Origin: Alphaproteobacteria bacterium
GTDB lineage: Bacteria; Pseudomonadota; Alphaproteobacteria; MPNO01; UBA830
Assembly: GCA_964291215.2 (NCBI GenBank)
Contig: OZ219791.1
Span: 2,208,001-2,272,000, forward strand
Reading direction: 5' to 3'
Length of the DNA stretch: 64,000 nucleotides
A program made the translations under genes and the position numbers. Below the pieces are notes generated by a model that was not told the DNA's origin, did no database searches, and worked only from the letters and a program-made list of their open reading frames with translations. Positions within the stretch are counted from its first letter, which is position 1, and each line of letters starts with the position of its first letter. This document shows, in pieces, positions 1 to 64,000 of this stretch.

Positions 1-824
1 GCAACGAGAGTGTGCATGAGCGGCAGCTTGAGGCGACCCAGGACCGCTTCAGTGTTGGCGAGGTGACGCGGACCGACGTATCACTGGCGGAATCGCGTCT
101 GTCGCGCGCCCGCGCAGAGCGGATTGCGGCCGAGGGGCGCCTGACGGAAGCGCGCGCGAGCTTCGAGAACTCCGTCGGCCAGCCCGCAGGCACTATCAGC
201 CAGCCGCGCGCGCTGACCGATTTGCCGGCGACCTTGCAGGACGCGCTTGAGCAGGCCCGCAGCAACAATCTTGAAGTGGTCCGTGCGCGAGCCCTTACCG
301 AGGCCGCGCGCCAGAGGGTTGAGACCGTTGATCGGGAGCGATGGCCCAGTCTGTCGCTTACGAGCGAATACAGCTTCGATGACGATTTTCAGGGTCGCAG
401 CGACCGTCGACGCGCCTCCATCATGCTGGGATTGAGCATGCCCCTCTATACCTCTGGTTCGATCCAGTCGCGGCTTCGTCAGGCCCGGCAGGTCGTTACG
501 CAGAATCGGCAGAATGTCAGGCAACTGGTCCAGTCGTCAGTGGAAGCGACAACTGCTGCTTGGCAGAGGTTGCAGGTGGCTCGGGCGCAGATCGACGCTT
601 TCACGGCACTGGTCAAGGCCGGCGAGATAGCGCTCGCCGGAGTGCGGGAGGAAGCGGCGGTGGGCTCGCGCACCGTTCTTGATGTGCTTGACGCAGAACA
701 GGAACTTCTCGACGCGAAGGTCAATATGCTGCGCGCACGCCGTGACGAAGTTGTCGGCACGTTCCAGCTGCGCCGGTCCGTGGGCAGCCTGACCGCCAGG
801 CAGTTGGGGCTAGCCGTCCAGTAG
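1..824 (+). CDS. tolC: TolC-family outer membrane efflux protein (5' end outside window)
   Basis: OEP motifs RFSVGEVTRTDV, LSMPLYTSG and VGSRTVLDVLDAEQEL; lies upstream of valS as in alphaproteobacteria. Confidence 0.9.
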   Translation, partial: NESVHERQLEATQDRFSVGEVTRTDVSLAESRLSRARAERIAAEGRLTEARASFENSVGQPAGTISQPRALTDLPATLQDALEQARSNNLEVVRARALTEAARQRVETVDRERWPSLSLTSEYSFDDDFQGRSDRRRASIMLGLSMPLYTSGSIQSRLRQARQVVTQNRQNVRQLVQSSVEATTAAWQRLQVARAQIDAFTALVKAGEIALAGVREEAAVGSRTVLDVLDAEQELLDAKVNMLRARRDEVVGTFQLRRSVGSLTARQLGLAVQ

Positions 825-1169
825 CGCCACGCCGCCTGACCCTCGGCGCAGTCTGGCCGAAGCCGGAAATCCTCGGCACCCGCCACCGGGCGCAGCAGCA
901 TCGGTTGCTGATCCGTCTGGAGCAGTGCTGGGCCGGCGTTATTCCGGCTTTCAGTTCCCCGAAACGGTCGCTCGCAACGGTTCGTCGCATCGGCCGCTGC
1001 CTCCCGGTATCCGGCGCAGGTGAACCGCGCACGATCGGGAAGAGCGCCTCCATATAGGCTAGCAGGCTTCGCCTCAGAGCGACGAGAGGTCTGCGGACTC
1101 GGTTCGTTGTTCCGGTCTGCGGAGTGATCCGCCTGATGGTCGCGGTTGGGCGTTGGTAGCAATATGCCA

Positions 1170-2960
1170 TGTGGGGACCCCATCGAATGGAGTCCTGACG
1201 ATGACTATGGCACGGAGTGCCGGTGAGGTTCTTCGCGAGCACGTCACGCTGGAGCTTGAATGCCTCGACAGGCTGTATCTCAACGGCTACGTGCCGATGC
1301 TTCAGGCACCGGGTGGCGTGGCCTACTTGTTGCGGAATGTTCGCGGCATGCCGGTGCCGTTTTCGGCCCTGATGGCGCCGGTGACGCGGGCCTTTGTCGC
1401 GGCCCTCGAGCGGTTTGCCGGGGCGGAGGGGATCGATCTGATCACGTTCAGGCGAGCGCCAGGACAGCCGGACGCAGAAGCAGCTTCGGGACTGGCACGG
1501 CGGGGAGAAGGCGTTCGTCATGTCGGTAAGGCCCAGGAGCGCGCCCGGGTGCTGCGCACCGAGTGCTGCACCGACCCGCGGACGGGCCCGCTCGGGGCGG
1601 TCGTTGGTCTCGGGCACGGCGATGGTGAACCACTACTGTCTTTGCGCCGTCGACGACGAGTTCGGCGCTTTCTTCATCAAGTTCTGTTCCTGCTTCCCCC
1701 TACAACGCCAAGCTGTGCCTGAACGGCCACCAATACGTGAAGCGGTCCGTTCGAACCCCTCGACAACGGCATCCTGAGCTGCGCCCGGCCCGAGCTGATG
1801 CAAGAGATTGCCGGCGAGGTGACGGCCGAACGCATCGACGCCCTGTTCCGCAAGTGGCCGGCGTGCCTGCGGCACGCGTTCACGTCCGAGGACCGCGCCC
1901 GCGGCATCGATTACGAGCTGTCGATCCTGCAGGCCGAGTGCGCGCTGACCCAGGTTTTCGACCGCCCGCTTCACGGCCGCCTGTTCTTCGAGGAGGTGAT
2001 GCGCGAGAACCTCGATCCCGGCCGTCCTGACAACGTGCAGTTGATCTTTGACCGTCGCATCTCCAGGCGCACGCCAACGCGATACCGTAGCCGCGTCATT
2101 ACCGACGACGTCACGCCGTCGCTGTACGTCGACTACAAGCGTTCGCGCATCAAGCAGTACCGCAAGGAGGGCACGACGATCCCACGCTGCTAATCCGGCG
2201 ACGACTGGCGAGATTTTCTCAGTTTGCGTCGCGCTGCAATCGTGCCGCCAAGGCTCGATGGGACCTTCTTGGCGCGAAAATTGCGATTCTGGATTGGCAT
2301 GGGATCGTCGTGGGTCGCGCGCTGCGCACCGGGACCGTCATCAACAACTGCTACGACTTCGGCAGACTGCTGAAAAACCTCGATGATCTCCACAAGATCG
2401 GCTTCGCAGCCAACTGACACCTGCTGCGCGTCCAGCGTTTCAGCCACGACTGTCCTCTCGGAGCCGAAGTCTTCGATGACCTGCATCGGCCCGCGGTGGT
2501 CGACGACATGCGCGCCGCCGCGCTGCGCTTCGGCGATGCCCGCGTCCAGGCCATGCTCTCCGTCATGCTCCTGTTCTGGTTCGTGCCCGTGGGCTTCCGC
2601 AACCGCGAGCTGCGCGAGCACATCGCGCCCCTGCTCGGCCTCCCGCCCGAGCGCTACGCATCCTCGCAGGCCACCTGCGCCGCGTGCGCGGCCTCATCAA
2701 ACGCGTGTCCGGAACCCATCGTTATCATCTCACCGATGCCGGCCGGAGAGTCGCGCTGTACTATTGCCGCGTGCACCGGCGGGTGCTCAGCTTCATGCCG
2801 CGATCTTCGAGGTCAGCATGCCGCCGAAACTCGGGCGCATCGTTCACGCCTTCGACAAACAGATCGATCGCCTGTGACAAGGAGCTCAGCTCGCGGCATG
2901 ATCCTGTCACCCAAAACTTGACGCAAATGGATACGAAACCGTCCACTCAAAGAGGTCTGG
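1170..2960 (+). mobile_element. Degenerate putative transposase element of an unclassified family with C-terminal winged helix; multiple frameshifts
   Basis: Fragments across frames: VTLELECLDRLYLNGYVPMLQ, YELSILQAECALTQVFDRP, RIKQYRKEG, GFRNRELR, RGLIKRVSGTHRYHLT; inserted between tolC and valS. Confidence 0.6.
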
Positions 2961-3204
2961 CCGGCTGATCGGCGCGAGTCCCGCTGGCCGCGTTATCTCA
3001 CCCTGTTGCCGTGGCGTGGCCGTCCGGCTCGATGCGTCGCCGGCGCGCCGGAGGTGTCGGTCGCGATCACCGTATTTCGGCGGCACTTTCCGGTGGGATC
3101 GTTGCACTCCCGTCAATATCGGGCCATAACCAGTAGCGGGCTCGACGACAATGGTTTGGTCGCCGGCCGGAACGGCGATTGCAGACACCCGGAAATATCC
3201 CGAC

Positions 3205-5946
3205 ATGACAATGGACAAGACATACCGCCCTCAGGAGGTGGAACGGCGCATCGTTGATCTCTGGGAGGCTGGCGGCGCCTTCGGCTGCGGTCACACCCGC
3301 ACGGGCGGAAAGACCGGCGAATCCTATTCCATCGTGATCCCGCCGCCAAACGTGACCGGCAGCCTGCACATGGGTCATGCCCTCAACAATACGCTGCAGG
3401 ACATTCTTGTCCGTTTCGAACGCATGCGCGGCCGTGATGTCCTGTGGCAGCCGGGCACTGACCATGCCGGCATCGCCACGCAGATGGTCGTGGAACGGCA
3501 GTTGGCCGAACAGGGAATAGGGCTGGCACGCGGTTCGGCGGCTGACAACGATGATTCTGGCCATGTTGGCCGTGATGAATTCGTCGAACGTGTTTGGGCG
3601 TGGAAGAAAGAGAGCGGCGGAACGATTACGGGCCAGCTGAGGCGGCTTGGCGCATCGCTCGACTGGAGCCGCGAGCGCTTCACGATGGACGAAGGCTTGT
3701 CCGTGGCGGTGCTCGAAGTCTTCGTCAGCCTCTATCGTGAAGGGCTGATCTACAAGGACAAGCGGCTGGTGAACTGGGATCCCCAGTTCCACACAGCGAT
3801 TTCCGATCTCGAGGTGGACCAGAAGGAGGTCCAAGGAAATCTCTGGTATATCAGCTATCCCATCGAGAACCGGCCCGGGGAATCGATTACGGTTGCAACC
3901 ACGCGGCCCGAGACGATGCTCGGCGACACCGGAATCGCCGTTCACCCGGACAATCCGCGGTGGAAGCATCTGATCGGCAAGTTGGCCGTCCTTCCGCTGG
4001 TCGGCCGGAAGATCCCCATCGTTGCGGACGAATATTCGGATCCGGAGATGGGTAGCGGTGCAGTCAAGATCACCCCGGCCCACGATTTCAACGACTTCGA
4101 GGTCGGCGCGCGGCACGGCCTCGACGTGATCAACATCCTGACGGCCGACGCGCATCTGAACGACTCCGTACCCGAGGCCTACCGGGGGCTTGAGAGATTC
4201 GAGGCGCGCAAGCGCGTGGTTGAGGATCTGGAAGCGGCCGGGCTGATCGAGAAAATCGAGACCCATGCCCATACGGTTCCGCATGGCGACAGGTCGGGTG
4301 TACCCATCGAACCGTTCCTGACCGAACAGTGGTATGTGGACGCGCAGACCCTGGCCGATTCGGCGATAGCGGCCGTCGAGCAGGGACGGACGAGGTTCGT
4401 TCCGAAGCAGTGGGAACGGACCTACTTCCACTGGATGCGCAACATCGAGCCCTGGTGCATCTCGCGTCAGCTCTGGTGGGGACATCGTATTCCCGCCTGG
4501 TACGGTCCCGACGGAGAGATCTTCGTCGCCCTGTCCGAGGACGAGGCGATGGAAGCGGCGCGTGCGCACTATGGCAAGGATGTCTCGCTCAGCCGTGATC
4601 CCGATGTCCTCGATACCTGGTTTTCTTCGGCGCTGTGGCCATTCTCGACGCTGGGCTGGCCGGACGACACTCCGGAGCTGAACCACCACTACCCGACCGA
4701 TGTCCTGGTGACCGGTTTCGACATCATCTTCTTCTGGGTTGCGCGCATGATGATGATGGGGCTTCACTTCATGAAGGATGTCCCTTTCCACGATGTCTAT
4801 ATCCATGCGCTGGTCCGCGACGAGAAGGGCCGGAAGATGTCGAAGAGCCTCGGCAACGTGATGGATCCGCTGGAAATGATCGATCGTTACGGTGCCGATG
4901 CGCTCCGCTTCACGTTGACGGCACTCGCTGCGCAGGGGCGTGACGTCAAGCTTGCAACGGGGCGCTTGGAGGGGTACCGGAATTTCGTAACCAAGCTCTG
5001 GAATGCGGCGCGCTTCACGCGCATGAACGGATGTGCGCCGGTTGCGGATTTTGATCCGGCGTCCTGCAGACTGACCATCAATCGCTGGATTATCGGGGAA
5101 ACGGTGAAAGTTGGTGCGGAGATCGTCACGGCGCTCGAGGAGTACCGCTTCAATGAGGCCGCGCAGAGCGCCTACCGGTTCGTGTGGCACAGATTCTGTG
5201 ACTGGTATCTCGAGTTCGCGAAGCCGGTGTTTCAGGATGGAAGCGCGGAGGATCAGACGGAGACCCGTGCGGCCACTTCATGGGTGCTCGACCAGATCCT
5301 CCATTTCCTGCACCCGATCATGCCGTTCGTGACTGAGGAGTTGTGGGCCCAGCTCGCGCCGGATGCCGGCCGCGATCACTTGCTGGTGTCGCGTTCGTGG
5401 CCCACGCCTGCCGACTCCCTCCGCGATCAGGGGGCCGAAGAGGAGATGGACTGGGTGGTTCGCATGGTCAGTTCCGTGCGGGCTGTCCGTTCGGAAATGA
5501 ACGTCCCGGCATCGGCGGAGCTGGAAATGACACTTGTCGGCGCTTCCGACCGGACGAAAACGAGGGTGGAGGTCCATATGGCTTCCCTGGTCCGTCTGGC
5601 ACGGCTGTCGAAGGTGTCGTCTGCAGAAGCGCTGCCGGAGGATGTCGTCCAGATGGTGGTCGACGAGACGACGATCGGGTTGCCGCTCGGCGACGTCATC
5701 GACGTGGCCGCCGAGACTGCTCGGCTCCAGCGGGAGTTGAAGAAGACCACGGCCGAAATCGAGAAGGCGCAAAAGAAGCTCGCCAACCGGGATTTCGTCT
5801 CCAGGGCTCCGCCTGAGGTCGTGGAGGAGCAGCGGGAGCGCGCGGCCGAGAGCCAGCAGGTACATGACAGGCTGGCGGAAGCCTTGCAGAGGCTGGCCCC
5901 TCTGGCAGAAAACTCGGCCCCAGCGGATTCACGGCCACGGGCCTGA
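3205..5946 (+). CDS. valS: Valine--tRNA ligase
   Basis: PPPNVTGSLHMGH (HIGH), KMSKS, WCISRQLWWGH, C-terminal coiled coil; ATG at 3205 or 3211. Confidence 0.98.
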   Translation: MTMDKTYRPQEVERRIVDLWEAGGAFGCGHTRTGGKTGESYSIVIPPPNVTGSLHMGHALNNTLQDILVRFERMRGRDVLWQPGTDHAGIATQMVVERQLAEQGIGLARGSAADNDDSGHVGRDEFVERVWAWKKESGGTITGQLRRLGASLDWSRERFTMDEGLSVAVLEVFVSLYREGLIYKDKRLVNWDPQFHTAISDLEVDQKEVQGNLWYISYPIENRPGESITVATTRPETMLGDTGIAVHPDNPRWKHLIGKLAVLPLVGRKIPIVADEYSDPEMGSGAVKITPAHDFNDFEVGARHGLDVINILTADAHLNDSVPEAYRGLERFEARKRVVEDLEAAGLIEKIETHAHTVPHGDRSGVPIEPFLTEQWYVDAQTLADSAIAAVEQGRTRFVPKQWERTYFHWMRNIEPWCISRQLWWGHRIPAWYGPDGEIFVALSEDEAMEAARAHYGKDVSLSRDPDVLDTWFSSALWPFSTLGWPDDTPELNHHYPTDVLVTGFDIIFFWVARMMMMGLHFMKDVPFHDVYIHALVRDEKGRKMSKSLGNVMDPLEMIDRYGADALRFTLTALAAQGRDVKLATGRLEGYRNFVTKLWNAARFTRMNGCAPVADFDPASCRLTINRWIIGETVKVGAEIVTALEEYRFNEAAQSAYRFVWHRFCDWYLEFAKPVFQDGSAEDQTETRAATSWVLDQILHFLHPIMPFVTEELWAQLAPDAGRDHLLVSRSWPTPADSLRDQGAEEEMDWVVRMVSSVRAVRSEMNVPASAELEMTLVGASDRTKTRVEVHMASLVRLARLSKVSSAEALPEDVVQMVVDETTIGLPLGDVIDVAAETARLQRELKKTTAEIEKAQKKLANRDFVSRAPPEVVEEQRERAAESQQVHDRLAEALQRLAPLAENSAPADSRPRA

Positions 5947-5958
5947 GGAGCGGCCGAC

Positions 5959-6858
5959 ATGAACGCTGTCCGGATCGGCACATCAGAAAAGGGTGGAACG
6001 TTTTGGTCCCAGGGGGAGGCGGTCGCGTGTCTGCTCAGGCGTAGCCACGGGTTCGATTGTCAGGTCCTCGATGCCGCGGAGGCCAGTATCGAGAACGCGC
6101 GAAAGCTTGAGGAAGACCGGCTTGATTTCGGTTTCATGGCCTCGAACTGGATCGGGCGCGCCAGGAATGCCGAGCCTCCCTTCGAGAAACCTGTCGATAT
6201 CCGCATGGTGGCGCCGGCGAATTCAGGCGCGATGTTCTTCATAGTCCGCGAAGACAGTTCGCTGCAGACGATCCGTGACATGATCGGGCGCCGGGTATCC
6301 ATCGGACCGCGGGGGAGCGGCATGGTTCAGCATGTTCACACGATCTTCGGTACCCTCGGGATCGGCCTTGACGAATTCGAGCCGGTGTATCTCTCCTTTG
6401 CCGAGGGTGGCACGGCGCTGGAGGCCGGCGATGTCGACGGCCAGTGGCAATGTCCCTATCCCAACCCGGTCATGCGCGATATCAGCGAGCGGTTCGCTGT
6501 CAGGGTTCTCGATTACGATCCAGCGGACCTCGACAAGGTTCTCGGCGCGGTTGACGTCTATCGCCCCTCGATCATGGCCAAAGGGACGTTTCGCGGGATT
6601 GCGCGCGACACGCGTCAGCTCGCGGTGGTCAATGTCATAGCCGCGCACGCGCGTACGGATGCCGAAACCGTGCGGAAATTCGTTTCGACGATGCTCGACA
6701 ATCTCGACGAACTCGCTGCCGCCAATCCGCTGTTCAGAGGACTCGGCGACCTGTTCGAGCCGTTGCGAAAGGACGGGGTCGCCGCTCTGGAATTCGGAGG
6801 CGTGCCACTGCATGCCGGTGCGGTCCGCGCCTGCCGGGACGCCGGCTATATCGATTGA
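5959..6858 (+). CDS. TAXI-family TRAP solute-binding protein (orphan, no obvious signal peptide)
   Basis: IGTSEKGGTF, SIEN, GRRVSIGPRGSG, VPLHAGA motifs. Confidence 0.85.
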   Translation: MNAVRIGTSEKGGTFWSQGEAVACLLRRSHGFDCQVLDAAEASIENARKLEEDRLDFGFMASNWIGRARNAEPPFEKPVDIRMVAPANSGAMFFIVREDSSLQTIRDMIGRRVSIGPRGSGMVQHVHTIFGTLGIGLDEFEPVYLSFAEGGTALEAGDVDGQWQCPYPNPVMRDISERFAVRVLDYDPADLDKVLGAVDVYRPSIMAKGTFRGIARDTRQLAVVNVIAAHARTDAETVRKFVSTMLDNLDELAAANPLFRGLGDLFEPLRKDGVAALEFGGVPLHAGAVRACRDAGYID

Positions 6859-7293
6859 GCAGAGCGCTTGCGGCACGGGATCGCGAGCGATTTTCCGGAT
6901 CCGGCCGCACTCTCGACTTTCACCCTTTCCCATTCGGAACAGCCCACCGGGAGGACATACCCGTAGCGGCGCTCGGCGAAATGCCGACTGCTTCCGATTA
7001 TCGGCGCGGCGACATCGGTCCTCGCTGTCTGCGAACGGATTTCGTTGTTTGGATCACGCGGGCCGAAGGCGACATATGCCGGCTCGACGAAGACCGCGCC
7101 CCGTTCAGGCTCTGCAATGATGGTTGGCAGCAATCCGTGGTATCGGGCATGGGCGAGGCGCCCGGCGACCGCCATGTGCTCCTCGACAACAGGTTCCGGG
7201 AGCGCAACTTCGTGATGGCGGGCTGCCTCGCCAACAAACTTGTCGCGTCCCCTTCAAGATCGCGCCGCTGAGATGGCTACGCGGGGAGCATTT

Positions 7294-9609
7294 TCACGAT
7301 CCGAGAATGGCGGGGGGTGTGAACGCGGTAATCTCGGGAGGTTCGTGCTCGAACCGTTCGACCTGCACCAGTGCGGTCTGTGCCGCGCAGCACTGGGTGA
7401 GCGTTGAGGTCGGTTTGTCGATGGTCAGCACGTTGGGATTGCCATGCTTATCCAGGCTTCCGGGGGTCGCCGGATCGACGGGATCGAACCAGGCGCCGGT
7501 CGCAAGCTCGATCACGCCCTTGCGGATTGCGTCGGTGACGATGGCGCCGGCAAGGCATGCGCCCCGGTCGTTGAACACGCGCACGATGTCGCCGTCGGCG
7601 ATGCCCCTAGCGGCCGCGTCATCGGGATTCAGCCGCATCGCCTCGCGGCCAGCGATCTTACCGTCGCGGCTCACCGAACCACAGTCGAGCTGGCTGTGGA
7701 GGCGAGTGCGCGGCTGGTTTGAGACCATGTGGAGCGGAAAGCGTTCCGCCTTGTCACTACCGAGCCACTCTACCGGTTCCATCCAGGTCGGATGGCCCGG
7801 AACATCGTCATAGCCCAGCTCGGCGATGGTCTCCGAGTATATCTCGATCCTTCCCGACGGCGTCTTGAGGGCCGCGCCGTCAGGGTCCTCGCGGAAATCG
7901 GCAAAGGGGATTGGCGGGTTGTCGGGCTGGGAATGTTCGAAATACCCGGCCTCCCAGAACCCGTCGAAGCCAGGCATCTCGGTACCGTCCTTCGCAACGC
8001 GCTGGCGGTAGACGTCGTAGAGGTGGCGCAGCCACTCCATCTCGCTACGGTCCTCGGTGAAAGCTTCGGCAAAACCGAGCCTGCCTGCGAGGGCGCTGTA
8101 AATCTCGTATTCGCTACGTGCTTCGCCCACGGGATCGATCGCCTGCTGGCTGGCGAAGACGAAGCGGTCGAAATTGGATGCTGCAATGTCGTTGCGCTCC
8201 AGAGTCGTCGAGCAGGGCAACACGATGTCCGCCCGCTTCGCCGCCGGTGTCCACCAAGGTTCATGTATCACGATGGTGTCCGGTTTGGCCCAGCCCTTGA
8301 GCAGGTTGTTGAGGTCCTGTTGTTTGTGGAAAGGGTTGCCGCCGCACCAGTAGATCAACCGGATATCCGGGTAGCTGCGGTCCTCGCCGTTGAAACTGTA
8401 CGGTGCGCCGGGGTTGAGCAGCATGTCTGCCAACCGCGCGACGGGGATCCAGCGGTCGACCCCGTTCCTTCCCACCGGGATTTTCGGTGGCGCCACCTGC
8501 CGGGTCGCAGCGCCGATTCCGTGCATGGCGCCGTACCCGAAGCCGAACCCGCCTCCAGGCAGGCCAATCTGGCCGAGCATGGCCGCGAGCACGATGGTCA
8601 TCCAGTAGGGTTGCTCGCCGTGGTCGGCGCGCTGGACCGACCAGCTTACGCCCATCAGCGTGCGCGAATCTGCCATCCGGCGTGCGAGGCCGCGAATCGT
8701 CTCGGCCGGCATTCCGGAAATCCCGAAAGCCCATTCAGCGTCCCTGGCGCTCCCGTTGTCCCCTCCGAGAAGGTACGCGGCCAGCCTGTCGAATCCGGTG
8801 CAGTAGCGTGCAAGGAAACTGGCATCGTGCAGATCTTCGCTGAGAAGCGTGTGCGCGAGCCCCAGCATCACGGCGAGATCGGTATTGGGCCGGATCGGAT
8901 GCCATTCCGCCGCGACCTCGTCGCCGGTATCGTCGCGGATCGGGCTGATGCAGACGAACTGGGTCCCGGCTTTCACCGCACGCCGGTGCCAGTCGGCGGC
9001 CTCATGCGCGCCGACGCCGCCCTGATTGACGTTGGTGTTCTTGGGCGGCATGCCGCCAAACGTCACCATCAGATCGGTGTGCTCCACGATCATGGGCCAA
9101 GTGTTGACTGGCCCGATGACCGGCTTCATCGAACCGACGATGCGCGGGACGATCACGCTCGCTGCGCCGAAGCTGTAATTTGTCACCTGGTCGACGAAGC
9201 CGCCATAGAGGTTGAGGAAGCGGGTAAGCTGGGCGCGCGCGTCATGGAAGCCGCCTGCGCTGCCCCAGCCCGAGCTGCCGTAAACGGCTTCGTTGCCATA
9301 GTCGCTTCTGACCCGCTCAAGCTCGGCTGCCACCAGATCGAGTGCGCGGTCCCAGCTCACCGAGACGAAAGGCTCCGCGCCCCGTGCTGCGGTGTTGGCC
9401 CCCGGCCCGTCTTCCAGCCACGACTTGCGCACGGCGGGCGTTGCGACGCGACATTTGGCGTGGACAGCGTCCGGCAGCGCCTGGATGAAAGGCGCCGGGC
9501 TCGGGTCCTTGTCGAACGGCTTTACGCCGACCAGCCGTCCATCTGTCGCTTCGGCTGTGAAAGCGCCCCAATGACTCGCCCCGAGTGCAGTTCGCGTTCC
9601 ATCAGGCAT
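7294..9609 (-). CDS. Molybdopterin (bis-MGD) S/N-oxide reductase, BisC/DorA/TorA family, no Tat signal
   Basis: SHWG, VSWSVQRADHGEQ, WCGGNPF, ADIVLP, RLHSQL motifs; Mo-ligand Ser in NYSFGAA. Confidence 0.9.
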   Translation of the reverse strand: MPDGTRTALGASHWGAFTAEATDGRLVGVKPFDKDPSPAPFIQALPDAVHAKCRVATPAVRKSWLEDGPGANTAARGAEPFVSVSWDRALDLVAAELERVRSDYGNEAVYGSSGWGSAGGFHDARAQLTRFLNLYGGFVDQVTNYSFGAASVIVPRIVGSMKPVIGPVNTWPMIVEHTDLMVTFGGMPPKNTNVNQGGVGAHEAADWHRRAVKAGTQFVCISPIRDDTGDEVAAEWHPIRPNTDLAVMLGLAHTLLSEDLHDASFLARYCTGFDRLAAYLLGGDNGSARDAEWAFGISGMPAETIRGLARRMADSRTLMGVSWSVQRADHGEQPYWMTIVLAAMLGQIGLPGGGFGFGYGAMHGIGAATRQVAPPKIPVGRNGVDRWIPVARLADMLLNPGAPYSFNGEDRSYPDIRLIYWCGGNPFHKQQDLNNLLKGWAKPDTIVIHEPWWTPAAKRADIVLPCSTTLERNDIAASNFDRFVFASQQAIDPVGEARSEYEIYSALAGRLGFAEAFTEDRSEMEWLRHLYDVYRQRVAKDGTEMPGFDGFWEAGYFEHSQPDNPPIPFADFREDPDGAALKTPSGRIEIYSETIAELGYDDVPGHPTWMEPVEWLGSDKAERFPLHMVSNQPRTRLHSQLDCGSVSRDGKIAGREAMRLNPDDAAARGIADGDIVRVFNDRGACLAGAIVTDAIRKGVIELATGAWFDPVDPATPGSLDKHGNPNVLTIDKPTSTLTQCCAAQTALVQVERFEHEPPEITAFTPPAILGS

Positions 9610-9868
9610 GTTCCGGTCTCCGTGCATGGCCGCGACGGGCATGGGGATGATCCCGATGCTGCAACGAAGCGGACCTTCGCGACATTGCCTTTTGAATGCA
9701 AGGATTTTCTGGTCGGATCTCTGTCGTTCTGCCACGATGTCCGCCGTTGAACGAAAGCGCCGGACCGAGGCGAAGATTGCGATGCGGATGGTTTCGACTT
9801 GTTCGGCCCCAGTCCGATCACATGAACTGCGTTGCCGGAACAGGCGGCGTGCGCTGCTGCCGGCCGGA

Positions 9869-10594
9869 TCAGAATATCTCGGAGAAGAAGTTCCGCATCA
9901 TCCTGTAGGACTGCTTGGTCAGCTTTTCGTCGTAGCGCTGGAATTCGTTGAATTTACCGACATCGCAGAACGAGTGGCTTGCGTGACCGTACATCATGAG
10001 CTGCCAATCGGTGCCGGCTTCGGTAAGCTCTGCCTCGAGATCGTCGATCAGTTTGCGCGGCGTGACCGGGTCCGCCGAGCCGTGAAAGATCAGGATGCGC
10101 CCCCTGAAATCCGGCCGGGCTTCGGCATTGACGGGATTGGGCAGGGTCACGTGGAAGACTACGGTGCCCTCGTAGTCCGCGCCTGCGCGTGACTGCTCGA
10201 GCGCAAAGCCACCGCCGATGCAATAGCCGATGAGGCCGCGCTTGCCGGGATCGAGGAGGTCGCGTTCCGAGGCGGCTGACATCAGGGCCTGATCTGCGGC
10301 GGCACCGCATCCGAGGATGAATGGTAGGTCGGCGCGAACCTCCCGCGAAATCCGCATCAACTCGTCGAAATCCTTCTCTCGTTCACCGTATCCCGCGCCG
10401 AACATGTCGGCGATCATCACCACATAGTCCCTGCCGGCGACATCGGCCGCCATGTCGATCGAATGGCGGCATACTCCGAGCCAGTCGGGCTGCATGAGGA
10501 TCGCCGGACGCCTGTCGGTGATGCTGTCGTCATAGACCAGCATTCCCTCGAACGCGCGGTCGTCATATGTGTAGCCTACTGATATCTCGGCCAT
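9869..10594 (-). CDS. Dienelactone hydrolase family protein
   Basis: GYCIGG nucleophile motif, HGSADP, HSF; RBS AGGGGGAAG upstream of ATG 10594. Confidence 0.88.
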   Translation of the reverse strand: MAEISVGYTYDDRAFEGMLVYDDSITDRRPAILMQPDWLGVCRHSIDMAADVAGRDYVVMIADMFGAGYGEREKDFDELMRISREVRADLPFILGCGAAADQALMSAASERDLLDPGKRGLIGYCIGGGFALEQSRAGADYEGTVVFHVTLPNPVNAEARPDFRGRILIFHGSADPVTPRKLIDDLEAELTEAGTDWQLMMYGHASHSFCDVGKFNEFQRYDEKLTKQSYRMMRNFFSEIF

Positions 10595-10859
10595 GTCATT
10601 CTTCCCCCTGCTGCTGGTCCAGACTCCCGATCGTGTCAAAGCGGGATCGGGAGGCGCCCCCGCGGATCCCTCGTCCGGTTTCCGCGCTGAACAAGCCTAG
10701 CAGATTGTGATTCTCATCCAACGGCCGATTCTTCTGGATCCCGGATCCAGCGGCAGCAGGGGCCATCAGGCCGGACAACTTTCATGAACGGGCCAAGGTT
10801 CCAAGCAAGGGACGCATGTCATATATTCGCCGTCACGGTGCCTATTGTTGGAGGTCAGG

Positions 10860-12632
10860 ATGCCCGAAGAATCGCGACGCGTGTCGGCAGGAAAAAAGGG
10901 TGGCGGTGGGCGCAAGCCACGCTTCGACAAGGAAAAACTACCCAGCCGGCATACGACGGTCGGGCCGGAGCGGGCTCCGCATCGCAGCTATCTCTATGCG
11001 ATGGGCCTGACCGAAAGGGAAATCAGCCAGCCCCTCGTGGGCGTCGCGACCTGCTGGAACGAGGCGGCGCCGTGCAACATCTCTCTGTCGCGACAGGCAC
11101 AGGCCGCCAAGTACGGCGTCAAGGCAGGTGGCGGCACGCCGCGCGAATTCACGACGATCACCGTGACGGATGGCATCGCCATGGGCCATGAGGGGATGAA
11201 GTCCTCGCTGGTCTCGCGGGAGATCATTGCCGATTCCATCGAGCTTACGATGCGCGGCCATTGCTATGACGCGCTGGTCGGCCTCGCCGGTTGCGATAAG
11301 TCGCTGCCCGGAATGATGATGGCCATGGTCCGGCTGAACGTGCCGTCCGTCTTCGTCTATGGCGGCACGATCCTGCCCGGCAAGTTCGAGGGGCGCGACG
11401 TGACGGTCATCGACGTCTTCGAAGGCGTTGGACAGTATGCTGCGGGCAATATGTCGGCAGCCGATCTGAAGAAGCTCGAGAGCGTCGCCTGTCCCTGCGA
11501 GGGATCCTGCGGCGGCCAGTACACTGCCAATACCATGGCTTGCGTCAGCGAGGCGATCGGCCTCGCGTTGCCGGGATCCTCGGGCGCACCCGCCGCCTAC
11601 AAGTCGCGGGACCAGCATGTCAGGGCGGCAGGCAAGGCGGTTATGGAACTTTTGGCCGGAAACATCCGCCCCCGCGATATCGTCACCCGCGAAGCGCTCG
11701 AGAATGCGGCCGTCGTGGTGGCCGCAACAGGTGGCTCGACAAATGCCGGGCTGCATCTGCCGGCGATCGCGAACGAGGCGGGGATCAGATTTGCCCTCGA
11801 TGATGTCGCGCGGATTTTCAAGAAGACGCCCTATCTCGCGGATCTCATGCCGGGCGGCAAGTACACGGCAACGGACATGCACCGTGCTGGCGGTGTGGCG
11901 GTTGTCATCAAGGAACTGCTCGACAACGGCCTTCTTCGCGGCGATTGCATGACGGTGACCGGCAAGACCCTAGCCGAGAACCACAGCGACGTGACTTTCT
12001 CGGACAGGCAGAAGGTGTTCTATCGGGTCAAGGACGCGCTGTCGCCGACCGGTGGGGTCGTGGGGCTCAAGGGCACGCTCGCGCCCGAGGGGGCGATCGT
12101 CAAGGTCGCCGGTATGACCAACCTGAAATTCCGGGGCCCCGCTCGGGTGTTCAACTGCGAGGAGGACGCCTTCGAGGCCGTGATCAACGACCGGATCAGG
12201 GAGGGCGAGGTCATCGTCATTCGTTACGAGGGTCCGCGTGGCGGTCCCGGCATGCGCGAGATGCTTGCCACGACGGCGGTGCTCTACGGGCGCGGACTGG
12301 GCGAGAAGGTGGCTTTGATCACCGACGGACGCTTTTCGGGCGCGACGCGCGGCTTCTGCATCGGCCATGTCGGGCCGGAAGCAGCTGTCGGCGGTCCCAT
12401 TGGACTGCTCAGGAACGGCGACATGATCTCGATAGATGCCCGCCGGGGGAAGCTGGATGTCGAACTGGAGAAGGCAGAACTCGAAAGCCGCCGCGCGAAG
12501 TGGAAGCCCCGAAAGCACCACTACCAGTCGGGAGCGCTGTGGCGTTACGCGCAGACCGTCGGCAATGCGAGACTGGGAGCGGTCGTGCATCCCGGCGCGC
12601 GCGCCGAAACCCATGTCTATGCCGACCTCTAG
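10860..12632 (+). CDS. ilvD: Dihydroxy-acid dehydratase
   Basis: [44 protein letters not shown]. Confidence 0.97.
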
Positions 12633-12637
12633 GCCGT

Positions 12638-12835
12638 TCAGCTGTTGCGGATGGTTCGGACAATGCGCTTGATGCACCACATCGCGACGCTGGCGAGTCC
12701 GAAGACCGCGACCGGACCGGCGAGCGAGTAGAAGTCGCGTACCTGCCCGTTCGCGATCTGCATGACGGCCCATACGAGGCCGAACGCGAGTCCGATAAGG
12801 ACATAACGGAGAATTTCTCGAACGATGTCTGGCAT
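12638..12835 (-). CDS. Small two-TM membrane protein, unknown function
   Basis: 65-aa ORF with two hydrophobic helices directly downstream of xth. Confidence 0.55.
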   Translation of the reverse strand: MPDIVREILRYVLIGLAFGLVWAVMQIANGQVRDFYSLAGPVAVFGLASVAMWCIKRIVRTIRNS

Positions 12836-12848
12836 GGCGGCCGCGTCC

Positions 12849-13622
12849 TCAGTTTCGCAGCGCACACCAGACGGGTGTGTGGTCCGATGCTTTCGGCCGG
12901 CCTCTTGGTTCGCGGTCGATGTTGCAGTCTTCGAGCAGATCGGTGGCCTGCGGCGACAGCAGGAGATGATCGATTCGTACGCCGAGATCTTTTTGCCAGG
13001 CGCCTCTCTGGTAGTCCCAGAAGCTGTACCGGTGCGGTTCGCTGTGAATGACGCGAAAGGCGTCAGTCAGGCCAAGATGGATCATCCGCCGGTAGCGATT
13101 TCTGGCCTCTGCCCGGCACAGCGCGTCCCCGGCCCAGGCTTCGGCGTCATGCACATCGTCGTCTGAGGGGATGATATTGTAGTCGCCGCCGAACACGATG
13201 GCCTCGTCGAGCGTCAGGCGCTCGCGCACGTGTTCACAGAGACATTCCATCCAGCCAATCTTGTAGTCGAATTTTTCGCCCGGAGCCGGGTTGCCGTTGG
13301 GAAGATAGATCGACGCCACGCGCACGCCGGCGGTGAAGCCCTCGATGTAGCGGGCCTGCTCGTCGGCCTCGTTTCCCGGCAGGCCACGAATCACGTCCTC
13401 GATCGGGCTCTTCGAGAGAATCGCCACGCCGTTGAAATTCTTCTGCCCGAGGATCTCGACGTTGTAGCCGAGATCCTCGATTTCCATTCTTGGAAAGGTC
13501 TGATCCGTGGCTTTGATTTCCTGAAGGAGCACGACATCGGGGCGGAAACTCTCAAGCCATTCGAGAACGCGAGGCAAGCGGGCGCGAATTGAGTTCACGT
13601 TCCATGTGGCGATCTTCACCAT
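12849..13622 (-). CDS. xth: Exodeoxyribonuclease III
   Basis: ATWNVNS, LQEIK, YLPNG, GDYN, RIDH, SDH. Confidence 0.96.
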   Translation of the reverse strand: MVKIATWNVNSIRARLPRVLEWLESFRPDVVLLQEIKATDQTFPRMEIEDLGYNVEILGQKNFNGVAILSKSPIEDVIRGLPGNEADEQARYIEGFTAGVRVASIYLPNGNPAPGEKFDYKIGWMECLCEHVRERLTLDEAIVFGGDYNIIPSDDDVHDAEAWAGDALCRAEARNRYRRMIHLGLTDAFRVIHSEPHRYSFWDYQRGAWQKDLGVRIDHLLLSPQATDLLEDCNIDREPRGRPKASDHTPVWCALRN

Positions 13623-13698
13623 GAGGGATACCGGGAAATCGACCCCCGTCCGCTGTCATGAATTGCCGACGGGTACATGTCCGATGCCGATTGGAAGT

Positions 13699-14055
13699 TC
13701 AGAATATCGCGAATGAGGTGCCGCAGCCGCAAGTGGAGGTCGCGTTCGGATTTTCGATCGAGAAATAGGCCCCGATCAGTTCTTCCCTGTAGCTGATCTC
13801 GGATCCGGCGAGATATTCCCAAGATGTTTCATCGATCACGACCTTGACGCCATCCCGTGAGATGACCCGGTCGTCATCATTGACCTGGTCGTCGAAGATG
13901 AAACTGTACTGAAAGCCCGAACACCCGCCACCGTCGACGGCGACGCGTAGCAGGACGAGCGCCTCCTGTTCGGCCGCCAGTTCCTTGAGGCGTCTGACTG
14001 CCGAATCGCTGACCGTGACCTGCTGTTCAAGGGTCTCTGCTTGTCCGTCAGGCAT
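13699..14055 (-). CDS. erpA: Fe-S cluster insertion protein ErpA (HesB/IscA family)
   Basis: GGGCSGFQY, NPNA..CGCGTSF; adjacent to xth. Confidence 0.92.
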   Translation of the reverse strand: MPDGQAETLEQQVTVSDSAVRRLKELAAEQEALVLLRVAVDGGGCSGFQYSFIFDDQVNDDDRVISRDGVKVVIDETSWEYLAGSEISYREELIGAYFSIENPNATSTCGCGTSFAIF

Positions 14056-14439
14056 CGCGCTGCTTCCTGCATCGGGGCATACGGTCAATCTGGGGCAATT
14101 GCTGTTTGCAGTCAAGAGGCGGAGTTCCGACAGCCAAGGCGATCTGCAGCGTCCAGACGCACCGTTACCTGACCCCGCACCACCTCCATCCCGCCGCCCG
14201 GCGGCGACAGGCTACGATGGTCCTCCTTCCGAACCACCACCGACGTATCCTTGATGCAGGGAGCGAGGCCCGGCCGGTCTGCATCGGTCGGCAGTTTTCC
14301 GTTGCGTGACAGACGGTTGGGCCTGGCCCGGCCTCTGACCGCGGTTTCGCGCGCGGGTCGCGTTGTCCGTTCAAGAGCGCCGTTCCGTTCCCCCGGGACG
14401 GACGGCGCCCGAGGGAACAGACAACGGAGACACGCGCAT

Positions 14440-15530
14440 CCATGCCCCCATCAACGAGCGGACGGTCCGCCGCACCTTCAGGGAGAAGAAACCCGGGCGA
14501 TACGGCCTGACCGTCAGGGACCTGCCCGCCTTCGGCTTCACCGTCGCCGGGACGAAGACCTTCTTTGTCCAGACCTCACGCCAGTTCGGCGCGCCCAGGG
14601 CGATCCTCGGCACGACCGACGACATGACCGCCGCCGAGGCGAGGGAGAAGGCCATTGCCGCCATCGCCGAAGCCGGGGCCGACCGCGAGACCGGGCCGCT
14701 GTTCGCCGACTTCGCGGCCGACTTCATGCGCCGCCAGGGGCGGCGCTGGAAACCCTCCACGAAGAAGGCCAACGCCCATCTGATCGAGCGCCGCCTCCTG
14801 CCCTTCTTCGGCGCGATGCCCGTCGCGAAGATCGACCGCGCCAATGTGCGGCGCTGGTTCGATTCCCTCAGCGGAACCCCCGGCAGCGCCAACCGGACCC
14901 TGCCGGTGCTCTCGGTGATGATGCGGCAGGCGGAGCTATGGGACCTTCGCCCGCAGGGCTCCAACCCCTGCCGCAACATGCGGCGCTACAGGACGGCGCC
15001 GCGCGAGCGGTTCCTGTCGCTGGAGGAACTCAAGCGCCTCGGCTTCGTCCTCGACCATGCGGAGGACCGGCAGGCCGCCTGCTGCTGTTCACCGGCGCCC
15101 GGTCGTCCGAGATCGCCGGCCTGCAATGGGACTGGATACGGGACACCCGCGCGGTGTTGCCGGACTCCAAGACCGGGCGCTCCAGCTTCCCCCGCGGGCC
15201 GTCCTGAATGGCCTGCCGCGCGAGGGACGCTTCGTCTTCCCGAACGGGAAGGGCGACGGCCCGATGACCGACCTCGGCCTGCGCTGGCAGAAGCTGCGCG
15301 GTCTCGCCGGGCTGGACGATGTGCGCATCCACGACTGCCGGCATACCTTCGCCTCCCATGCCGTGATGAGCGGCCTCGACCTCTACACCGTCGGCCGCCT
15401 GCTCGGCCATGCCGATACCGCCTCCACCGAACGCTACGCCCATCTCGCCGACGAGCATGTCCGCGAGGCGGCCGGGCGCATCTCCGGCATCGTCCACGAG
15501 GCCATGACCGCGAAGGAGAGCGGGCGATGA
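14440..15530 (+). pseudogene. Tyrosine recombinase/integrase 1 (Arm-binding N-terminus), frameshifted
   Basis: FTGARSSEI, LPDSKTG, RIHDCRHTFASHAV, LLGH, ERYAHL distributed over three frames. Confidence 0.85.
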
Positions 15531-16859
15531 GCGGCGGCAGGCACCGGCTCACCGTGAAGGCCGTCGCCAAGCCGGCGGAACGGGAATACACCCTGTGGGA
15601 CAATCTGCTGGCGCATTTCGGGGTCAGGGTGCAGCCCTCCGGCGTCCGGTCCCGGATCGTCCAGACCCGCGTCCGGGGACGCATGCGCAAGATCACCCTC
15701 GGGCGCTTCCCCGAACTGCCTCTCGACGCGGCCCGCCGGGAAGGCGCGGCCGTGCTCGCCCGCCTGTGGGGCGGCGAAGACGTGACGCCGCCGCGCAAGG
15801 AGAAGGCGCCGCTGTTCCGGGACTTCGCCGCCCGTTACCGCTCGCGGCGGAAACACCGCTGGAAGCCGTCCTCGCTCGAGACCTTCGACATCTACCTGAA
15901 GAACCGCCTGATGCCGCACTTCGGCAGGCTCCGGCTCGACGCCATCGACCATGCGCGGGTCTCGGCATGGTTCGACGCCGCCAGCGCGGACAGGCGCCGC
16001 CAACCGCGCCTTCGAGATACTCCGCGCCATGCTCGGGACGGCCCGCCAATGGGGCGACATCTGCGAGCATGTCCCAGACGCCTGCGCCAACATCGTGAAG
16101 AACCCCCGCAAGCCCGTCGCGCGTTACCTCAGCCGCGAAGAGCTGGAGCGTCTCGGCGCTGTGCTGGACCGCCGCCGGGAGGACCACCCCTGGCCGGTGG
16201 CGGCCATCCGGCTGTTGACCCTCACCGGGGCGCGGCTCTCCGAAGTCATCAACCTCAGGTGGGACGAGATCGGAGAGCTGGCCGGAGACGGCGCGAGCGC
16301 GCGCATCGAAGACTCCAAGACCGGGCCGCACACCATCTGGCTCGGACCCGAAGCGGCAAGGCTGGTCGAGGCGCTGCCGCGACTGGATGGCCGGGAGCGG
16401 GTGTTCCCCGAAACCCTCACATCGGCAAGGCTCTACACCTTCTGGTGCGGTATCCGCGACGAGGCGGGGCTTCCGGGCCTTCGCATCCACGACTGCCGCC
16501 ACACCTGGGCCTCGCAGGGCGTCATGAACGGCGTCGGGCTCACCACCGTCGGACGGCTGCTCGGACACCGCAAGCGGGAGACCACCGCGATCTACGCCCA
16601 TCTCGACGATGGCGCGCTGCGCGACGCCGCCGCGCAGGCCGCCGCCGTCATCGCGCGAGCGATGGGGTACAGGGCGGAAGCGGCGCCGCTGCCGGACAAG
16701 GCGGAGCACGGCGACGTATTGGCTGCAGCGCCCGGGCTCCCGGGTCCCGGAAAGCCAACCGCGCCAGAGAAGGAGTGGATTCCTCTTCGTGGCAGATCCC
16801 GGGATCCGGAGCGATCGGATGCAAGCATCCGCCGTAGACCGCAGGGTATCGAGATCTGA
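15527..16859 (+). pseudogene. Tyrosine recombinase/integrase 2, one frameshift near 15990
   Basis: Arm-DNA-binding-like EYTLWD..FGVRVQPSG..KITLGRFP, then TGARLSE, DSKTG, HDCRH, LGH, AIYAH; ATGA overlap with integrase 1. Confidence 0.88.
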
Positions 16860-17029
16860 GTTTGTGGCGGGCGTGGAGCCGATCGGGGAGGGTCAGGCGG
16901 GGTCTTTGCCATGAGCCCTGATCGGGTTGCCGGTCGTCCCGCCAGTTACAGGGAAAGGGCCCGTCGAGCCGGCTCTGCGGGCTCGTCGTTCATGCCGGCA
17001 ATGTCCAGGATCGCGACGGAGCCTCGGCC

Positions 17030-17366
17030 GTGCGGAAATCGATCCGCCATGCCTGCCCCTGGCTGCGCCATCTGTTCGCCGACGGCGGGTATGCCGGGCC
17101 GAAGCTGCGCGGCGCCTCGACAGGGTCGGCAAGTGGACGCTCGAGATCGTCAAGCGGTCGGTCATCGCAAGCGGCTTCGAAAGCCTCTCTGGACGATGGG
17201 TCGCCGGACGCACCTTCGCGTGGCTCGGACGCTGCCGCAGGTTGGCGAAAGACCGGGAGAAATCCATCGCCTCAAGCGAAGCATGGATCGAAATTGCTCA
17301 CATCAGGCTTACAACACGGCGCCTCGCAAGGCCCTGTAATCCTTGAAGGAGTTTCAAGTCAGGCTC
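17030..17366 (+). mobile_element. IS5-family transposase 3' remnant with right end
   Basis: PWLRHLFADGGYAGPKL and RW..RTFAWLGRCRRLAKD.EKSIASS; ends GTCAGGCTC. Confidence 0.8.
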
Positions 17367-17407
17367 CGAGGCCGGACGCGCCTGCCGAAAGGCGATTCAT
17401 ATTTTGT

Positions 17408-17448
17408 TTGATTTTGCAACATCATCATGCTACATTGTATGAAAATCA
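17408..17448 (+). promoter_or_regulatory. Sigma70-like promoter overlapped by an imperfect inverted repeat (candidate XRE operator)
   Basis: TTGATT (17408)-17 bp-TACATT (17431) with TG extension; arms TGATTTTgcaACA / TGTatgAAAATCA. Confidence 0.5.
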
Positions 17449-17463
17449 GACATGGAGGCTCCA

Positions 17464-17808
17464 ATGGCACCTGTTACGACACTCGAGCCCAAGACCGTAC
17501 CGGCATTCCCTGCCGGGGAAATCGAGGCCTGTATCCGCGATGTCCTGGCGGACCAAGGCGCGATGCAGGTGGCCCTGCAAGGCGGCGCAACACCAGCAGG
17601 CGATCCGGGCAGTGCGGTCGGTCCGCAGCCGGTGATCGATTCGCTGGTCGTTGTGGAAGTGCTGCTTGCAATCGAGCCGAAAGTACCGTTCGCGCTTCCC
17701 GACAGTCTGGTACAGCCGGGCGGTTACGACAATGTCGATGAGGTCGTGCAGCATCTTGTGCCACAACTGGAGCGGCGGTGGCGCAAGCATCATGAGGAGA
17801 AAAATTGA
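17464..17808 (+). CDS. Small acyl-carrier-protein-like protein
   Basis: IDSLVVVEVLLAIE resembles the ACP (L/I)DSL..VE...A.E helix; GGAGG RBS; TGATG coupling to the next gene. Confidence 0.6.
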   Translation: MAPVTTLEPKTVPAFPAGEIEACIRDVLADQGAMQVALQGGATPAGDPGSAVGPQPVIDSLVVVEVLLAIEPKVPFALPDSLVQPGGYDNVDEVVQHLVPQLERRWRKHHEEKN

Positions 17809-18200
17809 TGGCGGACAAAAGTAGGCAAGGCGAATCCTGGAGGGACGAAACGATTGACCGGCAACAGCTTGGCGCGCGTTTGCGCGAGGCGCGAGAGTAC
17901 TTGGGCCTATCACAGGATGAAGTAGCAAAATACCTCGGGATTCCGCGAACGGCGTTGTCGCATATCGAAAGCGGTCAGCGCCGCCTCGACGCGCTGGAAC
18001 TGAAAAAGGCTGCGCATCTGTATAAGCGCCCCATAGCCCATTTCACCGGAGAGGCAGAAGCTGATGCAAGCCTGCCTGACGACATCGCCCATCTGGCCCG
18101 TGCCGCTGCCGGCTTTTCGGAAAGGGACCGCCAGGAATTGAGCCGGTTTGCCGACTATCTGCGGGCACGCGCGCAAAGCGAGAGGTCCTCGGATGGCTGA
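17808..18200 (+). CDS. XRE-family HTH transcriptional regulator
   Basis: LGARLREAREYLGLSQDEVAKYLGIPRTALSHIESGQR. Confidence 0.93.
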   Translation: MADKSRQGESWRDETIDRQQLGARLREAREYLGLSQDEVAKYLGIPRTALSHIESGQRRLDALELKKAAHLYKRPIAHFTGEAEADASLPDDIAHLARAAAGFSERDRQELSRFADYLRARAQSERSSDG

Positions 18201-19208
18201 CGTCCGCAATGCCATTTTGCGCGGCAAGCGCGAGGCCGGCCGGTTGCACCGAGCGTTCGGGATGCGGGAGCGTGTCGAAGCGGAAGGCGGCCGGATCGAC
18301 GTGTTCGACACGATCATTAAATCGGGTGTGCCGCTTTTGTTCAAGCCGCTAGAAGGATTGCTCGGCGTTTTCATCAATGAGCCGATGCCCGGTGTCATGG
18401 TGACGACGAAGCGGGGACTCAGTATTCAGCGCTTCACCGGCGCTCATGAGCTGGGGCATTGCGTCCTCGATCATCGTCCGAGTCTTGATGATGAGTCGAT
18501 TTTGCGACGGTCGCCGTTCAATACCACGCCGGATTACGAGCAGCAGGAACTCGAAGCGGACGCATTCGCCACGGAGTTCATGATGCCGCCTTGGCTGTTC
18601 GTGGCGCATTTCCTGCGACACGAGTGGACGCCTGCGTTGATGGCGGATCCGCTGATGGTCTATCAACTCTCGCTGCGGATCGGTACGAGCTATGAGGCCA
18701 CATGCCGATCATTGATGCGGCCCGGCGTTGCCGTGATACAGAAGAACACGGTCGATAACCTGCTCCGTGTGCAGCCCAAGGCCATCAAGAAAGCGTTGCT
18801 TGGAGACTATGAACCGCCCGACTGGCGGCGGGATGTCTGGCTGCTGACGAAAAATGACGAAGGTGCCGTCATCGAGGGCAGCCGTTCGGACCTCTTTGTG
18901 CTCAAGTTGAAAGAACACAGCGGGTCCGGCTATGTCTGGACCTTCGAAGAACTCAACGAAGCGGGCTTTGCCGTTGTCCGCGACGAGCGTGAGGGACCGG
19001 ACGGCGAAACAATCGGCGGGCACGTGATGCGGTCGATTACGGCGCGCTCCGAAGGACCGCAACAGGGACGAATGGCACTTGCAGAGCGGCGCCCATGGCT
19101 TGCCGAAGGCGCACCACTGGCCTCATTCTGCGTCCACTTGACCTGAGCGGGCCGCAAGGCGAAGGGATATCGCGAGCCGAGCGGCAGCATCTGCTGGGAG
19201 CCGCCTGA
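18193..19208 (+). CDS. ImmA/IrrE (M78) metallopeptidase fused to a chagasin/I42-like inhibitor domain; probable 1-nt deletion near 19139 (current ORF stops at 19146)
   Basis: QRFTGAHELGH and E.EADAFA.EFMMP; C-terminal LKEHSGSGYVW..IGG..RRPW; shifted frame DLSGPQGEGISRAERQHLLGAA* ends in TGATG on the next start. Confidence 0.85.
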
Positions 19209-19909
19209 TGGAGGTCACGGTCGAATGTGACCTGCGTCATTTGTTCGGTCCGGCGCGCGATCAAGGCGTGCGGCCAACCTGCATGGCCTTCGCGGCAAGT
19301 GACGCCCACGCGGCGGCCCGGCCGGACTGGGTTCCACTGTCGTGCGAATACGCCTATTTCCATGCACTGAGACGGGACGGGGGCAACCCAGATGACGGGA
19401 CAACGCTCACTGCGATACTGACGGCGATCAAAGAGGACGGACAGCCGCCGGAGACGACCTGGGCGTACCTGCCGCGCATGCCGGCCGACTTTGCGCTATG
19501 GAAGCCGCCCGAAAGCGTCAGCCTTCTTTACCGGCGTGCCAACGCCCATGGCCGCGCATCACTCACCGCAATCCGTACAGGACTAGATGCCGGAGTACCG
19601 ATGATTACAACGATGTGCCTGTCCGATGCATTCTTCCAGCCCGACCCGGACAGCATCATCGACGCATGCGAGCCACCCGACCCGCAGCGGCGGCACGCGA
19701 TTATCGCGGTCGGCTATGGCACTCGGAGTGGCAACCGACTGATCCTTGTACGGAATAGCTGGGGCACGGGCTGGGGCGCCGATGGTTATGCGTGGGTAAG
19801 CGAAAGCTATCTTGCACCCCGTTTGTACGATTTTGCAGAAATGAAAGAGGATCTGACGAGTGTACCTGCCGATCCCAACGCAGCCAACGTGCGCAACAGC
19901 GTGGCTTGA
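19208..19909 (+). CDS. Papain-like (C1) cysteine protease
   Basis: RDQGVRPTCMAFA (Q..C), HAIIAVGYG (H), RNSWG..WG..GY (N); no signal peptide or pro-domain. Confidence 0.92.
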   Translation: MEVTVECDLRHLFGPARDQGVRPTCMAFAASDAHAAARPDWVPLSCEYAYFHALRRDGGNPDDGTTLTAILTAIKEDGQPPETTWAYLPRMPADFALWKPPESVSLLYRRANAHGRASLTAIRTGLDAGVPMITTMCLSDAFFQPDPDSIIDACEPPDPQRRHAIIAVGYGTRSGNRLILVRNSWGTGWGADGYAWVSESYLAPRLYDFAEMKEDLTSVPADPNAANVRNSVA

Positions 19910-20668
19910 GGCCTTGGTGGCTGTCGACAAGGAGCCCGGCCACGAAGCGCACAATGTGATTATCGACATGGCCGAGCCGCTGGTGCAGACCGCCGTCGAC
20001 GCGCGCATGATGAAGGTCGCCGACGATTTCTTACGTGACCGTGGCGCAATGCCCCTGCAATCCGTGGCGAATACGATCTTCCCGGAGGGTCTATACCGGC
20101 GGCACGGCGCGCCTGCTCTCTATCACGTGTATGGACAGGTTTACCAGCAGGTAAAGAAGAAGCAAGGCGATTGGGGCCGGTATTTTGAACGGATGATTCG
20201 CCGCCCGACTACAAACGGCAAGAACATCAATCCTCTCGCCGACATGATTGCGAAAATGACGCAGCATGTTCACGGTGGCGGCAAAACGTTCCGCAACATA
20301 TACGAGTTGACCGTTTCCGATCCAGCTCTCGATGTGCCCATCTATGATCCCGAACGTGATGCCGGGCCGGTGATGAACCGACAGTGCATGAGCTTCCTGA
20401 GCTTCAAGCTTGATCATGAAAACGCATGATGCTGACCGCCTTGTACCGGAACCACTATTACATCGAACGGCTGTTCGGCAATCTGATTGGCCTCGCTCGG
20501 CTGATGGCTTTCGTTGGGCGCGAGGCCAATGTGCCGGTTGGTCCGCTGACCGTCATCTCCACCCACGCCGAAATCGACACGCGGCGCGGCTGGAAGCGCC
20601 ACGATATCAAAGAGCTAATCGCTGCGTGTCGGGAAGCCACAGCTCAAAAGGTGAGCGTCGTCGCGTAG
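19860..20668 (+). CDS. Thymidylate-synthase-like protein, split into 19860-20429 and 20426-20668 by a probable 1-nt deletion
   Basis: QCMSFLSFK (catalytic Cys position), LTALYRNH, FGNLIGLARL.AFV, VGPLTVISTHA match the TS core topology. Confidence 0.7.
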
Positions 20669-20672
20669 CCGA

Positions 20673-21323
20673 TTACCTGCCTGCGCTGGCGGTGCAACGC
20701 ACGCCGTAAAGGTCGCACATGCTGTGAATGAACTCCTTCTGCCCGCCATAACTGGGATGCCGGACGGCGGTCGACGCAAGATCAAGGTGGGAAAGCGCTT
20801 GCTGCGCATCGCGGCCTATGGCGACGAGGCGCCGGGGCTGCAGCATTTGCATCAGGGTCAACAAAATATCGTGGAACATGTCCCGCTCCGCGCGTGTATG
20901 ACGGCGGTTAGAAAGGGGGTCGCCAGTCTTGAAGGGGTGAAGCGGGAATACGTTCCACAGGAAGATTGGCCTGTCAATTTGGGTGAGCACCTTCCAGACG
21001 ATGGCTGCTGTGCGCTCAGCCATAGGTGGCCCTTTCGTCGCGCGTGAGATCGAGACCCCGTAAATCTCCCTGAACGTCTGCAAGTGAATTTCGTCCGTGA
21101 GCGGCAGCCCGGTTTGGCGTCCACCACGATAACCCAGATCGCGCGCAAGCCAAATTGAGTCCACTTCTTCATCCGCAACGGTTTCAAGAAAAGCGCGCAA
21201 ATTAGCGTGCCGCCTTTTCGGAGCGTCAGCGCGGTCATGGACCGGGCATACGTCTCTGTACGGATTGAAAACAGCGTCGAGATGGACGGCGCTCAAGGCG
21301 TCGACGAGGGCAGACGGTTTCAT
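20673..21323 (-). CDS. Uracil-DNA glycosylase superfamily protein
   Basis: VFNPY, DLGYRGGRQTGLPLTDE, ERTA, WNVFPLHP, AIGR.A, RHPSYGG. Confidence 0.85.
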   Translation of the reverse strand: MKPSALVDALSAVHLDAVFNPYRDVCPVHDRADAPKRRHANLRAFLETVADEEVDSIWLARDLGYRGGRQTGLPLTDEIHLQTFREIYGVSISRATKGPPMAERTAAIVWKVLTQIDRPIFLWNVFPLHPFKTGDPLSNRRHTRAERDMFHDILLTLMQMLQPRRLVAIGRDAQQALSHLDLASTAVRHPSYGGQKEFIHSMCDLYGVRCTASAGR

Positions 21324-22555
21324 GCGGCCAACCTCTCAAAGGTTATGTTTCGTTCATTCAGATCGACGATAACACTACCGCGTCTGTGCTCGCGTAGCGC
21401 ACGAAACACTTCATAGCCGCTCAGGATTGCCTATTCCCATAGCCAGAGCGGGCAGCGCTCTGGTTCATATCCGGTGACGAGCGCCCGCGCATTTTTGAGA
21501 AGGCCGTAATCGACGCCGCTTAAATTCTCGAAAAAATTCACCTGCGTAGCGTGATTGAATATCCAGGTCGCAACACCTTCCTCAATCAGTATGGCGCGAG
21601 CTCCGTCCTCGGCCTCATTGATCTCGGGACGGCTTTTGCGCTTGACCCGGAAGAGCGCCCGCATGACCGGGGACCACCCCAGTTTGGCCGCGTAAGCAAG
21701 ATGGAAAACATCATGGAAGCAATAATCGTCTTTTTCCAGCTTGTTGTCGGTAAGCCGGTCACCGACGTTGACGTCATTGCAGCGCAAAAAAACATACATC
21801 TTTTTGTCCACCGTCTTCTCGAAAATCTGCATCTCTATACGTCGCGGAATCTGCTCCCCGGAATCATATTCGTCGTCGAAGAGCGGCGGATAGATGCACT
21901 TCAGTGGCCAGCGGTCGTAAATCTTGGAGAGATTGCGATGCGCGGCTTCGCCCAAGCTGACGCCGACATTGTTAGCAGCTTTTATAATAGTACGGAATAC
22001 AGTTTCCATGTGGTCCGAAAGGTCACCGGACCCGTCCGCGATTTGACCTGCCGAAAAATCGGCGATCAGTTTGCCAACCTCGCCGGCCAAACGGATGAGC
22101 GTTGTCTCGAACACGGCTTCGGCGTCCGGTCCTGAGACCGACAACGTTGGCTGAAGCCTTGAAAAGGTGATGTCTGGCACGCTATCGTTGGAACCGCCGT
22201 CACTGATGCGGCTGGCGAGCACTGGAAGCGTTATCTGTGCCCGGCTGGCCAAGCGGGAGAAATACCAAAGGATGTCCCCCAACTCTTCGATGACTGACTG
22301 CTGGTAACCGAAATAGGAATCGGAATCGCGCTGCTTCTTCTTAAGTTCAGACAGCAGGCTTCCTGCCTCGCCAAACAGACCTAGCAGAGGGAAAGAAAGT
22401 CCCTCGGGCATCCGGTCTGTACCGCAGGACAGGGTTTGATATTGCGCGAGAGTGAGTTCGCAATAGGGAGCTTTCAGAACTGCCTCAAGCGCACCTGACA
22501 TTTTGTCGCGCTGCTCCGCAGAGTTCTTGCTCTCGCCGAAACGGAGGTTCGCCAT
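21320..22555 (-). pseudogene. MazG-like NTP pyrophosphohydrolase with MazG_C domain; in-frame TAG at 21431-21433
   Basis: GLFGEAGSL..E.KK, EELGDILWY, D.Y.FHDVFH, WSPV.R, EDGARA..IEEG; frame resumes for 36 codons to a TGA overlapping the UDG ATG. Confidence 0.82.
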
Positions 22556-22655
22556 CAAATCCTCACATCCTACCGCAACTGGGGGAAGGGCCGATGATGA
22601 CCCCTCCTGCCCGGCCTCGTCGCAGTGGGCATTCCAACACGCCGTGCACGCTCGC

Positions 22656-22940
22656 CTACTCTCGTCTGGCACCGAAACTACCGACGATGCCGCGTTTCTC
22701 GAAGGCGCCCGCGGCTTCGGCATGGTTCGGGCCGTGGAAGCCGCCCCGGATGATATCCCCCGAGGCTCCGGAACCGAATGTGCCGTCCGCGCCGACCGGA
22801 ACGTCGTCGAAGCTGACGGCGCCGACGGACCAGGCATCGCCGTTCGCATTATCCCTGATGTTGTCGATCGCCACGTCGATCATGCCGGCCGCAGCGCTCC
22901 AGGAGAGAGTCGCGTCCCCGGCCAGGCGGGTTCCGACCGC
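22656..22940 (-). pseudogene. C-terminal fragment of a TbpB/transferrin-binding-like beta-barrel surface protein
   Basis: IRGGFHGPNHAEAAGAFEKRGIVGSFGARRE* matches the typical G.F.GP...E..G.F....G.FGA.R terminus. Confidence 0.6.
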
Positions 22941-22944
22941 GGCT

Positions 22945-23420
22945 CCCCGCTCGCTGGCGATTTCCATGCCTTCGCCGAGGCCGGCCGCCGTCTCGCGGCA
23001 CTGCATCTCGGCTACGAGACCTGCGAGGAATATCCGCTGCGGCTCGACTATGCCGGGAAGGGCGCGCCTGCGCTGGCGCAGTTCCGGCTTGGCCATCGCG
23101 CCATGCGCTTCGCCGACGCGGACCGGACCGTTCTCATCGTCAACGACCTGGTCCGCCTGTCGGGCATCCCCCCGCAAGCACACGAGTATCGGGTCAACGG
23201 GCGCACCCCGCTCGAATGGCTGATCGATCGCTACCGTATCGTCCGCGACCGGCAGAGCGGCATCGTCAATGACCCCAACGGCTGGTTCGACGACCCGCGT
23301 GACCTGATACCGGCGCTGCGCCGCATCGTGCAGGTCAGCGTGGAGACCGTTGCCATCATTGCGGGCCTTCCCTGTCCGTTCGCGGAACTGCGGGAACAGT
23401 CGAACGGAGAGCGACCATGA
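22945..23420 (+). pseudogene. Type ISP restriction-modification enzyme C-terminal (specificity) fragment
   Basis: DFHAFAEAGRRLAALHLGYE, GIPPQAHEYRVNGRTPLEWLIDRY, SGIVNDPN, IVQVSVET; no N-terminal part. Confidence 0.85.
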
Positions 23421-24859
23421 CGGTCGAGCGGATCGCGCGAATGGTATCGGCGGGTGAATCCGAAACGCTTGAGTTCAAGACCACGACCGGGACGCGCCGC
23501 GAGGCGGTACGAACCGTCTGCGCGATGCTTAACCAGCAGGGCGGCCTGGTCCTGTTCGGCGTCACGCCGGAAGGCCGCGTGGTCGGACAGCAGGTGAGCG
23601 AACGCACAATCGAGGAGGTGAGCGCTGAGCTCTCGAGAATAGATCCGCCCGCATTTCCGGCGATTGAACGCATCCCAGTTAAAGAAGGTCTCGAGATCGT
23701 CGCCGTCACTGTCGTGCGCGGGCAAGTCGGACCCTACATGTACCGTGGCAAGGCGTACCGGCGGGTCGGCAACACAACCGTCGAGATGGACACGGGCGAG
23801 TACCGCCAAATGCTCTTCGAGCGCATGCACAGCGAGCGGCGCTGGGAGAACCAGCCTGCGGAGGGATGGTCGGTCGACGAACTGGACGCACAGGAAATTC
23901 GCACCACCGTGGAGGAAGCGGTGCGGCGAGGCCGGATCGAAGATCCCGGCACCCGCGAACCCGGCGATCTGCTTCGTGGCCTCGGACTTTACCGGGACGG
24001 AATACTGTGGCGGGCGGCGGTTGCGCTGTTCGGCACCGAGGAACGGATCACTTTCGATATGCCGCAGTGCCTGCTCCGCGTCGCGCGCTTCCGGGGTATT
24101 GATCGCACGGAGTTTGTCGACAATCGTCAATTTCATGGCAACGCCTTTTCACTGCTCAAGGCCGCCGAACGCTTCCTGCGCGACAGCCTGCCCATCGCGG
24201 GTCACATTGAGGAGGGTCACATTGAGCGAGTCGACAAGCCGCTCATTCCTCCACTTGCGACGCGCGAGGCGCTGGCGAACGCGCTTTGCCATCGTGACTA
24301 TTCTATCGGTGGCGGTTCCGTGGGCGTTGCGATCTACGATGATCGCTTGGAGGTCACGTCGACCGGGACGCTGCATTTCGGGCTGACACCCGAAAAGTTG
24401 TTTGCACCGCACGAGTCGATACCCTGGAATCCGCTGCTCGCCGATGTCTTTTACCGTCGCGGCATCATTGAGCGCTGGGGACGTGGAACGCTGAAGATGG
24501 CGGAAGTGACAATCGCAACTGGATTACCGCAGCCCGAAATCGAGGATGCTGGAGGGTGCGTGACGGTTAGATTCCGCCATCCGTCGGCATCAATGCATAT
24601 CGTCGCGAAAGAGCGTATGGTTATTGCCGACGAATCAAATGTGCAGGTGCAGAAATTGAGCGAGGTGCAGCGGAGCGTCCTTGATCTCTTGGACCATACC
24701 GACCATCCTCTAGCACTTCGCGAAATACACGCTCGTTTGGCTGGATCTCTGAGTCTTCGTCAGGTGAAGAGGGTATTGGGCCGATTGCGGGAACTCGGAT
24801 TTGCAACATCGACGGGTCATGGGGTATCGGCTCGATGGAACCGCGCGCAAGGACAATAG
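23417..24859 (+). CDS. Schlafen/AlbA_2 + HATPase-like (RecG C-terminal type) + wHTH protein
   Basis: GESETLEFK, CAMLNQQGGLVLFGV, REALANALCHRDY, WNPLLADVF..G.IERWGRG. Confidence 0.9.
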   Translation: MTVERIARMVSAGESETLEFKTTTGTRREAVRTVCAMLNQQGGLVLFGVTPEGRVVGQQVSERTIEEVSAELSRIDPPAFPAIERIPVKEGLEIVAVTVVRGQVGPYMYRGKAYRRVGNTTVEMDTGEYRQMLFERMHSERRWENQPAEGWSVDELDAQEIRTTVEEAVRRGRIEDPGTREPGDLLRGLGLYRDGILWRAAVALFGTEERITFDMPQCLLRVARFRGIDRTEFVDNRQFHGNAFSLLKAAERFLRDSLPIAGHIEEGHIERVDKPLIPPLATREALANALCHRDYSIGGGSVGVAIYDDRLEVTSTGTLHFGLTPEKLFAPHESIPWNPLLADVFYRRGIIERWGRGTLKMAEVTIATGLPQPEIEDAGGCVTVRFRHPSASMHIVAKERMVIADESNVQVQKLSEVQRSVLDLLDHTDHPLALREIHARLAGSLSLRQVKRVLGRLRELGFATSTGHGVSARWNRAQGQ

Positions 24860-24998
24860 ACCCAATTGGACCGGCCCTATCGGTCTAATGGAGGGTCATT
24901 GGAAGACAAGCAGAAATCCGCACCTCGTGGAGAGACACTCCCGGAAATCTCTGATCGAACAGTTGGAGGTTCATCTTGCGGAGACCGGGTGTTCAACG

Positions 24999-25123
24999 GT
25001 AAGCGTTCGGTCACGCGGTGACGACTGATTCTGGTTGGTTCCGAGCCTTCTGACAATCTGCCGACAAAACGCATCCTCAACCGGTGACGATCACCAACGA
25101 TCACCCCGTGACCGAACGCTTAC
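24999..25123. mobile_element. 125-bp IS66-type MITE
   Basis: 23-bp terminal IRs GTAAGCGTTCGGTCACG(C/G)GGTGA with 1 mismatch; 8-bp TSD GTTCAACG at 24991-24998 and 25124-25131. Confidence 0.93.
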
Positions 25124-25202
25124 GTTCAACGAAACATCCCATAATTACTAAATTATTCCGATAAATCAAATGGTTGTGATGGGTCAGGCCGGGACTCCGA
25201 TC

Positions 25203-25885
25203 GTAAGCGTTCGTTCGTGCGGTGAGGTGTTGTTGTTTTCGTCCGTTTGACGGGCTTTTGTCAGGGAGTTCCAGCGTCACCCGGAGCGGTTTCGTGCGCC
25301 GGGATGCGCGGTGAGGGGCACTGGCGTCATGCCGTGTTTTCCGCATTGGTTGCGGTTTTGTCTTGGCGCTGCGGAGGAGGAGCTGAGCGCCATCCTGTGC
25401 CGGTTGCAGGGTTCAGAGGGTCCGCTTCCAGTCCTTGCGGAGCGGGCCAGATGTCCTTCTTCGGCTTCTGTCATGTCGGTCGTGGCGGCCGCTGGTTGTT
25501 CCGACGCGGCCGGCAGACGCCGCGACGCGGGACCTCGACCAAGGTCTCGCAGGGCACGGGCGTGGTGTTGTAGCGCGCGGTCCATGCGGCGGTCGAGAAG
25601 CAGCGGCTCGCCGCATGGACCGCGTAGCGCATCTGCGGCGTCGACCAGGCGCGTGTATCCGAGGCAGTGTCAGCGGGCAGAGCTCGTCGAGGGTCTTCGG
25701 GGCGGCGGTGTGATCAGCTTCGGGGCTGGCGGCGGCAGAAGGCGCGGGCGATGGGGTCCGCTCCGTGATCGTCGCAGCACTGCGCGACCATGAAGTCGCG
25801 CCCTCGACCTCGCCGCTCACGGCGGCGCCGCGAATCTCCGCCGCCTCTCCGGGCTCACGGCAACCGGGGCGACAGATCGCCGGGC
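25203..25885 (+). repeat. Direct repeat of 46596-47395 (IS66 right end + DUF4338 relic)
   Basis: Near-identical sequence beginning GTAAGCGTTCGTTCGTGCGGTGAGG, differing by short indels. Confidence 0.92.
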
Positions 25886-27135
25886 CGCCGTCCTCCGCGC
25901 AGGCGCCAGCGCAGAACGTCGAGGCCGCTCCTCTCGACCGTGCCGTGTACATGACAGCCGTCCATGCTGTCGGAACCGAAGCCGGGCTTCTGCCCGGGCC
26001 CCTGACAGCCCTTTCCCCGAAATTGTTGTCCATGGTCGACGAACACGCGATGGTTGAGCGCAGCGGCCTGCCTTCCGGCGCCGCTTTCGGAAGCTTCGGC
26101 GCTTCCGCAAACAGCGACCGCAGTCTCCGGCGCCGCCTGCGCGGCCTCGAACTCCGCCGACAATGCGCCCGGCAACAGCACAGGATGATGAAGGGCCACA
26201 GGCGCGCCAGCTTCTTGCAGGCGCCGTAGCGGTCGCAGACATGGGGGCGTCCGCGCGAACAGCTTCGCCGCGACCTCGGCGCTGCGCGAGGGAGAGGACC
26301 GCGTCACGACTGACCGATGTCCGGAGCCAGGCGCGACTTTCGGACCTCCCTCAGGGCCCGGATGCATCGGCATGGCGCAGACCCCGGTGCGCGAGGATCG
26401 CGTCCCGAAGCGGCTCGAACAGGGGCAGCATCCGGCTCGCTGGCCAGCGTTTCCGGCGAAAGCCCCTGGTCGGTTAGCCGCGACGCGGCGCAAGGGCCGC
26501 ATGCACGCACTCGTGCAGCACATGCGTCCACACCCGAATGCGGTGCCGGGAAACAGCCGCCTCGCTCGGTGAACCGGGACAGTCACAGCCCCGGCGCGGG
26601 CGGACAATCCGCCGCTTGTGATCTCGATGATCCTGGTGCGAACCGTTGGCAACGTGCCGCAGCACGAGCAGGCATCCTCCGCCACCTCCAGCCGCTCCTC
26701 CACCTCCTTGAGCGCCGGCTGCGGCGTGCGGCCATGTGTCGCGCTGCTGGCCGCGCTTCGACGACGCCCGCTGCCTCTTCTCGCTCTTGCGCCCGTACAT
26801 CGACGACCTGTGAAGCTTGTCGTTCTCCGCCTCGAGCGCCCCGACCCTTCAGAACCTTCATCGCGGTCTTCAGGCCGGCATTCTCCATGCGCAGCGACAC
26901 CACCGTCGACCGCTTTCGCGCGCCAGCCTCGGCAAGAAGCTGGCCCGGACGCGCAACCTCCTGCTTCAGCGCAAGAGACTGCTTCGCCGTCCGCCGAACT
27001 TCCCTGACCTCCGCACGGGCAGCTGCCAGCTTCTCACGATTGCTCTCGAAAATCGCCTTCACCCAAGTTGGGACTTTTTGCAGCCTGGAATTTTTATCAC
27101 GTTGCGCGATTTTTTTGTCGGCCAATTTCAACATG
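25203..27135 (-). mobile_element. Degenerate IS66 element (tnpC relic) with downstream DUF4338-like passenger
   Basis: GTAAGCG terminus at 25203; YGRKSEK, CSCCG, DNNFGERAVRGP fragments. Confidence 0.8.
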
Positions 27136-27139
27136 GCAC

Positions 27140-27450
27140 TACATTCCATTGAATTCTGTCAGCTTGTGAGGCGGCTCCTCGTGCGGCGGGTTCGACACCA
27201 GCCGCCGAGGAGATTTCGGCGACCTCGGCGGTGCGTGTCCTGTCGGTTGACGATCAATGTGCGCAGGCGCGTGGTGACCTTGGTTCCGCATGCTCTCGCG
27301 GATTGATGTCCGGCACTTGTCGATGCCCCGCGCGGGGATCAGATGCACCGCGGCGAGCACGGCGATCAACAGGTGGGCGGCGATGCGCTGGCCGGGCGCA
27401 ATCCGAGCTCGGATTTCAATGAACGGAAGGTGGCCTCGATATCCGTGTCC
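27140..27450 (-). mobile_element. IS1634-like transposase C-terminal relic
   Basis: DIEATFRSLKSELGLRP, QRIAAHLLIAVLA. Confidence 0.7.
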
Positions 27451-28876
27451 CGAGCATCCATGTTTCCTGGCAAGGTTTTTGCGGGTGTCTGCGGTGATGT
27501 TTTCTGTGGTTGTCCACAAGCGGTGTGGGATTTGCCCTGCGAGCGAGGCGACATGAAGCTTGTGGTCCCGGCGGCGGGTTGCCGTCCATTGGTCACGTGA
27601 ACGCGGCTACCTTGCCGCCCCCGGGCACGTGACCGTCCGGGTTCCAGGTGTCCCAAGGCGGTTCGATCTCCTCGATGTCGGCCTCGACGATGATCTGCAG
27701 ACATTCTCCCCAAGTCGTGTCGTAGTAGGGAGACTGTCGATACAGTCCCGATCGCGCTCTCGGCAGGGGTGAGGGCCGTGTCTCCTTCGCTCACTCACCG
27801 GTGCTTCGGTCGACCAGCAACGCTGCTGTCGCAGCAAGGTGTTCGCCAGAGCTTGCGCATCACGGCGACAATGGCGACTTTGTGGGCCTTGCCGGCGGTC
27901 TTGTGGCGCACCAGATCCGCGTTGAAGCGTGCTGCCGAGGTCGCGGCCAGGAGATCGCGTGGCCTCCGGCGCCCGCCTCGGATATGCCGAGCACCGTGGC
28001 CACTGTCGTTGGCCATCGGCGCCACCCCGATCAAGGCTGCCGACGCTGCCGAGTTCGGGCATCCAACAAAGAAGGGCTGCGGCGGTCACTGGACCGGGGA
28101 TCGAGGTCAGGGTACCTCTGCTCGGGATCACCGGCGATCACCGCTTTGATCGCCGCGCCGGCAATGCGGTCATCGAGATCGGCCGCCGAAGCCCTTGTGA
28201 CGGTCTCGCCATCCACCTCATCTGCCACTTGCCTCAACTTGGTCCGCACGTCGACAAGCGCGGCGCGCGATACTAGGAGATCCCCCAGGCAGTTGAGGAA
28301 GGCTTCCTGAGGAGCCACAGGCTCGAGATCGCCGAGCACCGTGCCGATCTTGGCCAGCGCGTCAACGCGGTTGGCCAGATGGCCCAAAGCCTCGGCGAAG
28401 CCCTCAACGGGCAGGACAACCTCGAAGCCCCGGTCATGAAGACACTGGTGAACCTTGCGGTGATAGCGGCCTGTCGCCCACCACACGGGTTACCTCGAGG
28501 CTGCGAAGCCACGTGCCCGTGGCGTCGTTCGTAAAACGACGCCCCAGATGTCCAGACTGGCCTTGCTGACCCCTGCTACTACCTTAACCATCGTTCCTCG
28601 CCTTATGATGATACGGTTCAAACCCAAGCATCCATTCAGGACGCAAGGGACGCCAAAGGAGGTTGCCACGCTCGGGAACGGCTCTATAAAGCCAAGGACG
28701 GAACGGCAACCTCCGCGGAGATCGTTTGATCCCCGCTCCCCTGTACGTTCTCACACAGGGGAGCGGAATCTCTTTGCAACCATAGCTCTCCCATAGTCGA
28801 GGTTATCCACATTTTCCCGCCCCCAACTGCTGTGGATGATTTCATCATCAAGGGGACAAAACCTAGTCATATAAGG
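27451..28876 (-). mobile_element. Composite unit with degenerate IS110 transposase (start 28591) and structured 5' non-coding region; inverted copy of 40870-42240
   Basis: [36 protein letters not shown]; reverse-complement match to 40870-42240. Confidence 0.85.
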
Positions 28877-28879
28877 ACG

Positions 28880-29200
28880 GTCTCGATATTCCGGGCGCTG
28901 GTGCGCAGGCGCCCGCGTTGTCTTGTCGTCTGTGGCTGAAGCGCACGGCCGTTGCCCGGCCTTCTCGACGGTGATCTCGTAGTGCCGGGCGACGGTGGAG
29001 AAGCGCTGCCTGAGACCGCTCTCCGGCACCTTGTCGTGGCGCCGGCCCTTGGAGGTGGAGCTTTGCCGCCTCGAAGCCCTGCGGTCAGGAATGGCGTCCT
29101 CGGCCCTCTTACTGCTCTCCACGCCGCGCCATCCTTGCTGGCAAGGCGCCTGCACTTCGTGGTTGGTGCTGATGATCAGCAGGGCCTCGGGCCACGGCGA
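28880..29200 (-). mobile_element. Probable IS1634-like transposase middle relic, separated from 27140-27450 by the IS110 unit
   Basis: KV.E..LRQRFSTVARHYEITVEK; same strand as the C-terminal relic. Confidence 0.5.
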
Positions 29201-29299
29201 TCCCACGCTAGGTTTGTTGGAAGGGTCGGTTTCGCTTGTTCAGGATGATTCGTATTTTCGCTGGCTTTTTGTGAAGCGGCGTAGTATCCGTTGTCGTGG

Positions 29300-30352
29300 G
29301 GGCAGCGGATTTTTTTGAGACGACTCCGGAGGGTTTTGAGCTCCGGGATGTGGTTGTGCGCCTTGCGCGGCCTGGTGCCGCTGGAACCGTGTGGTTGACC
29401 GTATCTTGGTTTCAAGCAGTTTGCCGGTCGAGGTCTGCGCTACGTGTTCACTTGGCGCGGGCGGTGGATTGGCACTGCAGGCTGGCAGACGGGCGCCCTC
29501 AGCTGCGCACCCGTTGGATTGGCTGGCGCCGCGAGGAACAGTTCAGGCGGTTGCCGGGAACAACACGAGGTTTGTTGTTCTTGGTGGTCGTTTCCGGGCC
29601 TTGCCTCGTTTGCGTTGTCGCGGATGGTGCGGCGGCGACCGGGAGGCTGCCGTTGCTTGTTGGGGAGTCGTTTGTCTCGCCGACGAAGTTCAGCGGCACC
29701 ATGTACAAGGCGGCGAACTAGGAGTGCGTTGGCAGGAGCCATGAGCGCGCCAGCGGGCGCCGACCGGGGAGGCGAAGGATCCTTACGTGTTTCCGCTGCG
29801 TTGTGACGCGGGATCGTTCGCCGCTTCCTGTGGCGTGGGAGTTGCGGGCGCCGCTGGTCGGCGCAGGAGTTGCGCTCGATTTATCAGCACTCGGTCGAGC
29901 GCGCCTCGCCGCAACAGTTGCTCGCATGGAATCGCGGGCACCGGGTGGTTGAGAGCCATCATCATGTCCGCGACGCCACCTTCCGCGAAGACGACTCCAT
30001 GCTCCGAACGCGCCCGCAAACAACGCGATCAACCTCGCAATCGCCGTCATCATCCGCAACAAGCTGCGCAAATCCTTCAACAGCTTCGTCGACACCACCA
30101 TGCCGACAAGCGCAAGCAGGTCCTGCACGCAATCACAAGACCAGGCTGACCGCGCCCCTCTCCCCGACAGAAACCGCAAGCTTTCGAGCCCGACAACCAA
30201 GGCCTCTCGCTCGCCCCGGATAGGCCGACCAATCGCGCCCCGCGCCGCAACAGCGCGTCAGCAAATCTCAAAATCGCAGCCTCGAACGCGTCGACCCGCG
30301 CCGCGATCAGGACTCCGATCACATCACATCAACAAGCATGGGATCACCTTGC
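29300..30352 (+). mobile_element. Degenerate DUF4338-ISAs1 transposase element
   Basis: RWIGWRREEQFRRL, NNTRFVVL, ESFVSPTKFSGTMYKAAN, then NRGH.VESHHHVRDATFREDDS. Confidence 0.7.
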
Positions 30353-30471
30353 GATTGCGGCGATTGCCCTTGCGAACTCCACCCGCCTCGGCCATACTGG
30401 AACCCAAACAAAAGTTGTTGTAGCCTTTGAGGGTTCACACCGGATCTGACCAATTACTCGGAGGGAGTGTT

Positions 30472-31740
30472 ATGAGTGAACAACAAGGGATCGGGCGTCG
30501 CAGTTGGCTGAAATGTTCCGTTGCCGCCGTGGTCCTGGCAGCCAGCGCGGCCGTCATCTCGCCGGCGCAGGCCCAGAACACGATCAAGATCGGTTTCGGC
30601 ATGGCATTGACCGGAGGTCTTGCGGGCGCCGGCAAGGCTGCGCTGATCGCCATGCAGATCTGGCGCGACGACACCAATGCCAAGGGCGGCATCCTCGGAA
30701 AGCAGGTCGAGCTCGTCTACTATGACGACCAGACCAATTCCGCGACCGTTCCCGGCATCTACACCAAGCTCCTCGATGTCGACAAGGTCGACTTCGTGGT
30801 CTCGGGATACGGCACCAACCTGATCGCGCCGGCGATGCCGATCGTGATGCAGCGGGGCCTGGTATTCCCGTCGCTGTTCGGTCTGGCCGTAAACGAGAAA
30901 TTCAAGTATCCGAACTACTTCCAGATCATGCCGGCAGGCCCCAAGCCGCTTACCGACTGGTCACGCGGTTTCTTCGAACTGGCAATGGCACAGGACCCCA
31001 AGCCGAAGACCATCGCCCTGGTGGGCGCCGATGCGGAATTCGCTCGCAACGCGGTCAAGGGCGCCCGCCTGCACGCCAAACGGGTCGGGCTCAAGATCGT
31101 CTATGACCAGACCTACCCGCCCAGGACCCCGGACTACACGCCGATCGTGCGTGCAATCCAGGCTCGCAAGCCCGACATCGTCTATGTCGGCTCCTACCCG
31201 CCGGATTCGGCCGGCATGGTGAAAGCAGCCAGCGAAGTCGGACTTAAGACCAAGATGTTCGGCGGCGGCATGGTCGGCTTGCAGTACGCGTCGATCATGG
31301 GGGCGCTCGGACCGAAGCTCAACGGCATCGTCAACTACGATTTCTGGGTGCCGGAGCCAACCCTGAAGTTCGAGGGTGTCGAGGCCTTCCTCGCCAAGTA
31401 CCAGAAGCTGGCCAAGGGCAAGGGCGTCGACCCGCTCGGCTACTACCTGCCACCCTACGCCTACGCCTACCTGCAGGTGCTTGAACAGGCCATCACGGCG
31501 ACCAAGAGCATGGACCATGCCAAGGTCGGAGCACACATGCGCAAGGCAACTTTCGACACCGTGGTCGGCAAGGTCAAGTTCGCGCCGAACGGCGAGTGGG
31601 CCACGACGCGCGCCCTGATGGTCCAGTATCAGGGCATCAAGGACAACAAGCTGGAGACCTTCACGAAGTCTGGAACGCGGGTTGTCCTGTATCCGACAGA
31701 ATGGAAATCCGGCAAGATCAACTATCCCTATACGAAATAG
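30472..31740 (+). CDS. Branched-chain amino acid-type ABC transporter substrate-binding protein
   Basis: N-terminal signal peptide, [26 protein letters not shown]; GGAGGG RBS. Confidence 0.93.
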
Positions 31741-31897
31741 GGACGAATCGAGTACGGGCCGGCGAAGCATTGTCCCGGTCGCGGACGCGACCGGGATTGC
31801 CCGCTGGCCCTTCTCCGGACAGGACCACCCAACCGCTTCCAAACCCCGCAGCCGCAACCCGACAACAGGCAGCCAGCGGGCCGGCACAGGATAATCC

Positions 31898-32770
31898 GTG
31901 TTTACAATTGACCTTTTCCTGAATGCGATCGTTGTCGGCATCCTGCTCGGGGGCTTCTATGCCGCTGTCAGTCTCGGGCTGACGATCGCTTTCGGCCAGC
32001 TCGATATCGTCAACATCTCGCATCCCGCGTTCGTCATTCTCGGATCCTACATCGCCTATATGTGCAACAGCCTGTGGGGGTTGGACCCCATACTAGTTGG
32101 CGTCGTGTTCGCGCCGGTCTTCTATTTTGTCGGTGTGGGGGTCTACCGGATCTATTTCGAGAGCTTCGAGAAAAAGGACGACGAGGCGCTGCGCGGCCTT
32201 GCCTTCTTTTTCGGCGTCATGTTTATCATCGAGGTCGGCCTCATCATGGCGTACGGCGTCGATTTCCGCTCGGTCGAGGCACCCTATATCGGCCCGAACT
32301 GGGAAATCTGGAAAATCGGCATCCCGACCAGGATGCTGGTGCCGTTCAGCGTCGCCGTCGTCATGTTCACCGCCGTGTATCTCTACCTTTCGAAAACCTT
32401 CAACGGCCGCGCGATCATGGCCGTCGCCCAGGATCGCCTGGCGCTTCAGCTGATGGCCGCGGACCCGGTGCGCATCAAGCAGCTCGGCTTCGGCATCGGC
32501 ATCGCGACCACATCCATCGCGGGGGCGCTGCTGATCATTATCATCCCCATCGAGCCATCGATCGGACGCCTCTATATCGGCCAGGTCTTCGCAATCGCGG
32601 TGCTTGCCGGGCTCGGATCGATACCCGGCACCATGGTCGCCGCGCTGATCCTGGGACTGGCGGAGAGCTTCGTGTCGACCTTCTACGGCCCGTCATGGTC
32701 ACCCGCCGTCGCCTTCGGCATCCTTCTATTCGCCCTTGCCTTCCGGCCGCAGGGCCTGTTCGGACGCTAG
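31898..32770 (+). CDS. LivH-type ABC permease
   Basis: GGFYAAVSLGLTIAFG..VNISH, GLGSIPG, RPQGLFG. Confidence 0.92.
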   Translation: MFTIDLFLNAIVVGILLGGFYAAVSLGLTIAFGQLDIVNISHPAFVILGSYIAYMCNSLWGLDPILVGVVFAPVFYFVGVGVYRIYFESFEKKDDEALRGLAFFFGVMFIIEVGLIMAYGVDFRSVEAPYIGPNWEIWKIGIPTRMLVPFSVAVVMFTAVYLYLSKTFNGRAIMAVAQDRLALQLMAADPVRIKQLGFGIGIATTSIAGALLIIIIPIEPSIGRLYIGQVFAIAVLAGLGSIPGTMVAALILGLAESFVSTFYGPSWSPAVAFGILLFALAFRPQGLFGR

Positions 32771-32772
32771 CC

Positions 32773-33726
32773 ATGACTCTCCTGCGATCCTTCTGGATGT
32801 GGGCCGCGCTCGTCATCATCGTTGGCGCCGTCGCCACGACCACCGACGTGATCGGGGTCAACAAGTTCATCTATTTCGCCGGCTATGTCGTGCTGCAATA
32901 CGTAGTGCTCGCCACCGCCTGGAACATCATGGGCGGCTATATGGGCTACGTGAATTTCGGGTCCGCCGGCTTCTTCGCGGTCGGCACCTACACCTCGGTC
33001 GTGCTCTACAACCTGATCGGCGCCGACCCGCTGCTCGCGATCCCGGTCGCCGGCGTCGTGTCGGGCCTGATCGGCTTCGGCACCGGATATCTGACGCTCC
33101 GCCTTCGCGGCGTGTTTTTCGCCATCGCGACTCTCGCCCTCGCTGTCGTTCTCGAGACGCTGATGGTCAACTGGGATTATGTCGGAGGCGCCTCGGGGGC
33201 CTATATCCTGCGCCCGCGCGAGTATCCGATCTTCGGAGACTACACCCGTTACCTGTTCTTCCTGATGCTCGTGCTCGCCGTCATCTCGCTTGCCGTCGCC
33301 CGCTGGATCGAAAGATCCAAAATCGGACGCGGCTTTGCCGCCATTCGCGACGACGAACTCGCGGCCGAATGCGCCGGAGTCCCGACCCTGAAACTCAAGC
33401 TGATATCGACCACCGTCTCCGGCTTCCTGATGGGTGTCGCCGGCGCACCCTTCGCCTTCTATGTCAGCTTCGTGGAGCCGGTCTCGGCATTCAACCTGAT
33501 CTATGCCGTCAACGCCATCGCGATGCCGATGGTCGGCGGCACCACGACCTGGATCGGCCCGCTGATCGGCGCGCTTCTCCTCGGAACGAGCCAGGAAATC
33601 GCCAGGGTAACAATCTCCTCGGAACTGAATCTTCTGATCGTTGGCGCGCTCCTCATCTTCTTCGTCATCGTGGCCCCGGAAGGGATCACCGGCCTCGTGC
33701 GCAAGTGGTGGAGGCGTAACAGATGA
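32773..33726 (+). CDS. LivM-type ABC permease
   Basis: WNIMGGYMGYVNFG, RLRGVFFAIATL, AIRDDE.AA, PEGI. Confidence 0.92.
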   Translation: MTLLRSFWMWAALVIIVGAVATTTDVIGVNKFIYFAGYVVLQYVVLATAWNIMGGYMGYVNFGSAGFFAVGTYTSVVLYNLIGADPLLAIPVAGVVSGLIGFGTGYLTLRLRGVFFAIATLALAVVLETLMVNWDYVGGASGAYILRPREYPIFGDYTRYLFFLMLVLAVISLAVARWIERSKIGRGFAAIRDDELAAECAGVPTLKLKLISTTVSGFLMGVAGAPFAFYVSFVEPVSAFNLIYAVNAIAMPMVGGTTTWIGPLIGALLLGTSQEIARVTISSELNLLIVGALLIFFVIVAPEGITGLVRKWWRRNR

Positions 33727-34445
33727 ACGGGGAACCGCTTCTCGATGTCCGCGCCGTGACGAAGACCTTTGGCGGCTTCACAGCGCTCGACTCCGTCGAC
33801 CTGCATGTCAACAAAGGCGAGCGCTTCGGGCTCATCGGACCCAACGGGTCGGGCAAGACGACGATGATCAACTGCATCTCCGGCGCGCTGGCCAACGACG
33901 GTGGCGAGATCATCTTCGAGGGCCTCACGCTGGACGGCATGAAGCCTCATCAGCGCACAAGACTCGGCATCGCACGATCATTCCAGATCCCCAAACCGTT
34001 CGCGTCGATGACCGTCCTCGAGAATCTGGCGATCCCGCTCGAATACGCGACTGGCACCGGTGGCCGCGAGATCCGGGCGCGAGCCATGGAGATCCTGGAG
34101 ACCATCGGTCTTGCGGAACGCGCGGACATCAGCTCGGGCAGCCTGACCCAGATCGACATGCGCAAGCTCGAACTGGCGCGTGCTATGGCGGCGGATCCGA
34201 AGCTGCTGATCTCCGACGAGGCGATGGCGGGCCTCTCGGCGACGGAACTCGACGACATCCTCGATATCCTGTTCCACCTCAACGAGCGCGGAATCACGAT
34301 CATCATGATCGAGCACATCATGCGCGCGGTCATGCGGTTTTCCGAACGCATCGTCGTACTCGACGCAGGCCGGAAGATTGCCGAGGGCACGCCTGGAGAG
34401 ATCATCGATAACCCCGAAGTCGAAAGGGCATATCTCGGTGAGTAG
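33723..34445 (+). CDS. LivG-type ABC ATPase
   Basis: GPNGSGKTT, ARSFQ, IEH, AYLG. Confidence 0.93.
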   Translation: MNGEPLLDVRAVTKTFGGFTALDSVDLHVNKGERFGLIGPNGSGKTTMINCISGALANDGGEIIFEGLTLDGMKPHQRTRLGIARSFQIPKPFASMTVLENLAIPLEYATGTGGREIRARAMEILETIGLAERADISSGSLTQIDMRKLELARAMAADPKLLISDEAMAGLSATELDDILDILFHLNERGITIIMIEHIMRAVMRFSERIVVLDAGRKIAEGTPGEIIDNPEVERAYLGE

Positions 34446-35169
34446 GATCGTCTTAGAGAATATCGAAGCGGGCTACGGCTCGGTCCGGGTTCTCCACGGC
34501 GTCTCGGTCACCGTGGAACCCGGAGAGACGGTGGCGCTGCTCGGCACCAACGGCAACGGCAAGTCGACCCTCATCAAGTGCATCATGGGCATGGTCCAAC
34601 CAGGGGCCGGCTCGATCATGCTGGAGGATGGGAGCGGAACGTCGACAAACCTGATCGGCAGACCTCCTCAGGAGATCGTCGAACTCGGCATCGCAATGGT
34701 GCCCGAGGGCCGCCGCCTGTTTCCGCGGCTCACGGTCGAGGAAAACCTCATGCTCGGTGCCTTCCGAAATTCGGCACGCGAACGCATCGCGGCCAATCTC
34801 GAATTCTCGTTCGAGGCCTTCCCGGTGCTCGCCGAACGGCGGCGCCAGCTGGCCGGCTCGATGTCGGGCGGCGAACAGCAGATGCTTGCCGTGGCCAGGG
34901 CGTTGATGTCGGAGCCACGCATCCTGCTCGTCGACGAGCCGTCGGTGGGATTGGCGCCGATTCTCGTCAGCCGCATGATCGCCAAGATCAAGGAGCTGAA
35001 GGAACAGCGCAACCTGACGGTGTTGATGGCCGAACAGAATTTCAACCAGGCCATCAAGATCGCCGATCGCGGCTATATCATCGTCCATGGCGAGATCGCC
35101 TTCTCCGCATCCTCGGCCTCGGAACTCGCCGCGAACGAAATGGTCAAGCAGTACTATCTTGGCGCCTGA
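34438..35169 (+). CDS. LivF-type ABC ATPase
   Basis: GTG start; GTNGNGKST, MSGGEQQM, DEPSVGLAP. Confidence 0.93.
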   Translation: MSRIVLENIEAGYGSVRVLHGVSVTVEPGETVALLGTNGNGKSTLIKCIMGMVQPGAGSIMLEDGSGTSTNLIGRPPQEIVELGIAMVPEGRRLFPRLTVEENLMLGAFRNSARERIAANLEFSFEAFPVLAERRRQLAGSMSGGEQQMLAVARALMSEPRILLVDEPSVGLAPILVSRMIAKIKELKEQRNLTVLMAEQNFNQAIKIADRGYIIVHGEIAFSASSASELAANEMVKQYYLGA

Positions 35170-35241
35170 CGGAACGCGCCGGCAGCGGTTCGCGCACATC
35201 TCCGAAGGCGCCGGCCCGGCGGGCATCGCGGAGACACGACC

Positions 35242-36546
35242 ATGATCGATCCGAAGCTGTTCAAACCCAACACGCTCGGTCTCCACGCCGGGCAGCAGCC
35301 GGATCCGGCGACCGGCGCCCGCGCCGTCCCCATCTACCAGACGACATCCTACGTCTTCCGCGATACCGACCATGCCGCAGCGCTGTTCAATCTCGAGCGC
35401 GCCGGGCACATCTACTCGCGGATATCCAACCCGACCTGCGCAGTGCTGGAGGAACGCGTCAGCGCCCTCGAGGGCGGCGTCGGGGCGATTGCGACGGCGT
35501 CGGGACAGGCGGCGCTCCACCTTGCCGTCGTCACGCTGATGGGCCAGGGCGGCCACATCGTGTCCTCGGCATCAATCTACGGCGGCAGCCACAACCTGTT
35601 CCACCACACCCTGCCGCGGTTCGGCATCACCGCAACCTTTGTGGACCCGCGCGATGTCGACGAGTTCGAGAAGGCGATCACGCCCGACACCCGCCTGATT
35701 TTCGGGGAAACCCTCGGCAATCCCAGCCTTGAGGTAATGGATCTGCCGCGGATCGCCGAAGTCGCCCATGCCCACGGCATACCGCTGATGATCGACAACA
35801 CGTTCGCGACCCCGCACCTTTGCCGGCCCTTCAGCCACGGTGCGGACATAATCATGCATTCGGCGACCAAGTTTCTCGGCGGCCACGGCACGTCAATCGG
35901 CGGGCTGCTGGTCGATTCGGGACAGTTCGACTGGGACGCATCGGACAAGTTTCCGACCCTGACCGAACCCTATGACGGCTATCACGGGTTGGACTTCGCC
36001 GAGGAATTCGGACCCGCCGCCTTCATCATGCGGGCCCGCGCCGAGGGGCTGCGGGATTTCGGAGCGACGATGAGCCCGACCAACGCTTTCCATATCCTCC
36101 AGGGCGTTGAGACGCTCCATGTCCGCATGCCCCGGCATGTCGACAACGCCCGCCGCGTTGTCGAGTTCCTTGCGGCGCATGACGCCGTCTCCTGGGTCGT
36201 CTGGCCCGAGCGCGATGATCATCCCGACAGGGACCTCGCCGCCAGGCTGCTGCCGGACGGGCCTGGCGCGATCTTCTCCTTCGGCATCCGCGGCGGCCGC
36301 GAGGCCGGACGCGTCTTCATTGAGAACCTGTCACTCTTCTCCCACCTCGCAAATGTCGGCGACGCCAAATCCCTCGTCATCCACCCGGCGAGCACGACAC
36401 ACCAGCAGATGGACGCGGAGGCGCTCCACGCTGCAGGCATCGGCGAAGACCTTGTGCGCCTCTCGATCGGGCTCGAAGATGCCGGAGACCTGATCGGCGA
36501 TCTCGACCACGCCCTGCGCCGCGCCCGTAAACAGGTGAACGGCTGA
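35242..36546 (+). CDS. metY: O-acetylhomoserine aminocarboxypropyltransferase (PLP)
   Basis: AVPIYQTTSY, YSRISNPT, HSATKFLGGHG, LANVGDAKSL.IHPASTTH. Confidence 0.9.
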   Translation: MIDPKLFKPNTLGLHAGQQPDPATGARAVPIYQTTSYVFRDTDHAAALFNLERAGHIYSRISNPTCAVLEERVSALEGGVGAIATASGQAALHLAVVTLMGQGGHIVSSASIYGGSHNLFHHTLPRFGITATFVDPRDVDEFEKAITPDTRLIFGETLGNPSLEVMDLPRIAEVAHAHGIPLMIDNTFATPHLCRPFSHGADIIMHSATKFLGGHGTSIGGLLVDSGQFDWDASDKFPTLTEPYDGYHGLDFAEEFGPAAFIMRARAEGLRDFGATMSPTNAFHILQGVETLHVRMPRHVDNARRVVEFLAAHDAVSWVVWPERDDHPDRDLAARLLPDGPGAIFSFGIRGGREAGRVFIENLSLFSHLANVGDAKSLVIHPASTTHQQMDAEALHAAGIGEDLVRLSIGLEDAGDLIGDLDHALRRARKQVNG

Positions 36547-37337
36547 TGCAACTGGAGGTCGGCAACAGACAGATCTTTGCCGCTACCGGGGGCCAGCCGT
36601 TCGACCCGTCGCGGCCCGCGGTGGTGTTCGTTCACGGCGCCGGCATGGATCACACGGTATGGGCCCTGCAGACCCGATGGTTCGCCTGGCACGGTCACGC
36701 CGTGCTGGCGGTCGACCTGCCGGGGCATGGGCAGTCGGAAGGGCCGCCGCTCGATACCATCCCCGCCATGGGAGACTGGCTTTTGGAACTGGTGGCCGCG
36801 GCGGGATGCAGTCGCACGGCGCTCGCGGGCCATTCCATGGGCGCAATGGCAGCGCTGGCGGCGGCGCGCCACGAGACCGGGATCACAGCCCTTGCGCTGG
36901 CCGGAATCGGGGCACGCATGCCGGTGCATCCGGACCTGCTGGCGGCGGCCCGCGGCGGCGACCCCCGGTCCTGGGACCTAATCGTCGCCTGGGGTTACGG
37001 CATGCCATCTCATTTCGGCGCAAGCCGCATGCCCGGGCTGTGGCTTCAGGGCGGAGGCCGGTCGCTGTTGGCCCGCGGACCGGACCAAGTGCTCGGCACG
37101 GACCTCGCAGCCTGCGACGCTTACAGTTCGGTGGCGGACGACGCCGCTGCAGTCGCTTGCCAGATAACCTTCATAGTCGGCGAACAGGACCGCATGACTC
37201 CGCCTGCGGCCACAGCCGAACTTGCCGGAAGAATCGTCAATTCCCACACGATCGTGGTTCCTGGGGCCGGACACATGATGATGGCAGAGCGGCCGGACGA
37301 GACCCTGGATGCACTGATTGCGGCCCTTCGTGAATGA
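36546..37337 (+). CDS. Alpha/beta hydrolase
   Basis: FVHGAG, DLPGHG, GHSMG, AGH; TGATG coupled to metY. Confidence 0.9.
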   Translation: MQLEVGNRQIFAATGGQPFDPSRPAVVFVHGAGMDHTVWALQTRWFAWHGHAVLAVDLPGHGQSEGPPLDTIPAMGDWLLELVAAAGCSRTALAGHSMGAMAALAAARHETGITALALAGIGARMPVHPDLLAAARGGDPRSWDLIVAWGYGMPSHFGASRMPGLWLQGGGRSLLARGPDQVLGTDLAACDAYSSVADDAAAVACQITFIVGEQDRMTPPAATAELAGRIVNSHTIVVPGAGHMMMAERPDETLDALIAALRE

Positions 37338-37426
37338 TGCCGGAACGCCCGGTCCGCTTGCGGATGCCCGGACCTCATGCATAGGATTGCGGCCGGACCG
37401 GTAACCGGAACGGCCGGAGAAGACCG

Positions 37427-39043
37427 ATGATCGAGACAGACGTGCGGCAGTTCGAGGGCTTCGACCATGTGATCGTCGGCGCCGGAACCGCGGGCTGCGT
37501 TCTCGCCAATCGCCTGAGCGCGGATCCGGAGCGCAACGTCCTGCTCCTTGAAGCTGGAGGCAAGGACAACTATTTCTGGATCAGGATCCCTATCGGCTAT
37601 CTCTACACGATGAACAATCCCCGGACCGACTGGTGCTTCAGCACCGAGGAGGAGCCGGGACTGAACGGCCGGGTACTGGCCTATCCCCGGGGCAAGACGC
37701 TGGGCGGCTGTTCCGCGATCAACGGCATGATCTACATGCGAGGCCAGGCCCGCGACTACGACCAGTGGCGGCAGATGGGCAACAGTGGCTGGGGCTGGGA
37801 CGATGTCCTGCCGGTCTTCCGGAAATCCGAGGACCATATGCACGGCGGCAATGACACGCACGGGGCGGGGGGCGAATGGCGGGTCGAAGACCAGCGCTTG
37901 TCATGGGAAATCCTGAACTCTTTCCGTCAGGCCTGCGTCGAGATCGGGATTCCCGCAACCGAGGATTTCAATGGCGGCGACAACGAGGGCGCCGGCTATT
38001 TTCAGGTCAACCAGAAGCGCGGCATGCGCTGGAGCGCCGCCCACGCCTTCCTTCACCCGATCCGGCACCGTTCCAATCTCACCGTGCTCACAAAGGCCCA
38101 GGCGAACCGCCTGACGGTGGCCGAAGGCCGCGTGACCGGTGTGGATTTCCGGCTCCACGGCGCTGCCGCGCACGCGTCGGCACGGCGCGAGGTCGTGCTC
38201 GCCACCGGTGCCATCGGCTCTCCCCATCTCCTCCAACTCTCGGGTATCGGTCCCGGACGGCTCTTGCGCGAACACGGGATCGATGTCGTCCACGAGCTCC
38301 CTGGCGTCGGAGAAAATCTCCAGGACCATCTTCAGATTCGCGCTGTCTACAAGGTAAAGGGCGCCAGAACCTTGAACGGGCGGGCCAACTCACTCGTGGG
38401 CATGGCGGGAATGGCGCTGGAGTACGTCCTATTCAGGCGCGGTCCGATGACGATGGCGCCCAGCCAGCTCGGCGTTTTCACGAAGTCGGACGAGAGCCGC
38501 GAGACGCCCGATCTCCAGTATCACGTGCAGCCACTTTCACTCGACCGTTTCGGAGAACCGCTCCATCCCTTTCCCGCAATTACCGCGTCGGTATGCAACC
38601 TGCGTCCCGACAGCCGCGGTCATGTCCGCCTCACCAGCCCCGACCCGGAGAGCAAGCCATCGATACGTCCCAACTATCTGAGCGCCGAAAGCGACCGCCA
38701 GATCGCCGCCAATGCCCTCAAGCTCACCCGGCGCATCATCGGCGCGCCGGCGATGCAGAAATATGCTCCGGAGGAATATGTCCCGGGCGCCCATGTCGCG
38801 AGCGACGAGGATCTCGCGCACGCGGCCGGCGATATCGCGACCACGATCTTCCACCCTGTCGGCACGTGCCGGATGGGACCAGATGACATGGCTGTCGTCA
38901 ATGACCGCCTTCAGCTCAGGGAACTCCCTGGCCTGCGCATCGCCGACGCTTCCGTCATGCCGACGATCACATCGGGCAACACGAATTCTCCGACCATCAT
39001 GATCGCTGAAAAGGCCGCCGAGCTGATGCTGGCGGATGGCTGA
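37427..39043 (+). CDS. GMC-family (choline dehydrogenase-like) oxidoreductase
   Basis: GAGTAG, GKTLGGCSAINGM, GENLQDH, HPVGTCRMG, GNTN. Confidence 0.93.
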   Translation: MIETDVRQFEGFDHVIVGAGTAGCVLANRLSADPERNVLLLEAGGKDNYFWIRIPIGYLYTMNNPRTDWCFSTEEEPGLNGRVLAYPRGKTLGGCSAINGMIYMRGQARDYDQWRQMGNSGWGWDDVLPVFRKSEDHMHGGNDTHGAGGEWRVEDQRLSWEILNSFRQACVEIGIPATEDFNGGDNEGAGYFQVNQKRGMRWSAAHAFLHPIRHRSNLTVLTKAQANRLTVAEGRVTGVDFRLHGAAAHASARREVVLATGAIGSPHLLQLSGIGPGRLLREHGIDVVHELPGVGENLQDHLQIRAVYKVKGARTLNGRANSLVGMAGMALEYVLFRRGPMTMAPSQLGVFTKSDESRETPDLQYHVQPLSLDRFGEPLHPFPAITASVCNLRPDSRGHVRLTSPDPESKPSIRPNYLSAESDRQIAANALKLTRRIIGAPAMQKYAPEEYVPGAHVASDEDLAHAAGDIATTIFHPVGTCRMGPDDMAVVNDRLQLRELPGLRIADASVMPTITSGNTNSPTIMIAEKAAELMLADG

Positions 39044-39276
39044 CCGGAGAACGAGGTCCTTGCCACCTTCTCCACTACGCCGGCCCGTGACCGGATACCC
39101 AGGTCTCCTCTGCGCGTGGCGTCACCCGTTGGCCTGACTTTGCCGTCGCGCACGGCAGGCACCGTTCATGTCGCTGTCGCAGCCTGGTTCCGGCAGGAGC
39201 GCTCCCGAAACAACAGATGAAGGGGTGCAGCGGGGCCGATCGCGGGGACAACGCCTCGCCCGGGAGCCAGGACTTT

Positions 39277-40765
39277 CCCACGCTGCATTCGATCTTGCCG
39301 ATTGCTGATGGAGGGAGGCTGCCCAGCCTGTCGGGTTTTCTGGCTTTGGGGCCGTCCGCGGTCGCCGCCGGCGGCGTTATCGGCGCGTGGGCGGGTTATT
39401 TTCGGGATGTAGGCGGGTTGTGGGCGGCGTCCGGGAATCGGCCGGACGCCATTGGCGCTCAGGGCCGCGTCAGAGCTGCGACGGCTTCTCGGCGGTCGAG
39501 CCGCCGCCGTGTTTCGGCGAGGCTCTCGCGTCGGTTGGCGAAGATCACCGCGAGCACGATGTTGTTGAGGCTGGCGCGGTTTGCGGGTCAGGCAGGCGTC
39601 TTCGCCGAAGACGCAGTCTCGGTGGTTCATGTTTTCCACGGCCCGCGGCCGCAGCAGTTCCTCTGGCGACGCGTGTTGCGCATCGAGCGAGGTGATGATG
39701 TACAGTCGTTGCCGCTCGCTGCGCCGCTGGCGCTCTTTCCCAGCGGTTCGCGGCAGCGCTTGATGCGGGCGATCTGGCCGGGGTAGTTGATCAAGCCCTT
39801 GAGCGGCACGCGCTGCTCGAGGCGGGCCTTACTCTTCCTTGAAGCGGCCGCTGGCTCCCAGTCGATGCCGTCGAGGATGTCGAAGGTTTCGGGCGCATTG
39901 CCTTTGACCGAGAAGACATAGTCTGCGCCGCAGCGCCGGGTGATCAGCGCCGCCGGCGTCGTGCGGGTGGTCACCTTGCCGCGGACATCGGTGCGCTCGA
40001 GGAGGTGGCCGCCAGCTCGCCGTCGTCGAAATTCAACAGCGCGAAGGGTGCGCCGGAGGCGTGAGAGCCACGGTCTCGTGGTGGCCGTCGCCGTTAGCGC
40101 CGCGGATGCGCTTGCCGTCGGCGGCAAGCGCTCGGGCGAGCCCGCGGCCGAGCACATCCTCGAGCGCCTCGGGGTCGATTGACTGCCCTGTGGAGGGTCG
40201 CCTTGGAGGGCGGCTCGCGCAGCTCCGTCCTCGGGTTCCGCCGATGGCCTCGAGCTCGTCCTGAGACAGCGACCGCGCAAACTGCGCAGCTGCCTTTCAT
40301 GTTCGCAAGCTCGGCGAGAACGTGAGCACACCGTGTGCTTCCTGCGCGGCGGAAGTCCTCGATCGCCGCCAACTCTTCGTGCAGCAAACGCATCACCTCG
40401 GAACCCCGGGGAGCGAGGAGGCAGGCGGCGCCACCGCAGCGCCTGCGACAGCAGCCGTCGCGCCGCACAACGAAAATCTCCTTACCATGGGGGTCGGTGT
40501 AGCGCCCGCGGGCAAACCCCTTGGCACGCCAGCCCGCCGCCTTGTGCCCGCAAAACGCGCCGGATCGCAGAACGTCTCTGCCACAACCACCTAGTGGCCG
40601 TAGGCCCAGTCGTCAGCCAGCCGCCGCGTCGCAAGAAAGAAGGAGGCAAGGTTCGGAAACGTTCCCGGCGCCGCACACACTAGCAGTCGCGTGTTGTCAG
40701 ATCAAGCCACTGCTGCTCCGGCTTCCAGCCACCGGTCGCGGCACTTGAAGGCCCCGGCCAGACCA
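39277..40765 (-). mobile_element. Degenerate ISAs1-family element
   Basis: LAVGGK, GADYVFSVKGN, ENMNHRDCVFGEDAC; related to 52466-52908 plus 56650-57730. Confidence 0.8.
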
Positions 40766-40869
40766 CTGCCCCCTGAAGGACGCAATATAGCGCAGCCCCG
40801 CCAGACGGCGAAACCCGAGATAGTCGTCCATCAACGCAGCGGACGCTCCTTAGGCTTCGCGAACCTCAA

Positions 40870-42240
<1,371 letters not shown>

Positions 42241-42312
42241 GACAGACCCTTCCGGAGCTGCGATGTGAATCGGACAGGATACGATGTGCTTGTGAACCGA
42301 CATCCCCGCACC

Positions 42313-42424
42313 ATGACAAATCCAGTGCAGGAAAGCCAGCAAAAACTGTAAAAAATCTCCCACACCAATAATCGCCCCGGAAAAACCCAATTTTTGCCTT
42401 GAAAAATAAAAAAATTTAGCGTAA
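42313..42424 (+). repeat. AT-rich ~110-bp dispersed repeat; inverted homolog at 52142-52257
   Basis: ATGACAAATCCAGTGCAGGAAAGCCAGC...GCCTTGAAAAA...TTTAGCGT matches the reverse complement of 52142-52257. Confidence 0.8.
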
Positions 42425-42539
42425 TAATTTCCTTAATTAATCGCAAAAATTATACACTCTGTGGTTGATGTTTTGAATGGCCGCTGAACAGGGCAAAAAT
42501 TTCTGCATTCTTGCCAGGTTTTCCGGCTGCGGCGACCCG

Positions 42540-42625
42540 TGGACGGCTCCAAAGCCAGAAAACCCGGCAGGCTGTGCAACCTCCCTCCATCAGCAGTCGG
42601 CAAGATCGAATGCAGCGTGGGAGAG
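42540..42625 (+). repeat. Solo ISAs1 3' end (inverted copy of 39272-39357)
   Basis: AAAGCCAGAAAACCCG...CAAGATCGAATGCAGCGTGGG. Confidence 0.8.
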
Positions 42626-42705
42626 TCCTGCCGCAATCGCCACTTCCGGCGCTCGACTTCGGTTTCCAACAGTGCTGCGGCCTTCCGGTGCCGGAGGCAT
42701 CCCGC

Positions 42706-43719
42706 TCAGAAACCGTCCAGCTTGAGCAACCTGGCCGCGTTTCCGTGAAAAATGAGCCGGCGCTCGGCTTCGGGAATGTCGAGCGCGTTCACGGCTTCGA
42801 TGATGCCGTCGATCAGATATGCGCCGCCGACGGGATCGAATGGTGCGTCGGTCGCGAACAGCGCCCGGTCGGAGGTGAAGAATGCATGCCCGCACTGCAT
42901 CGCCGGTAGTGAACAATTGGTCGCAGTATCGCCGTACAGAAGCCCGAAATACTCCCTTGGCGGGCGCTTGAGGCCGTATTCCTCCTGCGCCGGGTTGTGG
43001 TCAAGCGTGCCGGTGAAGACCTGCGAGAAGCCGAGATCGAGCTTGCCTGCGAAATAGGGAATGATGCCACCCATGTGGTGGGAGATGATCTTCAGGTCGG
43101 GTAGCCTGTCGTAGAGTCCCGAATAGATCAGCCGCGTCAGGCATGCCGCGGTTTCGTACGGCCAGCCGAAACTGAACCAGATTTCCGCTTCCGACCGGTC
43201 TTCGGTCATGTAGTCTGGATGGTTGGCCAGCCGCATGGGATGAATCCAGACCGGCAGGTCTAGCATGCTCATGGTCTCGAAGACCGGGAAGAACCGGGGA
43301 TCGCTCAAAGGAATGTTGTTGACGTTGGTGAATAGCTGCACCCCGCGGGCGCCGAGATCGACAACTGCACGCTCGGCCTCGCGCGCGGCGGCCTCGGGAT
43401 TGTTCATGGGCAGGGACGCGATGAAGGCGGGAAAGCGGTCCGGATGGCGTGCGCACAGCCCGGATAGCGCATCGTTTACCCGGAACGCGATCTCGGGCGT
43501 CCGCGTCTCGTCACCAAGGGTTTCGATGGGAGGGTTCGAGAGGGACAGGATCTGCTGATAGTCTTCGAACTGGTCCGTCACACGGAAGTGTTCGTCGAGA
43601 TCCCACAGCGCCGGAATGCCCTTGAACAGCTGTGCGATCGGATGTCCCGGCACCCAGACCTCAAGCAGATCGAAAATTTCCCGTGGCATGATGTGATTGA
43701 AGATGTCGAGTTTGCGCAT
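42706..43719 (-). CDS. Amidohydrolase_2-family protein (decarboxylase/hydratase-like)
   Basis: DIFNH, WIHP, FGWPYET, HHMGG, FATDAPF. Confidence 0.9.
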   Translation of the reverse strand: MRKLDIFNHIMPREIFDLLEVWVPGHPIAQLFKGIPALWDLDEHFRVTDQFEDYQQILSLSNPPIETLGDETRTPEIAFRVNDALSGLCARHPDRFPAFIASLPMNNPEAAAREAERAVVDLGARGVQLFTNVNNIPLSDPRFFPVFETMSMLDLPVWIHPMRLANHPDYMTEDRSEAEIWFSFGWPYETAACLTRLIYSGLYDRLPDLKIISHHMGGIIPYFAGKLDLGFSQVFTGTLDHNPAQEEYGLKRPPREYFGLLYGDTATNCSLPAMQCGHAFFTSDRALFATDAPFDPVGGAYLIDGIIEAVNALDIPEAERRLIFHGNAARLLKLDGF

Positions 43720-43855
43720 GATCCCTCGCTGCAGGCGTCCCGGACGGCTCGGTCGTCCCTGCATTAACAAAGTTTAATCCTGCAGTCAGGTCCCCGTAAT
43801 CCAGTCTGCCCCATATTGGCCGGCAAGGTTACAACCTGACAAGAGGAGTTTGACC

Positions 43856-45373
43856 ATGTTGAAGAGTTTCAGGACCAGAGCCGCGGCCCTCGTCGCGGTC
43901 GGCGCGTCGATGGCCGCTGTTGCGCTGGTCGGCGCGCTTTCGGCGGCGCAGCCGGGCGGCGGCGCGGAAACGCGGGCGGCGGTACAGCCGGTCAGCCTGT
44001 CCGCAGGCAGCGGACGGTTCCCGGCAAGTCTCGCGCCCGTCATCGAGCGCGTGAGCCCGGCGGTGGTCTCAATTCGGGTCACCGGCGCGGGTTCTCAGGC
44101 CGTTTCGTCGGCGTTCGAACTTCCCGAACCCTTCAAGAGGTTCTTCGGCGATGATTTCGCGAGGCGTTTCGGTTTCGAGATGCGCCGCGACGGACGCCAG
44201 CCCCCGCCGGTTCGCTCCAGCATCGGTTCGGGTTTTTTCATCGACGGCGATGGTTACATCGTGACCAACAATCACGTGGTCGAGGATGCGCGCAAGATCG
44301 AGGTGGTGATGACCGATGGCCGGCGTTTCGAAGCCAGGATCGTCGGACGCGATCCGAAGACCGATCTGGCGTTGCTCAAGGTCGACGGCGGCGATGCGTT
44401 TCCGCATGTCGCGTTCGGCCAGTCCTCGAAGGTGAAGGTCGGTGACTGGATCGTCGCGATCGGCAGCCCCTTTGGCCTCGGCAATACCGCGACCACGGGT
44501 ATCGTGTCGGCGCGCGGACGGGACATCGGATCCGGCCCCTATGACGATTTCCTGCAGATCGACGCCCCTATCAATCGCGGCAATTCCGGCGGGCCGTCGT
44601 TCAACCTCGACGGCGAGGTCGTGGGGGTGAACACGGCTATCCTTTCGGTCACGGGTGCTAATGCCGGAATCGGCTTTGCGGTGCCGTCCGATCTGGTTCG
44701 CGAAGTTATCGTGCAACTGAAGTCATCAGGCAAGGTGGCTCGCGGCTGGCTCGGGGTCCAAGTGCAGGAGGTGAACTCGGACCTCGCGGACGGGCTCGGT
44801 CTCGGCGCCCCAAAGGGAGCGCTTGTCTCGCAGGTGATGGACGAGAGCCCGGCAAACCGCGCAGGGCTTCGCCAAGGCGACGTGATCATAGCTGTCGACG
44901 GCGAGCGCATCGAGACGATGCGGGAACTGCCGCGCCTGATCGCCGATCTTCCGGCCAATTCGACGACGAAGCTCGGTGTATTCCGTGACGGGTCCGAGAT
45001 CGCCGTGTCGGTGCGGATCGGTGCGATGCCGGGCACTCCGGAAGCTGGCAAGGCCCTCGCTGACAAGTCTCAGGGCGCCAAATTCGGCATGACGGTCGCC
45101 AGTCTCGACGACGAAACCCGCGGCCGGTTCGGGGTTGCGCCGGCGATCAAGGGAGTTGTCGTGGTCGCGCTCGATCCGAACGGCGTTGCGGCAGGCCGCG
45201 GCCTGCGCCGGGGCGACGTGATCCGCAAGGTTGCCGGCAGCGAGGTCCGCAACCCCGAGGACATCCTTGACGCGGTCGAGAGAGCCGCTGCGGATGGGCG
45301 CAAATCCCTCGTGATGCTCCTCCATCGTAGCGGTTCCGATCGCTATGTGGCGCTGCCACTCGGCAACGCCTGA
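43856..45373 (+). CDS. Do/DegQ-family serine endoprotease with 2 PDZ domains
   Basis: TNNHV, DPKTDLA, GNSGG; signal peptide. Confidence 0.95.
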   Translation: MLKSFRTRAAALVAVGASMAAVALVGALSAAQPGGGAETRAAVQPVSLSAGSGRFPASLAPVIERVSPAVVSIRVTGAGSQAVSSAFELPEPFKRFFGDDFARRFGFEMRRDGRQPPPVRSSIGSGFFIDGDGYIVTNNHVVEDARKIEVVMTDGRRFEARIVGRDPKTDLALLKVDGGDAFPHVAFGQSSKVKVGDWIVAIGSPFGLGNTATTGIVSARGRDIGSGPYDDFLQIDAPINRGNSGGPSFNLDGEVVGVNTAILSVTGANAGIGFAVPSDLVREVIVQLKSSGKVARGWLGVQVQEVNSDLADGLGLGAPKGALVSQVMDESPANRAGLRQGDVIIAVDGERIETMRELPRLIADLPANSTTKLGVFRDGSEIAVSVRIGAMPGTPEAGKALADKSQGAKFGMTVASLDDETRGRFGVAPAIKGVVVVALDPNGVAAGRGLRRGDVIRKVAGSEVRNPEDILDAVERAAADGRKSLVMLLHRSGSDRYVALPLGNA

Positions 45374-45594
45374 CCGCGACGCAGGGGCCGGAGCGATCTC
45401 GCCGTGCACCCCATTGCGGCGAGGCTCCGGGCCCGGTGGCGCTGCCGCTGGGGTCCGGAATCAAGAAATCCCGCTGCGTTCGATAATCGGGCCGGACAGA
45501 CCTTGAAATCGAACGCAGCGGACATTATTTTCGAGTCGATACCAAATGTCTCTTTCGTGCCCTGTGCGGGGCCGGAAGCGAAAGGACCCAAAAG

Positions 45595-46473
45595 ATGTCA
45601 GGCTCAACCAGAAATTTCCTCTCGACCAACGACAGGCGCTACATTTCGGCAGCAATGAAAGTTCCGCTGCTGGAGCGTGAGGAGGAACAGGAGCTTGCCC
45701 GGCGCTGGCGCGATCACGACGACACCAAGGCTCTTGACAGGATCATTACCGCGCATATCCGCCTGTGTGTGCGCATGGCCTCCCGGTTCAGGGGCTACGG
45801 CCTTCCCGCCAGCGACCTGATCCAGGAAGGCAATGCCGGCCTTCTCGAGGCGGCCAAGCGTTTCGATCCGGATCGCGACGTGCGTTTTTCGACCTACGCG
45901 TCGTGGTGGATCCTTGCGGCGATGCAGGAGTATGTCGTGCGCAACTCCTCGGTTGTTCGTCTCGGCACGACTCCGGCGCAGAAGAGTCTGTTCTTCAATC
46001 TCAGGCGGCTTCGCGCGCAACTGGCCGACAGCGCTGGCAGCAGCCGGATGACCGACGACCAGCGGGAGTTGATCGCTCGCGAACTCGGCGTTCCGGTTGC
46101 GGCCGTCGAGCGGATGGAGGCGCATTTCTCTGTGCCGGACCAGTCACTCAACGCGCCCGTGGGCGACGGTGATGTCCACGAACTGATCGATTTCCTCGCT
46201 GACGACGGCGAGACCCCGGATACGGAAACCGAGGATCTCATCGACGGCGAGACCCGGATGCGGTGGGTGCGCGAGGCGATGGAGCACTTGACGCCGCGCG
46301 AACGCGAAGTCATCAACCGGCGGTTCCTCGTAGACGAGAAGATCACCCTTGCTGAAATTGGCGCCGACTTCGGTGTTACCAAGGAGCGGGTGCGCCAGAT
46401 CGAGGACAAGGCGCTGTCGAAGCTTCGCGCGCATCTGCGCCAGCATGATGACAGGGAGTTCCTACCGAACTGA
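45595..46473 (+). CDS. rpoH: RNA polymerase sigma-32 family factor (RpoH2-like)
   Basis: DLIQEG, RFSTYASWWI, RpoH box QKSLFFNLRR, ERVRQIE. Confidence 0.9.
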   Translation: MSGSTRNFLSTNDRRYISAAMKVPLLEREEEQELARRWRDHDDTKALDRIITAHIRLCVRMASRFRGYGLPASDLIQEGNAGLLEAAKRFDPDRDVRFSTYASWWILAAMQEYVVRNSSVVRLGTTPAQKSLFFNLRRLRAQLADSAGSSRMTDDQRELIARELGVPVAAVERMEAHFSVPDQSLNAPVGDGDVHELIDFLADDGETPDTETEDLIDGETRMRWVREAMEHLTPREREVINRRFLVDEKITLAEIGADFGVTKERVRQIEDKALSKLRAHLRQHDDREFLPN

Positions 46474-46595
46474 GCGTACGGTGTCCGGAGTTGTCGGGGC
46501 ATCGCGCCTCCGGGAACATCGGCACGGCAGCAAAGCGGGAACTCGTGGTCTGCACCGGCTGAGAGTTCACGCAAAAACAGTGTCGCGCCACGGAT

Positions 46596-47395
46596 GTAAG
46601 CGTTCGTTCGTGCGGTGAGGTGTTGTTGTTTTCGTCTGTTTGACGGGCTTTTGTCAGGGAGTTCCAGCGTCACCCGGAGCGGTTTCGTGCGCGGCCGGGC
46701 GGGATGCGCGGTGAGGGGCACTGGCGCCATGCCGTGTTTTCCGCATTGGTTGCGGTTTTGTCCCGGCGCTGCGGAGGAGGAGCTGAGCGCCATTCCGTGC
46801 CGGTTGCAGGGTTCAGCGATTGAGGGTCCGCTTCCAGTCCTTGCGGAGCGGGCCAGATGTCCTTCTTCGGCTTCTGTCATGTCGGTCGTAGCGGCCGCTG
46901 GTTGTTCCGACGCGGCCGGCAGACGCCGCGGCGCGGGACCTCGACCAGGGTTTCGCAGGGCACGGGCGTGGTGTTGCAGCGCGCGCTCCATGCGGCGGTC
47001 GAGAAGCAGCGGCTCGCCGCATGGACCGTGTAGCGCATCTGCGCGCCGACCAGGCGCGTGTGTCCGAGGCAGTGTCAGCGGGCGACGAACTCGTTCCACA
47101 ACCAGCCTTCCCGGGTGCCCACGATCCGGAAGTCGGCGGGCGGAGCTCGTCGAGGGTCTTCGGGGTGGCGGCTCGGTATCCGACGTGATCAGCTTCGGGG
47201 CCGGCGGGGTCCGGGCTGGCGATGGCCGAACGGGTCCGCTTCGTGATCGTCAGTTCGCGCAGCAGCTGCATCTTCGCGACCATGAAATCGCGTCCATGGT
47301 AGCGGGACTCGACCTCGTCGCTTACGGCGGCGCCGCGAATCTCCGCCGCCTCTCCGGGCTCACGGCAACCAAGGCGACAGCTCGCCGGGCGGCTA
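46596..47395 (-). mobile_element. IS66 right end with DUF4338/DruA-like relic
   Basis: GTAAGCG terminus; RYHGRDF and LWNEFVAR*HCLGHTRLVGAQMRY. Confidence 0.78.
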
Positions 47396-47577
47396 GCCAC
47401 CGTTCATCGTGAAGGTGGATCAGATAATCCTGCACTTCCTGCGCGGAGATCAGATCGGGACTGCGATGGTAGCGGAGTGCGAGCCTCGAAACGAGGATTG
47501 AGGTAGGACTTCCTAGTGTTCTCGGCAAGGCCGCGAACGGTGATGTCGTTCGTCATCTGTTGGCGCAAAGGCGTCAT
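47393..47577 (-). pseudogene. Integrase N-terminal SAM-like fragment (IS91-associated type)
   Basis: MTPLRQQMTNDITVRGLAENTRKSYL...SPDLISAQEVQDYLIHLHDER. Confidence 0.8.
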
Positions 47578-47600
47578 CTGTCGTGTCCATTGAGGCGTGA

Positions 47601-48944
<1,344 letters not shown>

Positions 48945-49107
48945 CAGGTCCGGTCGCGGGTGCCGGCACATGCTGAGCGTCGCGAATGATGCAGGACCGG
49001 GCCGTGCCTGAAATCGGGAACGGCGCAATCGCGTCGGCTGCATCGGCGGCGCGGCAGACCGGACCCGGTTGCCCGAACCGCCGCGCCGCTTCTGGACGGG
49101 CCCGCTG

Positions 49108-51504
49108 ATGCGCCGTCTGCGAAAGATCTTCTTCCGGACCATCGGCGCCTTTGCCCTTCTTGCGGTCGTTGCCGCGGTAGGCGGCTTTCTCTGGCTCCGG
49201 ACTTCTCTTCCGACGCTGTCGGGCGAGATGCGCCTCAACGGCCTCGGTGCCGAGGTCGAGATCATCCATGACGCCAACGGCATTCCGCATATCAGCGCTG
49301 CGTCACGCGATGACGCGTATTTCGCGCTCGGTTTCGTTCATGCGCGGGACCGGCTATTCCAGATGGATTCCATGCGCCTGCTGGGTGCCGGTCGCCTGTC
49401 GGAGGTCATAGGTTCGTTCGGACTTCCGGTTGACAAGGCCATGCGCACGCTTGGCCTTTATCGGCTTGCCGAGGAAACCTATGCCCGGCTGCCGGCCGAT
49501 GCGCGGGGATATGTCGAGGCCTATGCTGCTGGCGTCAACGCCTACCTCGATAGCCGTTCCGGTGCGCTGCCTCCCGAATATGCGCTCCTGCAGTACAGCC
49601 CGGAACTGTGGAAGCCCGCCGATTCGCTTGTCTGGGGCCGCCTCATGGCGCAATGGCTGTCGGGAAACTGGCGCACGGAAGCGCTGCGCGCCGCGTTGTC
49701 GGAGCGATTGTCCGCGGAACAGCTGGCGGATCTGTGGCCAGCGGATGAGGGGGGTGCGGCGCCGACGCTGGCGGTGTCTGAGGATGTCCGGGAGCGTTCA
49801 GCGTCCTTCGCCGCGCTGCAGGGCCGTATTCCGGATGTCCTGCGCCCGGTATCGATTCTGGCCTCCAACGCCTGGGTCCTTTCCGGGGCCGTCACCGAGT
49901 CCGGGAAGCCGCTGCTTGCGAACGACCCGCACCTGGGCTTTCGCGCGCCGGGTCTTTGGTATCTGGCGCGTCTTAGGGCTCCGGGACTCGATGTAAGCGG
50001 AGCTACCACGCCGGGCGTACCATTCCATGTCCTCGGCCATAACGGCCGCATAGCATGGGGTTTGACGAACGGTGGCAGTGATGCCGCCGATCTCTATCTG
50101 GAGCGGGTCAGCGGATCGAAACCCGGCCATTACGACACGCCGGACGGTCCGCGACCGTTCGTTCGGCATACGGAGACCATCAGGGTCCGGGGCGGCGATC
50201 CGGTTGACCATGTCGTACGCGAGACGGTCCGGGGTCCGGTCATATCCGACATCGGCGGCCGTTTCGGAGCTGTCGCGCCGGACGGCCATGTCGTCACGCT
50301 TGCGGCCACCGGCCTTCGCGATGACGATCTCACGCCTCTCGCCCTGATGAAGATCAACCACGCGCACGACTGGCCCGGGTTTCTGGCCGCACTCGAGAAT
50401 TTTCATGCGCCGCAGCAGAACATCGTCTATGCCGACACGGCCGGCAATATCGGATTTGTGGTCGCTGGCCGCGTACCGGTGCGCAGCAGGGGAGACGGCA
50501 GCGCGCCCGTGCCCGGATGGGACGGCGAACATCTCTGGTCCGGGTTCATCCCGTTCGCAGAGCTCCCCCGGGCGCTCAATCCGCCTTCGGGCCGATTCGT
50601 GAACGCCAATCAACGCGGTGTTCCGGACGGTTATCCGTGGTTTGTCGCGCGCGACTGGCCACCCCCCTACCGGGCCGCCCGCATCCAGGATGTCCTCGCC
50701 GACGGACGGCCCCGCACGGTCGCGAGCGAGGGGCGTTTGCAGAACGACACGCAATCCGCTGCCGCCGAATCGCTTGTGCCTGTTCTCCTTGACCATGTCA
50801 GGCCGGACACGGCACGGGGAAGGAGCGCCGTGGAACTCCTGCGCAGTTGGGACATGAACATGACTCGCGCCCAGGCTGCGCCGCTGATCTTCACCGCCTG
50901 GCTGGCTGAAACCAATCGCGGTCTCTATCTCGACGAGCTCGGCGAACACTTCGATAGCTACTGGAGGCTTCGACCGCGCGTCGTGCGGCACATGCTGCGA
51001 ACTCGCCCGCAATGGTGCGACGATGTCCGCACGGCGGCGCGCGAGGACTGCACGCAGGTCGTTACGCAGTCTCTTGAGCGTGCGCTGGAGAGTCTCGAGG
51101 AGAAGTTCGGCCGGGACATGGCGGCCTGGCGCTGGGGCGAAGCGCATCACGCGGTCTTTCGCCATCAGGTTCTGGGCCTTATTCCCGTGCTGCGCCGCTT
51201 CGGCGATATCCGGATCGAGAGCGATGGCGGGGCCTTCACGGTCAATCGCAGCCAGAATCGGATTTCCAACCCGCGCGCGCCCTTTGCCGGCGTTCATGGA
51301 GCAGGCTATCGCGGCATCTATGACCTGTCCGACCTGGGGAACTCGCATTTCATGATTGCGACCGGTCCGTCGGGCAATCCGCTATCCGAAAATTACGCGT
51401 CGATGACACGGGATTGGCGTGACGGCAAGTATGTACGAATTGCGGTCTTGCGCGCCACTGTGCTCGAAGGCGCGACCGGCATTCTGAAGCTGCTGCCTGG
51501 CTGA
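49108..51504 (+). CDS. Penicillin acylase family (Ntn hydrolase)
   Basis: N-terminal TM anchor, GIPHI, ASNAW (Ser nucleophile), LLANDPHL. Confidence 0.93.
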   Translation: MRRLRKIFFRTIGAFALLAVVAAVGGFLWLRTSLPTLSGEMRLNGLGAEVEIIHDANGIPHISAASRDDAYFALGFVHARDRLFQMDSMRLLGAGRLSEVIGSFGLPVDKAMRTLGLYRLAEETYARLPADARGYVEAYAAGVNAYLDSRSGALPPEYALLQYSPELWKPADSLVWGRLMAQWLSGNWRTEALRAALSERLSAEQLADLWPADEGGAAPTLAVSEDVRERSASFAALQGRIPDVLRPVSILASNAWVLSGAVTESGKPLLANDPHLGFRAPGLWYLARLRAPGLDVSGATTPGVPFHVLGHNGRIAWGLTNGGSDAADLYLERVSGSKPGHYDTPDGPRPFVRHTETIRVRGGDPVDHVVRETVRGPVISDIGGRFGAVAPDGHVVTLAATGLRDDDLTPLALMKINHAHDWPGFLAALENFHAPQQNIVYADTAGNIGFVVAGRVPVRSRGDGSAPVPGWDGEHLWSGFIPFAELPRALNPPSGRFVNANQRGVPDGYPWFVARDWPPPYRAARIQDVLADGRPRTVASEGRLQNDTQSAAAESLVPVLLDHVRPDTARGRSAVELLRSWDMNMTRAQAAPLIFTAWLAETNRGLYLDELGEHFDSYWRLRPRVVRHMLRTRPQWCDDVRTAAREDCTQVVTQSLERALESLEEKFGRDMAAWRWGEAHHAVFRHQVLGLIPVLRRFGDIRIESDGGAFTVNRSQNRISNPRAPFAGVHGAGYRGIYDLSDLGNSHFMIATGPSGNPLSENYASMTRDWRDGKYVRIAVLRATVLEGATGILKLLPG

Positions 51505-51545
51505 CGGCGATCGTGGCGCGGGAGAGCCCGCCCGCCCGCCATGGA

Positions 51546-52025
51546 TCAGGCGAGCTTGGCGTAGTCGCCCTGAAAGTACAAGAGCGGCCGATTTTCGCTC
51601 CTTTCATAGTTCACGTCTGTGACCTTGCCGACGATTATCAGGTGGTCGCCGCCCTCATACATGGCATGTTTGTTGCACTCGAGCGTTGCAAGCGCACCGT
51701 CGAACAACGGACACCCGTTCCTGCTAACGCCGTGCGCGATCCCGTCCCACTTGTTGTCGGCCGACCTCGCAAAATTGTTGGACAGGTTTACCTGCTCTTC
51801 ATTCAGCACATTGACGTTGAAGTGCCGGCAGGCCTCGAAGGCTTCGAAGCTGTTGATCTTGTCTGCCACGCAGAACAGCACAAGCGGCGGGTCAAGAGAC
51901 AGCGACGTGAACGAATTGGCGGTGATGCCGATCTTCTCTGCGTTCCTGTCCAGCGTTGTGATGATCGTTACGCCGGTGGCGAAGCAGCCGAACGCGTTAC
52001 GCAATTCCCGATGGTCAAAAGGCAT
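51546..52025 (-). CDS. Flavin reductase-like protein
   Basis: FATGVTIIT, TANSFTSLSLDPPLV, GGDH. Confidence 0.93.
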   Translation of the reverse strand: MPFDHRELRNAFGCFATGVTIITTLDRNAEKIGITANSFTSLSLDPPLVLFCVADKINSFEAFEACRHFNVNVLNEEQVNLSNNFARSADNKWDGIAHGVSRNGCPLFDGALATLECNKHAMYEGGDHLIIVGKVTDVNYERSENRPLLYFQGDYAKLA

Positions 52026-55000
52026 GGTCTTCCCTGCGGACTCCCGGCGTGGCGCCGACAAGGCAGACCACATCACCGGCGTATCATAGCGGAAGACCCC
52101 CCGATCGGAAACGGAGCTCGCCGAAGGCTGCAGGGGAGTCTCACGCTAAATTCTGTTTGTTTTTTCAAGGCAGCACCTGGGTTTTTTTGGGGCGCGGGTT
52201 GGTGCGAGGAGATTTTTTTTGCAGTTTTCGCTGGCTTTCTTGCACTAGAGTTGTCATTCGGCCGCTTCCCTACCGGGCGTTTCTTGACGGCGGTTACAAT
52301 GATGACGGCGCCGAGGTTTCCGTCGTGCTTCCGGGCGACTTCTACAAGGAGGTCGGGGCCGGCATCTTCCGCGGCGATGACATGCCTTTCGGCGGTTCCG
52401 AAACGGGTCGGGAAGCATGGTCCGCCTATGTGCGGCTGGGCGGCGATGTGATCAGAAATGTGGCCGGGTCTGGCGGCGTGACGGGGCCTTCAAGTGCCGC
52501 GACCAGTGGCTGGAAGCCGGGGCAGCAGTGGCTTGATCTGACAACACGCGACTGCTTGTGGCGCCGGGAACGTTTCCGAACCTTGCCTCCTTCTTTCTTG
52601 CGACGCGGCGGCTGGCCGACGACTGGGCCTGCGGCCACCAGGTGGCGGAGACGTTCTGCGATCCGGCGCGTTTTGCGGGCACAAGGCGGCGGGCTGGCGT
52701 GCCAGGGGATTTGCCCGCGCCAACGGGCGCTGCATCGACCCCCATGGCAGGGAGTTTTTCGTTGTGCCGCTGCGGGCGCGGCGGCTGCTGTCGCGCCCGC
52801 AGGCGCTGCGGTGGCGCCACCTGCCTCCTCGCTCCCCGGGGTTCCGAGGTGATGCGTTCGCTGCACGACGAGCTGGCGACGATCGAGGACTTCCGCCGCG
52901 CGCAGGGCCTTTCAATCTGACACTATTGAGTTCATTGATTTCTGCATATCGTGTTCCCGCATTTTTCTGTGATGCTCGACGAAGTAGAGGAGGAGTTGGT
53001 ATCCCTGCCAGAGTTTCTCGGTTCCCGGCAGGGGTTGGCGCTTTCCGGGGATGAAGCCTGCCAGGCGTGCGACCTCGATGGCGAAGGCTTCGATGGTCGG
53101 TTCGGGATCGGGAGGTCCACGCGGTTGGCGTCGTTTGACGGGCTTGTGGATGTTCAGGACCGTGATCTCGTCGCGGTGAACGATGCGGCTGGCCGGCGTG
53201 CGAGACGCTCGACGGTCATGACGCGGCAGGCGGTGATGGCAGGCCGGACACTTCCTCAGGTCGTCGGCCTGGCCGGTCCTCGATCCGTGTGCCGACCTTC
53301 AGGGCCTTGAAGTATTCTTCAATCAGCCATCGCCTTTCGTAGAAGGAGACGGTGTCGAGGGCAGCGGTGACGTCGCCTTCGGTGGTGAGCAGCATCCAGT
53401 CGAGAGGATCTGCCGGTGGGTCGGGTTCCGTGACGTGTACGGCCATCATGGAGAGCGGCGGCGTTCCCCGGGGCTTCCGGTCCGGTGGCGCAAGGTCGAC
53501 CCTTGCCGTGCGGACTTCGAGGCCCTTGCGCTCCTTGCGGCGACGCGGCCCTCCGCAGGCTGCGATGTCGATCGGCCTGGTCGCGATGCACGGCTCATCG
53601 GCCATGTGGTCCCGAAGGTTCCGGTGCGTGCCCGTTGCGGTGACCACGCGGCGGCATGTCGAGCGCCTGACGCGCACCAGCTCCGGGCCAGCAGGTCCCG
53701 GTTGTCGCCTTCACGGATCACCAGCACTTTTGTCGAGGGACAGGCCAGTTCCACGGCCCTGTCGTACCCGCCGGCTCTCCTTGTCGTCCTCCTTGCCCTT
53801 CTCGTGATCCGGATCGATACGGAAGTCGGCGTCGAGATGGAACAGGCCGAGGGCACAGCCGCCTTCGGTGAAGGCGACCCCGGCATGGGCCGCAATGCCA
53901 AGGGCACCCGAGCCGCCGATGTCGACAAGACCCGCCTCCAGGCCATTGTAATTCAGGAACGTCGTGTCCTGGATGGCAAGGATCCGGCGCTGCGGACGGC
54001 AGCGCTCTATCATCGCTTCCTGATGCCCCTCGAGGATATGGTCCATCGTCACCTTGGGGTTCGACAACAGACGGCAGGCCGCCTTCTGCTCCGCCCCGCC
54101 GGGGAAGATCACCGGCAGGATCTCTCCGGGACGATCGTTCCACGCCCATGGTGACAAGGCGGTCGCGGATGCGCACGTCACCGTGGTTGCTGCGGCCGTA
54201 CTCCCTCATCGCCCGGTTGTCATCGCCAACAAGGGGTGCCGCCTGGCCCATGACACGCTCCCGCCACAACACGTCTTGCCAAGCCAGGGGCTTCATCCAC
54301 ACGGCGCGCTGCACGCCCTGGCCGGTGGCCCCGGGAGGTCGACCCGAGGTCATCTTCTCACAACGCTCCCAGCCTGCCGCCCTGTAGCTCGTGCCGGTGT
54401 ATTCGGGGCTCACATGGGCGCAGGCCAGAACCGGCGTCACTTCTCAGTCCGCAGCAAGCCGCCGGCAGGCCAGGACGTGGGAGGCCAGCTCCGGAACATT
54501 CACCGACGGAAGTATCAGCAAGCGAGCGTTGTTGACGACCTTGCCGAGGTGGACGTCACGCGCTCCCCGGGACCAGAAGTCGTCGCGCGCCTTCTGATGC
54601 CAATTGGCCGCACGGAACACCAGGCCGCCGAGGCGGCCGTAGCGCGACGAGGTGATCCGGTAGCTCATCCGGGCGCCTCGCCCTCGGGATGCTAGGTCGC
54701 CATCATCGCCAGGCGCCTGTCCTCGCCGACCGGCTCCACGGTGACCTCGCCAAGCTCCTCCGGAGAACATGCGAGTGGCTTGTCGGGACAGTCCCGCTCA
54801 AGGGTGTCGAGGCCATGAGGCCCTGGTGCAGGAAGGACGATGCCGAGCGCCGAGGCAAGATCAGGCAGGGCCGCACGCGGCAAGGCACAGCTCGCCCTTC
54901 GCGTTGCGCCAGTCCTCGCGCTCGCACAATCCCTGCGCCAGGGCGTGCTGCCCTCGGCAACCGACGTCACCTTCAGCCAATCAACCGTCGTCGTGGACAG

Positions 55001-55044
55001 ATGTCGAAAGCCAATTCTCATGGGCCACTATATAAGGCCTCATG

Positions 55045-56611
55045 GTATCTACTCACCCCTTGTTGGGTTCTGATTGGCCATAGTGCTCGTTGATGATGTC
55101 TGCGGCTTTTCCGTCGAGGGCGATCTGGGTGGCGACGAGTGGGTTGTAGCCGAGTGCGGCCATGGAGGTGAGGTAGCTCGAGCCCCGGCACCATGCTTTT
55201 GCGTGGAGCGGAAGCACCCGGACACCTTGAGCTTTGCCATCCTGATCTTCTGTTCTCCGGCATTGTTGGTGAAGCTGACGTTGGGGTCGTCCGTGAAGCG
55301 CAGGTTTTCGTGTTTCACGAGACGTTCGTGCAGGTTGTGCGCGTTTGCTATGCGTTTTCCTTTCGGCGGCGGCGGGATGTCGGGCAGTTCCCTGGCGCCC
55401 TGATGGTGCGGTAGCGCTTGCGCCCGGCGTCGTTCAGGGTTTTGGATGCGCTCTTGTTGACCTTGTGGCAGACCTCGCGGAGCAGGCTCTTCATCAGTCG
55501 CGCGGTAGCCTCGACGACAAAGGTCAGTTCGCGCAGCAGGTGGCTGCCGCACAGCTGGTGGCTACACTGGCCCATGTACGAGGCCCAGGACGCCCTTGTA
55601 GCACGGGCCGATCTCTTGCCTCCCGGCCGCGCTTGCGGTGCGGGAACTTGCACGTCAGGGTCCCACGACATGGAGCCACTTACTGTTGATCCGAAATCGT
55701 CGACATCGGGCGTTGCAGGAGGTGCGCCACGGCGGCCTCCTCCCATGACGCATCGTGAAAGCATAGCCGAGGCCTCGGAGAGCTTGATACCGGAGATCGC
55801 CTGCACGAACGCGACGGCACGGCGCAGGGACAGCATTTGGGCAACCAGCAGGTTGATGACGAGGGCCTGGATGCCGATGCCGTACTGCACGGTATGTTGT
55901 CGGGGAACCGGCCCTTGGTCCGGGCCTTGCACTTCGGGCATTCCTCGGCGTCGACGCGGCGCTCCCGATCGACGGGGCCGTCGATGTCAGCGCCGCAGGC
56001 GTCGCAGGCCGCGACCGTCTCCTCGACGATGATCTTGCGCAGGTTGTCGCCCATCTGCCGGTTCGGCTTCGGGCCGTTGCTCCCGGCACGCTCTTGTCCG
56101 TCTGTGACGGCGGCAGACCGGAGTTCCGGCTCGTGCGTGGTCTTCTCCAGAAGGACGACGATGATGATGTCGAGCAGGATGACGAGGACGCGGATGACGG
56201 CCTCTTCCGCCACCTTGCCGGCCGCACGCAGCGCCGCGGTCTTGGCCGCTTCGAACTCCTCACGCGCCGCGTTGATCGTCGCCATCACCCGGCCTCGACG
56301 GTCATGATCGTCGCGAGCATTGCCTGGCGCTCGCCCGGCGGCATCTTCCGGTACTCCGCCGCCCGGCCTTGCGCTTCATCAGCGCGCCGCCTCCGAGATG
56401 CGTTTCCACATACAGATCATGCGGAGGCTGGAGCCCCGGAAGCAGCTGGCACAGCCCGCTCGTCGCTTTCGATCCAAAGTAGCCCACTGGCGGTCCTTGT
56501 CGTTCTCGATTACCACCACTAAACGAATCGGCCTGCAGTGTCAAATCTCCACGAAAACCCGTTCGTTACTCTACCCCGACATCAAGCCGGAACCAGGGGG
56601 TGAGCAGTTAC
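55045..56611 (-). mobile_element. IS66-family element (degenerate) carrying a DNA adenine methyltransferase relic
   Basis: IRs GTATCTACTCACCCC / GTAACTGCTCACCCC; 8-bp TSD GCCTCATG (55037-55044, 56612-56619); HQLCGSHLLREL, FTNNAGEQKIRMAK..VSGCFR. Confidence 0.9.
56302..56490 (-). pseudogene. Dam/D12-class N6-adenine methyltransferase N-terminal fragment
   Basis: YFGSKATSGLCQ..PPHDLYVETHLGGGALMKRK (motif X/I region). Confidence 0.65.
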
Positions 56612-58184
56612 GCCTCATGAACGAAGACTCGATCATGGTTCGTTGAAAGGCGCAGGGCAGGAAGCACACGGTGTGCTCGCGCTGCACGTTCTCGCCGAGC
56701 TTGCGAACATGAAAGGCCGCCTAGCAGCTGCGCAGTTTGCGCGGTCGCTGTCCCGGGACGAGCTCGAGGCCATCGGCGGAACCCGAGGACGGGCTGCGCG
56801 AGCCGCCCTCCAAGGCGGCCCTCCACCGGGCAGTCGATCGACCCCGAGGCGCTCGAGGGCGTGCTCGGCCGCCATGGCAGGCGCCGGCTCGCCCGGGCGC
56901 TTGCCGCCAACGGCAAGCGCATCCGCGGCGCCAGCCGCAACGGCCACCACGAGACCGTGGCCCTCACGCCTCAGGCGCACCCTTCGCGCTGTTGAATTTC
57001 GACGACGGCGAGCTGGCGGCCACCTCCTCGAGCGCACCGATGTCCGCGGCAAGGTGATTACCCGGCGCTGCGGCGCAGACTATGTCTTCCCGGTCAGGGG
57101 CAATGCGCCTGAAACCTTCGACGGCATCGACCGGGAGACGGGTGGCCGCTTCAAGGAGGCAAGGCCCACGGACGCCTCGAGCAGCGCTCGATACGTGCCG
57201 CTCGAGGACCTGATCAGCTACCCCGGCGTCAGCCGGATCGCCCGCATCAAGCGCTACCGCAAGCCGCCGGGAAAGAGCGCCAGCGGCGCAGCGAGCGGCA
57301 ACGACCACACCGGTACATCATCACCTCGCTCGATGCACAACACGCGTCGCCAGAGGAACTGCTGCGGCCGCGGGCTGTGGAAAACATGAACCACCGAGAC
57401 TGCGTCTTCGGTGAGGACGCCTGCCTGACCCGCAAACCGCGCCAGCCTCGACAACATCGCGCTCGCGGTGATCTTCGCCAACCGACACGAGAGCCTCGCT
57501 GAAACACGGCTGCAGCCCGACTGCCGGGAAGTCGTCGCAGCCCTGAGCGCCAATAGCGTCCGGTCGATTCCCGGACGCCGCCCACATCCCGCCCACATCC
57601 CGAAAACAACCCGCCCACGCGCCGATAACGCCGCCGGCGACGACCGCGGACGGCCCCGAAGCCAGAAAACCCGGCACGCCGTGAAACCTTTGGACAGCAG
57701 AAGACAGCAAAATTGAATGTAGCGTGGGAAATACCTGCGATTGCGACCGCGGTGTGCGGACGGCTGCCGTCACCGTGCCTGCGCCCCGACGTTCCGCGTT
57801 CCCGCCGCCGGCTCCGACTGGCAGTGGTCCGGACGCCACGGGATTGGCTGCGGTCGAGTTTCCCGGCTGCTTCCGCAGCAGCCGCTGTCCGAATTTCCGG
57901 TGTTGGTGAAACCGCGACAAGAACGCTTCCAGGGGACGCAGGTCCGGCATGACGATTTTGAGGCTGTTCTGGTATGATCCGCCCGAGAACATCCTGGGGG
58001 AACGCATGCAGTCCGAATGGACCGGTGCTGCCGAAAACGCCGTGGGCCGCACCGGAATCCGCATGGGACCGGAATCCTGGCGCGGAAGCCTGCAGAGTTG
58101 GTGTCGGCTTCATTCCGGGCCCGGTCATCGCCGGTCGCAGTCCTGCCGTCCCGGCCCTGCCGCGGCGAGGGATTCGGAGTGAAA

Positions 58185-59279
58185 ATGAAGATCGATGGCG
58201 TCCCCTACCGCACCATCTGGCCCGACGACGGTGGCCGGTGCGTGCACATCATCGACCAGACGCGTCTACCTCATGAGTTCGTCAACGTGAAGCTCAGTAC
58301 AGCCGACGATGCTGCCCGCGCGATCACCGACATGCTCGTCCGCGGCGCACCCCTCATCGGCGCGACGGCGGCCTACGGTATCGCGTTGGCCATGCGGAAC
58401 GATCCTTCGGATGCCAACCTCGACACTGCCCGCGATGCTCTGTTTGCGACTCGTCCAACGGCGGTCAATCTGCGCTGGGCGCTCGAGGCCTTGGTAGCTG
58501 AACTGCGGCCGCTTCGCGAAAGCGGGAGAGCGGGCGCTGCCTGGCGCAAGTCAGCTGAGATCTGTGATGGGGATGTGGCGATCTGCGAGGCCATCGGTGA
58601 ACACGGCCTTCGACTGATCCGCGCCATCCACCAAGAGAAGAACGACACGGTCAACATACTCACCCATTGCAATGCAGGCTGGCTGGCCACGGTTGACTGG
58701 GGCACGGCGCTGGCGCCGGTATACAAGGCGTTCGATGCGGGAATCCCGGTTCATGTCTGGGTCGACGAAACCCGCCCGCGCAACCAGGGTGCGGCACTGA
58801 CGGCATGGGAACTGGGCCGCCACGACGTTCCCCACACCGTGATCGTCGACAATGCAGGCGGCCACCTGATGCAGCAGAGGCGGGTCGACATGGTGATTAC
58901 CGGGACTGACCGCACCACCGCCAACGGCGATGTCTGCAACAAGATCGGCACCTACCTCAAGGCGCTCGCAGCCCGCGACAACGGCGTGCCGTTCTATGTC
59001 GCCCTGCCGTCGCCGACCGTTGACTGGACGCTTGCTTCGAGCGCCGACGTGCCGATCGAGGAACGCGACGGCGCTGAGGTCTCGATGATCGCAGGCCGCG
59101 ATTCCTGCGGTGCAGCCACCCGGGTCCGCATCACTCCGGACGGCTCCCCGGTTGGCAATCCCGCTTTCGACGTGACGCCGGCTCGCCTCGTCACGGCTCT
59201 GATAACCGAACGCGGTATCGCCCCGGCCACATCCGACGGGCTGGCAGACCTGTTTCCGGAACTTGTCCGTGCCGTGTGA
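58185..59279 (+). CDS. mtnA: S-methyl-5-thioribose-1-phosphate isomerase
   Basis: [51 protein letters not shown]. Confidence 0.96.
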
Positions 59280-59910
59280 TCATTCGCGCCTGAGGCGAGC
59301 GTTGGTTGCAGCCGCCAGGTCGATGGACAAGCTCGGAATCAGCCAGGGCACTTCCGGAAACGTGAGCGTCAGGGCAGGGGGCGGGTTTCTGATCACGCCG
59401 ACGGCGCTGCCCTATGCGGAAACCGAGCCCGACGATCTCGTTTTCGTCGGGCTGGACGGAACGGCACGAGGTACGCGTCGGCCATCGAGCGAATGGCGCC
59501 TCCATCGCGACATCTACGCCGCGCGTCCGGATGACGGGGCTGTCGTGCACACCCACGCTATTCATGCAACGACGCTTGCCTGTCTCCGTACGCCGATTCC
59601 ACGATTCCACTACATGGTTGCCATGGCGGGTGGCGACGACATCCGTTGCGCCCCCTATGCCACTTACGGAACGCAAGAACTCTCGGACTACGCGATCGCC
59701 GCTCTTGCGGACCGGAAGGCGTGTCTGCTTGCCAATCACGGAATGATTGCCTGTGGGACCGACCTCGACGCAGCGCTGGCACTTGCCGTCGAAGTCGAGA
59801 CGCTGGCTCGTCAGTACCTGCAAGCCCTCCAGATCGGCAAACCGAGGCTCCTGACAAGGAAGCAGGTGGCCGAGGTGCTCGAGAAGTTCAACGACTATCG
59901 CTCTGACTGA
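59263..59910 (+). CDS. Class II aldolase (FucA/Ald2-like)
   Basis: [31 protein letters not shown]; overlaps mtnA. Confidence 0.9.
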
Positions 59911-60063
59911 CGCGGCTGGAGAGCTGGTTCTGCCGCAACACCGTTTGCTGCACCTTCGAGCAGGGACCGTGTTCCGGGCCGCCGGTCCGGTGCGACGATC
60001 GCGCCCCGGTAATAGCGCCGTAATTCCGATCGCAGCCGATCGGCAAGCCGTCTTGCGTTCCGA

Positions 60064-61473
60064 TCATCCGGACAGGAGCAGGTTCGGCAGGAATAGTACG
60101 ATGGCAGGAAAGGCAAGCAGCCCTGCAATGGTCAGTGCATCCGCGACGAAAAAGGGGGCGGCGCCCTTGAAGACATCCTGCACGGAAAGTTCGGGGCGAA
60201 CGCCGGCGACCACGAAGCAGTTCAGCCCGATCGGCGGCGTGATCAGGCAGAGTTCAGCCATCTTGACCACGATGATGCCGAACCAGATTGCGCAGCCAAC
60301 ACCGGACATCCCGAACGCACTGTCGGCTGCTGTTACTGTTTCACCGCCGTTCAGCGCGATCACGGCCGGATAAACGACCGGGAGCGTCAGGATGAGCATG
60401 CCGATGGCATCCATGAACATGCCGAGCACGGCATAGGCCAAGAGGATCAGGATCAGGGTGAGAAATGGGCTCTGGTCGAGCGATGTAATCCACGCTGCGA
60501 AGGTGCCCGGCAGATCGGCAAAGCCGAGAAACCGCACAAAGACGAGAACTCCCCAGATGATCGTGAAGATCATCACCGAGAGTTTTGCGGTTTCCATGAG
60601 TGCCTTCCTGAGTTGCAGCCAGCGCATGCCGCGCCAGAGCGCCATCACGAAAACCACGAAAGCGCCGAGCGCGCCGCCTTCGGTCGGCGTCCCCCATGCG
60701 TCCCCGCCGAACGGGTTGTAGATGAACGAAATGATGATCGCGATCACGAAGAAGATCGGAAAGACGGCGGGCAGAGATGCGAACCGCTCCATCCAGGTGA
60801 AGCCGCTGCTCGGCGGGCCGAAATTCCGGAAGACAACGGCAAGCCCGACGATCAAACTGCCGTAAACAAGGGCGGAAAACGCACCTGGCAGGAAACCGGC
60901 CAGGAGCAGCGCACCGACATCCTGTTCGACGATGATGGCGTAGATTACCAGGATTGCCGAGGGCGGTATGAGGGATGCAAGCGTGCCGGCGGACGCGACC
61001 ACGCCGGCGGCGAAGCGCTTGTCGTATCCTACGGCGAGCATTTCCGGAATCGCGATCCGGGCGAAGACGGCAGACGTCGCAACCGAGGCTCCGGACACCG
61101 CCGCAAAACCGGCGGTGGCGAACACAGTCGAGACCGCGAGACCGCCCGGCAGCCATCCCACCCAACGTTTGGCGGCTTCGAACAGCGATCGAGTGAGTCC
61201 GGCATGATAGGCGAGGAAGCCGATCAGGATGAAGGTCGGAATGAGAGACAGCGCCTGTGACGAGATCTTGGAGTGGGGCACCTGGCCAGCTGTTTTTGCC
61301 GCCACCGTGAGCGCCCAGAGAAACTGCTCCGGGTCGTATCCGCGCTTGGCCCAGAAGATCCATATGAGACCCGTCACGCCGGCGATGGCGGCGGCGAAGG
61401 CGACCCGGACACCCAGGAGCACCAGGACCAGAAGGAACCCCGAAACAACCAGGCCGATATCGATGGGTTCCAT
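60064..61473 (-). CDS. TRAP transporter large permease (DctM)
   Basis: SGASVA, GTLASLIPPS, TPTEGG, ITPPIGLN. Confidence 0.93.
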   Translation of the reverse strand: MEPIDIGLVVSGFLLVLVLLGVRVAFAAAIAGVTGLIWIFWAKRGYDPEQFLWALTVAAKTAGQVPHSKISSQALSLIPTFILIGFLAYHAGLTRSLFEAAKRWVGWLPGGLAVSTVFATAGFAAVSGASVATSAVFARIAIPEMLAVGYDKRFAAGVVASAGTLASLIPPSAILVIYAIIVEQDVGALLLAGFLPGAFSALVYGSLIVGLAVVFRNFGPPSSGFTWMERFASLPAVFPIFFVIAIIISFIYNPFGGDAWGTPTEGGALGAFVVFVMALWRGMRWLQLRKALMETAKLSVMIFTIIWGVLVFVRFLGFADLPGTFAAWITSLDQSPFLTLILILLAYAVLGMFMDAIGMLILTLPVVYPAVIALNGGETVTAADSAFGMSGVGCAIWFGIIVVKMAELCLITPPIGLNCFVVAGVRPELSVQDVFKGAAPFFVADALTIAGLLAFPAIVLFLPNLLLSG

Positions 61474-61484
61474 CTGTGCGCGCC

Positions 61485-62138
61485 TTATTCGCCGACGGGT
61501 GCGGCGTCATCCTCGAGGCCCGAGACGCCTTCCGCTTCGCGGGCGGCGACCGTCGACACATCTTCGATGAGTGGCACCGCGACGGGCTGCCCGGTGCCGC
61601 AGAGGAAGGCTCTTGCATACCCCCAGAGCTGAATGGAAAGCCGCAGCCCGAGAACGGCAAAAGCCAGGGGAACGAGCAGTTTGGCGGGCCAGAGCGGCAA
61701 GCGGATGTCGAGGCTGGAATCGCGGCTCCAGAAAGGTTCGCTCCAGTCGAAAGATCTCTCGAAATGGGCCCAGCTGCCCCAGACCATCAGCAGCATCAGG
61801 GCGAGGATCGCGAACGTCCCGATGAACTCTGCGGCCCACAGAGACCGGCCTTCGAGCCTGCCGACGACCATGTCCATACGGATGTGGCCGCCGAGGCGCT
61901 GGCAGTAGGCAATGCCGATGAACGCGATCAGCGGCATCGCCTGTTCAATCCAGTCGACATAGCCGGGAATCGGATGGTTCAGAAAATTGCGTCCGCCGAC
62001 ACTGACGACGGCAAGCAGCATCAACGCGAAGACCGCGAGCCCGCCGACGAGCGCGAACACCGCTTCCAGGCGGTAGAGATGGCGATCGATCCTGCTCAGG
62101 ACCGTGCCGTCTTCGAGGACCGACGATGCGCCTGCCAT
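61485..62138 (-). CDS. TRAP transporter small permease (DctQ)
   Basis: Four TM segments, GGHIRMD. Confidence 0.9.
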   Translation of the reverse strand: MAGASSVLEDGTVLSRIDRHLYRLEAVFALVGGLAVFALMLLAVVSVGGRNFLNHPIPGYVDWIEQAMPLIAFIGIAYCQRLGGHIRMDMVVGRLEGRSLWAAEFIGTFAILALMLLMVWGSWAHFERSFDWSEPFWSRDSSLDIRLPLWPAKLLVPLAFAVLGLRLSIQLWGYARAFLCGTGQPVAVPLIEDVSTVAAREAEGVSGLEDDAAPVGE

Positions 62139-62210
62139 GAGCCGATCACGCGAAGGTTCCCGCCGGCCTCATGGACCGGCGGGACAGGGACAACCGGATG
62201 CCCCGGAAAC

Positions 62211-63221
62211 TCAGCGGCCCCCGACAATGCCGGTCACGAGATCAAGCAGTTCCGCGGCGGGGAGGCCGCGCGCCGTGTTTTCTTTCACCCAGGCGGCGGC
62301 TGCAGGGCCTGCAACCGAATCCCGGAACGCGGCAAGCTCCTTGTCTGTATAGGTGATCCTCTTGATCGCTTTCGCATCAAGCGTCGGACCCCATTTCGCC
62401 ATCGTCTTCGTGTTGTAATAGGACACGTAATGCGCCAGCGCCTCGTCCACCGAACCCAGGAGTGCCGCACGCTCGGATTCGGCAAGCGCCTTCAGCGCAT
62501 CGGTGTTCACCACGACCGGACAGTTGACGGTACCCGGGTTGAGGTTCGTCGTCCACCATTTCGCACTCTCGACGGTCCCGAAGGCCATATGCGCATGCGG
62601 CGCGAAGGCGACCGCCTTGACGACGCCGCTATCGAGCGCCTGGCGCACCTCGGTCGCCGACATCGATGTCGGGACGGCGCCGATCGCCTTCATCGCCTTG
62701 CCGATGCCGCCCGTGGCCCTCACGGCAAGTCCCTTATAGTCTTTCAGCGTCACCGGAGCCTTGCCAACTCCGGCAATATTGTATTGCGGCAAGGGAGACG
62801 GCATCAGGATGGTGGCGTTCCACCGGGCCATGTCCGCGACAACTGCGGGATGTTGGTAGACGGCCCGGGAGACCTTCACCTCTTGTTCAAGTGAAGACAC
62901 ACCCAGGAATGGAAGCTCCAAGACGGTGATCGACGGGTTCTTGTCGTAATGATAGCCGGCGCAAAACTGGGCCATTTCGAAGGCCCCGATCGATATGCCG
63001 TCGAGATTCTCCCGGTTCTTGGAGAGACCGCCGTAGGAGAGATTGAGTTTGAAGTTGCCGTTCGTCTTGGCGCTGACGAGTTCGGCAAGTTTTTCCACGT
63101 GTTCGGTGAAGGCGCGCCGCTTCCCCCACAACGAAACGTTCCACTCTGCGGCAATCGCCTCGCCTGCGAAGACCAGTGATAGGCCGCCGACGATTGCAAG
63201 CTTCAGATAGCTCCGATTCAT
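62211..63221 (-). CDS. TRAP substrate-binding protein (DctP)
   Basis: Signal peptide, LELPF, KGLAVR, E...ALDSGVV; GGAGG RBS. Confidence 0.9.
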   Translation of the reverse strand: MNRSYLKLAIVGGLSLVFAGEAIAAEWNVSLWGKRRAFTEHVEKLAELVSAKTNGNFKLNLSYGGLSKNRENLDGISIGAFEMAQFCAGYHYDKNPSITVLELPFLGVSSLEQEVKVSRAVYQHPAVVADMARWNATILMPSPLPQYNIAGVGKAPVTLKDYKGLAVRATGGIGKAMKAIGAVPTSMSATEVRQALDSGVVKAVAFAPHAHMAFGTVESAKWWTTNLNPGTVNCPVVVNTDALKALAESERAALLGSVDEALAHYVSYYNTKTMAKWGPTLDAKAIKRITYTDKELAAFRDSVAGPAAAAWVKENTARGLPAAELLDLVTGIVGGR

Positions 63222-63269
63222 GATATCCTCCCGATTCGCAGCCAACCCCGTTGGTGAGTGAGGGAAGTT

Positions 63270-63535
63270 TAGGCTGGATGTCGGGGTAGAGCAACGCGGA
63301 ATGGATCGGGTGCTTGTCTTGTGGGGCGGACGGCCTTGCGCGGATGGTGGCCTTCAATGTTCACCGCATCGGCCTGCTGCTGCACGGGGGGGGGGGGGCC
63401 GGGCCCAACGATGACGCGCCGCCTGACGGCGGCTCCCATCGACCTCAGCCGCGAAGCCCGCCCGGGAGCGGGAACAGAATCGCTCGCCCGGCGTTTGCGG
63501 CGGGAAATCCTTCGGCGAGGCTTCTCCCGCACCCT
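63270..63535 (+). mobile_element. Small transposon remnant
   Basis: ARMVAFNVHRIGLLL transposase-like tail; 63272-63296 is an inverted near-copy of 56564-56588 (CGTTRCTCTACCCCGACATCMAGCC). Confidence 0.5.
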
Positions 63536-63541
63536 CTGCGG

Positions 63542-64000
63542 TCACGTGGTGCAGAGGGCGCGGATATGGCTTCCTGCTACCGACAGCATCGCGAGGTCCG
63601 CAGAACTGCTCCGTTCGATGTCCGCGAGAACCTGCCGAAGCCGTGGTACCTGGTGGGCGTGGTGCTGCTCCCACCGGCTGATCGTGTCGGCCACGGCTGC
63701 GGCTTTGCCGGCTGCGCCGATGAGAATGCCGGTGAGCTTGGCCTGGTGCTCGTGCAGGTCGTCGACCATGGCAGCCAAGGCCGCCGACTGCCACTCGTTT
63801 TCAGGAGTAATGGCGTCTGCGATCTCGCGCAGGCTGTCGAAACCGAAATGCTCGCCCACTTGGAAGTAGGCCTGTGCGGCATCGCCCACGGGCTTGTTCG
63901 AATCCCGGGCGATATCCACGATGTCGCATCCCGAGTACAGGATATCGAGTTGTGCGACGCCGCGCGCGAGTTTTGCGGGAACGCCATCCGCGGCGTACTG
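63542..64000 (-). CDS. NAD-glutamate dehydrogenase (large type), C-terminal part
   Basis: AAQAYFQVG..FGFD.LR, W...A..A..DDL...Q..LT, DLAMLSVA. Confidence 0.85.
   Translation of the reverse strand, partial: QYAADGVPAKLARGVAQLDILYSGCDIVDIARDSNKPVGDAAQAYFQVGEHFGFDSLREIADAITPENEWQSAALAAMVDDLHEHQAKLTGILIGAAGKAAAVADTISRWEQHHAHQVPRLRQVLADIERSSSADLAMLSVAGSHIRALCTT

Follow-up and report, generated by a model that had tools for sequence, protein, structure and literature searches.

The window, i.e., the whole 64,000-nucleotide stretch of DNA analysed, carries one copy of a conserved seven-gene cassette, comprising genes for an acyl carrier protein (ACP)-like protein, an XRE repressor, an ImmA-chagasin fusion, a papain-family peptidase, a thymidylate synthase (TS)-like enzyme, a UDG-superfamily glycosylase and a MazG protein. 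The cassette is mobile, being patchily distributed and plasmid-borne. The window copy is probably inactive because three of its genes are broken. Judged from sequence, intact copies may form an inducible system, probably directed against phages, in which dUMP is modified at C5 and the altered base is then removed from DNA, a tentative reading held at somewhat less than even probability, and a broader role of the cassette in conflict appears fairly likely.

Five genes on the + strand face a coupled MazG-UDG pair on the - strand, as the first-pass annotation had described. Two palindromic operator-like sites lie at 17405..17421 (3 mismatches against TGTCNGA-N3-TCNGACA) and 17436..17452 (1 mismatch), followed by the ACP-like gene with its D-S-L serine (17464..17808, +), which has a GGAGG immediately 5' of the start and for which the ORF finder instead gave a start at 17452. 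The remaining + strand genes encode a predicted XRE helix-turn-helix repressor that is CapH-like (17808..18200; Pfam HTH_3 and PADLOC), an ImmA/IrrE Zn-peptidase with HELGH and E119 fused to a chagasin I42 domain (18193..19208; Pfam M78 and I42), a papain-family C1 peptidase without a propeptide and with Q19, C25, H163 and N183 intact (19208..19909; Pfam C1), and the TS-fold protein, whose gene is split near 20422 (19860..20668; profile and fold). On the - strand, the frame of the UDG-superfamily glycosylase is open and contains the ARDLGYRGGRRTG and HPS motifs (20673..21323; Pfam UDG), and the adjoining gene encodes MazG, a degenerate MazG-like repeat and MazG_C (21320..22555; Pfam MazG and MazG_C). 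Unlike their Pfam-called neighbours, the ACP and TS proteins needed profiles or a fold to be identified. A sigma-70 scan of 17300-17500 gave no promoter, and no RNA holder was listed.

The block is more AT-rich than the host genes, as had been noted from the letters, with a G+C content of 58.4% vs 63.3% for the window and a GC3 of 0.63-0.75 in cassette genes vs 0.74-0.82 in six host genes. The island setting was likewise recognised correctly, with Pfam identifying broken tyrosine-integrase genes (14363..16859, +) on one side and, outside the cassette on the other, a Type ISP C-terminal remnant and a Schlafen/AlbA_2-HATPase_c_4 gene (22947..24859, +). The latter two were rejected as cassette members, as Type ISP was matched in 2/83 loci and Schlafen in 0/83.

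Three lesions in the window genes, two frameshifts and one premature stop, had been overlooked in the first-pass annotation. The ImmA-chagasin gene has a 1-base deletion near 19138, and the window frame ends at 19146; the TS-like gene has a 1-base deletion near 20422, placing the Cys in the first piece and the Arg and Asn in the second; and MazG_C contains a premature TAG at 21431-21433. In the relative L002 (95.8% identical), the frames are open at all three lesion sites, and the extra base is present at both deletion sites in L001, L004 and contigs from three public runs. Programmed frameshifting or recoding at the three breaks was rejected because relatives read through in frame. An assembly error behind the breaks is possible, but the two deletions sit outside long homopolymers, and the first TS piece differs from L002 by six nonsynonymous to one synonymous changes, a count that weakly favours real decay of the window copy. 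Pairwise comparison of intact copies gave dN/dS values of 0.09-0.15 in four genes, i.e., purifying selection.

The conserved order of six to seven genes anticipated from the window was borne out across genomes. All seven genes occur together in 70 of 80 GTDB loci, many of which are near-copies, and 26 of the 52 groups that remained after dereplication and had complete flanks show the exact order, a number that is too low since part of the overlapping XRE ORFs escaped detection. Thus, the order is not due to chance. The seven-gene composition is real and conserved, yet it represents only one subtype, with UDG, papain-chagasin and extra genes varying. In 18/52 groups, PF18723 HMUDK_hel, a 5-hmdU-kinase helical protein, takes the place of UDG; UDG occurs alone in 32 groups, the two are found together in 2, and no group lacks both. 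A quick TS tree forces at least 4 label changes between UDG and HMUDK_hel. Fisher tests among the 52 groups overstate significance, as kin are not independent. Papain and chagasin are missing together in 6 loci. Additional genes include AcpS (10/52 groups), dCTP deaminase (8/52) and a second, more canonical TS (5/52), while thymidylate kinase (Tmk) is fused to MazG_C in L168 and adjacent in L166.

The family comprises 1404 clusters at 50% identity (E up to 0.001), or 266 at E up to 1e-30, and relatives are found on plasmids of other phyla and in an archaeon. Conjugative plasmids carry the cassette in 15/25 records, and some loci adjoin T4SS genes. The distribution is patchy, with the cassette present in 1/60 relatives and full-length matches in 7/400 genomes of the phylum. 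At the search sensitivities used, no TS-like match was obtained in 50,697 phage records or viral contigs, and a phage-borne counter-defence was rejected on these grounds.

The TS-like protein has a TS fold (Foldseek E 4e-9), and among known structures it comes closest to AfhB, a phage dCMP hydroxylase (Z 17.3, rmsd 3.8, 203 aligned), with ThyA ranking below (Z 14.6); a sequence-only PDB search with the TS-like profile gave nothing meaningful. Catalytic and binding residues are kept, i.e., C176 in 131/131, R197 in 130/131 and N208 in 131/131 sequences, and by its fold, its catalytic Cys and its phosphate-binding Arg, the modelled protein belongs to the TS superfamily. In canonical ThyA, the Asp of RSxD serves folate activation and HxY is the deoxyribose motif. 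Only 12/131 sequences have an Asp at the ThyA D169 column, as mapped by a moderate profile alignment (probability 89), HxY is not kept in the family, and the score is far below the TIGR03283 cut-off, so the protein does not appear to be a canonical ThyA. Housekeeping ThyA or UDG identity was rejected, since the host genome already provides a ThyA and four further members of the UDG family and the TS residues differ.

While the mechanism in the first-pass annotation omitted the ACP, it is a core part of the cassette, with the attachment serine kept in 76/76 groups. This serine aligns with the phosphopantetheine attachment Ser of ACP by profile comparison (E 4e-5), and the ACP of locus L165 scores above the PF00550 cut-off; by site serine and likeness, the protein is predicted to be an acyl carrier protein. 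AcpS is encoded in the host genome too, and none was found in 34 UDG loci. No ACP-loading enzyme, such as an adenylation domain or acyltransferase, recurs among 46 neighbour clusters.

A switch of XRE and ImmA over the operon, proposed from the window, is supported by a 17-bp palindrome conserved 5' of the ACP operon in 63/71 groups vs 0.6% of shuffles. Among loci left out of motif derivation, it precedes ACP in 44/49, and of the 105 sites that occur within 944 kb, 71 sit just upstream of ACP. The M78 zinc set H85, E86, H89 and E119 is invariant in 30/30 sequences, the ImmA-chagasin protein has PDB matches to IrrE and CapP, and PADLOC 2.0.0 matched its capH (E 7e-11) and capP (E 2e-15) models. 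As in CapH/CapP, as well as in DdrO/IrrE and ImmR/ImmA, to the extent that the available texts describe them, an XRE repressor and an HExxH M78 peptidase are placed over an operon, and in the cassette XRE lies beside an HExxH M78 protein with the third Zn-ligand Glu. According to the accessible part of bioRxiv 10.1101/2022.04.27.489752, the CapH and CapP genes lie opposite their operon and the C-terminus of CapP is a GAF domain; neither this divergent arrangement nor a C-terminal GAF is found in the cassette, where the pair forms part of the operon and shares its strand, and chagasin replaces GAF.

Ahead of MazG-UDG, the palindrome shows no enrichment (2/35 vs 1.6% of shuffles), and it was found 5' of 0/24 HMUDK_hel genes. 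The TS-like, MazG and UDG proteins had been viewed as a trio induced as one unit, which is not the case here because MazG-UDG lacks the palindrome, and an antidote role of MazG-UDG or HMUDK_hel fits equally well. Here, the ACP/TS arm, the only one under the palindrome, would make a toxic nucleotide or drain dUMP, leading to abortive infection or dormancy, while MazG-MazG_C and UDG would clean the pool and host DNA. This toxin/antidote arrangement is rather unlikely, although it would suit the presence on conjugative plasmids, the placement of MazG-UDG in a separate convergent unit, which in many cases (13 groups) follows a small ORF of its own, and the likeness of the MazG half to dimeric dUTPases (Z 13.0, rmsd 4.3, 184 aligned). 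It is at odds with MazG in several loci and HMUDK_hel in about six being co-directional with TS and downstream of it, with locus L081, where MazG-UDG occurs without the TS arm, and with L004, where MazG is disrupted, although ImmA and TS are broken there as well.

The pairing of ImmA-chagasin and papain had been suggested to act as a lock, and joint occurrence, conserved loops and catalytic residues support this. Chagasin was never seen without papain across cassette loci, and its three inhibitory loops and the papain Gln/Cys/His/Asn set are conserved, as in chagasin/amoebiasin (I42) and papain C1A. The chagasin domain thus likely holds the neighbouring papain in check; in contrast to chagasin/amoebiasin, the predicted inhibitor forms one polypeptide with a metallopeptidase, and its gene lies beside that of its likely target.

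MazG has an all-alpha fold like MazG/dimeric dUTPase NTP pyrophosphatases. Its pyrophosphatase activity is unsure because in 23/27 sequences, the window type included, the ExxE pair of the ExxE...ExxD metal set is missing its second Glu. MazG_C carries a separate invariant D/H/E set and gave no Foldseek match at E up to 0.001, with structural matches covering the N-terminal part; viral matches were MazG-like only, and the Atlas gave MazG_C alone. The domain was reportedly defined by Iyer in 2013, in a work also said to have predicted broadly similar operons in bacteria.

The glycosylase has motif 1, the Asn motif and the motif-2 His of the UDG superfamily, and its profile found only two weak family-4 UDG matches in the PDB. 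In family-4 UDG, the Glu three residues past motif 1 excludes C5 groups; the family-4 enzyme of the host carries this Glu, and the cassette UDG a Gly in its place. As described in the available text, Brig2 has a UDG fold and defends against thymidine-modified phages, and Brig1, Brig2 and Brig3-BapA resemble the cassette in directing a UDG-fold enzyme at modified DNA pyrimidines, with a helper that can broaden the target. Compared by description only, the Brig glycosylases attack phage-made bases, and no TS/ACP arm is mentioned in that text. It could be speculated that the TS-fold enzyme of the cassette runs in reverse and captures 5-hydroxymethyl-dUMP, or strips it, onto the thiol of the ACP, while MazG would break down the modified triphosphate and UDG would remove the base from incoming phage DNA. 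The lost folate Asp with retained Cys and Asn, the Gly of UDG, the precedents of Brig2 and Brig3/BapA, and the membership of HMUDK_hel in phage hmU pathways, as given in the accessible part of PMC8989533, are compatible with this. Nevertheless, it is distinctly unlikely, as dCTP deaminase, the second canonical-like TS and Tmk point to synthesis, not removal. Such an attack on phage-made modified uracil is close to the second option of the first-pass annotation.

As had been surmised, no named system with the full composition was matched in PADLOC 2.0.0. Its component matches were capH, capP, RmrA and PDC-M69 only; no system was complete, and among the cassette genes the regulators alone gave matches, while ACP, papain, the TS pieces, UDG and MazG matched no model. 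A literature search found no paper describing this large, conjugative-plasmid-borne family, although Iyer 2013, Burroughs 2015, Nicastro 2023 and the figures (including Fig. 6F), supplementary PDF and Table S1 of DefensePredictor may show the cassette. The closest parts are those of DS-4 ('NTTI'), a DefensePredictor system validated as anti-phage that, in the available text of PMC13092281, has a TS-superfamily enzyme, PF18723 HMUDK_hel and a dNMP kinase, all shared with the cassette family. The TS of DS-4 is 361 aa with QRSGD kept, TIR and Nmad2 genes are present, and MazG and MazG-C are among the predicted, unvalidated domains of DefensePredictor (same text of PMC13092281). As described there, DS-4 lacks the ACP, XRE, ImmA-chagasin, papain, MazG_C and UDG of the cassette, whereas the window block has no HMUDK_hel, TIR, Nmad2 or kinase and a different TS family, and is thus not a DS-4 member.

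The expected defence-island enrichment was not demonstrated, with PADLOC matches in 21/130 flanking ORFs (14/45 loci) vs 13/114 (5/19 stretches) in the control, the test covering the 1-3 nearest long ORFs per locus and one defence-rich host genome. Together with the patchy, mobile distribution and T4SS neighbours, this could indicate that the cassette is not for defence but hypermodifies element or host DNA, or tunes pyrimidine pools in damage-induced ICE or plasmid transfer under ImmR/ImmA-like control. Its parts do mirror phage hmU and thymidine-hypermodification pathways, which, in the accessible part of PMC8989533, share deaminase, NTP pyrophosphatase, TS-fold, kinase and HMUDK/aGPT-Pplase components; in contrast to these, the cassette is cellular or plasmid-borne, repressor-controlled and equipped with a carrier protein. 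Such a non-defensive role is quite improbable, since a glycosylase stands in for the putative modifier in 32/52 groups, the core has no recurrent nuclease partner, and DS-4, with similar parts, is phage-protective according to the same portion of PMC13092281.

In the preferred reading, i.e., synthesis and excision of C5-modified dUMP, XRE on the palindrome would repress ACP-XRE-ImmA-papain-TS until a damage or infection signal causes ImmA to cleave XRE, as inferred from CapH/CapP. The ACP would be phosphopantetheinylated by the AcpS of the cassette or of the host, and the TS-fold Cys would attack C6 of dUMP, with C5 altered without folate and the ACP arm serving as donor or acceptor. MazG-MazG_C, together with dCTP deaminase where present, may feed or police the dUMP pool, while thymidylate kinase would raise the product to a triphosphate that enters newly made DNA. 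Finally, UDG, which is transcribed separately, or its counterpart HMUDK_hel in the sister subtype, would act on the base and stall phage or host replication, with papain as an optional module likely restrained by the chagasin domain.

In its boldest form, which is on the whole doubtful, the TS fold would have swapped folate for a phosphopantetheinylated carrier, and a new C5-uracil mark would poison phage DNA or tag it for a dedicated glycosylase, behind a two-protease lock in which a metallopeptidase bears the inhibitor of a neighbouring papain. If true, this would represent a new TS-fold cofactor and a form of glycosylase defence aimed at a base that the host, not the phage, has made. Each step offers a point-mutant handle, i.e., the ACP Ser, TS Cys, ImmA Glu, papain Cys, UDG His and the palindrome. 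The exchange of UDG and HMUDK_hel provides a route to the roles of cellular PF18723 and MazG_C and bears on the unexplained DS-4, and the cassette could bring to light a TS chemistry that needs no folate, along with a new DNA base.

The cassette's seven genes encode an ACP-like protein, an XRE regulator, an ImmA (M78)-chagasin (I42) fusion, a C1 papain and a TS-like enzyme on the + strand, facing UDG and MazG-MazG_C genes on the - strand. ORF calls and Pfam confirmed the positions assigned to them in the first-pass annotation (17408-22555), with Pfam matches to XRE, M78 and I42, C1, UDG, and MazG and MazG_C. The + strand genes are coupled, as had been claimed, by overlaps of 1-50 bases, and the TS-like and UDG stops are 4 bases apart. 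Pfam also agrees with the proposed neighbours (integrase, Type ISP and Schlafen), and the block is indeed lower in G+C than the window (58.4% vs 63.3%). Three of the genes carry lesions: the loss of one base near 19138 and of another near 20422 (both +) disrupts the ImmA-chagasin and TS-like frames, respectively, and a TAG stop at 21431-21433 (-) interrupts the MazG frame. All three frames are open in the related locus L002, a 95.8% match to window 14240-22947, and contigs of three public runs retain the base that the window lacks at each deletion; real decay rather than assembly error is favoured for the three lesions, if not proven. As the TS-like lesion parts the catalytic Cys from Arg197 and Asn208, the window copy is probably inactive. 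The locus L004:2776-13388 (92% identical) is further decayed, with ~2.7 kb insertions in ImmA and MazG and a TS frameshift of its own. The window UDG gene (20673-21323) shows a dS of 0.29 to L002, above the 0.01-0.13 of the other genes, which suggests that it has recombined.

Elsewhere the cassette is often intact. When GTDB was scanned with an intact TS-like protein as query, 192 candidate stretches came up, of which 86 were confirmed and 80 kept; tblastn found all seven genes in 70 of these 80, ~30 of the loci being near-identical sphingomonad copies. In metagenomes, an ImmA-chagasin anchor yielded 342 relatives, and the 80 kept have the same neighbour genes. Grouping at 85% identity gave 76 groups with a TS-like gene; 24 were dropped as short (flanks below 3 kb), leaving 52 whose flanks reach 3 kb or more on each side. 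In this sample, biased toward the window's subtype, the full set of seven genes is present in 28 groups and follows the exact order in 26, both undercounts. The distribution is patchy and mobile: the cassette occurs in one of 60 relatives, as full-length matches in 7 of 400 phylum genomes (13 more are weak and partial), and on 25 of 72,556 plasmid records (15 of them conjugative), but in none of 50,697 phage records and none of the viral contigs searched. Annotated plasmid copies come from Alphaproteobacteria, Burkholderia, Streptomyces, Mycobacterium, Nostoc and Haloarcula. The near-identical copies in ~30 sphingomonad and other genomes (L026-L057, L079) adjoin conjugation-type genes, which points to recent spread on a single element.

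Control of the cassette may resemble a known switch, as PADLOC matches the XRE and ImmA proteins to capH and capP. The palindrome TGTCNGA-N3-TCNGACA, first noticed on visual inspection of 18 loci and the window, lies upstream of the ACP gene in 63 of 71 groups (≤2 mismatches) vs 0.6% of shuffles, in 44 of 49 groups left out of its derivation, and in Streptomyces and Mycobacterium loci. It is not enriched before MazG-UDG (2/35) and lies before none of 24 HMUDK_hel genes, and at the same stringency it was not found upstream of the cassette in the five other papain-less loci. In the window, a transposase-like fragment (16893-17346), presumably IS5-like, lies just upstream of this putative operator; the fragment is followed by a terminator-like hairpin (17379-17394). 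In the papain, which lacks a propeptide, the catalytic residues do not vary, and the loops of the chagasin domain are likewise conserved. Chagasin and papain occur together in 75 groups, neither in nine, papain only in three and chagasin only in none; without loci fetched twice, the counts are ~72, six, two and zero, and the six loci lacking both perhaps represent two lineages. A toxin/antidote role for the cassette is conceivable but rather doubtful.

The ACP-like profile (29 homologues) matches solved ACPs (best E 4e-5) with an invariant Ser on the attachment Ser, kept in 76/76 groups; Atlas agrees, and a Streptomyces homologue passes PF00550. Ten of the 52 groups include a phosphopantetheinyl transferase. 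Every one of the ten is of the HMUDK_hel type, and the enzyme is missing from all 34 UDG groups; another, more distant, is annotated in L166. No ACP-loading enzyme recurs among the neighbour clusters of cassette loci, and the host genome has AcpS. An ACP-XRE fusion is found at L075:5570-6328. The TS-like model (pLDDT 88) has a TS fold and in structure comes closest to the phage dCMP hydroxylase AfhB (Z 17.3 and 17.0) and to MilA (16.4), with ThyA lower (14.6). Cys176 and Asn208 never vary across a diverse set of 131 sequences, of which 130 also have Arg197; against 11 canonical ThyA, the three residues map to C146, N177 and R166, respectively. Only 12 of the 131 have Asp in the D169 column, and the HxY motif is not retained. 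From known TS chemistry, this pattern of retention and loss would point to a uracil-type substrate, attacked at C6, and probably no use of folate.

The DNA-acting slot is filled in all 52 groups, with UDG only in 32 groups, HMUDK_hel (PF18723) only in 18, both in two and neither in none. A quick TS tree of 62 rows, built without L169 and weakened by long branches, requires seven changes of the UDG label and five of HMUDK_hel, at least four being forced by well-supported branches; the exchange thus took place repeatedly, though on few occasions. The two subtypes are found within a single genus, since the same-genus genome G001 has a papain-less HMUDK_hel copy with AcpS and dCTP deaminase (L173/L228). 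The UDG keeps its motif-2 His, and an in-register alignment places Gly where the host family-4 enzyme has Glu, which presumably leaves room at C5. An attack on phage-made hmU is nevertheless an unlikely role.

The MazG model (pLDDT 87) resembles dimeric all-alpha dUTPases at Z 13.0, a score that helical proteins may attain even when not closely related. The second Glu of its first acidic pair is missing in 23 of 27 sequences, and MazG_C has invariant D247, H252, D253, H256, D284, D288, E296 and E297. Eight of the 52 groups include a dCTP deaminase, and five a second TS; thymidylate kinase is adjacent to MazG_C in L166 and forms a MazG-MazG_C-thymidylate kinase fusion in L168 (11629-13116), and HMUDK_hel-MazG-MazG_C is a single protein at L134:3097-5067. 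Directly 5' of MazG, 13 groups, though not the window, have a 65-69 aa ORF (e.g., L082:8786-8995, L083:8804-9001) that has no Pfam or PHROG match and by eye looks like a ribbon-helix-helix regulator. A 170-215 aa family (phrog_19333, E 6e-13) is a recurrent member of the cassette at four loci (L169:7498-8079, L124, L166, L170), in three of which it adjoins dCTP deaminase. Five of the 52 groups have a calcineurin-like metallophosphoesterase next to the cassette (L020, L061, L110, L112, L118; divergent from MazG in four), and one lies beside MazG-UDG without the ACP-TS arm at L081:7413-10859. L001 has a 460-aa ORF (8761-10143) between TS-like and UDG, with relatives in L060 and L133 and no Pfam or PHROG match.

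Our tentative preference is for mark-and-excise, every chemical step of which we infer. Upon induction, the TS-like enzyme and holo-ACP would make a C5-modified dUMP, this nucleotide would enter new DNA, and the partner, UDG or HMUDK_hel, would act on the modified base there. Flanking ORFs match PADLOC (E <1e-10) in 21 of 130 cases, in 14 of 45 loci, including Gabija, Septu, Type I, IIG and IV restriction, AbiE, Shedu, Mokosh, Lamassu and others. Yet host-genome control ORFs also match (13/114, in 5 of 19 stretches), so the anticipated defence-island enrichment is not shown; DNA modification outside defence seems the least probable role. Other defence loci in the host genome include a Hma/DISARM-like helicase and methylase (L205, C1:100001-110000), SoFic with AbiE and a type IV REase (L206, C1:350001-360000), and a Type I RM with DarTG inside (L215, C2:100001-110000). 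Mark-and-excise, toxin/antidote and hmU attack overlap as conflict roles, and an anti-phage role of some form appears fairly probable, resting on the switch, mobility, and the precedents of DS-4, a validated anti-phage system, and the Brig defence glycosylases.

No description of the cassette was found in the portions of the literature searched, including work on DefensePredictor, CapH/CapP and Brig2/Brig3, PMC8989533, PMC7824862 and the PUA-Cal-HAD preprint; Iyer 2013, Burroughs 2015 and Nicastro 2023 may contain one. The cassette is real, widespread and apparently unnamed, with a broken copy in the window, and may represent a new kind of nucleotide-modification conflict system whose chemistry could well be novel.

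Follow-up and report, generated by a model that had tools for sequence, protein, structure and literature searches.

An M78 metallopeptidase fused to a chagasin-family (I42) inhibitor domain and followed directly by a papain-like C1 protease, which the sequence-only reading had noticed in a 64-kb window of an alphaproteobacterial genome (64,000 nucleotides, the whole stretch of DNA analysed), is a real arrangement that recurs in a conserved operon. The genes of this cassette run in the order carrier protein, Xre repressor, M78-I42 fusion, C1 protease and thymidylate-synthase-fold (TS-fold) enzyme, usually with MazG-C and uracil-DNA-glycosylase-superfamily (UDG) proteins in addition. The best explanation, which comparative sequence evidence makes reasonably probable, is that fusion and protease constitute the switch of a mobile, probably anti-phage operon, in which the I42 domain would block the C1 protease and the M78 domain would cut the repressor. 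Binding of the C1 protease by the I42 domain, taken alone, we rate more highly than this explanation as a whole.

The fusion belongs to a sizeable family: 1404 of 3806 candidate proteins match it at E 1e-20 or better, the full-length matches listed are mostly 335-340 residues long, and the inhibitor-domain profile extends to representatives at ~30% identity. A search for longer fused forms, from 593 to 2000 residues, found none; a single open reading frame joining M78, I42 and C1 (L009; 577 residues, outside that search range) was not counted, because the TS and MazG genes of the same contig are also frameshifted. Gene order was counted in 168 loci. Loci were collected from genomes (the best 80 of 449 matches), from metagenomes (the best 80 of 473, the first query being a distant member of the family), from plasmids (initially 4 of 17 matches), from one viral contig and from a sample of 400 genomes of the phylum, which contributed three. 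Excluded before the count were the window's own locus, a stand-alone I42 gene and 64 generic M78 loci from viral contigs. These 168 loci are not independent, ~27 being near-identical sphingomonad copies, and each count refers to the testable loci, those with sufficient flank for the gene in question. Of 138 loci testable for C1, 137 have its gene directly 3′ of the fusion, and for the metagenome set alone the figure is 51 of 51; in the single exception an insertion separates M78 from I42, with I42 still adjoining C1. Equally constant are the Xre gene 5′ of the fusion (161/161), the carrier-like gene 5′ of the Xre gene (149/149) and, after C1, the TS-fold gene (128/131), while MazG-C is nearby in 97 and UDG in 77 of 110 loci. 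As to insertions, 2.7 kb at L008:8657-11369 lie between M78 and I42, leaving I42 in front of C1, and an IS630 element stands between the peptidase and a short C1 in the Mycobacterium plasmid L242.

The cassette is mobile and patchy, being borne on plasmids and islands. Its mobility follows from three observations: a search of 24 other genomes from the family to which the window belongs (completeness 60-100%) found the C1 family in none, 11 of the 17 plasmids with the fusion are conjugative, and the window copy occupies an island with broken integrases. The 80 genome loci fall into Pseudomonadota (72), Acidobacteriota (5), Nitrospirota (2) and Actinomycetota (1), and the plasmid copies include one in a haloarchaeon (Haloarcula). 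Conversely, 20 plasmid records have this C1 protease, and 17 of them are the fusion-carrying records; two of the three others (27-28% identity) were inspected, and the cassette is absent from both. Among 65 loci from viral contigs one is a full fusion, the remaining 64 being generic M78 matches that were dropped, and three viral loci match the TS-fold protein. Defence genes neighbour 9 of 28 cassette loci, and the cassette probably defends bacteria against phage. For instance, L213 has it between the DISARM drmA/drmB and drmMI genes, L021 adjoins Gabija, and L005 adjoins type I restriction-modification genes. Just upstream of two plasmid copies (L149:5317-7239; L147:6226-7746) are genes for a caspase-family protein and a protein kinase.

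The C-terminal part of the fusion had been read as chagasin-like, and this is borne out. The I42 domain (18832..19146, forward strand; chagasin-like over fusion residues 211-319) scores 30.9 bits against Pfam PF09394, above the gathering score of 27.2, and the fold check of this region returned a chagasin-type Ig-like fold. Its three loops are encoded at 18913-18939, 19009-19017 and 19090-19098; in the window copy a frameshift shortens the last strand. Across the locus inhibitor domains the RPW loop (L6) is kept (R 115/122, P 116/122, W 120/122), as is the GxGG loop (L4), in which the first glycine of IGG is present in 122/122 and the second in 88/122. The NPTTG motif of the central loop, L2, is not kept, E[HN]SG[AGS]GY standing in its stead, with chagasin's loop length in 112/122 and G-Y-x-W retained; ENPSTG occurs in a few distant members of the inhibitor-domain family. 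When chagasin was mutagenised (PMC2607524), loop length was important for every target, whereas the effect of threonine mutations depended on the target, a 140-fold loss being one extreme and a slight gain the other.

The adjoining protease likewise matches its first description, as a C1 enzyme with an intact Q-C-H-N set and neither pro-domain nor signal peptide. The window gene (19208..19909, forward strand) is intact, matches PF00112 at E 2.3e-11, and encodes the NSWG motif together with Q19 (19262), C25 (19280), H163 (19694) and N183 (19754). Among locus C1 sequences the catalytic Gln, Cys and His are present in 101/101 and the Asn in 100/101, and the nearest relatives are ordinary C1A endopeptidases. 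A signal peptide and an inhibitory pro-peptide are usual in eukaryotic C1A members. Here there is no room for either in 112/112 loci, the mature C1 domain starting -2 to +5 codons from the upstream stop; an enzyme made without a pro-peptide would need a cytoplasmic inhibitor. In 76 of these 112 loci the stop codon of the fusion overlaps the start codon of C1, and the gap never exceeds 12 nt.

That the two proteins form a cognate inhibitor-protease pair stands as the best reading of the near-invariant adjacency, the translational coupling, the conserved loops and a complementary Arg/Asp; the pairing itself we infer from conservation and weak co-evolution. The RPW arginine of chagasin contacts protease residue 18, according to the structural account in PMC2607524, and the equivalent C1 residue is Asp in 92/107 loci that have the RPW Arg and in 0/5 of those without it, a joint loss that is not significant since the five Arg-less loci form two clades and so represent two events, in the same direction. 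Partial correlation of distance matrices over 69 loci below 85% identity gave its highest between-gene value for I42 and C1, 0.39 (subsample range 0.29-0.47), with carrier-TS (0.37) and HTH-C1 (0.33) close behind; other adjacent pairs gave 0.20 (C1-TS) and -0.01 (carrier-HTH), and M78-C1 and I42-TS gave 0.0 and -0.07. The HTH-C1 covariation points to a possible action of C1 on the repressor. At the level of single residues, mutual information between I42 and C1 gave no signal over control pairs. Together these features suggest that the I42 domain likely binds and blocks the co-translated C1 protease.

The other half of the fusion belongs to a well-known regulatory partnership. The M78 (ImmA/IrrE/CapP) zinc-peptidase and central HTH-like domains (18193..18831, forward strand) contain HELGH at 18445-18459 and Glu119 at 18547-18549, and the zinc site HExxH...E is complete (H, E, H and distal E) in 133/133 loci, a count limited by scans that required the HExxH motif. 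The preceding gene (17808..18200, forward strand) encodes a CapH-like Xre-family HTH repressor (HTH_3, E 1.3e-13) whose PADLOC capH match (E 6.8e-11; 94/103 positions) spans nearly the whole protein, and whose C-terminal helix, D-R-x-E-L-x-R-F-A-x-[YF]-L, is strongly conserved. Of 106 unique regions upstream of the carrier gene, 96 contain the palindrome TGTCnGA-N3-TCnGACA with no more than two mismatches (0.9 in dinucleotide shuffles; the pattern was derived from the same collection in which it was counted); among metagenome loci the figure is 47 of 53. The window has two such operator-like sites on the forward strand, at 17405..17421 (TGTT-N9-AACA, three mismatches to TGTCnGAnnnTCnGACA) and at 17436..17452 (one mismatch); in one orientation and with at most one mismatch, the whole 6.15 Mb genome has seven sites. 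A strict sigma-70 scan returned no promoter at 17250-17500. Given the CapH-like repressor, its C-terminal helix and the operator palindrome, the plain reading is an operon that would be autoregulated and induced by repressor cleavage.

What might set off that cleavage is suggested by comparison with characterised M78 enzymes. The site at which CapP cleaves CapH lies within the first helix of the C-terminal domain of CapH (10.1101/2022.04.27.489752), and IrrE and ImmA cut DdrO and ImmR in like manner (PMC12828697). Single-stranded DNA binds CapP between peptidase and GAF domains via R90, seven residues before the first His (PMC13228613), and GAF-less homologs such as ImmA show no ssDNA stimulation (PMC12828697). 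The fusion has no C-terminal GAF domain, residues 211-319 being chagasin-like instead, and 118 of 135 fusions have Ile or Val where CapP has its ssDNA-binding arginine; with GAF replaced by I42 and this position hydrophobic, the trigger is probably different from ssDNA. The inhibitor domain may double as the switch input via its bound protease.

In the proposed switch, then, the Xre protein would bind the palindromes and keep the operon low, and M78 would cleave its C-terminal dimerisation helix, like CapP, IrrE and ImmA. A tight 1:1 complex with the fused I42 domain would restrain C1 in the cytoplasm. With less assurance, we suggest that I42 takes the place of the GAF domain, which is required for ssDNA stimulation in CapP and IrrE, and that gain or loss of bound C1 would be the most likely input, coupling C1 release to operon induction. 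The output, again with less assurance, would be pyrimidine-nucleotide chemistry by the TS-fold enzyme and a phosphopantetheinylated carrier, aided by MazG-C and UDG, and candidate substrates of C1 are the repressor or a carrier-linked product. We put forward only tentatively a more specific form of this immune switch, in which a chagasin sensor is locked on its own C1 protease, displacement of C1 both unleashes the protease and induces the operon, and a folate-independent TS-fold enzyme would join a uracil-type nucleotide to a phosphopantetheinylated carrier or cargo.

The original proposal was a two-protease cascade, in which activated M78 would cut or remodel its own fusion and free a C1 protease that kills the cell, by toxin-antitoxin or caspase-like logic. 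This is unlikely, and comparison across loci lends the freeing step no support. The antitoxin-before-toxin order with translational coupling and an intact, pro-peptide-less C1 are what such a cascade would look like, and M78 proteins act as antitoxins in RosmerTA, whose RmrA is matched here in PADLOC. However, the CapH-like repressor, the standard M78 substrate, is always present together with a conserved operator, and a target of this usual kind, encoded by the adjacent gene, makes self-cleavage unnecessary as an explanation. The predicted fusion model is compact over the domain junction (pTM 0.90; pLDDT >90 at residues 191-240), and HExxH is missing from 12 of 61 representative fusions, which nevertheless retain xPW. 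The intact C1 beside a truncated inhibitor in the window argues mildly in the same direction, with the proviso that repression could mask toxicity. The carrier and TS-fold genes, moreover, are as constant as C1, so the operon output is probably nucleotide chemistry, judging from these gene contents, and not a free toxic protease. The HExxH-less fusions are P0208, P0209, P0217, P0222, P0227, P0231, P0238, P0243, P0130, P0170, P0173 and P0180; several have an HTH fused at the front (454-485 residues) and Cys-Pro-Trp in the last loop, a substitution for RPW seen in 7 of the 12, and none of their loci was in viral contigs or in the plasmids searched.

The constancy of the carrier and TS-fold genes has a bearing on a further alternative, which we place next in order and also think unlikely: that C1 is a pathway enzyme (a thioesterase, amidase or acyl-transferase) acting on a carrier- or nucleotide-bound product, with I42 docking and gating it and no proteolytic cascade at all. 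Papain-fold enzymes are capable of acyl-group transfer. The carrier of the window (17452..17808, forward strand; start more probably 17464) has its DSL serine at 17641-17643; the carrier profile finds acyl carrier proteins (ACPs) in the PDB (best E 7.3e-4), the serine is present in 121/122, and phosphopantetheinyl transferase (PPTase) genes lie beside 15 loci and beside the Haloarcula copy. Set against this are an ACP-C1 partial correlation of 0.04 compared with 0.37 for ACP-TS and the kinship of C1 to ordinary C1A endopeptidases, and this alternative would still have I42 binding C1. Where the carrier serine motif is DSK, DST or DSQ, a dedicated PPTase is present in 14 of 15 such loci, and near the carrier's end is a near-invariant Gly-Gly-Tyr (122, 121 and 118 of 122).

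The TS-fold protein (19860..20668, forward strand; catalytic-position Cys at 20385-20387) combines a TS fold with the catalytic Cys, the phosphate-binding Arg and the uracil-reading Asn. Its profile found nothing significant in the PDB by sequence, and only a fold search placed it. The Asp of the R-S-x-D motif, which in ThyA we take to be the folate site, is mostly absent, the aligned residue being Tyr in 44, Phe in 22, Ala in 10 and Asp in 6 of 90. Distances of carrier and TS-fold proteins co-vary in the 69 loci even though the genes are four apart. The two accessory genes of the window are convergent, on the reverse strand: UDG at 20673..21323 (Pfam UDG, E 1.3e-6) and MazG plus MazG-C at 21323..22555 (Pfam MazG_C, E 3.1e-64). 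The MazG-C domain was reportedly treated in a 2013 Iyer/Aravind paper on DNA base modification. PADLOC gave no family at E 0.01 for any of C1, the TS-fold protein, the carrier, MazG-C or UDG. Variable accessories elsewhere include a thymidylate kinase with a 5-hmdU DNA kinase helical domain (31 loci, one cluster), canonical TS, dCTP-deaminase-like proteins and PPTases, for example at L198:3208-6596, L021:11714-12748, L190:4137-5177 and L148:5224-8224.

It is improbable, in our estimation, that the I42 domain is instead a bait for a foreign papain-like protease of a phage, plasmid or eukaryotic host, whose binding would switch M78 on, the operon's C1 not being its partner. The replacement of the CapP/IrrE sensor domain by I42 would fit a bait, and the known chagasin-like proteins of bacteria, Cip1 and Cpi1, target proteases of foreign origin (PMC5014320; 10.64898/2026.06.02.729523); yet these are secreted or lipoproteins whereas the fused I42 is cytoplasmic, and a bait leaves unexplained why C1 is the constant, coupled next gene, as well as the I42-C1 distance correlation and the joint Arg/Asp loss. 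That I42 is a structural Ig-like module without a protease-binding role, to which the lost central-loop NPTT and the Cys-Pro-Trp of 7/12 HExxH-less forms would lend themselves, is very improbable.

The preferred switch has its closest known counterparts in CapH/CapP of CBASS and other immune operons (10.1101/2022.04.27.489752; PMC13228613), DdrO/IrrE and ImmR/ImmA. Unlike CapP, the fusion has a chagasin domain in place of GAF, a hydrophobic residue at the ssDNA-binding arginine position and a papain-like protease gene behind it, and the cassette has no conserved switch cysteine. The CapH/CapP-like pairs described in that work lie upstream on the opposite strand, whereas Xre and M78-I42 here are inside the operon and co-directional. 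With the I42 family of chagasin-cruzipain, EhICP, Cip1 and Cpi1 the domain shares the Ig-like fold, three loops at one end, RPW and loop length, and chagasin regulates a C1 protease of its own organism, the presumed role of the fused I42. It differs in being fused to a metallopeptidase, cytoplasmic and in one operon with its presumed target, and in having E[HN]SG[AGS]GY, not NPTTG; the characterised bacterial chagasin-like inhibitors, Pseudomonas Cip1 and Cpi1, are secreted or membrane-anchored and target plant proteases (PMC5014320; 10.64898/2026.06.02.729523).

Two further systems invite comparison. DS-4 (NTTI) of DefensePredictor is a validated anti-phage unit of thymidylate synthase and nucleotide kinases, and MazG-C and UDG are among the predicted defence domains (PMC13092281). 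Many cassette copies are flanked by members of these 5-hmdU-kinase and canonical TS families, but DS-4 itself combines a TIR protein with a TS of canonical length, without carrier, repressor, M78-I42 or C1 genes, and the cassette's TS-fold protein lacks the folate-site aspartate. RosmerTA likewise places HTH and M78 peptidase in front of a second gene, but PADLOC RmrA matches cover the HTH and M78 parts only, with no RmrT match. We know of no inhibitor domain or C1 protease among its parts. A full-text literature search found no description of the M78-I42 fusion or the operon, although an earlier computational mention is possible and the domain pair is already annotated automatically in databases. 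The system is widespread and apparently uncharacterised; its switch is a variant of the M78/Xre type, and the operon that it heads may turn out to be a system of a new kind.

If the preferred reading is right, a chagasin-like protein stays in the cytoplasm with a partner protease of its own and forms part of a transcriptional switch, where the known bacterial ones are secreted. M78/Xre regulators, for which ssDNA is the known trigger, would gain protease occupancy as a further input, and the pair would be a compact, clonable prokaryotic example of a papain protease that lacks a pro-peptide and is controlled by an inhibitor. The operon, seen here in an archaeal plasmid and four bacterial phyla, couples a carrier protein to a TS-fold enzyme without the usual folate-site residue, a pairing that points to unreported nucleotide chemistry in phage conflict.

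The window copy itself is probably in real decay, as judged from its reading frames. Intact natural copies exist elsewhere, for instance on the Sphingobium plasmid pTA15-1 (WP_013039052-058) and at locus L001. Compared with locus L001 it lacks one base at ~19138, which truncates the last strand and tail of the I42 domain and leaves an out-of-frame C-terminal tail (19138..19208, forward strand) whose stop overlaps the C1 start codon, and one base at ~20422, which splits the TS-fold gene; the MazG-C gene has a premature stop at 21431-21433. C1 remains intact beside the truncated inhibitor. Short-read contigs (three runs, one study) carry intact forms, and those over 19138 diverge by 3-5%, so they probably come from other strains. 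When 112 genes (117 kb) were set against a genome of the same genus, one gene showed a frame change and 11 genes had in-frame stops alone, some of these perhaps being shadow ORFs. Three lesions in ~3.3 kb exceed this background rate, which makes decay probable; assembly errors, considered as the source of the frameshifts, are disfavoured, frameshifts being rare elsewhere in the genome. No tRNA gene was found in the 64-kb window. The island, as delimited by similarity to L001 (14240-22944), begins just past an Fe-S insertion gene (13699-14115) and opens with two tandem tyrosine-integrase genes that have many short deletions relative to L001, followed by an IS remnant (14240-17340). At its right edge (22503-24859) lie a fragment of a type ISP restriction-modification specificity domain and then a Schlafen/AlbA_2 - RecG-C protein.
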